Part shown: one piece after another, positions 1 through 22,258 of the stretch | How the letters are laid out: the number at the start of each line of letters is the position of its first letter | Numbering within the stretch: the stretch's first letter is position 1 | Assembly (NCBI GenBank): GCA_048939465.1 | Contig: JBHLPL010000021.1 | Span: 1 to 22,258 of the forward strand | DNA length: 22,258 nucleotides | DNA from: Promethearchaeota archaeon | Lineage (GTDB): Archaea > Asgardarchaeota > Odinarchaeia > Odinarchaeales > JBHLKK01 | Direction of reading: 5' to 3' | The notes under the pieces: model-generated | The model's database searches: none | What the model was told of the DNA's origin: nothing | What the model saw: only the letters and a program-made list of their open reading frames with translations | Translations under genes and position numbers: made by a program

Positions 1-1
1 A

Positions 2-1189
2 ACCAGCGACAAGAACGTAATAGGAGATGCGGTTTTAACCGATGCCGGCGTAGAAATTATGGTTGGGGAGGTCGTTTCCATAGATTCGGATAACAAGGTC
101 TGCAAAACTGCTGATGGTACAGAGATCGGTTTCGAAAAACTTGTGTTGGCAACTGGTTCCAATCCAGTGGTTCCTAGATGGCTTAAAGGAGCAAATTTGG
201 AGAACGTCTTTACAATCCGCAAGGATAAAGGATATCTTGATGATATTGTCGCAAAACTTAACGGATTCGAGAGAATAGTTGTCATCGGTGGCGGTTTCAT
301 CGGCGTTGAGGTATCAGATGAGTTGAAAAAACGTGGAAAAGATGTAACCATTGTTGAGATCCTACCTCATATACTGGGTCTTGTTTTTGACGATGATATA
401 GCAATTAAAGCGGAGGAGACCGTCAAGGCAAGGGGTGTGGATGTGAAGGCCGGTTCTGGTGTCAAAGAGATATTAGGGGATCGAAAAGCAGCTAGCGTCC
501 TACTGAATAATGGGGAAAAGCTCGAAGCCGACGCAGTAGTCTTGTCTATGGGTTATCGTCCCAATACAAGCCTTGCTGGAGAGTCAGGGATAAAACTAAA
601 CGAGATGGGATTCATCAAGGTAGATGAATATATGAGGACGGATAACAAAGATATCTTTGCAGTTGGTGACTGTGCTGAGAAGAGGGATTTCAACACCAGA
701 AAACTGAGCGGTGTTATGCTTGCTTCTACTGCTTGTGCAGAGGCGAGAATTGCCGGCATGAATTTGTACAAGCTTTGCGCGCTAAAAACATTCAACGGGA
801 TCATTGGCATTTTTTGCACGGCTATTGGAGAAAACGCCTATGGCTCGGCAGGATTAACCGAGAATGCAGCTATCAAGGAAGGGTTTGACATCGTTACTGG
901 AACCTTTGAGGGTGTTGATAAGCATCCTGGAGCAATGCCCAACACACACAAGCAACTTGTCAAACTTATTGCCTCACGGGAATCAGGTATGATACTTGGT
1001 GGAGAAGTTGTAAGCGGACCAAGCACAGGAGAACTGGTGAACATGATCGGACTTGCCATTCAGAACAGAATGACTGTGTATTCCATCTTAGCTACCCAGG
1101 TCGGAACCCATCCATTGCTTACTGCACCGCCAACCGCATATCCTCTCATCAAGTCTGCCGAAGTAGTTGCAAAAAAGATCAAAGCGTAG
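2..1189 (+). CDS. FAD-dependent pyridine nucleotide-disulfide oxidoreductase (NADH oxidase / CoA-disulfide reductase family), 5'-truncated by the window edge
   Basis: LATGS, NAD-binding VIGGGFIGVE, and FAD motif DIFAVGDCA, plus a C-terminal dimerisation domain. The frame is open from base 2 (TSDKNVIGDAVLTDAGVEIM...), so the true start lies upstream of the window. Confidence 0.9.
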   Translation, partial: TSDKNVIGDAVLTDAGVEIMVGEVVSIDSDNKVCKTADGTEIGFEKLVLATGSNPVVPRWLKGANLENVFTIRKDKGYLDDIVAKLNGFERIVVIGGGFIGVEVSDELKKRGKDVTIVEILPHILGLVFDDDIAIKAEETVKARGVDVKAGSGVKEILGDRKAASVLLNNGEKLEADAVVLSMGYRPNTSLAGESGIKLNEMGFIKVDEYMRTDNKDIFAVGDCAEKRDFNTRKLSGVMLASTACAEARIAGMNLYKLCALKTFNGIIGIFCTAIGENAYGSAGLTENAAIKEGFDIVTGTFEGVDKHPGAMPNTHKQLVKLIASRESGMILGGEVVSGPSTGELVNMIGLAIQNRMTVYSILATQVGTHPLLTAPPTAYPLIKSAEVVAKKIKA

Positions 1190-1217
1190 ATTCAATCACT
1201 ACACGAACTTCCCGCCC

Positions 1218-1224
1218 TTTTTTT
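1218..1224 (+). terminator. Oligo-T archaeal terminator candidate
   Basis: T7 tract about 30 nt after the oxidoreductase stop, between convergent genes. Confidence 0.5.
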
Positions 1225-1236
1225 GTCATTTACAGG

Positions 1237-1551
1237 TTAGATACGCTCGATCTTGAATATGACTGGTCTCAACCCATCGGTACAACAGCTCACTTCAGGA
1301 GCTTCCTTACCCCCTTCCTTTGAAAAATTCCCTCCATACCGCAACGTGGTCACTACTGTGAAAATGTCACTCCAAGCCCAGTAGCAGAATCCCTCTGGCA
1401 TCTCTCCATCATCCCCGACAATAAACTCTTGCCCCTCTTCAAATACGCTACAAGCTTCTGAAAACTTATTCAGAGGAGGACTATCACCGAATACATCCCT
1501 TGTATTCATCTTCTTTAGGACCGTTATCTTGACTTTGCTTTTCTCTGCCAT
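1237..1551 (-). CDS. TIGR04076 family protein (104 aa), copy 1
   Basis: KVKITVLKK...CSVFEEGQEF...MPEGFCYWAW...CCTDGLRPVIFKIERI. The start is set at ATG 1551 because the paralogue at 15020-15334 begins MAEK at the equivalent position. The 43-codon upstream extension in the ORF track runs into a mobile element. Confidence 0.85.
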   Translation of the reverse strand: MAEKSKVKITVLKKMNTRDVFGDSPPLNKFSEACSVFEEGQEFIVGDDGEMPEGFCYWAWSDIFTVVTTLRYGGNFSKEGGKEAPEVSCCTDGLRPVIFKIERI

Positions 1552-1636
1552 AAAATCGCCCACTTCCTCTTCTTTCATATATCTAAACCACCTCAAAGAG
1601 ACTCCTTCCTGGAGGGCGGAGAGGAATTGAGTGGTT

Positions 1637-1650
1637 CTTAAATACTTTCG
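1637..1650 (-). promoter_or_regulatory. BRE+TATA candidate (CGAAAGTATTTAAG) inside the element, facing the TIGR04076 gene
   Basis: Match to the archaeal BRE/TATA pattern about 85 nt upstream of ATG 1551. Confidence 0.5.
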
Positions 1651-1653
1651 TGG

Positions 1654-1661
1654 TATATAAG
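1654..1661 (+). promoter_or_regulatory. TATA box candidate (TATATAAG) for the putative omega-RNA
   Basis: About 25 nt upstream of the start of the GC-rich structured segment. Confidence 0.45.
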
Positions 1662-1682
1662 CTAGCGGGTCTAAAGGCACAC

Positions 1683-1898
1683 CTCTCTCTGATGTGGAAA
1701 CGGTTGATGACCTATGAAGACGGTGGGGTAAACCCTATAGCCCGACGCTACATGCGGATTACCGGGCTGGGGCGCTGTAAACTGTCCCATGATTTGGCGT
1801 GTGATGAAACCAAAGCCCAGAAGGGAATTGCGGTCAAGCATAGTCATAAGCTCCTTCTGCAAGGGAGGAGTAGTTTACATATCTGATACTGCCGGGAT
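1683..1898 (+). ncRNA. Putative TnpB omega-RNA (right-end RNA) scaffold plus about 20-nt guide
   Basis: Helices AGCCCG/CGGGCT (1739-1744/1763-1768), GGGGC/GTCCC (1769-1773/1784-1788), TTTGG/CCAAA (1793-1797/1810-1814) and CAGAAGG/CCTTCTG (1818-1824/1853-1859), ending at the IS right end. The 5' and 3' limits are estimates. Confidence 0.5.
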
Positions 1899-2855
1899 TA
1901 TTTCGTTCTGAAATATCTCCAATGGCCTGTACTGATCAAGAGGATATCGCATATTGAATATCGCATGATCAATGCCAATCTTGGCCAGTTCTTTCAAATG
2001 ATCAATGGTTTCCTCCGCCGTCTTCAGCAATCTGGATTTGTAAGTGACATCATCTCTTCCTTTCCATTCCATAGAGTCTGGCAATTCTGAGTGTCCCAAA
2101 AACACATTTCCCAGAGTTGTCTTTTCAATCTCATGATAAGGCCGTCCAACGTCCTCACAATGTTTTCTAAGAATATTCAATGCATTTTTGACAATCCCCA
2201 ATCCTGGACGTGTAAACAGATTACATCCGTCAGCATATTTGGCCACAAAACGAAGAGTCTTCTTTGGCCCCATTCCCCCAATTAGAATAGGTGGACGGGG
2301 CTTTTGGATGGGCTGGGGATTGCAGAGTGTTTCTTTCAGTTTATAGTGCTTACCCATAAATTCACCGTTGTTATCACTCCACATCTGCTTCGCAATCTGA
2401 AGGGATTCCTCCAGCATCTCGAAACGAATCTTCCAGGTATGAAACGGAATACCTAAGCCAATCGATTCTCTTTCAAACCAGCCAGCACCAATTCCGAAGT
2501 AAGCTCGTCCCCCAGACATTATGTCCAGAGTCGTTACAGTTTTAACCAAAACTCCTGGGTGTCTATAGATATTCCCTGTAACCAGCGTGCCCAGTTTGAC
2601 TCTTTTTGTTAATGCGGCAATGTAATTCAGCACGGAGTAGCCTTCGTGCATATCGTCTTCAGCCGGTCCTGTGATGTAATCTCCTGGTCTTTGTTTGAGA
2701 CCGTCACTTCTCCCCAGTTGAAAATAATGATCCATCACCCATATGCTGTAAAATCCCGCTTTTTCAGCCGTGATAGCAATGTCTCTTATGTCTTTGGCAA
2801 ACCCTTCAGGCCCACTAGGAAACGTAAAATTAGGAATCTGAAGTCCGACTTTCAT
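1875..2855 (-). CDS. LLM-class F420-dependent oxidoreductase (TIGR03560-like)
   Basis: MKVGLQIPNF, WVMDHYFQ, KLGTLVTGNIYRHPG, GRAYFGIGAGW and PILIGGMG motifs. The start is probably ATG 2855 (leaderless, TATA 23-30 nt upstream); ATG 2870 is an alternative. Confidence 0.9.
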   Translation of the reverse strand: MKVGLQIPNFTFPSGPEGFAKDIRDIAITAEKAGFYSIWVMDHYFQLGRSDGLKQRPGDYITGPAEDDMHEGYSVLNYIAALTKRVKLGTLVTGNIYRHPGVLVKTVTTLDIMSGGRAYFGIGAGWFERESIGLGIPFHTWKIRFEMLEESLQIAKQMWSDNNGEFMGKHYKLKETLCNPQPIQKPRPPILIGGMGPKKTLRFVAKYADGCNLFTRPGLGIVKNALNILRKHCEDVGRPYHEIEKTTLGNVFLGHSELPDSMEWKGRDDVTYKSRLLKTAEETIDHLKELAKIGIDHAIFNMRYPLDQYRPLEIFQNEIIPAVSDM

Positions 2856-2877
2856 GGGTCTGGGTATCATTTGGCAG

Positions 2878-2893
2878 TTTATAAGCTTTGTTC
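2878..2893 (-). promoter_or_regulatory. BRE+TATA (GAACAAAGCTTATAAA) of the LLM gene
   Basis: Spacing to ATG 2855 fits a leaderless transcript. Confidence 0.55.
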
Positions 2894-3082
2894 ATTTGAT
2901 CTTCTTGAGATTGAGCCTAAATTGAATTGGATCTAATGAATATCGATTAGTTACTGTACAGAACCCTTTCCAAGATAAGCATTCCAAATGTCGACGGATA
3001 GTATTACTTGAATCCTCTTGGATCAGGATCGGCGGCAGTTTCTGGATCATTCTTTCGCCAACCATTACATCGATTCCAGAAA

Positions 3083-4261
3083 TTATCCCTCGAAGTCTCT
3101 CAGCAACTTCTCAAATTCAATACCGCTGACCGCATTGATAACCTCTCTGATTTCCTTTTTCCTCTTCTCGAGCGTAGCCTTCTCACTACCCTCCGGACAT
3201 ATATTGCAGGCTTCCGAAAAAAGATCAAACGATTCGCTGCGCCCTATCTTAAGGGTGTTGTACTCCGACATAACAGTTCTGAGAAGATGACTTTCCTCTT
3301 GGGGAAGCTCGTGATAAACTCTCTGCATCAGGTCTCCTGGAGCACCGAGTACTAGTTCTAGATCGCGAATAACACTCCCCATCGACCATTCAGTGGTGGC
3401 GCTTAGTACTGGAGAAAGCCAGTATTTTGCCTCCCCCTTAAAACCTAAAATAAGAGCTTCGAGATAATCTTTGGAAAGTTTGTGATATTCCTCTTCTACC
3501 GAAGCGTTTTGAACATAATATAAAGCCGAGGTAAAACTCTCGGCTGCCTTATTATAAATATCACTTGCTATTCTTCCGCGTTGGTAGGCTTCAATTATCC
3601 TTTTGGATGCATCCAAAAACCCCAGGTGATCATATCTCTCCTGCATTAGCTTACTGACACCTACCCATCTAGATGGATCTGAGGGCTGTTTCTCAAGCCA
3701 TTTAGATAGAGATACCTCGACTTTTACTTCAGCCTCGTATCCCAAGGCCCAACCCTTCATGTAGGGGGTAGACCGTCTAGCACTTTGCGTGTAAGCTGAA
3801 CCGATTAGCTTCGCAAAAAGCCCCAGAGCATAGTTTATGTCGTCTATTTTGACTGTTTTCTCGGTATCGGGGTCTGTAACCTTCAATCTTAGACTCTCAC
3901 CGAAATGGAAGCTGCTGCCAGCATCCTTCAGTAGTTCCATAAACTCCTCCAATTTTTCAATATTTTTCTCTTCGTATAGCCTCTTGTTTATGATATGTGC
4001 TGTGGACGCCGCAGAGTCTTTGAGTGCAATTAGACTCCTGATTTGCTCTATCTGATTTTGGGTTAGGACTTCGTCATATTTCTTGAGAAAATCATCTATA
4101 TTTCCGCTGTCAATTACATTCGATAGCTCTTTTTCGAGAGATTCCTTTTTGACTTTTCTTTTTAGCTTATCAAAAAGCCATCCTGCAATTTTCTTAATTC
4201 CATCCACAATTAACGGTGCGATTAGTTGTCCTGTAATTGTGCCAATAATGCTTGGAAGCAA
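3083..4261 (-). CDS. Hypothetical, largely alpha-helical protein (392 aa) with an amphipathic N-terminus
   Basis: Long ORF with a TTG start and AAGGGGGG RBS 6 nt upstream. No family recognised. Confidence 0.75.
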   Translation of the reverse strand: MLPSIIGTITGQLIAPLIVDGIKKIAGWLFDKLKRKVKKESLEKELSNVIDSGNIDDFLKKYDEVLTQNQIEQIRSLIALKDSAASTAHIINKRLYEEKNIEKLEEFMELLKDAGSSFHFGESLRLKVTDPDTEKTVKIDDINYALGLFAKLIGSAYTQSARRSTPYMKGWALGYEAEVKVEVSLSKWLEKQPSDPSRWVGVSKLMQERYDHLGFLDASKRIIEAYQRGRIASDIYNKAAESFTSALYYVQNASVEEEYHKLSKDYLEALILGFKGEAKYWLSPVLSATTEWSMGSVIRDLELVLGAPGDLMQRVYHELPQEESHLLRTVMSEYNTLKIGRSESFDLFSEACNICPEGSEKATLEKRKKEIREVINAVSGIEFEKLLRDFEG

Positions 4262-4437
4262 GAGATGCCCCCCTTCATTGCTTTAGCAACAATCTACTTC
4301 CTTACTAGTTCCTAATTTAGTTTGCTATTTTTTTACAGCAAAGCGGGGCCAATTTGCTTAATAAGTATAAAAGGATGATGTGTGCTTATTCTGAGATACA
4401 TGTTTCATAAATGTGAAAAAAACAAGGAGCTGCTTTG

Positions 4438-5901
4438 ATGAACTTGAAGAAATTTACCATACTGCATTCCAATGACATGCATGGAGACTTTTTGGCCGAA
4501 GTTGAAGGCAAGGAAGGGAAACTAATCGGTGGGCTTGCGCTCTTATCAGGATACATAAATCAGGTGCGTAGGGAAGAGGAAAACGTTTTCTATGTTATTT
4601 GCGGTGATATGGTGCAAGGATCATTGATAGATTCTGAATACAAAGGCATATCTACTATCGAAATCATGAATTACTTAGCTCCTGATGTCGTGGCTCTTGG
4701 CAATCATGAATTTGACTATGGTCTCCCCCATCTTCTATTTCTGGAGAAAATGGCCAATTTTCCAATCGTCAACGCCAATTTATATGTCAGACAATATAAC
4801 AAGCGGCTGATGCACCCCTATGTCATACTGAAAAAGGCTGGATTCGATATACTGTTTACAGGTATAATTACTGAAAAAGTGATGGATTCTATCAGAAGCG
4901 ACAAGCTCATCGGAAGCTTTGTTTCACTAGAAGATGCAAGTCGTGAAGTGGGCAGAATAACAAATGCCTACAAGAATGATGACATAGATCTCACCATTCT
5001 GCTGACCCACATTGGTTTTGAATCCGACATAGAATTGGCAAAACTTCTTAAACCTGAATGGGGAGTTGATATCATTCTTGGGGGTCATTCACACACAGTC
5101 CTCAAAGAACCAGCGATGGAAAACGGAATACTCATTGCTCAGGCGGGTGTAGGAACCGATCAGATCGGAAGATTCGACATAATGGTTGACGATGACACAA
5201 ATAGCGTTGTTGAATACAAATGGCAGCTTATTCCAATAGATGAGAATCTTGCTGAACCCGATGAAAAGCTTCAGGAATACATAAACTCATTCCAAAAAGA
5301 AGTCGACCGAAAATACAACACCATGATCTGCAAACTCGCGCAAACCTTGACACACCCTGCCAGAGAGACAGAGACAACTCTTGGGAACCTGCTCGCAGAC
5401 TCTTTCGCAGAAGCGGCAGAATGTGATGTAATGCTGCTTGGAAGCGGGTCAATTAGAGCCAAGGAAATGGGTCCGTTGGTGACGCTGAAGGACTTATACG
5501 CTTGTTTCCCCTACGATGACACTTTGACTCGGTACACGATAGACGGTGAGAAGCTGAAGAAAATCTTCTCCCACATTATGCGAACAGAAAACAGAAACAG
5601 TGAAGGCGAATGTTATCAAGTGAACAATAAGGTGAAGGCAGTTTATAGTGATAAAAACCACGGACTTGTATCGCTTAAGATTGACGGCAAAGATGTTTCA
5701 GATACAGGTTCCTATTCAGTCTGTCTACAGGGATACCACTTCAACAATTCAAAATCATACCTTGACGTATCGCAAGATGAGCTTTTAGAGTCGGGAAAAA
5801 GAAGAGTAATTTCGACTTCAGCACAAGAGGTGTTGGAGGAATATCTTCGCAACCACCAAAACATAAATCGATCAATTGAAGGAAGACTATCTTTTCAGTA
5901 A
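4438..5901 (+). CDS. 5'-nucleotidase / bifunctional metallophosphoesterase (UshA-like), cytoplasmic
   Basis: Calcineurin-like motifs NDMHG, GD, GNHEFD, TH and GGHSH plus a 5'-nucleotidase C-terminal domain. AAGGAG RBS. No signal peptide seen. Confidence 0.92.
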   Translation: MNLKKFTILHSNDMHGDFLAEVEGKEGKLIGGLALLSGYINQVRREEENVFYVICGDMVQGSLIDSEYKGISTIEIMNYLAPDVVALGNHEFDYGLPHLLFLEKMANFPIVNANLYVRQYNKRLMHPYVILKKAGFDILFTGIITEKVMDSIRSDKLIGSFVSLEDASREVGRITNAYKNDDIDLTILLTHIGFESDIELAKLLKPEWGVDIILGGHSHTVLKEPAMENGILIAQAGVGTDQIGRFDIMVDDDTNSVVEYKWQLIPIDENLAEPDEKLQEYINSFQKEVDRKYNTMICKLAQTLTHPARETETTLGNLLADSFAEAAECDVMLLGSGSIRAKEMGPLVTLKDLYACFPYDDTLTRYTIDGEKLKKIFSHIMRTENRNSEGECYQVNNKVKAVYSDKNHGLVSLKIDGKDVSDTGSYSVCLQGYHFNNSKSYLDVSQDELLESGKRRVISTSAQEVLEEYLRNHQNINRSIEGRLSFQ

Positions 5902-5953
5902 CCAACGCCTATTTGGCAAATGAATACGAAAAGAAAGGAAGAGATTTCGCTTT

Positions 5954-6529
5954 TCAAAACTCTTTGCCCAAAACGTATGCTTTCTCCAAGTATTTCTTTC
6001 GGACCTCGTCACCGACCGCTGGCACCGCGTATAGGTTGACTATTTTGTAATCTTGGATTCCAGTCAACCAAAAGACTGTACTGAGTAATTTTTTCGCCGC
6101 ATCTCCTGCCCCCGAAGTCCTGTAAAACTCCTCAGGCATGCCCGTCGTACGTATGGATATGGCTTTCTTGTCCCCGAGAAGTCCGCGCATCCCCTCTTTA
6201 CCCGCAACATAAGCAAATCCGTGGCTAAAAACCCGCTCCTGCCATCCCATAAGAATTGACGGCATGTAAAATCCCATGGTAGGGTAGATGAATGCCATGG
6301 CATCTGCTTGGGACACTTTTTCTTGCTGATCCAGTACATCTTGGGGCATTTTTCCTCCGGCAAATTGAACCAGATCCTCAACTTTCAAAGTTGTCTGGAA
6401 TCCCAGGTTATACAGGTCAAGAACCTTGAAAGTATGTCCTGCCTCCTTAAGTCCTTTGGTAAATGATTCCAAGACAGCATGACAGAATGACTTTGGATTG
6501 GGATGCGCATAGACTATCAAGACTTCCAT
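5954..6529 (-). CDS. NAD(P)H dehydrogenase (quinone), flavodoxin-like fold (MdaB/NQO family)
   Basis: VLIVYAHPNPKSF, KVLDLY and GWQERVFSHGFAY motifs. GGTGG RBS. Confidence 0.9.
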   Translation of the reverse strand: MEVLIVYAHPNPKSFCHAVLESFTKGLKEAGHTFKVLDLYNLGFQTTLKVEDLVQFAGGKMPQDVLDQQEKVSQADAMAFIYPTMGFYMPSILMGWQERVFSHGFAYVAGKEGMRGLLGDKKAISIRTTGMPEEFYRTSGAGDAAKKLLSTVFWLTGIQDYKIVNLYAVPAVGDEVRKKYLEKAYVLGKEF

Positions 6530-6568
6530 CTTTCCACCTTCTTTTTCCGCGTTCTAACAAATGATTAG

Positions 6569-6584
6569 ATATAAAAGGTTTTCC
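6569..6584 (-). promoter_or_regulatory. BRE+TATA (GGAAAACCTTTTATAT) of the quinone reductase gene
   Basis: Canonical pattern 40-55 nt upstream of ATG 6529. Confidence 0.6.
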
Positions 6585-6678
6585 TTACGTCGCTCCTATT
6601 ATACGAGTCGAAGTTCGGGGCTGCTAAAAACAACTGGAAAAAGAAAGATGAGAAAAACGCGTGCATGCACATTATCCT

Positions 6679-7158
6679 TCATTTCTTCGTGATGGGAATA
6701 TACAGGTACACAGCATCCCTTTCTGGGTCTCGGAAACCTTCGGGGTAGTATTCGTGAATTGCACCTGCTTGCTCATAACCTTCCCTTGGTGAGAATTTTT
6801 TGTAAAAATAAGTCATTCCGTCTCTAAAAGTCGGCAATGTACAAGCGATCGCTACGAATTTCTGTTCTGGAATATTCCAAGTTTTCCAACCCTTGGATGG
6901 TTTTGTGCCCGGATCGACTTCCCATCCTGCCAAGTATTTTCCTTTTCCTTTTTCTTTCCAAGGAGCCAAGTATTTATCGATCGAGCTCATGAGACCCCAA
7001 GCTCCCTTACCGGCCTTAACGAGGTCTTTAACCTCATCACGTCGGTCAAAGGCCTGTTCCCATAATTGTGGAATCCATTTAGGACCTTTGCTGACATCAC
7101 CGCTCCCTTCGATCCCTAGCACAGTAAAGGCGGTTTTGGCTATGATCTTTGCATCCAT
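6679..7158 (-). CDS. GyrI-like small-molecule (effector)-binding domain protein
   Basis: FTVLGIE...IPQLWEQ...YLAGWEV...IPEQKFVAI...EYYP...YLYIPI pattern. GGAGG RBS. Confidence 0.8.
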   Translation of the reverse strand: MDAKIIAKTAFTVLGIEGSGDVSKGPKWIPQLWEQAFDRRDEVKDLVKAGKGAWGLMSSIDKYLAPWKEKGKGKYLAGWEVDPGTKPSKGWKTWNIPEQKFVAIACTLPTFRDGMTYFYKKFSPREGYEQAGAIHEYYPEGFRDPERDAVYLYIPITKK

Positions 7159-7385
7159 TTTGAAGCCTCCAATGATAGTTCTCTCCAGTCCGGAACAGAC
7201 CTAAAAGCTTAACCTATGCGGTCATAGTCCCGAATCAAGTGAAAGTGTTAATGACGCTCATTCTTATTGTATTTCAGTAGTTTGAATAAGAACAACCTGA
7301 GAGTCTTTCTACGTTACCTAATGGGCTCAGGCCATATGAATCAGCCCTTAACGGGTCGAAACTCAATAAACATCATTTGATCACT

Positions 7386-7949
7386 CTAAAAAATCCTTGT
7401 CAAGATGAGTATTCCAAATACTATGAATAATGCTGCTGCAACCCTTTTGATTAGAACTAATGGCAGCTTTTGACCTATTTTTTCCCCAATCAAAACTGCG
7501 ATTCCGTTTACAATAAGAAAACCCAGAATTGCTCCAATAAATACTTCAACTGGGGCAATGAGACTAATCGTTAAGCTTATTACTGCGAGCTGCGTTTTGT
7601 CGCCAAATTCGGAGACGAATACAAACCAGAAGACCGTAGCAAATGAGGCAGCAGCCTCAACTGAGTCCTGCTCCTCCTTCTTGGCTGTCAGTAGGTAATA
7701 GAACCCGAGGATTATGAACACAGAGCCAGAAATGTATGCCAGGATATTGGATGGTATTACTTCCGTCAAAAAGAAACCGAGGCCGATACCGATTAATGTG
7801 ACTGTTGACAACGCTAGGATGACTGCCGTCAAAACCGTGTAACGCTTTCTATATCGGGCGGAAAACACGATAGTTGACAGCATGGTCTTATCGCCAAATT
7901 CCGTAATAACTATCAGGATGAAAGCTGACGTAATTGCTTCAACGATCAT
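7386..7949 (-). CDS. TMEM165/GDT1 (UPF0016) family Mn2+/Ca2+ transporter
   Basis: Two E-x-G-D-K-T motifs (TEFGDKT, SEFGDKT) in hydrophobic repeats. Confidence 0.92.
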   Translation of the reverse strand: MIVEAITSAFILIVITEFGDKTMLSTIVFSARYRKRYTVLTAVILALSTVTLIGIGLGFFLTEVIPSNILAYISGSVFIILGFYYLLTAKKEEQDSVEAAASFATVFWFVFVSEFGDKTQLAVISLTISLIAPVEVFIGAILGFLIVNGIAVLIGEKIGQKLPLVLIKRVAAALFIVFGILILTRIF

Positions 7950-8273
7950 TTTTTGCCGGTTTCTCTCAGGTCATCCTCTGTTATATAGATCTGGACAGCC
8001 TTTGAGTAAAACCTCCCAAGTTTCCTTTTAACCTTCAAGAAACCAAGAATAGGACAGATTTGATAATGCAAAATAAAGATTATTTTTGAGAAATTTCCTT
8101 ACTCTGAACTTCTTTCCTAATAAAATCATGAAAAATTACTTAGATTTTGAAAACTATTGATCTAGTTGCGATCATTGCCAAAATAATCTTTCTGCAATCG
8201 ATTTCTTTGACACAATAATGATCATTTGAATAGAGCCTACTGGGTAAATTTAGAGACAAAAAGGTGACAGTCA

Positions 8274-8342
8274 ATGTTCAGGATAGAAGAAGATTGGAAC
8301 GAAGAAGAAGATTGGAACGAAGAAGAGGAAGAAGACTGGTGA
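8274..8342 (+). CDS. Putative acidic micropeptide MFRIEEDWNEEEDWNEEEEEDW (22 aa)
   Basis: GGTGA RBS (8263-8267) 6 nt before ATG, in-frame stop just upstream, and synonymous variation (GAT/GAC, GAA/GAG) that preserves the D-W and E pattern. Confidence 0.5.
   Translation: MFRIEEDWNEEEDWNEEEEEDW
8286..8321 (+). repeat. Exact 18-bp tandem duplication (GAAGAAGATTGGAACGAA x2)
   Basis: Read directly. Encodes EEDWNE twice. Confidence 0.95.
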
Positions 8343-8384
8343 TTTCAACAAGACCATTTGCAGAAAATTAGGTGATGAAAAAGA

Positions 8385-8432
8385 ATGTCCAAGAAGAAGA
8401 AAGAAGGAAAGAAGAAAGGAAAGAAGAAGTAA
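8385..8432 (+). CDS. Putative basic micropeptide MSKKKKEGKKKGKKK (15 aa)
   Basis: GGTGAT RBS (8371-8376) 8 nt before ATG, mixed AAG/AAA Lys codons, and a T8 tract downstream. Confidence 0.5.
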   Translation: MSKKKKEGKKKGKKK

Positions 8433-8463
8433 TAACAACAAATCAATTATGGAATAATCATTC

Positions 8464-8471
8464 TTTTTTTT
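8464..8471 (+). terminator. Oligo-T terminator candidate closing the micro-ORF pair
   Basis: T8 tract about 30 nt after the second stop. Confidence 0.5.
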
Positions 8472-8781
8472 CAAATCCTGCTATTTTTGGATTTGATTTC
8501 CCTAGGCGGTCACCTAAAGAAAGATTACTGATTCTAGCACTACTTCCTCAAGAAAATTCTAACTGCGGACGAGGATTTTAGATTTTTAAAATCAGTTTTC
8601 AATCATCGGAGTCTTACGAATATTAATCTTCATTTGACAAAGATAAGGGCATAATCAACTTTCCGTCTTCTATTGAAACCCATCAAATTCACTGTCAAAG
8701 CTAATTTGCCGGAGATTTAATATCACTTTATCCCAAGAAAATTCAGAGCACACTTGAATCGAATCCGCATCACCCATTCAT

Positions 8782-9612
8782 CTATTCATACGAAAGAATT
8801 GTTCTCGCCTTCTTAAGTATTAACTCGAGAGTCTTCTCGGAGATTCCTGTTTCTTTTCTAATTTCCTCTGGTCTCTTTCTTATAAGGTCTCTTAGCAGTA
8901 TTATTCCAGCTGATGTGATTTTCTTTCTATCGGAAGCCTTTAGACCTTTAAGATAGGTTATGGGGTACAATTTCTTTTCTTCAATCATAGTTTGTAGGTC
9001 ATGATGACGAGGGGAACTCCACCCTATGTGATGAATACCTCTGCATTCTACATATTCTATGGCTTGTTTTGAGAGCTTGGTGTTGCAGACGATCATTGCC
9101 TTATCTATTCTGAAATCGTTCAATCCCAATTCAAACCCCTCAGTAACATCTTCGAGAACAGCTCTTAGTATGCGACTTTCATCTAAGCCCGTTTCTGTGT
9201 GATACCTATAGTGATGTTTTACTTCCACGATGTACGTTTCACCATTCTTGCTTGCGATAGCGTCGACCTCGTGCTCCGTGCATCTCCCCCGTATAATCTG
9301 GTTTGGAATGACTTTGTAACCATGTTCCCTTAGCAGGATTTGGATGAAATGTTCAAAATTAGGGGCTGGCCTCATCAAGCTCAAGGCTTCTCGCAGATCA
9401 ATCTGGTGCTTAACGGCAGGTTTATGTTTGCCTAACTGTCTGAAAATCATTTTAAGAATCTTCTCTGTCTCAATGCCCTCATAGATGCCCGCTTCAACCG
9501 TCTGAGCGACTTTTTCGGAGACTTCTCTGTTAGCCCCCAGCCTCAAACAGGTTCCTATGACTCTTTCTCTATCAAACAACTGTTTGGTACCGTCCGCCTT
9601 TGTTACGAACAT
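8782..9612 (-). CDS. ATP-cone + PD-(D/E)xK (Mrr-like) endonuclease domain protein
   Basis: N-terminal VTKADGTKQLFDRERV (ATP cone) and EHEVD...IVEVKHH nuclease motif, with a helical C-terminus. GGGGTGA RBS favours ATG 9612 over GTG 9624. Confidence 0.85.
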   Translation of the reverse strand: MFVTKADGTKQLFDRERVIGTCLRLGANREVSEKVAQTVEAGIYEGIETEKILKMIFRQLGKHKPAVKHQIDLREALSLMRPAPNFEHFIQILLREHGYKVIPNQIIRGRCTEHEVDAIASKNGETYIVEVKHHYRYHTETGLDESRILRAVLEDVTEGFELGLNDFRIDKAMIVCNTKLSKQAIEYVECRGIHHIGWSSPRHHDLQTMIEEKKLYPITYLKGLKASDRKKITSAGIILLRDLIRKRPEEIRKETGISEKTLELILKKARTILSYE

Positions 9613-9985
9613 AATCGCAGTCACCCCTGATAGGTATCAAGAGTTCATTCAATAAAAGGGCGACAGTCTGTCTTTCCAGAGTCATCTCAGTCTCATGCCG
9701 GCATTCTTCAATCAGTTTGGCTGTCAGCATTCCTTAAACGATATAAGGATATAGAAAAGGTAATGATTGTATGAAACTCCTCAATATGAGCTGCAAACCT
9801 ACAGTGTTCCTTAGCCATAGTTCAACTAAAGTCGTATCCAATGCAAGAGACTTCTCAGAATCTTAGCGTTGTCTGAAGCTCGACCATACTCTCGCCATCT
9901 CTTTACTATCCACCATTTACCATCTGCCATTACAGCCTGCCATCTAGTCTACAGATTTATATATAACACTGTTATTCCTTTAATC

Positions 9986-10861
9986 ATGATTTTCCCAATA
10001 ATGGTGACCTTGAGAGAAGGTGTTGAAATCGCACTAGTTTTGGGCATAATATTGGGCTATATTGCAGAACTAGGGGCGTTCGGCCTAAGGAAGTATGTTT
10101 ATCTGGGATTTGCAGTAGCAGTGGTTGCTAGCCTCTTGGTAAGCATTGCCCTGAACCTTCTGGGAGTCGTGTTTAGCGGCCTCATCGAAAGGCTGTACGA
10201 AGGTGTAACATCGGCACTTGCAGCGATTGTGCTGTTAACTGCAGTTCTGTGGATGCACAAGAAAGGCCCAACAATCAGACGCGAACTTGAAGCAAAAGTG
10301 GGCCTAGCTGTGGAGAAGGGGACGGCAGATGCCTTGGCGATTCTATCCTTTGTAATTGTCGTAAGAGAAGGAGTTGAGATAGCTTTATTCCTTCAACAGT
10401 CAATTATCCAGACAACGGTGGCTGAGACCATCCTAGGGGCCCTAATAGGTTTCACAGGTGCACTTGTCGTCGGCCTTATCATTCTCAAAACCTCGGCGAG
10501 AGTCTCGACAAGAACATTCTTCCGGGTTACCAGCATAATACTTGTTTTCATAGCTGCTGGCTTGCTGGCTTATGGAATTCATGAGCTTCAAGAAGCGGCC
10601 ATCATCCCTGTTGTAGTAGAACATCTTTACGATGTCAACTTCATAATAGATGAAAACGGTCTCGTGGGAAGCATCCTGAAAGCTCTATTCGGATACAATG
10701 GCAATCCATCACTAATAGAAACTACAGTCTATCTTCTGTTCTTGACATTCAGCCTCTCATATCTGATACTCTCGAATCGTGGAAAAATTAATTTGGAAGA
10801 AATCAATCTGAACGAAGGAACCCACGAATTAAGAAACAAGAAATCAGATAATAGGAAATAG
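9986..10861 (+). CDS. ftr1: FTR1/EfeU family iron permease
   Basis: Two REGVE (REGxE) motifs, multiple TM helices and the FGYNGNPS motif. The start is probably ATG 9986 with TTTATATA at 9956-9963 (leaderless), rather than 9869. Confidence 0.92.
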   Translation: MIFPIMVTLREGVEIALVLGIILGYIAELGAFGLRKYVYLGFAVAVVASLLVSIALNLLGVVFSGLIERLYEGVTSALAAIVLLTAVLWMHKKGPTIRRELEAKVGLAVEKGTADALAILSFVIVVREGVEIALFLQQSIIQTTVAETILGALIGFTGALVVGLIILKTSARVSTRTFFRVTSIILVFIAAGLLAYGIHELQEAAIIPVVVEHLYDVNFIIDENGLVGSILKALFGYNGNPSLIETTVYLLFLTFSLSYLILSNRGKINLEEINLNEGTHELRNKKSDNRK

Positions 10862-11156
10862 GGAACAGTAATTGGAATCGTGAAAGAATAAAAAAGGCTG
10901 AAGAATCGCCCTCTTATCCATAAAATCCTAGTTGAGCTAGTGGGCAGAAAAACCATCTTTCGGAATTCTACCGCGGAAAAAAGGCGCACAAATGGCAACC
11001 TGCTTCTTAACAGGTCAATCGCTGTCAATTCTTAATCGACCGTTCATCAACAGAATTCCTAATATAGAAGAATAGCAGACTGGAAATCGAACAGCAATTC
11101 AAATACCTTTAGTACAAGAGAATCATAGATCAGGATCCTGCGGGAGAGGAAAAACC

Positions 11157-11678
11157 TTGAAATGGGTTACTCGAGATCACGTCCACGTGGATCGGGTTGC
11201 ATGTCCCTGGCTAATCAAACGATTCATAGACAATGAAGCCGAGTTCCTGTTCATCAAGTGGCCTGGGACCAAAATCAACTCTTCAATGGGTACACCCTTT
11301 GATTTTCCGGGTGAAAGCATAAAGTATACTCACCGGAACAACAAGTGTACCTTTGAGGTCCTAATAGAGGAGTACGGGCTAAAAGACCCAATTCTATATG
11401 AGATGGCTAAAATAATTCACAGTGCCGATATTTCAAAAGACTTAGAGCTCTCATCAGAAGCAAACGGTGTTGAGCTGGTTTCAAGCGGACTGGTTTGGAT
11501 CTCAAAGGATGACCATGAGGCTATAGAGAAAGGAATGATCCTTTATGATGCCCTGTACGCGGGCCTAAAACTGCGACACTTGAAGCAGAAGTACAGCAAT
11601 GTTCTGAAAGCCCTTGACAGGGAAGATCGATACGAACTAATAAGGACCAAGTGGTCTACTCCTATCGAACTTGAATAG
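11157..11678 (+). CDS. chrB: Chromate resistance protein ChrB-domain protein
   Basis: MKWVTR..VHVDRVACPWLIKRFID..AEFLF and PFD...CTFE motifs. TTG start with GGAGAGG RBS. Confidence 0.88.
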   Translation: MKWVTRDHVHVDRVACPWLIKRFIDNEAEFLFIKWPGTKINSSMGTPFDFPGESIKYTHRNNKCTFEVLIEEYGLKDPILYEMAKIIHSADISKDLELSSEANGVELVSSGLVWISKDDHEAIEKGMILYDALYAGLKLRHLKQKYSNVLKALDREDRYELIRTKWSTPIELE

Positions 11679-11690
11679 TGGCTGAGGGCT

Positions 11691-12953
11691 ATGCGTCCTT
11701 CCAACGTGAGAGCCTCCATAGTAATCTTGTGCCTTCTAGGTCTGTTTGCAATCTTCAGTTCAACTATGTCTAAATCCCCGATCCTCCCCTACTTTGCACG
11801 AGACCTGGGAGCTTCGGAAGTAGAACTGGGAATAATCGCAGCAGCATCAACCATCCCCGGCATCATAGCAAGTTTTCCTGCAGGGCTTGCCTCAGATATC
11901 TGGGCCAAAAGGATACTACTAATCGTCTCGTGTCTGTTTTTTGCTCTCACTCCTTTTCTGTATTTCCTGGTCAGAACCCCTCTGCAGCTGACATTAGTCC
12001 GCTTTGCTCATGGATTTGCAACCGCAATTCTAGGCCCCGTTGCCTTAGCTATGGTTGCAAGAAAGTACCTTTCAAGAAGAGGTGAAATGATGGGATACTA
12101 TTCGTCTTCAACCTACATCGGAAGATTAGCTGCCCCGGTTGCAGGTGGAGCCATTCTCTCCTCATCCATCGTATTCGTGGCCGGAACTTCAACGTTTATG
12201 AGCATCTATCTAATTTGTGGTATCAGTGGTTTCCTCGCCCTCCTTTTTGCCCTTCTAATACCCCATAAGAATTCGTCGCAAATAGAACCAGATGCTGCCA
12301 TGAGACCGCGAAATCTCACACGGAGTCTTCGTGAACTATTTACTAACCGCCTGATAATGACAACCGCTGTTATGGAGGCTGTTCAGTATTTCTCTTTTGG
12401 TGCGATCGAGTTTTTCTTGCCACTGTTCTGGTCTGATAAGCTGGGTTTGGACGAAACGCAAATAGGAATACAGATGGGAATAATGTTAACTACCATAGTT
12501 GCAGTGTTGCTGCTCACGAATCCTTTGATGGGCAGGCTTTCGGATAGATTCTCCAGAAAACCCTTCATATATTCCGGATTATTCATTTGCGGACTCTCAC
12601 TCATTCTCCTGCCCCTCATCCCGGACCTCTTAACCGGAGGAATCCTGGTCGCACTCTACGGGCTAGGAATGAGTGCCAATACCGCCTCAACTTCTGCATT
12701 CATATCAGATCTGGCTAAGAAGGAGCAATATGGAGCAGCAATAGGTATCACCAAAACCATAATGGATATCGGGCAGGCGTTAGGTCCCATAACTTTTGGG
12801 ATAGTACTCACAATAACAATTAGAAATTACCTAATTGGATTCCTCTTTGTATCTTCTGTCTTGTTTTTAGCAGTAGCACTTTTCTTAGGAGTTGTGAGAA
12901 CTACGAAGGCAAAAGCCGTTTCCAACTCCGAAAATAACATTGATGCTGATTGA
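11691..12953 (+). CDS. MFS transporter (DHA1-like)
   Basis: About 12 hydrophobic helices and motif A in both halves (GLASDIWAKR, GRLSDRFSRK). Lies 12 nt after chrB. Confidence 0.9.
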   Translation: MRPSNVRASIVILCLLGLFAIFSSTMSKSPILPYFARDLGASEVELGIIAAASTIPGIIASFPAGLASDIWAKRILLIVSCLFFALTPFLYFLVRTPLQLTLVRFAHGFATAILGPVALAMVARKYLSRRGEMMGYYSSSTYIGRLAAPVAGGAILSSSIVFVAGTSTFMSIYLICGISGFLALLFALLIPHKNSSQIEPDAAMRPRNLTRSLRELFTNRLIMTTAVMEAVQYFSFGAIEFFLPLFWSDKLGLDETQIGIQMGIMLTTIVAVLLLTNPLMGRLSDRFSRKPFIYSGLFICGLSLILLPLIPDLLTGGILVALYGLGMSANTASTSAFISDLAKKEQYGAAIGITKTIMDIGQALGPITFGIVLTITIRNYLIGFLFVSSVLFLAVALFLGVVRTTKAKAVSNSENNIDAD

Positions 12954-13045
12954 GGCTAGAACCATCGACTAAAACCTTTCAGAAAATCTATCAGTGTACT
13001 CTTCGGTTTGCTAACAAACTACCTGCTCCTTGTAAGACCGTAACC

Positions 13046-13783
13046 CTACTCTATTCCCATACTCTTCCTTATTTTCAATACCTTACTTGCTCTCTGAACG
13101 TACTTATTGATGGATTGTGCCGCTCTTTGGTCTGAATATCCTTCATAGTCTTCGAGGGTAATTGTCGCCTCTTTAGTCTTTATTTTTCTGCCCGATGTGT
13201 AGTCAAATTGAAAGATCTTAAAAAGAGCTAATTCCCCCATCGATCTCCAGTATTCCACCGGCCGGTGACTGTGTCTCGACCACCACCACCCACTGGGCTG
13301 CCTGCCTGAAGGGTATCTATCTTCGACCAGCGTCTGAACACCAATCATTCTGTCTACCGGTATTTCCCAATTGTGTTTCTTGGAACTCCTAGGATTAAAC
13401 CTAAAAACCCTTTTTAGTGTAACAACAATGACGTCTTCCTCCGCTGACGGGAGATGGGGACTAGGTTTGTATAAGTATGCAGAATGATAAACCCACTCAT
13501 CTAGGCGGAGCAGTTCTCTTACACGGCTCGAAAGCTTCTGTCTGAGCCTTCTCTGTTCCTCATACAGGTGCTCTTCATATTCTTCGGAGATCTCATACTG
13601 CCCCGAATCTCCCTCTATGAACACCAATCCGCAAGAACGACATGCCCCCCTCTCTTCTAAGGTTACAGAAGAGCCACATATAGGGCATCTGTTGGACTCC
13701 AAGAAAGCGGAAGCTACACCCCCACCGAAGATCATATCAAATGAGGTTATGATATCTTCTCTTAGGAGCTCAAAATCCTTCAA
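13046..13783 (-). CDS. Zn-ribbon (CPIC...CxxC) plus PH-like domain protein, short paralogue
   Basis: Collinear with the C-terminal two-thirds of 13826-14905. IVVTLKRVFRF...WEIPVDRMIGV resembles bacterial PH-fold domains. The start is uncertain (TTG 13783 or ATA 13813). Confidence 0.75.
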   Translation of the reverse strand: MKDFELLREDIITSFDMIFGGGVASAFLESNRCPICGSSVTLEERGACRSCGLVFIEGDSGQYEISEEYEEHLYEEQRRLRQKLSSRVRELLRLDEWVYHSAYLYKPSPHLPSAEEDVIVVTLKRVFRFNPRSSKKHNWEIPVDRMIGVQTLVEDRYPSGRQPSGWWWSRHSHRPVEYWRSMGELALFKIFQFDYTSGRKIKTKEATITLEDYEGYSDQRAAQSINKYVQRASKVLKIRKSMGIE

Positions 13784-13825
13784 ACAAAACTCCCCCTTAG
13801 ACCCTAATTCTATAAGATTTTCACC

Positions 13826-14905
13826 TCACTCTATTCCCATGCTTTTCCTCAATTCCATTACCTTTTTTGCTCTCTGTACGTATTTATCGATGGATTGTGC
13901 CGCTCTTCGGTCTGACCATCTCCTATACTCTTCGATGTAGATTGCCGATTCCTTACTCTTTGTTCTTCTGCCCGAGGTATAGTCGAATTGAAAAATCTTA
14001 AAGGGAAATATCTCCCCTGTGGCTCTATCAAGTGCTAACGGACCTCCTGACTTGCGCCACCCACGCCGATGATACCGCCACCATACACGCCGATGATACC
14101 GCCACCAACTAATTCGATCACCTGAAATGTATCTGTCTTCAACAAATACCCGAACACCAGTCATTTTGTCTACCGGTATTTCCCAGAAATGTCTCTTAGC
14201 CCTCTTAGGATTGAACCTGAACACCCTTTTTGAAGTGACAACAACGACTTCCTCCTCAACCGATAGATGATGAGGCCTCCGTCTGTAGAAGTCTGCAGAA
14301 TGATAAACCCACTCATCTAGGCGAAGCAGTTCTCTTACACGAGATGAAAATTCCTGTCTGAGCCTTTCCTGTTCCTCGTACATGTGTTCCTTGTACTCTT
14401 CGGAGATCTCATACTGCCCCGAATCTCCCTCTATGAACTCCAATCCGCAAGACTTGCAGGAACCTATCTCTCTCAAGGTTACACCAGAACCGCATATAGG
14501 ACATCTGTTGAATCCCAGAAAAGTGGAAGCTATATCCCCGCCAAAGTTCATATCAAATGAGGTCCTGATATCTTCTCTTAGAAGCTCTAAATCCTCTGGC
14601 AAAAGCTTTCTTCCCAGAGCTACCTCTACCTGAGCCGGATATTCTGCGATTTGCAGGGGACCTTCCTTTCTCCACCAAGCCTCAAATTCTTTCTTGGTAA
14701 GATTCAGATAGACTGTCTTTCTTTTGATCCTTGCGATCATACCTCTTGGTAGGATGAAGGTCCCTCTTTCTCCCACATAACTCTCCATGGCAATGTCATT
14801 GCCAACGATTTCGTCAACGATTCCTAGCTGTTTGCCATCTGAACTTTCTATCCCTTGGGTCTTCTCTGTTAGTTTCGAGATATCTTTCAACAACCCCCCC
14901 ACCAA
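13826..14905 (-). CDS. PRC-barrel-like + Zn-ribbon + PH-like domain protein, long paralogue
   Basis: N-terminal IESSDGKQLGIVDEI...FILP..MIARI...VYLNLTK is PRC-barrel-like, followed by CPICG...CKSCG and a PH-like region. The start is uncertain by a few codons. Confidence 0.75.
   Translation of the reverse strand: MVGGLLKDISKLTEKTQGIESSDGKQLGIVDEIVGNDIAMESYVGERGTFILPRGMIARIKRKTVYLNLTKKEFEAWWRKEGPLQIAEYPAQVEVALGRKLLPEDLELLREDIRTSFDMNFGGDIASTFLGFNRCPICGSGVTLREIGSCKSCGLEFIEGDSGQYEISEEYKEHMYEEQERLRQEFSSRVRELLRLDEWVYHSADFYRRRPHHLSVEEEVVVVTSKRVFRFNPKRAKRHFWEIPVDKMTGVRVFVEDRYISGDRISWWRYHRRVWWRYHRRGWRKSGGPLALDRATGEIFPFKIFQFDYTSGRRTKSKESAIYIEEYRRWSDRRAAQSIDKYVQRAKKVMELRKSMGIE
14062..14107. repeat. In-frame 24-bp-period tandem repeat (22 bp identical), encoding WWRYHRR twice on the minus strand
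   Basis: CACGCCGATGATACCGCCACCA at 14062-14083 and 14086-14107. Confidence 0.95.
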
Positions 14906-15019
14906 TACCCTAATTTCAGTTGTAACTAAGGAGTATTAAGCTTTATCTCACAGATTGAGCATCCCTGAGTAACCCGAAAAACCAGGACAATTCAAGAGCA
15001 ATTCCTCTTCAGGTTCTGG

Positions 15020-15334
15020 TTAGATGCGTTCGATACTGAATATGACCGGCCTCAGTCCGTCTGTACAACATCTCACCTTGGGAGTTTCCCTACCCTCCTT
15101 CTTTGAAACCCTTACCCCATACCGCAGCATGGTTACCACTGTGAAAAGATCATTCCAAGCCCAGTAGCAGAACCCCTCTGGCATCTCCCCGTCATCGCCT
15201 ACGACAAACTCTTGCCCCTCTTCAAATACGCTACAAGCCTCTGAAAACTGTTCAGGTGGAGGATTATTGCCAAATACGTCCCTTGTATTCAGCTTCTTTA
15301 AGACCGTTATCTTGACCTTGTGTTTCTCTGCCAT
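15020..15334 (-). CDS. TIGR04076 family protein (104 aa), copy 2
   Basis: 83/104 residues identical to copy 1 by manual alignment. GGTGAT RBS. Confidence 0.88.
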   Translation of the reverse strand: MAEKHKVKITVLKKLNTRDVFGNNPPPEQFSEACSVFEEGQEFVVGDDGEMPEGFCYWAWNDLFTVVTMLRYGVRVSKKEGRETPKVRCCTDGLRPVIFSIERI

Positions 15335-15451
15335 AGAATCACCGGTCTTTCTTTCATCTAGACAATAAATAGAACATAAATCTAATGGTATCCCCCCAAA
15401 AATTTAAAATATCAAATTGTAATGATTGCGCAGAAATGAGGTTTTCCCCTT

Positions 15452-17209
15452 ATGAAACGGTTGGTTCATAAGGGCATCCGGGTTATTGATCTCCCCTCCT
15501 CCACAGGAATTGTGCTTCGCATCCGGGGCCAAGATTACGAACTCGATGCCCATCAGGAACAAATGGCAATGGCATTTGTTGCCAAACGACACCTTGGCTA
15601 CTGGGAAGACCTGATCTTTGTTCGCAACTTCTTGAAGGACTTCAGCAAGGCCTTGGGTGTCAAACCAGTCCTTAAGCCGCAAGAGCTTGACTTGGAAGAC
15701 TTCTTTCGCGAAGGCATTGCACGACGAGAACGTGAACAACAGCAAAAAGAGGCAATGACTAAAGAAGAGCGAAAAGCGCTGGCCGCGGAGCGTAAGGAAA
15801 TCCGTGAAGCCCTTCGCCAAGAATACGGGTATGCCGAAATCGATGATGAGCGTGTCGAAATCGCCAATTGGACAGCTGAACCCAGCTGCATCTTCATGGG
15901 ACGCGGCAAGCACCCCTTGCGGGGAAGGTGGAAGCCTGGACCAGAGCAGAAGGATATCACACTGAATCTGAGCCCGGATGTTCCCGTGCCGGGTGGGACA
16001 TGGGCTGGACGCGTCTGGCAGCCCGATAGCCTCTGGGTGGCTCGATGGGAAGACAAACTCTCGGGCAAAATCAAATACGTCTGGGTGTCCGATACTGCTT
16101 CAATTAAGCAGGATCGGGAAGCACAGAAGTTTGCAGTAGCCCAACAGCTCGCAAGACGCATCAAAGGCGTGCGACGAGCCATCAAGGATGACATGAATTC
16201 TAATCAGGAGAGACGACGAGAAATCGCTACGGCTTGTTTTCTAATTGATGTGTTGAGTCTCAGAGTGGGAGATGAAAAGGATCCAGATGAGGCTGATACC
16301 GTGGGTGCCACCACCCTTCGACCTGAACACGTTACCATCAAGGAAGATGGCTTCGTTGAGTTCCGTTTTCTCGGGAAGGACTCTGTGCCTTGGCATAAAA
16401 CCGTTGAACTCCCTCCTGAGGTCATTGAACAGCTGCAGGTTCTCATGGATAATGCCAGAGCAACGAGGCCAAGTAATCGCGGTGAACGCGGGCATCCGAG
16501 TCGAGACCTCCCCCAAATCTTCCCAGATGTCAAAAGCCGCGACGTCAATGCATACCTTTCCGAAATTATGCCGGGGCTTACCGCCAAAGTCTTCCGCACT
16601 CACCATGCTAGCAGTAGTGTTCGCACCTCCCTGAGCCACTCTAACGTGGAACCTGCTGACCCAAATTGGGTGAAGAAGGACTCTGCAAAGCGTGCGAATC
16701 TTGAAGCGGCGATTGTGTGTAATCACACCAAAAAAGCACCCAAGGGATGGGACACCCGATTACAACGGTTCCGGGAACGGCAAAAGAAGGCAAACGAACG
16801 TATTAGCAAGGCAAAACGTAATTTAGAAGATCGGCATTCCCGACTAAAAGAACTTGAAGCTAAACAGCAGGCAAAAATCGATCAGCTAAAGGAAAAGGGA
16901 AAACCCGTTCCGCGTGGCAAGAATCGACCCTACGCCGGATCAATTGCTACTGCTAAAAGAAGCGTGGAAACCGCCAAACACCGCCTTGCCCGTGCTAGGG
17001 AGGCCAAAACTAAGCTCGCCGCCCAAATCGATATCACCAAAAAAACCCGGACATGGAATCTTACAACGAGTCTCAAATCCTATATTGACCCGCGAATTTA
17101 CCGGGATTGGGGACATCAAGTCGAGTACGATTGGAAGGACTTTTACTCAAAAACCCTACAGCGCAGATTCGCCTGGATTGATAAGGAAGACGCCAGTGGT
17201 GAATGTTGA
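15452..17209 (+). CDS. top1: DNA topoisomerase IB, eukaryote/TACK type with coiled-coil linker
   Basis: Complete catalytic pentad: LSLRVGDEK (R), FLGKDS (K), AKVFRTHHAS (R), VCNH (H) and SLKSYIDPR (Y). Also FMGRGKHP and a long basic linker before the Tyr. Confidence 0.96.
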   Translation: MKRLVHKGIRVIDLPSSTGIVLRIRGQDYELDAHQEQMAMAFVAKRHLGYWEDLIFVRNFLKDFSKALGVKPVLKPQELDLEDFFREGIARREREQQQKEAMTKEERKALAAERKEIREALRQEYGYAEIDDERVEIANWTAEPSCIFMGRGKHPLRGRWKPGPEQKDITLNLSPDVPVPGGTWAGRVWQPDSLWVARWEDKLSGKIKYVWVSDTASIKQDREAQKFAVAQQLARRIKGVRRAIKDDMNSNQERRREIATACFLIDVLSLRVGDEKDPDEADTVGATTLRPEHVTIKEDGFVEFRFLGKDSVPWHKTVELPPEVIEQLQVLMDNARATRPSNRGERGHPSRDLPQIFPDVKSRDVNAYLSEIMPGLTAKVFRTHHASSSVRTSLSHSNVEPADPNWVKKDSAKRANLEAAIVCNHTKKAPKGWDTRLQRFRERQKKANERISKAKRNLEDRHSRLKELEAKQQAKIDQLKEKGKPVPRGKNRPYAGSIATAKRSVETAKHRLARAREAKTKLAAQIDITKKTRTWNLTTSLKSYIDPRIYRDWGHQVEYDWKDFYSKTLQRRFAWIDKEDASGEC

Positions 17210-17286
17210 TCAGCTTATTCTCACAGAGAAAGGTCTTTGAAAAGAAATCCAAAGGCAAAAAGACCGGAAGCAAAAAAGGGCCAAAA

Positions 17287-17955
17287 TCAACCTCTTATCC
17301 AGATGATCCTGTTTTCCTCCAGCACGTAGAAGCATCTTAAGCCGTACTCAACGGCTAGGCTGTACATTGCCAGCACCGAGAACCTGGAGCCGTCCGTTAC
17401 ATCGAAGATTATCTCATGCTCCCCTATCAGCTTATCGATAACGTCCTTTATCGCCTCATAAACACCGTCAAAGCTGTGGGAAACTATCCTCTTCGGAAGG
17501 TAAAGAAGCTCCACATCCTCTGTTATGCCTGCAACCTTCCCCTTCATGTCCTCGTCCGTTAAGAATATGTACTTTACAGGTTTTATTCTGCCTCTCCTGT
17601 CAAGAAATGCCCTCACGCTACGAATGACGCTCGGATCGTCAGTCAGCCCACCAATGTAGATTATGGGAGCCTTCATGCCAAGGAAGTTGCGCACACCCTG
17701 TATCTTCTCCGGTAGAATCTCTGCGTACTTTGCCTTCCACTCTCTCGTCCTCTTTATGAGACCTGCTTCCTCCAGCTGCTGCAAGTTGAAGTAAAGGCGA
17801 GCGTCAGAAACTGAGCCCATCTCGACGTTGAACTTTCGGGCTAAAGCGTGCCTTAACTGGAGACCGGTCTTGGTACCCTCGAGGAGCTCTTCTAAAAGGA
17901 TTCTTCTGGCTTCCACGCCTCCGATGGCCTTCTCTACTTCGTGGACAACTTCCAA
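17287..17955 (-). CDS. Winged-HTH (ArsR/PadR-like) + CARF domain transcriptional regulator
   Basis: N-terminal VSDARLYFNLQQLEEAGLIKR wHTH. C-terminal Rossmann-like order IIYIGG / KYIFLT / FDGVYEAIKDVI / IIFDVTDGSRFSVLAM / CFYV matches the CARF layout. Confidence 0.75.
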   Translation of the reverse strand: MEVVHEVEKAIGGVEARRILLEELLEGTKTGLQLRHALARKFNVEMGSVSDARLYFNLQQLEEAGLIKRTREWKAKYAEILPEKIQGVRNFLGMKAPIIYIGGLTDDPSVIRSVRAFLDRRGRIKPVKYIFLTDEDMKGKVAGITEDVELLYLPKRIVSHSFDGVYEAIKDVIDKLIGEHEIIFDVTDGSRFSVLAMYSLAVEYGLRCFYVLEENRIIWIRG

Positions 17956-18190
17956 TCATATGCCCCCGCTTTTGAACTCTGCTCTGTGGCATACGTTGGC
18001 ATCAACATCAACATCAGCACCGAAACAGGAAAATCGTACCAACACCGACGAAGTGCCAATCCAGACCTACATTATATATTACTTGTATATGAATCTTATT
18101 AGGAACACTAATAACCTTTGCGCCATTTTTTCGCAATCATCCTCATCATCTATATCACCAATAGAGATGATATCATTTGTAGATTTCATA

Positions 18191-18209
18191 ATTAAAAATG
18201 TTTATAAAC
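18191..18209 (+). promoter_or_regulatory. BRE+TATA (ATTAAAAATGTTTATAAAC) of actin
   Basis: TTTATAAA at 18201-18208 with an A-rich upstream element. GGGTGA RBS at 18281-18286. Confidence 0.6.
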
Positions 18210-18295
18210 TGTAGAGAAGACATAAATTATAAGAAAAAACTCAAACTCATTAGAGTAAATTGAGAAAATCACAAAAAAATGGGTGAAAAAATAAA

Positions 18296-19474
18296 ATGGC
18301 AGAAGAACAAGTAACAACCTCGGCTGCCCCACCAGCACCAGAAGAGCTGGTTACCGGGAAGCCTATTGTTGTTGACAACGGAACAGGACTTACAAAGAAC
18401 GGATATGCCGGCGAAGACAGACCAAGAAGCGTTTTTCCGACGATTATCGGGTATCCCAAGTACACATCGATTATGACAGATGTTGAGCACTACACCAGGG
18501 AGTACTACATCGGTGAGGAAGCCCTAGAACTTAGGGGCGTACTGAAACTCGTGTACCCTGTTGAGCACGGAATCATTAAAAGCTGGCCAGCCATGGAAAA
18601 AATCTGGCACTACACCTTCTATACCGATCTAAGGATTGATCCTGCGGAGCACCCCGTACTGCTGACGGAACCACCCTTAAATCCGAGGCCGAACAGAGAG
18701 AAGATGGCCGAAATCATGTTCGAGACTTTTAACGCCCCCGCTATATATGTGGCGATGCAGGCCGTGCTTTCTCTGTACGCGTCCGGAAGGACTACGGGAC
18801 TGGTTGTGGACTCTGGTGATGGTGTTACACACATTGTGCCAATCTATGAAGGGTTCGCTCTGACTCATGCGATAAAGAGGATCGACTTGGGTGGCAGGGA
18901 TATAACGGAGTATCTAAGAAGGCTACTGAGACAGAGAGGGTATACCCTGACTTCGAGTGCGGAAAGAGAGATCGTAAGGGATGTCAAGGAGAAGCTTTGC
19001 TACGTTGCGCTTGATCCTGAGAAGGAGCTTAAGCTTGCCCAGAAGGTTTCGGAGATGGAGAAAACGTATATGCTGCCCGATGGAGCCACGCTCACGGTGG
19101 GTGCTGAGAGGTTCTTGGCACCGGAGGTTTTCTTCAATCCTGGAGTGATTGGACTGGAATCGATGCCGATGGATGAATCAATCGTGGACACTATCAACAA
19201 GTGCGATGTGGATCTTAGAAGGGATCTTTACGGGAATATAGTGCTGTCTGGCGGTTCTACGATGTTTCCGGGCTTAAAAGAAAGGCTGACCAAAGAGATC
19301 AAGGAAATGATTCCTGAGAACGTTGACGTCAAGATCATTGCTCCTCCTGAGAGGATGTACTCTGTATGGATCGGTGGTTCAATCCTTGCGAGCTTGAAGA
19401 CCTTCCAGAAGCTTTGGGTGACCAGAAAGGAATATACCGAAGCAGGCAGTAGCGTGATACACCGTTGCTTTTAA
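18296..19474 (+). CDS. Eukaryote-like actin (Lokiactin-type)
   Basis: [77 protein letters not shown] and C-terminal HRCF. Confidence 0.97.
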
Positions 19475-19490
19475 GTTAAATTCTCCCCTA

Positions 19491-19496
19491 TTTTTT
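19491..19496 (+). terminator. Oligo-T terminator candidate after actin
   Basis: T6 tract in the 33-nt gap between convergent stops. Confidence 0.45.
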
Positions 19497-19507
19497 ATAA
19501 TATTTGT

Positions 19508-20983
19508 TTAATTTATTAGATATCCTCTTTCGACTAAGCTTTTCTTTCTTTCGAACTCGAGAAACTTGTTCTTTTTTCTACCAATAAGAAACGGGCATAG
19601 ATTCTCCAATTTCTTTGCGTCTCTTACTACCTGTGAAATCCAGAGTGCATTTACATTTCTCGATTTGGTATAATAAGATACGGATCTGGGTCTTACCGAA
19701 ACCTTAAGTCCCCAGGATTCTATCATCGCTGCCTCATCTATTATCATTTTACTGGGGTTGTTCATGATTTCATCGATCAACTCAGGGATATACATTCGAG
19801 CTCTTTTGAATGTAAGACGGTAGCAAGTTGCACTTCTTTCGGGAAAGACCACAACCCTGCACCTATCCTTGTTCTTTAAAAACAATTGCTTCAGTCTTTC
19901 ATCAAGATCTAGTCTGACTCCTCTTACGTATTGTATGCTAAGCCTATGCCTTCCTTCTTTATAGCCATCCTTCTGAAGTGCAGAACTTCCTTCAGCTGTG
20001 AGTACGACTGACATCCATCTTTGTTGGAGTTCTTTCTTGGCTTTTTGAATCCATTGTGGTAGTGGTACGTTCTTCTCCACTTTGCTACCTTTTACAGCTC
20101 CAGCTCTCTGAAGTGTGATGTTTACGGGATAGCCATTGTATGAGTATGTGTAGATTATTGATCTTTTTCGAGGATATTCAGTAACAAAGCACTTGATGTC
20201 CCCAAACACTTGTTTGACGTCTTTATCGATAAGATCTAGAAACTCTCTATCTTTGCTCCCCATTGTGAATTGGTGTTTCCCAAGGGTCCCATCGGTGCTC
20301 CACCCAGCCAGTATATCCACTCCTGCCTGGTTACTCAGGTCAAAAGGAAGCTTCGGATTCCTTATTCCTCCTCCCGCAGTGTCTCCGATCCTTGTTATCC
20401 TAACCGGCGTATTGAAGAAGCGTTTGAGAGCCATAAAGGTCTTGATATTCTTCGATTTCATTTTCCTGAGGTTATGACGCTCTATCTTTTGGTCTTTAGG
20501 CAAGAACAGATTGAGCACTCTGGTGATGGCAGCTCCTGGCACCTCCATTTTAGACCATTCTTGTGCCTGTTTTATTGCTAGGTCTTCTAGTTTTGGCTGG
20601 GTTTCTAGGTGGAAGTCCTTATCTAAAAGGTCTTCCAGATCTGTGATGTATGGCGGATTTGCTGGTCTTGTTGGATTTCTAATATATTCTTTCAGGTACG
20701 CCCGTGTGCGAAAGCAGATTTTCGCCCCCCTCGTTCTCAGATCTCTTGGCATGTACGCTCTCCAGCTTCCGTTCTCGTAGTAAACGGAAAGATTTTCTCG
20801 TTCTGTGCCGCTGTCTATGAAGGGCTTTTCTCCCAACAGGAAAGCTTCTTTGGGTAGAGTTGCGTATCTTATTTTGGGATTGGGGTAGATTTCAGCCAGG
20901 GGAATCCAGACTATTTTCTCGGTAATATGAAGAACTTTACCTGATTTGTCTTTAAATGTCAGGACAGGAGGTTTGTTTTGCAT
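19508..20983 (-). CDS. Free-standing double-motif LAGLIDADG (DOD) endonuclease-like protein
   Basis: Motif 1 DILAGWSTDGTLG followed by FTMGSKDREFLD..VKQVFG; KNVPLPQWI; motif 2 WMSVVLTAEGS; C-terminal PFLIGRKKNKF. Confidence 0.8.
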   Translation of the reverse strand: MQNKPPVLTFKDKSGKVLHITEKIVWIPLAEIYPNPKIRYATLPKEAFLLGEKPFIDSGTERENLSVYYENGSWRAYMPRDLRTRGAKICFRTRAYLKEYIRNPTRPANPPYITDLEDLLDKDFHLETQPKLEDLAIKQAQEWSKMEVPGAAITRVLNLFLPKDQKIERHNLRKMKSKNIKTFMALKRFFNTPVRITRIGDTAGGGIRNPKLPFDLSNQAGVDILAGWSTDGTLGKHQFTMGSKDREFLDLIDKDVKQVFGDIKCFVTEYPRKRSIIYTYSYNGYPVNITLQRAGAVKGSKVEKNVPLPQWIQKAKKELQQRWMSVVLTAEGSSALQKDGYKEGRHRLSIQYVRGVRLDLDERLKQLFLKNKDRCRVVVFPERSATCYRLTFKRARMYIPELIDEIMNNPSKMIIDEAAMIESWGLKVSVRPRSVSYYTKSRNVNALWISQVVRDAKKLENLCPFLIGRKKNKFLEFERKKSLVERGYLIN

Positions 20984-21088
20984 GCGAATTTCCTGAGAGC
21001 TTTAACAGATGAAAAGAAGCTCTTAGATCAGTGGATAATGAGAATATTAAAACACCACAAAAGAGATTCTATATAGTTTACATCTATT

Positions 21089-22201
21089 CTAGAATTCTCC
21101 CATTTTGTCCCTTAGATAGAATAGCAAATCAGAGGCAAAGCTAAAGAACGGTTTTGCATTGGATTCTAATTCAGGAAATTCTTCTCTGATAAGCTCGTCT
21201 ATTCTTTGGGAAGTTGCTGGAAGGAACTCCAATGATTTTATTCTATCTTCTGTTCCTCTGTAGTAATACGATTTGATCATACCGCTCTGTAGCCGTCCAG
21301 GATCGGGTGAGTCCTTAGAAAAGAGTGTTAGGTTAAATATAGGTTGCATCCAATCTAGATATTTTTCTTTGGCCAAGGGAAACTTTGATACGAGTTCCCT
21401 TATTTCTTTGATTTCTTGTGAGATCCAACGTCGAACAGTGGATTCAGTTACAATCTCAGCGTCATATCCGCTTGTTCTCTGCTCCCTGTTGAATTCTTTT
21501 ACTTTTTGCTTAAGCTCAAGTGCTGCTGCAATGTAAGGGTGTGCCCATCCCTCATGTATTCTTCTATCCTTGGAGGTTCCACGAGTTATCTCAATGGTCC
21601 ATAACCTGGGAGAAGGAAGTTCAAAGAACTCTTTGAAAGTCTCATCGTTTGGCACTTCATCAACTTCTTTTAGCTCTACCTTATCTTCCTCGGATAAATA
21701 AAACCTCATCTTAACCATCTTTCCCTCTGGATAATAAAGAATTAGAACATTTTGGGGTTTCATCACATGTGGAATTGCCAAGATAAGCTTATTGAGTTTA
21801 TTCCTTATGATTTCTCTCCTAAACTTAACTAGATCCCTGTACCATGACTTTATTGCGTCAGAATCCTCATCGAACCGCTCAAAATAACGATTCCCAAGTT
21901 CTTTTCCAATTTCAGACTGAAATTTATCAATCGTTGTTATGAAAGGAAAGAACGGTATCTTTTGAAGTGGCAAGATCTCTAACGCAATGATTTCTATCCC
22001 TACCAGATTAAGCCTTTTTTCTATAGACATTATGTGCTTGACTATCTTTTCATAAGTCTCAATCTTGTCAGTTTCAGCTAGACAAGTAAATAAATGGTCA
22101 CCAACTCCAACTTTAACGAAGATCGCATCCTTTTGAGTGGCTCTTTTTGAAGAAATACGGGTTGAGAAGTTTCTTAAAAGCCATTTTTTGTATAGCTTCA
22201 A
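21089..22201 (-). CDS. Hypothetical protein (370 aa)
   Basis: Long ORF co-oriented with the LAGLIDADG gene. The TTG start is uncertain. TESTVRRWI looks like an HTH recognition helix. Confidence 0.7.
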   Translation of the reverse strand: MKLYKKWLLRNFSTRISSKRATQKDAIFVKVGVGDHLFTCLAETDKIETYEKIVKHIMSIEKRLNLVGIEIIALEILPLQKIPFFPFITTIDKFQSEIGKELGNRYFERFDEDSDAIKSWYRDLVKFRREIIRNKLNKLILAIPHVMKPQNVLILYYPEGKMVKMRFYLSEEDKVELKEVDEVPNDETFKEFFELPSPRLWTIEITRGTSKDRRIHEGWAHPYIAAALELKQKVKEFNREQRTSGYDAEIVTESTVRRWISQEIKEIRELVSKFPLAKEKYLDWMQPIFNLTLFSKDSPDPGRLQSGMIKSYYYRGTEDRIKSLEFLPATSQRIDELIREEFPELESNAKPFFSFASDLLFYLRDKMGEF

Positions 22202-22258
22202 TCACCGCTCAGCTAAATCACGCCTTTTATCTATACTGGTAGTAGTATAATTATGGGT

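What the first reader, a model, noticed from the sequence alone, without database searches (positions are those of the whole stretch)
1575..1884. 300-bp ORF-less IS200/IS605 element whose excision exactly rebuilds the host locus
Seen: two similar hairpins in direct orientation (1602-1621, 1851-1870), a right end ...TAAG-hairpin-TAGTTTAC, and TCAT just left of 1579. Removing 1579-1878 turns the LLM gene end from ...GAT ATG TAA into ...GAT ATA TGA, a stop at the same codon position. The paralogous TIGR04076 gene (15334) keeps the same upstream TTTCAT but has no element. Established: IS200/IS605 ends are subterminal hairpins with 4-nt guides that pair with cleavage tetranucleotides (IS608: AAAG/TTAC and GAAT/TCAA). 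By that pattern the left guide GAGA (1598-1601) predicts TCnT, which matches TCAT. The right pair TAAG/TTAC fits only two of three positions, suggesting slight decay. ATATCT occurs at both junctions, so the boundary is ambiguous by 6 nt. Inference: a minimal non-autonomous element mobilised in trans.
Basis: partly seen in the sequence, partly recalled or inferred. Interest (0 to 1): 0.75.

Follow-up and report, generated by a model that had tools for sequence, protein, structure and literature searches.

The report
Gene-less IS200/IS605 mini-transposon (PATE)
The 300 bases between two archaeal genes are a protein-less miniature of a TnpB-type "jumping gene" that landed on a stop codon; related genomes and a near-identical strain lack it, so the finding is real but of a kind already described.

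Summary

- **Copies.** Window 1579-1878 is one of about 18 full-length copies (72-85% identical) of a roughly 296-nt repeat in this genome. More copies occur in two genomes of the same genus.
- **Empty sites.** Both of those genomes, and a metagenome contig about 99% identical to the right flank, carry the locus without these exact 300 nt (TTTCAT|ATATCTG).
- **Architecture.** The family inserts right after TTCAT and ends in GTAGTTTAC. It has two same-strand GNRA hairpins, and the left cleavage site lies 19 nt from the hairpin foot, as in IS608.
- **Parent.** A full-length parent with the same ends carries only tnpB. The mini-element keeps the left end, a TATA-like box, two tnpB-derived pieces that form a covarying structured core (omegaRNA-like), and the right end.
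- **Proteins in trans.** One tnpA and one matching tnpB are present in the genome.
- **Class.** This is a PATE, a class described in haloarchaea and in Geobacillus, where PATEs "often encode omegaRNAs". The scan had already filed this same family from other parts of this genome.

The right guide/cleavage mismatch is family-wide, not decay. Expression, TnpA mobilisation and TnpB use are inferred.

The parts
1574..1578 (+). TTCAT, the target / transposon-adjacent motif (TAM). Its reverse complement ATGAA held the original TGA stop of the LLM gene.
   Evidence: The left flank of most copies is TTCAT or a close variant. Empty sites end in TTCAT, TTCAA or TTTAC at this position.
1579..1582 (+). Extra ATAT between the TAM and the canonical left end. 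It duplicates the first 4 nt of the right flank (1879-1882).
   Evidence: Standard copies read TTCAT|C-TAAACC. Empty alleles carry a single ATATC. A second case is the G000 C10 copy.
1583..1878 (+). Canonical 296-nt PATE body, CTAAACC...GTAGTTTAC.
   Evidence: Alignments of 15 and 31 copies, the nhmmer profile and filled/empty pairs.
1598..1601 (+). Left DNA guide GAGA, directly 5' of the left hairpin foot.
   Evidence: It covaries with the TAM across families: GAGA with TCAT, AAGA with TTAT. The position is as in IS608 (PMC3201880).
1602..1621 (+). Left subterminal hairpin: 8-bp stem with one mismatch in this copy, loop TGGA.
   Evidence: 88.4% of cells are paired and 3 pairs have compensatory changes in 31 copies (helix 2).
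1638..1644 (+). TTAAATA, a TATA-box-like motif. In the parent it lies about 30 nt upstream of the tnpB ATG.
   Evidence: It is conserved at the same place in all families and in the parent G001:C109. Its function is inferred.
1668..1870 (+). omegaRNA-like interior. It combines a mid-tnpB-derived piece (about 1668-1715), a variable spacer, and the last roughly 145 nt of tnpB plus the right end (about 1736-1870).
   Evidence: Homology to the parent tnpB. Conserved in other Asgard families at 71-88%. Structure is 89.9% paired against 36-45% in slid controls, with 23 pairs changed on both sides against 12.3 in shuffles.
1847..1850 (+). Right DNA guide TAAG.
   Evidence: It sits 5' of the right hairpin foot. 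It pairs with TTAC at 2 of 3 positions by the IS608 rule. It is shared by nearly all copies.
1851..1870 (+). Right subterminal hairpin: 8-bp stem, GCAA loop.
   Evidence: 92.1% of cells are paired and 3 pairs have compensatory changes (helix 12).
1874..1878 (+). TTTAC, the transposon-encoded motif at the right cleavage site. Its reverse complement supplies the present TAA stop of the LLM gene (1875-1877).
   Evidence: Conservation ends sharply after TTTAC. ORF 1875..2870.
1879..1898 (+). Right flank. It would be the guide part of a read-through omegaRNA and equals the sequence next to TTCAT in the empty allele.
   Evidence: Inferred from the IS200/IS605 TnpB model (PMC10055086). The empty allele is TTTCAT|ATATCTGATACT.
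1875..2870 (-). Host gene: F420-dependent LLM-class oxidoreductase (TIGR03560). Its last codon and stop were altered by the insertion.
1237..1551 (-). Host gene: TIGR04076 family protein, formerly about 25 nt downstream of the LLM stop.
   Evidence: The start MAEKSK is conserved in G001 and G002, where the upstream ATG is absent.

Best explanation
Window 1579-1878 is a non-autonomous IS200/IS605-family element (a PATE). It arose by internal deletion from a tnpB-only (IS1341-type) element.

Shown:
- It is a multi-copy mobile unit.
- It entered this locus after the lineage split from its two closest sequenced relatives, and it is still absent in a near-identical strain.
- It sits directly 3' of TTCAT, antisense to the host operon, on the stop codon of the LLM gene. 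Its right end (GTAAA on the gene strand) replaces the lost TGA with TAA in the same frame.

Inferred:
- A Y1 TnpA made elsewhere moves it as single-stranded DNA by peel-and-paste. TnpA would recognise the two same-strand hairpins, and the 4-nt DNA guides would pair with TTCAT (left) and TTTAC (right).
- Its TATA-like box drives a plus-strand RNA made of the retained TnpB guide-RNA scaffold, reading out over the right end.
- With TnpB from the full-length element, that RNA would cut the empty allele (TTCAT followed by ATATCTGATACT...). The filled copy would then be restored by recombination, as shown for bacterial ISGst elements.
For: Copies and boundaries:
- About 18 full copies in G000, plus copies in G001 and G002.
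- Sharp ends: C-TAAACC... on the left...GTAGTTTAC on the right.

Empty sites:
- This locus is empty in G001 and G002, with the same length once 300 nt are removed.
- Contigs in runs X1 and X7 join 1578 to 1879. X7 record 31 has 4 differences in 322 nt of the right flank.
- Nine filled/empty comparisons in all were read.

Parent and proteins:
- The G001:C109 parent has the same left end, a TATA-like box, a 380-aa TnpB (Cas12f1-like_TNB 4e-22, OrfB_IS605) and the same right end.
- G000's own copy of that tnpB is split over contigs C70 and C55, 82-83% identical.
- G000 has a Y1_Tnp tnpA at C105 (5e-37). Its element ends in ...GGGTGGAGTAGTTCAC.

Geometry and guides:
- The TAM lies 19 nt from the left hairpin foot, as in IS608.
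- Guide and TAM covary between families.

Interior:
- It is homologous to tnpB pieces.
- It has a conserved, covarying structure.
- It is conserved in other Asgard families.

Literature: PATEs are defined in PMC3119063. PATEs that 'often encode omegaRNAs' to be used in trans by TnpB are stated in PMC10055086.
Against: - No RNA data exist for this organism, so the promoter, the transcript and any guide function are untested.
- Only one tnpA was found in a 91%-complete assembly. Its own left end looks atypical, so trans-mobilisation by it is unproven.
- This copy has a mismatch in the left hairpin, and its TAM is 23 rather than 19 nt from the foot.
- The 4-nt ATAT duplication is not predicted by canonical peel-and-paste.
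- The right guide pairs with the right cleavage site at only 2 of 3 positions under the IS608 rule.
- The covariation support for the RNA structure is moderate, because the copies are related.
Confidence: 0.9

Rival explanations
1. It is a dead relic: a real PATE insertion that can no longer be excised or expressed. The presence/absence difference then reflects only one old insertion, not ongoing mobility or homing.
For: - Its closest copy in the genome is only 85% identical.
- The left hairpin has a mismatch and a non-GNRA loop.
- The TAM is displaced by 4 nt.
- There is a single tnpA in the assembly.
Against: - The ends, guides, TATA-like box and scaffold are all intact relative to the consensus.
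- An empty allele exists in a strain about 99% identical in the flank. That fits either recent insertion or recent precise excision.
- Meers et al. report that TnpA tolerates altered TAM-to-guide spacing.
Confidence: 0.25
2. The family is moved or copied by a route other than TnpA peel-and-paste. Candidates are recombination after TnpB cleavage, or an integration that uses a staggered double-strand cut. Such a route would explain the 4-nt duplications.
For: - Two of nine filled/empty comparisons show a 4-nt direct duplication of the nucleotides next to the TAM: window ATAT/ATAT, and C10 TCGT/TCGC sharing a derived G.
- tnpB-only parents far outnumber tnpA.
- Dyall-Smith et al. also noted mobility that is hard to reconcile with tnpA content.
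Against: - Seven of nine pairs are scarless and fall exactly after the TAM.
- The guide/TAM covariation and the IS608-like 19-nt geometry are the signature of TnpA recognition.
- TnpB cuts 15-21 bp from the TAM, not at the junction (established knowledge).
Confidence: 0.08
3. It is a host cis-regulatory leader or structured intergenic RNA of the LLM-TIGR04076 operon, not a mobile element.
For: - It lies between two co-oriented genes.
- On the gene strand its end reads GAGGTGGTTTAG, which resembles a ribosome-binding site.
- The interior has conserved structure.
Against: - It is absent from the same locus in both same-genus genomes and in a near-identical strain.
- About 18 copies sit in unrelated contexts.
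- It has the same ends as a tnpB element.
- The paralogous gene lacks it.
- There is no Rfam family match.
Confidence: 0.01

Closest known systems
PATEs (palindrome-associated transposable elements) of Haloquadratum walsbyi and other haloarchaea (Dyall-Smith et al. 2011, PMC3119063)
   Same: [quoted passage not shown]
- Near-terminal palindromes like those of IS605-type elements.
- A 4-5-nt targeting sequence at the 5' side.
- Strain-specific insertions.
- Origin by core deletion of tnpB elements, including some that keep C-terminal tnpB sequence.
- Roughly 50-bp 'terminal-only' forms made by deletion between the two hairpins. Here these are 47-nt forms, for example G000 C69:17413.
   Different: - A different phylum: Asgard according to earlier scan notes, not verified here.
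- A different sequence family and TAM (TTCAT).
- Two insertions here carry a 4-nt duplication, whereas PATEs are described as causing no target duplication.
ISGst2-type IS605 elements and their PATE-like derivatives in Geobacillus stearothermophilus (Meers et al. 2023, PMC10055086)
   Same: - TAM and TEM differ at positions 3 and 5 (here TTCAT and TTTAC).
- DNA guides covary with the TAM.
- tnpB-only elements and gene-less derivatives share ends and would be mobilised in trans by one tnpA.
- PATEs that carry omegaRNAs.
- The donor joint equals TAM plus right flank, which is the TnpB target.
   Different: - Nothing is tested experimentally here.
- The promoter is of archaeal TATA type.
- The scaffold keeps a second, mid-tnpB piece.
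- Insertions are strongly concentrated at gene starts and stops on the opposite strand.
IS608 of Helicobacter pylori (He et al. 2011, PMC3201880)
   Same: - Same-strand subterminal hairpins.
- The left cleavage site lies outside the element, 19 nt 5' of the hairpin foot.
- The right cleavage site lies inside the element, a few nt 3' of the hairpin.
- There are 4-nt guides 5' of each foot.
- The g1-c2, g2-c1, g4-c4 pairing fits the left end 3 of 3.
   Different: - IS608 carries tnpA and tnpB. This element carries neither.
- The right end fits the pairing rule at 2 of 3 positions.
- The right cleavage is 8 nt from the foot here, against 10 nt in IS608.

Membership tests
IS200/IS605 family (non-autonomous derivative) | Subterminal imperfect palindromes at both ends, on the same strand | tested here: met
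   Hairpins at 1602-1621 and 1851-1870. Across 31 copies, 88% and 92% of cells are paired, with compensatory changes.
IS200/IS605 family (non-autonomous derivative) | Insertion 3' of a fixed 4-5-nt target, with scarless empty sites and no target duplication | tested here: inconclusive
   Insertion after (T)TCAT is met in all nine filled/empty comparisons. Seven are scarless. The window copy and the C10 copy carry a 4-nt duplication. Removing exactly 300 nt restores the site.
IS200/IS605 family (non-autonomous derivative) | Cleavage sites recognised by 4-nt guides 5' of each hairpin foot (IS608 rule), with the left site 19 nt from the foot | tested here: met
   Left end: GAGA/TCAT fits 3 of 3. 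Sister families have AAGA/TTAT. The spacing is 19 nt in standard copies (rule). Right end: TAAG/TTAC fits 2 of 3, family-wide.
IS200/IS605 family (non-autonomous derivative) | A related autonomous or tnpB-bearing element with the same ends | tested here: met
   G001:C109 carries left end, tnpB (380 aa) and right end. The G000 copy is on C70+C55.
IS200/IS605 family (non-autonomous derivative) | A Y1 (HUH) TnpA available in trans and able to act on these ends | tested here: inconclusive
   One Y1_Tnp gene is present at G000 C105. Its element has a very similar right end. Activity on this element cannot be tested with these tools.
PATE (Dyall-Smith et al. 2011) | [quoted passage not shown] | tested here: met
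   The element is 296 nt. Open frames shift between copies because of indels, so none is conserved. The palindromes are shared with the tnpB parent. Only a 5-nt TAAAC/GTTTA inverted match exists at the tips.
Stand-alone omegaRNA (TnpB guide RNA) locus | Sequence homologous to the 3' end of tnpB plus the right end, with conserved secondary structure | tested here: met
   Homology to the parent. For structure: 89.9% paired, 23 pairs with changes on both sides against 12.3 +/- 2.6 in shuffles, 1 of 500 shuffles as high.
Stand-alone omegaRNA (TnpB guide RNA) locus | Transcribed, bound by TnpB, and guiding cleavage of TAM-flanked targets | not testable with these tools
   No RNA run holds this sequence.

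The most novel reading that the evidence does not exclude
The family may be built to land harmlessly in gene junctions on the opposite strand.

- Its target TTCAT is the reverse complement of ATGAA, which contains both ATG and TGA.
- Its right tip supplies TAA in the same frame as the lost TGA.
- Its left tip supplies GAGGTGGTTTAG, a ribosome-binding site with spacer, in front of the retained ATG.
- Some insertions, this one included, carry a 4-nt duplication. That points to a non-canonical boundary choice or integration step in archaeal IS200/IS605 elements.
Probability: 0.3. Interest if true: 0.5.

Novelty: new member of a known kind. Interest (0 to 1): 0.3.

Why it matters
It is a clean natural example, in an uncultured archaeon, of a gene-less IS200/IS605 element caught in both filled and empty states. 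That fixes its boundaries, target motif and donor joint to the base.

This gives a ready test set for archaeal TnpA and TnpB biochemistry: a TAM (TTCAT), a scaffold, a guide and a target. It also warns annotators that the last codon and stop of the LLM gene come from a transposon end.

The class itself, PATEs carrying omegaRNAs, is already published. The same family was already reported by this scan from other parts of the genome, so the general insight is small. Only the gene-junction docking statistics and the 4-nt duplications go beyond what the cited papers describe.

Tried and rejected
- **Rfam.** No family at gathering score on the whole window. Only chance-level hits at E up to 10 on 1540-1920.
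- **Expression.** No RNA holder was listed for the locus, so expression could not be examined.
- **Single-sequence folding.** Folding the two ends as DNA gave z about -1.4, which is not significant alone. Whole-alignment RNAalifold gave a weak, messy structure. Refolding only the transcribed part gave the structure that was then tested.
- **Alternative guide rule.** A c2-g3 rule would have made the right end fit 3 of 3. It was rejected because g3 is G in both the TCAT and the TTAT families, while g1 covaries.
- **Protein-coding reading.** Many copies have 90-108-codon stop-free frames on the minus strand. The frame shifts between copies at the variable spacer, so no protein is conserved.
- **G002's TTTAC as a footprint.** The idea that TTTAC at G002's empty site is a footprint of the element's right end was rejected, because G001 has TTCAA and the near-identical strain has TTCAT at that position.
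- **A recurrent 'CAT + 4 nt + C' variant.** This was tested. For C118 the 4 nt are host sequence, with the TAM mutated from TTCAT to TTTAT. Only C10 resembles the window.
- **Missing comparisons.** No usable empty sites were found for the C25 and C73 copies.
- **The ATAT duplication.** Capture of flank through an alternative TAM or TEM (Meers et al.) was considered. It does not explain why the extra nucleotides equal the new site's own downstream nucleotides.

Full report
**What is in the sequence.** The window has two minus-strand genes. One is a TIGR04076 family gene (1237-1551). The other is an F420-dependent LLM-class oxidoreductase (1875-2870, TIGR03560). About 320 nt lie between them.
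- TTCAT at 1574-1578.
- GAGA at 1598-1601, next to a hairpin at 1602-1621.
- TAAG at 1847-1850, next to a similar hairpin at 1851-1870 on the same strand.
- A terminal TAGTTTAC at 1871-1878.
- ATATCT at both junctions.

The LLM stop codon (TAA, 1875-1877) lies inside the terminal TTTAC. Rfam has no family for the region.

**It is a repeat family with sharp ends.**
- BLAST and a profile search of the window's own genome (1.96 Mb, 152 contigs, 91% complete) find 15 full-length copies at 72-85% identity, plus three more diverged ones.
- They also find internally deleted forms of about 100 nt and single-hairpin forms of 47 nt (left 5' part fused to right 3' part), and dozens of left ends from sister families.
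- In alignments, conservation starts at C/T-TAAACCACCTC and stops abruptly after GTAGTTTAC. The left flank is TTCAT in most copies.
- Folding energy of the window's hairpins alone is unremarkable. Across 31 copies from three genomes of this genus and one genome of another family in the phylum, both hairpins are 88-92% paired with compensatory changes.

**Empty sites.**
- Two genomes of the same genus (G001, G002) have the LLM and TIGR04076 genes adjoining, with exactly 300 nt fewer. G001 reads ...tttttcaa|atatctgatact and G002 reads ...ttttttac|atatctgatact. G000 reads ...tctttcat|[300 nt]|atatctgatact.
- In all three the LLM gene stops at the same codon position: G001 GAT ATT TGA, G002 GAT ATG TAA, G000 after removal GAT ATA TGA.
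- Logan contigs of public mangrove and sediment metagenomes add a closer witness. Runs X1 and X7 hold a contig that joins 1578 directly to 1879, with 5 ambiguous nt. The X7 contig has 4 differences in 322 nt of the right flank.
- Further filled/empty comparisons were read, nine in all counting this locus:
  - G002:C180 against G000 C31.
  - G001:C5 and G002:C57 against G000 C106.
  - Two G002:C30 copies against G000 C69.
  - G000 C118 against G001:C81.
  - G000 C61 against G001:C73.
  - G000 C23 against G001 and G002.
  - G000 C10 against G001 and G002.
- These show that the element proper begins with the C after TTCAT and ends with TTTAC.

**Parent and partner proteins.**
- G001 contig C109 carries a full-length relative. 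It reads TTTCAT|C-TGAGACTCC..., then the left hairpin, then TTAAATA, and about 30 nt later the ATG of a 380-aa TnpB (Cas12f1-like_TNB 4e-22, OrfB_IS605). The TnpB stop lies 15 nt before ...GGTAGTTTAC|.
- G000 has the same gene at 82-83% identity, split over the ends of contigs C70 (left end plus residues 1-303) and C55 (residues 279-380 plus right end).
- The mini-element's interior consists of two pieces of this tnpB. One comes from the middle (AAAGGCACACC...GTGGAAACGGTT.ATGAC). The other is the last roughly 145 nt. They are separated by a variable spacer.
- G000 also has one Y1 tnpA (Y1_Tnp 5e-37) followed by a 427-aa tnpB on C105. That element ends ...GGGTGGAGTAGTTCAC|, very like this family's right end. 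Its left end looks atypical and abuts a 47-nt mini-element.

**Test of the guide rule.**
- In IS608 the left cleavage site lies 19 nt 5' of the hairpin foot. It is read by a 4-nt guide just 5' of the foot (PMC3201880).
- In standard copies here the TAM also ends 19 nt from the foot.
- The guide GAGA fits TCAT at the three pairing positions. Sister families in the same genome have AAGA with TTAT, which is the change the g1-c2 pairing predicts.
- These families are few clades, so the covariation amounts to one or two events, not many.
- At the right end TAAG/TTAC fits two of three positions. This holds in nearly all copies (two carry AAAG or AAAA), in the parent, and in copies that differ in presence between genomes. 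It is the family's normal state, not decay.
- TAM and TEM differ at positions 3 and 5, as Meers et al. describe for ISGst elements.

**The interior as an RNA.**
- The segment from about 1668 to the right end is the best-conserved part. It is recognisable at 71-88% identity in genomes of other families of the phylum.
- A consensus structure for it, together with the two end hairpins, is 89.9% paired against 36-45% when partners are slid.
- It has 23 pairs with changes on both sides against 12.3 +/- 2.6 in shuffles (1 of 500 shuffles as high). One helix (GGGGCG/CGCCCC) has compensatory changes in five of six pairs.
- With the TATA-like box kept upstream, this fits a self-promoted omegaRNA. Its guide would be the right flank, and its target (TTCAT plus that flank) is exactly the empty allele.
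- All of this is inference. No RNA run holds the locus.

**Where the family lands.**
- TTCAT is the reverse complement of ATGAA.
- Of the 18 G000 copies, nine have that ATG opening at least 80 codons on the opposite strand. Among all 7,412 ATGAA sites of the genome the figure is 18.4%.
- Six have an opposite-strand frame of at least 80 codons that closes at the element's own TAA. The comparable figure is 2.5% of sites for the TGA.
- Four have both, against 0.36%.
- The window copy is of the stop-codon type. The insertion changed the last codon from ATA to ATG and the stop from TGA to TAA. It pushed the TIGR04076 gene 300 nt further from the LLM stop.
- The enrichment may reflect survival of harmless insertions, adaptation of the element's tips, or both. 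Earlier scan reports on other copies made the same point.

**The unexplained detail.**
- The window's insertion is 300 nt, not 296. ATAT (1579-1582) sits between TTCAT and the canonical first base, and it repeats the first four bases of the right flank. The empty alleles have one copy.
- The G000 C10 copy has the same layout: TTCAT + TCGT + element + TCGC... Its relatives read TTCAT|TTCC... and TTTGT|TCCC..., so the derived G is shared by both halves.
- Seven other comparisons are scarless.
- Canonical peel-and-paste makes no duplication.
- Flexible TAM/TEM spacing with capture of flank would give extra bases. It does not explain why they match the new site.
- I leave this open.

**Comparison with what is known.**
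- The element meets the definition of a PATE. This includes the roughly 50-bp terminal-only forms made by deletion between the two hairpins.
- It also matches the PATE-like, omegaRNA-bearing derivatives noted by Meers et al..
- Earlier follow-ups in this scan filed the same family from other contigs of this genome as PATEs with omegaRNA scaffolds. They called the organism an Asgard archaeon. I did not verify the taxonomy.

**Verdict.** The finding is a well-supported new member of a known kind.

Noticed in passing
window 1579-1582 and 1879-1882; G000 C10 about 14655-14970: Two of nine filled/empty comparisons show a 4-nt direct duplication of the bases next to the TAM: ATAT/ATAT in the window and TCGT/TCGC in C10. 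This is unexpected for IS200/IS605 elements, which are described as making no target duplication.
   Followed up: partly
G000 contigs (18 family copies): Insertions are concentrated at opposite-strand gene boundaries. Nine of 18 are at an ATG opening at least 80 codons, 6 of 18 close a frame of at least 80 codons with the element's own TAA, and 4 of 18 do both. For all ATGAA sites in the genome the figures are 18.4%, 2.5% and 0.36%. The left tip reads GAGGTGGTTTAG on the gene strand, which resembles a ribosome-binding site.
   Followed up: partly
G000 C69:17413, C138:78815, C48:18915, C23:14177, C25:4602; C84:8667-8774, C41:8642-8751: There are 47-nt single-hairpin forms (left 5' part fused to right 3' part) and forms of about 100 nt of the same family. 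They are probably deletions between the two direct-repeat hairpins. Metagenome contigs also show a 1623-to-1820 joint.
   Followed up: partly
G000 C139 about 9855-9880: A 24-nt remnant (CCAAACCA + GAGGAGCGGTTTAC) sits where G001:C10 and G002:C115 have full copies. Almost the whole element was deleted there.
   Followed up: no
G000, many contigs, e.g. C137:8591, C68:13243, C141:1449, C2:25966: Dozens of left ends belong to sister families with guide AAGA and target TTTAT or TTTAC. All have TTTAAATA at the same distance. One family (C2) has an intact 384-aa tnpB. TTTAT reverse-complements to ATAAA, which contains TAA, so these may dock at TAA stops.
   Followed up: no
G000 C105 (L029 990-2860): The only tnpA of the assembly lies in a tnpA-tnpB element. 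That element starts directly after the TTTAC of a 47-nt mini-element, so a right end may serve as a target for the next insertion. Its own left hairpin looks shortened.
   Followed up: partly
window 15351-15362: Upstream of the paralogous TIGR04076 gene, TTTCAT is followed by CTAGAC. This equals the first six bases of some copies' left end (for example the C27 copy). It may be chance, or a native ribosome-binding-site region that resembles the element tip.
   Followed up: no
31 copies, alignment A1: Most copies have 86-108-codon stop-free frames on the minus strand. The frame changes between copies at the variable spacer, so this looks like composition and conservation rather than a protein.
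   Followed up: partly
window 1584-1588 and 1873-1877: The element tips carry a 5-nt inverted match (TAAAC ... GTTTA). In the circular junction it would form GTTTAC-CTAAAC.
   Followed up: no

Follow-up and report, generated by a model that had tools for sequence, protein, structure and literature searches.

What is the structured, protein-less DNA that separates two co-directional genes in this archaeal contig, and does it specify a functional RNA? A preliminary description of the DNA placed a stand-alone TnpB-type omega-RNA cassette, driven by its own promoter, at positions 1654–1898, and supposed the host to be an Asgard archaeon. Here we consider the locus within the window, by which we mean the whole stretch of 22,258 nucleotides that was analysed. 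The strings quoted in that description all stand at their stated coordinates, and its reading proves correct for the most part. The whole mini-transposon begins further upstream than had been proposed, at 1583. We consider it probable that, taken as a whole, 1583–1878 on the plus strand is a non-autonomous IS200/IS605 element of the PATE/MITE type, which originated by internal deletion within a tnpB-only (IS1341-type) element and has retained the guide RNA. On this reading it is a mini-transposon of about 300 bases, devoid of protein, that has kept both the promoter and the folded scaffold of the guide RNA from its TnpB-encoding parent.

A mobile element with precise ends

The genome that holds the window comprises 1.96 Mb in 152 contigs and is 91% complete. 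Copies of the element were found by a profile search (nhmmer), which yielded 18 full-length copies in this genome (about 305 nt each), a pair of roughly 150-nt tails situated behind tnpB genes and some 45 further matches confined to the first 80 nt. Further copies are present in two genomes of the same genus and divergent ones in Borrarchaeota, the overall divergence among copies being 10–28%. Similarity starts at CTAAACCACCTC (1583) and ceases abruptly after ...GGAGTAGTTTAC at 1878, which agrees with the right end originally assigned; in each metagenome run, 5–7 contigs diverge at that same position. The ends and flanks contain the following features:

1237–1551, minus strand: gene of 104 aa in the left flank, downstream; likely true start ATGGCAGAG near 1549–1551
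1574–1578, plus strand: TTCAT in the left flank, target and transposon-adjacent motif (TAM); empty alleles read TTCAT-ATATCTG
1579–1582, plus strand: extra ATAT between the TAM and the left end, as seen when the flanks are aligned to the empty sites of genomes G001 and G002 and to a contig of metagenome run X7
1583–1634, plus strand: left end (LE), which includes a subterminal hairpin and is conserved in 18 copies; the same LE stands before tnpB on contig C70
1602–1621, plus strand: LE hairpin CTCCTTCC-TGGA-GGGCGGAG, with compensatory changes
1850–1871, plus strand: right-end (RE) hairpin GCTCCTTCT-GCAA-GGGAGGAGT, with compensation between clades (CTCC/GGAG versus CCTCAC/GTGAGG); its covarying arms may also be written CTCCTTCT-GCAA-GGGAGGAG
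1873–1878, plus strand: terminal GTTTAC, the element ending at 1878
1879–1898, plus strand: flank ATATCTGATACTGCCGGGAT, the would-be guide by its position only, antisense to the last monooxygenase codons
1875–2870, minus strand: luciferase-like monooxygenase gene from the table of open reading frames (Pfam PF00296, E = 3e-40)

The subterminal hairpins at the two ends resemble each other and both covary, the layout expected for the ends of IS200/IS605 elements. The 18 full copies are dispersed and carry no protein-coding gene. The table of open reading frames and a frame analysis gave no nuclease ORF within the element, as had been noted before, and neither a conserved reading frame nor codon periodicity was found among the copies. 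In most copies of the genus the LE is immediately preceded by (T)TCAT, which the preliminary description had proposed as the TAM; TCAC takes its place in the Borrarchaeota clade.

The predicted empty allele, TTCAT|ATATCTGATAC, exists in nature. In two same-genus genomes the orthologous monooxygenase loci lack the element and read ...TTTTTTTAC|ATATCTGATACTGCCGGG (G002) and ...TTTTTCAA|ATATCTGATAC (G001). A metagenome contig from run X7 joins window position 1578 straight to 1879, with five differences in 522 nt of flank (99% identity), and is, judged by this flank, the TTCAT-ATATCTG allele of a very close population; other runs contain more distant empty alleles. Alignment of the flanks with G001 gives TTCAT|ATATCTGATAC as the ancestral site, at which the monooxygenase stop codon overlapped an ATGA. 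The present stop, TAA at 1875–1877, is within the last bases of the element, the ancestral one being deduced from G001. We show by these comparisons that 1583–1878 is mobile DNA, and that it entered its site on the 3′ side of TTCAT, in the interval between two co-directional genes.

Insertion of an IS200/IS605 element is expected to leave no target duplication. Insertion 3′ of a motif of 4–5 nt with precise empty sites is what we observe, and a 4-nt repeat is seen in the window copy only, where the ATAT at 1579–1582 repeats the first four nucleotides of the right flank (1879–1882); alignment with G001, G002 and the X7 contig indicates that the ancestral site held a single ATAT. Excision of the window copy would therefore be predicted to leave TATAT rather than TTCAT beside the target, so that the extra ATAT might impair this copy's own retention.

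The genome carries a heavy load of gene-less IS200/IS605 derivatives, which belong to two or more families. Its 1.96 Mb contain 84 right-end-like termini (50 GTTCAC and 34 GTTTAC), whereas tnpA occurs once and tnpB three or four times. Some mini-copies, about 108 nt long (contig C84, 8667–8774; contig C41, 8644–8750), consist of the LE and RE hairpins alone, with the RNA scaffold absent. A unit of only 46 nt (contig C105, 1000–1045), ...CTCCATCCGGAAGGGTGGAGTAGTTTAC, combines a single hairpin with the right-end tail of the mini-element family and precedes the start of the genome's only tnpA by about 135 nt.

Several observations concern the placement of the copies and their neighbours. Most of 17 full copies in the genome (for example C66, 3252–3556; C139, 3766–4072 and 5274–5574) lie antisense between co-directional genes. 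In 10–12 of the 17 an antisense ORF is open from the ATG created by the TAM, behind the GAGGTGG-TTTAG of the element, and in five of the 17 the upstream ORF ends at the TAA within the final GTTTAC. At the window copy the real start is 27 nt further on, so that the rule of placement may simply be insertion a short way upstream of gene starts. The ATG of the TAM was considered as the start codon of the flanking 104-aa gene and rejected, because orthologs and a paralog put the true start at that more distant position; the paralog (15020–15334, minus strand) and the G002 ortholog both start at ATGGCAGAG. No Pfam family was found for this gene. Paralog and gene are 81% identical within the window (1226–1525 versus 15009–15308), and upstream of the paralog stands TTCATCTAGAC, which looks like the TAM joined to the opening 6 nt of a left end. 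Elsewhere in the window, 13033–13604 and 13813–14420 form two pairs of direct repeats, 780–816 nt apart and 77–79% identical, within or between the minus-strand ORFs 13046–13783 and 13826–14905; they look like tandem paralogous genes.

A tnpB-bearing parent and a candidate transposase

A cognate tnpB had been anticipated in the genome, and one was found. The ends of contigs C70 and C55 share 77 identical nucleotides, and joining the two there gives an intact tnpB element of 1246 nt, in the order TTCAT, LE, ATTAAATAG (a TATA-like box), a tnpB gene of 381 aa and ...GGGGTAGTTTAC, the tail being GTAGTTTAC. The protein has the Pfam domains OrfB_IS605 and Cas12f1-like TNB. Its RuvC glutamate (V-I/M-E-D-L), a RuvC aspartate (N-S-D-L-N-G-A-R-N) and four zinc-finger cysteines align to solved chains of the Cas12f family, ISDra2 TnpB entries being among the matching structures, and the first RuvC aspartate (G-V-D-L-G-V-N) is readable in the sequence. 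By these residues the enzyme is apparently catalytically intact. A second tnpB copy, on contig C5, is degraded. An intact ortholog of 380 aa occurs in a same-genus genome (Candidatus Hodarchaeota), which identifies the host as an Asgard archaeon, as had been supposed, and more precisely as a member of the Hodarchaeota; relatives at 70–73% identity are found in Borrarchaeota.

The relationship between the mini-element and this parent is evident at both ends. The left 85 nt of the mini-element are the left end of the parent, including the TATA-like box, and the last 150 nt (about 1729–1878) are homologous to the parent's closing 150 nt, a segment shared in part with the C-terminal codons of tnpB and reaching the right end. 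The scaffold is homologous to the 3′ ends of seven tnpB genes in all and stops at the RE. These tails accommodate the same RNA helices, which bears out the identification of the segment as a stand-alone omega-RNA cassette of TnpB type. The scaffolds of mini-element and parent differ in the tip of helix H3 (see below) and in the right-end hairpin; compatibility of the mini-element scaffold with the C70/C55 TnpB is assumed here.

In this 91% complete assembly a single Y1 tnpA was detected, on contig C105 (PF01797, E = 7.5e-37). The end hairpins of that element are similar in form to those of the mini-elements, while its RE tail reads GTAGTTCAC as against GTAGTTTAC in the mini-element family.

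A candidate promoter and a conserved 5′ block

Between the left end and the scaffold derived from the tnpB tail, the element can be divided as follows, the majority fraction among copies being given for each segment:

1638–1644, plus strand: TTAAATA in the LE, candidate archaeal TATA box, conserved (0.81)
1654–1661, plus strand: within the spacer, TATATAAG, variable (0.70)
1667–1713, plus strand: conserved 5′ block of the predicted RNA, 47 nt (0.86), nearly invariant between clades
1714–1735, plus strand: variable linker, in place of about 300 nt of tnpB coding sequence (0.52)

The preliminary description took TATATAAG for the promoter, with a transcript starting near 1683. The string is indeed present at 1654–1661, but it belongs to a poorly conserved spacer, and at the same place other copies have ATATACAT, GATGAGTA, CTAGACAT or CAAACGTG. 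The TTAAATA of the left end is the more likely candidate. In the Hodarchaeota copies the conserved RNA block follows it at a distance of 23 nt; in Borrarchaeota the same spacing of 23 nt holds for TTTAAATA or TTTATATA, with spacer sequences unrelated to those of the Hodarchaeota. In the parent the same box is followed, 22 nt on, by the ATG of tnpB, implying a leaderless mRNA. The usual distance from TATA box to start site in archaea is established knowledge. The likely promoter is thus TTAAATA at 1638–1644, and its spacing puts the predicted transcript start at 1667–1669, the first bases of the block. In some copies the TATA box is degenerate.

The 5′ block is among the best-conserved segments of the family. 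It derives from two stretches inside tnpB, AAAGGCACACCT and GTGGAAACGGTTYATGAC, some 480–530 nt upstream of the right end of the parent. Both sub-blocks are invariant, synonymous sites included, across six tnpB genes, which come from Hodarchaeota, Borrarchaeota and one further family; the 33 nt that separate them vary freely. The 47-nt block from inside tnpB is under constraint at the nucleotide level, possibly a new detail that may go beyond the literature. The linker that follows it is the least conserved segment of all, with insertions and deletions that are not multiples of three. A motif highlighted in the preliminary description, GGTGGGGTAAACCC, is present, but as it falls in this most variable linker it is not a feature of the family.

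It is conceivable, though we regard it as doubtful, that the functional RNA in this clade of TnpB has two parts, a module inside the tnpB frame some 480–530 nt upstream of the right end and the scaffold of the tail. The module would consist of the two sub-blocks AAAGGCACAC and TGGAAACGGTTYATGAC, invariant in the six genes, and might serve as a processing or binding site for TnpB or give the 3′ GUUU tail a second partner. If this were so, the mini-elements would be natural minimised versions in which both parts have been joined behind the LE promoter. The hint that some omega-RNAs include a distant module inside tnpB would matter for the design of guide RNAs. Pairing of the 5′ block with the 3′ scaffold (UGACC/GGUCA and AUGAC/GUCAU) was considered and rejected, being lost in the Borrarchaeota copies and in the parent element.

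Comparative evidence for a plus-strand RNA structure

The structured segment, 1668–1878, is 211 nt long and has a GC content of 52%, compared with 44% for the window. Folded as a single sequence it is no better than its shuffles on either strand (z = -1.0), so that the case for structure rests on comparison between copies. For this purpose 33 copies from four genomes and two clades were aligned, and the consensus was obtained by RIBOSUM-scored alifold; RNAalifold on the whole element and on A2 gave poorer structures in which H1 was missed. Apart from the right-end hairpin, the principal elements of the consensus are:

1739–1768, plus strand: helix H1, AGCCCG/CGGGCT with inner CGC/GCG; G-C to U-A at the inner stem in six copies; kept in the tnpB-linked tails
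1769–1788, plus strand: helix H2, five of six pairs changed on both sides
1777–1782, plus strand: loop of H2, GTAAAC, candidate pseudoknot partner of the 3′ tail
1795–1846, plus strand: composite helix H3 (1795–1807/1834–1846 and 1811–1818/1823–1830) with a GUGAUGA internal loop

The plus-strand structure has 57 pairs, and 90.5% of the cells in the 33 copies are canonical, as against about 40% in a control in which the partner was slid by 1–3 columns. Covariation across copies, which the preliminary description had proposed as a check, is seen at 22 pairs changed on both sides; that count was reached by one of 300 column shuffles and the covariation score by none of 300, although since the copies are related these shuffle figures overstate the significance. 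The abundance of G-U pairs assigns the structure to the plus strand, so that there is a conserved secondary structure on the strand that is sense for tnpB. Support from covariation is located in the part derived from the tail, namely H1, H2, H3 (eight pairs changed on both sides, and many G-U pairs) and the right-end hairpin. In the 5′ block variation is too scant for covariation, and what does vary falls in a predicted loop and bulge. The window copy satisfies all 57 pairs, the copies C84 and C69b 36 and 41 of them respectively, and the seven tnpB-linked tails fit 34–37 of 41 pairs and contribute further compensatory variants. We show by this comparison that the plus-strand helices of 1583–1878 are under selection. 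A competing helix between CAGAAGG (1819–1825) and CCTTCTG (1853–1859), proposed in the preliminary description, can be drawn in the window copy, where both strings are present, but other copies read GCCCGAAAGGG, GCCTGAAAGGG and similar and lose the pairing.

The loop of H2 may make a further contact. Among the 84 right-end-like termini, an upstream GTAAAC accompanies 20 of the 34 that end in GTTTAC and two of the 50 that end in GTTCAC; conversely, GTGAAC or GGAAC is found with 20 of the 50 GTTCAC termini and three of the 34 GTTTAC termini. The families being few, this association is supportive, without being decisive, of a predicted pairing of the loop GUAAAC with the terminal GUUUAC.

A separate observation concerns H3, whose conserved internal loop contains GUGUGAUGAAAC (1800–1812); the motif GATGAAAC that had been picked out earlier is present at 1803–1810, and UGAUGA is common to both clades. 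GUGUGAUGAAAC is a candidate kink-turn and could be, for example, a site for L7Ae. Searched as a whole at gathering thresholds, the window matched no Rfam family, and at E-values up to 10 the matches were at chance level (sR41 at 13.3 bits, L13 leader at 12.6 bits). A C/D box sRNA was rejected as a candidate: sR41 scores 13.3 bits against a threshold of 54, and the C-box-like UGAUGA at 1706–1711 is UAAUGA in most copies. A scan of the window for tRNA and tmRNA was negative.

The predicted guide and a proposed mechanism

The flank ATATCTGATACTGCCGGGAT, correctly placed at 1879–1898 by the preliminary description, matches the empty site of G002 at 20 of 20 positions and that of G001 at 18 of 20. 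When the 16-nt guides of 19 copies were compared with the genome allowing one mismatch, the copy's own flank was the sole match in every case; weaker matches in the same genome were at chance level, with 2–3 mismatches and no adjacent TTCAT.

The mechanism that we propose follows from the arrangement of these parts. Transcription would start from the left-end TATA box near 1667–1669 and run through the scaffold into the flank, to yield an omega-RNA with a guide from 1879 onward, and the TnpB of the parent element would load this RNA in trans. After excision by TnpA, the complex would cut the rejoined site, TTCAT + ATATCTGATAC..., the proposed cleavage target of TnpB and RNA being TTCAT + ATATCTGATACTGCCG; recombination with the sister chromosome would then restore the element. 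As had been observed earlier, the flank is antisense to the last codons, at the 3′ end, of the luciferase-like monooxygenase gene. Antisense pairing with the monooxygenase mRNA, like the stop codon that the element supplies to this gene, is a side effect of position.

Alternative explanations

Could the locus be an inert relic, a decaying mini-transposon whose scaffold looks conserved only through the youth of the copies and which makes no functional RNA? The degraded copies C84 and C69b, with their 36 and 41 of 57 pairs, and the degenerate TATA boxes of some others would suit such an account. The copies are nevertheless 10–28% divergent and preserve their pairs by compensatory change, linker and spacer drift freely when the 5′ block and the helices do not, and the same design persists in Borrarchaeota, all of which makes an inert relic unlikely. 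A role of the helices as single-stranded DNA during transposition, recognised by TnpA or a host factor, has to be weighed against an RNA because structure in the top DNA strand would give the same covariation signal. Y1 transposases are known to act on LE and RE hairpins as single-stranded DNA. However, the copies of about 108 nt with LE and RE hairpins only indicate that the internal helices are not needed for movement, G-U (in DNA, G-T) pairs are frequent, and the helices coincide with the tnpB tail, a known location of omega-RNA; we judge the DNA explanation distinctly improbable. The minus strand offers a small protein gene or operon spacer, with a stop TAA, an internal GAAGGAG-ATG, 60–100 open codons and GAGGTGG-TTTAG-ATG. 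About half of the copies have open frames of 86–102 codons, lengths reached by 2–35 of 300 shuffles, and the Shine-Dalgarno-like GAGGTGG adjoins the flanking gene in most copies. We rejected this explanation and give it hardly any credence, since the frames are inconsistent among copies past the variable linker, where indels are not multiples of three, and substitutions lack codon periodicity (p = 0.23).

The preliminary description also suggested a dispersed library of guides, in which the copies, domesticated, would jointly program one TnpB or a nuclease-dead derivative against host or foreign targets. There are many cassettes and their guides differ, and published work leaves the role of standalone omega-RNAs open (PMC10691335). 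The results speak against such a library, which we regard as very improbable: each of the 19 guides matches its own flank only (16 nt, at most one mismatch); the cognate TnpB retains the RuvC Asp, Glu and Asp and the zinc-finger cysteines, contrary to the suggestion of a dead enzyme; and the polymorphism of presence and absence is that of selfish mobility. The published self-retention reading is simpler and fits the guides, the catalytic residues and the presence/absence polymorphism, which together favour retention over a regulatory or defensive library.

Comparison with known systems

With retention of a guide RNA by a non-autonomous IS200/IS605 element as the preferred reading, the locus can be set beside described systems. 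PATEs ‘often encode omega-RNAs’ on which TnpB acts in trans (Meers et al., 2023, preprint, PMC10055086), and the discovery of standalone omega-RNAs, together with the demonstration that they function in trans, is stated by Altae-Tran et al. (2023, PMC10691335, citing Altae-Tran et al., 2021). The present element resembles those described in the two papers in having no protein gene, in its LE and RE hairpins, in insertion at a short motif without duplication, and in its many copies within a genome that also holds effector-bearing elements; its scaffold likewise ends at the RE, its guide would come from the flank, and effector and transposase would act in trans. It differs from the published examples in its Asgard archaeal host, in the LE tnpB promoter directly before the RNA, and in the 47-nt block from mid-tnpB kept ahead of the tail-derived scaffold. 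Archaea express omega-RNAs associated with IS200/IS605 elements, according to PMC12558985, in which the terms MITE, PATE and promoter do not occur; unlike the RNAs described there, the RNA of the window copy is overlapped by no tnpB.

The C70/C55 parent is built like IS1341-type elements, with TAM, LE, tnpB and a scaffold that overlaps the 3′ end of tnpB and stops at the RE. The window copy differs from ISDra2 and IS1341-type elements in that it lacks tnpB, has a TAM of TTCAT rather than TTGAT and matches no Rfam family. The pseudoknot between loop and pre-guide segment suggested here presumably resembles that of the ISDra2 omega/reRNA. TldR proteins are nuclease-dead relatives of TnpB that act as RNA-guided transcription factors. 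As with TldR, the guide RNAs are encoded apart from mobile, intact elements; in contrast to TldR, the TnpB here retains its catalytic residues, the guides target only their own insertion sites and the cassettes are still mobile.

What has been assembled is a well-documented stand-alone omega-RNA mini-transposon from an Asgard archaeon (Hodarchaeota), together with its parent tnpB element, a transposase candidate, the TAM, natural empty alleles and a structure backed by covariation. With the complete set in hand, a pair of TnpB and omega-RNA with a TTCAT TAM becomes directly testable. The stand-alone omega-RNA mini-transposon is of a kind already described in bacteria, and the present one is a clean example of it rather than a new system, in keeping with the current picture of such elements, which it leaves unchanged.

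Follow-up and report, generated by a model that had tools for sequence, protein, structure and literature searches.

The window, i.e., the whole stretch of 22,258 nucleotides of Promethearchaeota archaeon contig JBHLPL010000021.1 that was analysed, contains an 830-bp gap between the gene of a GDT1-family membrane protein (7386–7949, minus strand) and an ATP-cone/Mrr-type gene (8782–9624, minus strand), for which no gene is listed in public gene calls. In this gap, two very short open reading frames, ORF1 and ORF2, are arranged in tandem together with the following sequence elements:

8014–8262, plus strand: conserved non-coding upstream element, aligning in four paralogues and three orthologues
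8052–8059, plus strand: conserved upstream block GGACAGAT
8165–8182, plus strand: conserved upstream block GTTGCGATCATTGCCAAA
8213–8232, plus strand: upstream block CAATAATGATCATTTGAATA, about −50 from the ATG, candidate BRE/TATA
8263–8267, plus strand: SD-like GGTGA of ORF1, 6 nt before the ATG
8274–8342, plus strand: ORF1, ATG to TGA, product MFRIEEDWNEEEDWNEEEEEDW
8343–8384, plus strand: intercistronic spacer of 42 nt, carrying the second SD
8371–8375, plus strand: SD-like GGTGA of ORF2, 9 nt before the ATG and inside the spacer
8385–8432, plus strand: ORF2, ATG to TAA, product MSKKKKEGKKKGKKK
8464–8503, plus strand: oligo-T tracts (T8 at 8464–8471, T5 at 8484–8488) at the end of the conserved block

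The ORF1 product is composed of 22 amino acids, including 13 acidic residues and three Trp, which form three (E/D)n-D-W units with Trp as the last residue. The ORF2 product comprises 15 amino acids, ten of which are Lys, and its reading frame is closed by a double stop, with a second TAA at 8433–8435. Coordinates and translations of both ORFs agree with those of an earlier sequence-only reading, which had also assigned to each of them a GGTGA ribosome-binding site at normal spacing. Genome-wide, an SD-like 4-mer is found in the 20 nt before the start in 46% of the long ORFs versus 18% of random sites, and the modal SD spacing is 6–8 nt, a range into which the spacing of ORF1 falls; thus, the SDs of the window (6 and 9 nt) are normal for this organism. 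Archaeal transcription is terminated at oligo-T tracts, and those downstream of ORF2, at which no hairpin terminator was found, are a probable archaeal intrinsic terminator.

In the window, the net charge of the acidic peptide is about −12 versus about +9 for the Lys-rich peptide, and in every unit described below the acidic peptide carries the charge excess, the charges being unmatched. Both ORFs of the window copy are GAA/AAG-rich with short tandem repeats, and the charge complementarity of this copy is partly that of one purine repeat read in two frames. Sequencing runs matching the locus were DNA metagenomes only, from mangrove and other sediments. The convergent neighbour at 8782–9624 (minus strand) combines an ATP-cone, a Mrr-type restriction-endonuclease core and an AF1548-like C-terminal domain, which is an unusual nucleotide-sensing nuclease architecture.

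The whole 1.96-Mb assembly was scanned for small ORFs of 8–80 amino acids with at least 55% D/E and at least one Trp. Only four loci with such acidic-Trp (acid-Trp) ORFs are present in the genome, and a Lys-rich ORF lies 42–52 nt downstream in 4/4 of them, the spacer measuring 42–52 nt in all units. Besides the window copy, these are:

C8:2385–2556, plus strand: paralogous unit of acid-Trp ORF and Lys-rich ORF
C146:6120–6342, minus strand: paralogous unit of acid-Trp ORF and Lys-rich ORF
C3:7075–7236, minus strand: paralogous unit of acid-Trp ORF and Lys-rich ORF

All four Lys-rich partners have their own G-rich SD and a T5–T8 run no more than 60 nt past the ORF2 stop, a combination which, among the 28 Lys-rich small ORFs of the genome, is confined to these four. 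The chance of a 4/4 pairing is about 1e-12 by our rough estimate (28 Lys-rich ORFs in 3.9 Mb of two-strand sequence); pairing by chance is excluded. The Lys-rich partners on C3 and C146 use varied codons, including those for Ala, Pro, Gln, Thr and Gly, and, therefore, lysine richness appears to be selected at the protein level. Larger proteins of the genome yielded four single, unremarkable matches to the acid-Trp motif. In the C3 copy (7075–7236, minus strand), a single TGA stands between ORF1 and ORF2, which share one frame, so that read-through would give a 53-residue acid-linker-basic protein. ORF1 and ORF2 of the window are also in frame but three TGA codons intervene, and in two copies the ORFs are out of frame; since a single TGA is found only in C3, a general mechanism of read-through fusion was rejected.

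The unit is also present in two genomes of the same genus, with 75–77% identity over positions 8000–8503 of the window, and one of these congeners also holds an orthologue of the C146 unit. Comparison of these seven units (four paralogues and three orthologues) revealed the hallmarks of two coding sequences under constraint. Start, SD and frame of both ORFs are kept in every orthologue; in the two congeners, the ATG, frame and Trp codons of ORF1 are retained and its indels measure 6 and 12 nt. The indels in ORF2 of the orthologues are of 3 nt only. All indels within the ORFs are, hence, multiples of three, and the gaps in the flanks have other lengths. In the three orthologue pairs, 7/14, 8/13 and 11/17 of the ORF1 differences and 3/3, 6/10 and 5/11 of the ORF2 differences fall on the third codon position, which is the largest class of change for ORF1 and, in two of the three pairs, for ORF2. 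The changed codons of ORF2 relative to the orthologues of the window copy are synonymous in 3/3 and 5/7 cases, respectively, and most amino-acid replacements in ORF1 are exchanges among D, E and N. Identity amounts to 0.79–0.94 in the ORFs versus 0.61–0.80 in the flanks and is higher in the ORFs in most comparisons. The three (E/D)n-D-W units are conserved in all seven units, a G-rich block occupies the ORF1 SD position in 7/7, the spacer stretch AGGTGATGA.AAAGAATG is nearly invariant across the three orthologues, and TTTTTTCAAATCCT is kept in the orthologues together with the second T-run.

The conservation of ribosome-binding site, start and frame in relatives, on which the sequence-only reading had made its case depend, is thus present throughout the congeners. 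The GAA/AAG repeats of the window copy could also be those of non-coding, purine-rich, low-complexity DNA with accidental ORFs; however, with seven units keeping frames, starts and SDs, with in-frame indels and with paralogues of diverse codon usage, such an explanation is extremely unlikely.

The upstream element of about 250 nt is common to all four units of the genome, and an nhmmer profile built from it finds exactly these four genomic places. No conserved ORF exists in the element, which has stops in every frame, and RNAalifold predicted 0 pairs for it; a hidden ORF or a structured RNA was accordingly rejected. Because of these stops in all frames and of the missing consensus RNA structure, the element is probably a promoter together with regulator sites. 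The upstream stops also dispose of the possibility that the pair is the decayed tail of a longer gene. Over the transcribed part of the unit, RNAalifold again returned 0 conserved pairs, and a search of Rfam gave no match at the gathering score, with chance-level matches only at E 0.5–5, on which grounds a structured ncRNA or riboswitch was rejected. A C/D-box reading was rejected as well.

Judged from its sequence and that of its relatives, it is very probable that the unit is a genuinely coding micro-operon and that it belongs to a wider family. It has the appearance of a bicistronic, self-contained and independently transcribed unit with oligo-T termination, in line with the proposal of the sequence-only reading, based on two RBS-led ORFs and a T8 run, that one tiny transcription unit had been missed here.

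The genes around the paired units are heterogeneous and comprise transporters, a RadB-like protein, a glycosylase, a kinase, one SAVED protein and unknowns; the gene adjoining the C3 copy has no significant Pfam match. The GDT1 gene lies divergently on the left also in congener G001, with a different right flank, and a CitMHS transporter is encoded downstream of the C146 unit and its orthologue. In G001, about 1.3 kb of additional DNA separates GDT1 from the unit. Downstream of the unit, both congeners have a co-directional gene for an eight-TM membrane protein of about 380 amino acids (L010:2393–3511, plus strand; L011:3–1142, minus strand), for which no Pfam family was found and tblastn of the assembly of the window genome finds no homologue.

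The transporters suggest a possible role of the acidic peptide in the buffering of cations (Ca2+, Mg2+ or Mn2+), with the Lys-rich ORF being incidental, given that GDT1 is divergent from the unit in the window and in G001 and that CitMHS follows the C146 unit and its orthologue. However, the other units are without transporters, and the conserved Trp residues and the Lys-rich partner would be left unexplained, which makes this role extremely unlikely. A link to the cytoskeleton had been considered in the sequence-only reading, as acidic-Trp tails occur in eukaryotic Arp2/3 activators. No cytoskeletal gene was found beside any copy, and the only conserved neighbour of the look-alikes described below is ABCE1 of Thermoprotei; an Arp2/3-type modulator is thus as improbable as accidental ORFs, and the proposed actin link is not upheld.

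Opposite charges, predicted co-transcription and the presence of several copies would also fit a toxin/antidote-like pair, in which a harmful Lys-rich peptide, active on membranes or nucleic acids, is neutralised by the acidic peptide, whose charge excess would suit an antidote made in surplus. Yet the pair is chromosomal, with the left flank kept in one congener; no mobile-element context of the units was seen, and the only link to defence islands is the SAVED neighbour of one unit, which belongs to another genus. Moreover, the acidic ORF precedes its partner and is solitary in many lineages, and the Lys-rich peptides are not amphipathic and are devoid of hydrophobic residues. We, therefore, regard such a pair as very unlikely. 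Two further candidates were rejected. For a RiPP precursor, an adjacent modifying enzyme (radical SAM, ATP-grasp, YcaO or similar), protease or exporter would be expected, and a modifying enzyme is missing among the neighbours (GDT1, ATP-cone/Mrr protein, CitMHS, RadB-like protein, unknowns). The LysW/ArgW carriers possess a zinc-ribbon body, a C-terminal EDWGE tail and an LysX/ArgX ATP-grasp neighbour; the ORF1 peptide has no Cys, ends in Trp and is without an ATP-grasp neighbour.

Beyond the genus, a double acid-Trp DNA motif is present in 73/201 genomes of the same phylum, with 0 matches of the reversed control, and nearly all motif matches in 30 loci that were fetched proved to be micro-ORFs, of 36–76 amino acids. 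In family f22, the acid-Trp micro-ORFs begin with a short basic stretch, and in 7/9 micro-ORF loci a Lys-rich micro-ORF of 20–24 amino acids is located at a distance of 47–122 nt, either upstream or downstream. Two tandem copies on L283 (minus strand, about 1500–2400) and L282 show the Lys-rich micro-ORF first and the acid-Trp micro-ORF at 47–56 nt, the reverse of the order in the window. The acid-Trp micro-ORFs of family f9 are solitary and start with Met-x-Lys-Lys-Lys, i.e., with the basic head fused to them. A comparable fusion is the 43-residue protein of a Bathyarchaeia MAG (L119:3291–3419, minus strand), in which a Lys-rich head is joined to an acid-Trp body ending in Trp. The occurrence of both gene orders and of basic-acidic fusions implies that the basic and acidic modules are functionally linked. 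A scan of species representatives yielded more small acid-Trp ORFs in Thermoproteota, Bathyarchaeia, Thorarchaeota, Promethearchaeia and Micrarchaeota MAGs; in many lineages, the acid-Trp ORF is solitary.

Pattern searches for such pairs in relatives, as recommended in the sequence-only reading, were thus productive for the f22 pairs in either order. The RBS-linked pattern TGGTGA-gap-ATG-x-KKK, in contrast, was unspecific, with about twice the control rate and without pairs at the loci checked. The exact N-terminus (MF[KR]x followed by acidic residues) is confined to the genus of the window, as five other matches to MF[KR]x-EE[ED] in the phylum turned out to be ordinary longer genes or unrelated ORFs. 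The sister family f2, including a closed 1.4-Mb genome, gave no match by the two acid-Trp patterns, which does not imply absence.

Owing to their low complexity, statistically significant homology is not computable for the peptides. A profile of ORF1 produced 0 matches in 1.8 billion representative proteins and 0 among PDB chains, the ESM Atlas contained unnamed clusters only (scores below 0.9), none of about 15 billion predicted proteins is identical in sequence to any of ten family members, and the family has no Pfam match. Judging by sequence, the unit appears to belong to an undescribed, broader archaeal family of acid-Trp micro-proteins. The acid-Trp micro-ORF is, hence, among the more widespread unannotated features of the phylum and invisible to standard annotation. 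To our knowledge, and in the literature searched, such an acidic/Lys-rich pair, i.e., an operon dedicated to two disordered micro-peptides of opposite charge, has not been described in archaea.

Outside the phylum, ABCE1 is located directly downstream of an acid-Trp micro-ORF in an Acidianus genome and in a distant hot-spring Thermoproteota MAG. Among 28 Thermoprotei ABCE1 loci, 6/28 have an acid-Trp micro-ORF 43–77 nt upstream and a seventh has one at 241 nt; the six ABCE1-adjacent micro-ORFs encode Trp-terminated peptides of 27–33 amino acids. The three E-D-W units of the Sulfolobales and the window peptides align in register. In the two Sulfolobales genomes examined in detail, the gap between ORF and ABCE1 contains a TATA-like box of ABCE1's own. 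In a complete 2.7-Mb Sulfolobales genome (L222, minus strand), the place upstream of ABCE1 that is taken by the acid-Trp micro-ORF in its relatives is occupied by a tRNA gene. RNA-library contigs of a cultured Sulfolobales organism, obtained from four studies, extend across both the acid-Trp ORF and the start of ABCE1, which is a weak hint at transcription of this ORF, the contigs giving no ends, strand or level. In the window's phylum, an acid-Trp ORF within 600 nt upstream of ABCE1 was found in 0/24 loci, and the window genome's own ABCE1 has none upstream either; the link to translation is, therefore, borrowed from another phylum.

Our preferred reading, to which we assign a probability of roughly 0.4–0.45, is that the products of the unit are two disordered peptides of opposite charge, which act in trans as a pair. 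The acidic one would be a multivalent docking peptide, each (D/E)n-W unit of which would put its Trp into a hydrophobic pocket ringed by basic residues, as is the case for the N-terminal acidic motif (NTA) of eIF3j on the eIF3b-RRM. The Lys-rich peptide would provide a polycation for RNA, the ribosome or the acidic peptide itself, and, upon co-translation from one mRNA, the acidic partner might buffer, chaperone, deliver or compete with this polycation. That the two peptides work by charge complementarity is plausible, and the idea is strengthened by the f22 pairs in either order and by the naturally fused proteins in which a basic head precedes an acid-Trp body. The translation apparatus is the likeliest cellular context because the Thermoprotei look-alikes sit directly upstream of ABCE1; an involvement in translation at ABCE1 specifically is a tentative and, taken by itself, rather unlikely proposal.

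The main rival of a trans-acting peptide pair is that of cis-acting regulatory leader ORFs, whose acid-rich and poly-Lys nascent chains would make ribosomes stall or drop off. Either termination at the T-run or the expression of the following gene would thereby be adjusted, perhaps in response to Mg2+ or to the ribosome-recycling capacity. Acidic and poly-Lys nascent chains are known to perturb ribosomes. A co-directional gene is located 200–660 nt downstream in 6/7 units, the Sulfolobales ABCE1 loci display the same layout of an acid-Trp ORF, a spacer of about 45 nt and the next cistron, and the cation-linked transporters GDT1 and, in two units, CitMHS are neighbours. However, the window unit faces a convergent gene instead, a conserved T-run follows ORF2, the downstream genes are mutually unrelated, conserved alternative RNA hairpins are missing, and ABCE1 has its own TATA-like box in the two Sulfolobales genomes examined. 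Furthermore, the Trp positions are kept, with conservative D/E exchanges, and the gene order is reversed in another family; for these reasons, a peptide product fits better, and regulation in cis is considered unlikely. The narrower case of a leader-peptide attenuator was rejected, as there are no conserved hairpins, the downstream genes differ and the next gene of the window is convergent.

A comparable leader peptide is MgtL of enterobacteria, which is acid-rich and causes intrinsic ribosome destabilisation. MgtL-type leaders resemble the unit in being very short, D/E-rich ORFs at the 5' end of a transcription unit; in contrast, they are bacterial, act in cis on a defined gene via RNA switches and have no Lys-rich partner. 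In the window unit, no conserved RNA structure was found.

With respect to trans-acting systems, a close likeness is to eIF3j/Hcr1, in which, both in yeast and human, a Lys-rich stretch follows the NTA. The NTA is an acidic motif whose conserved Trp docks in a Lys-flanked hydrophobic pocket of the eIF3b-RRM, with its acidic flanks pairing with lysines (PMC2824034). [quoted passage not shown] The resemblance of the acid-Trp peptides to eIF3j consists in a disordered acidic run with conserved Trp; in addition, the Thermoprotei look-alikes adjoin the ABCE1 gene, which is not so in the window's phylum. The difference is that, here, two separate peptides of 22 and 15 amino acids are encoded, with no helical-bundle domain and no detectable homology. 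Compared to the aP1 tail, which is a flexible acidic linker with terminal hydrophobic anchors, the acid-Trp peptides likewise end in an aromatic anchor; the stalk tail, however, is ribosome-tethered and uses Leu/Leu/Phe anchors in a short helix, while the micro-peptide would be free and uses Trp.

From these similarities it might be argued that the pair is the archaeal equivalent, split into two peptides, of the N-terminal half of eIF3j/Hcr1, serving as an accessory of ABCE1 or the small subunit at the recycling-to-initiation step. In favour of this stand the ABCE1-neighbouring acid-Trp ORFs of Thermoprotei, the acidic, Trp-centred nature of the NTA and the shared contact site on ABCE1; against it, ABCE1 adjacency is absent in the phylum and in the window genome, homology is not demonstrable, the helical-bundle domain is missing, and eIF3b, to which the eIF3j motif is known to bind, is not known from archaea. 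A counterpart of this kind is, hence, regarded as unlikely, and, the peptides being of low complexity, their likeness to the Sulfolobales ORFs or eIF3j might have arisen by convergence. The evolutionary extension, which would make the micro-proteins separate archaeal precursors or analogues of the eIF3j/Hcr1 N-terminal half, is distinctly unlikely. According to it, the two-peptide module would dock on ABCE1 and/or the small subunit and couple recycling to re-initiation; Asgard and TACK archaea would have kept the genes apart, and in eukaryotes they would have become part of a larger factor by fusion. If the preferred trans-acting pair did act on ABCE1 or the ribosome, it would constitute a new component of the translation cycle of archaea and have implications for how a eukaryotic factor arose.

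The charge-pair aspect of the preferred reading has its parallel in prothymosin-α and linker histone H1, which form a disordered polyelectrolyte complex; these are eukaryotic proteins of 110–220 amino acids that are encoded apart. In both systems, one partner is extremely acidic and the other is Lys-rich, and both are disordered, with binding by charge being presumed for the archaeal peptides. In contrast, prothymosin-α has no Trp anchors, and the archaeal pair consists of micro-peptides predicted to be on one mRNA. As a polyelectrolyte pair, it would be a minimal natural system for such complexes. DSS1/Sem1, a eukaryotic acidic adaptor of 70–90 amino acids with Trp/Phe anchors and with the proteasome lid, BRCA2 and TREX-2 as partners, is also small and disordered, with Trp-punctuated acidic runs by which it sticks to grooves of basic and hydrophobic character in several partners. 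It differs in having no Lys-rich co-cistron, and its likeness to the acid-Trp peptide is one by description, without shown sequence homology.

The acid-Trp motif is also encountered as part of larger proteins. In genus g36 of the same phylum, the C-terminal tail of PCNA homologues (Pfam PCNA_N, E 1e-13 to 1e-15) contains the same acid-Trp units:

L284:646–1542, plus strand: PCNA homologue with acid-Trp tail, Pfam PCNA_N
L288:682–1536, plus strand: PCNA homologue with acid-Trp tail, Pfam PCNA_N
L281:649–1548, plus strand: PCNA homologue with acid-Trp tail, Pfam PCNA_N

The motif is, therefore, used also as an appended tail of a sliding clamp. Chloroflexota MAGs encode proteins of 72–78 amino acids in which a Cys-rich head resembling a zinc ribbon is combined with an acid-Trp tail (L146:616–849, plus strand; L154, minus strand; L108:348–563, plus strand) and, thus, the tail motif is found in bacteria, too.
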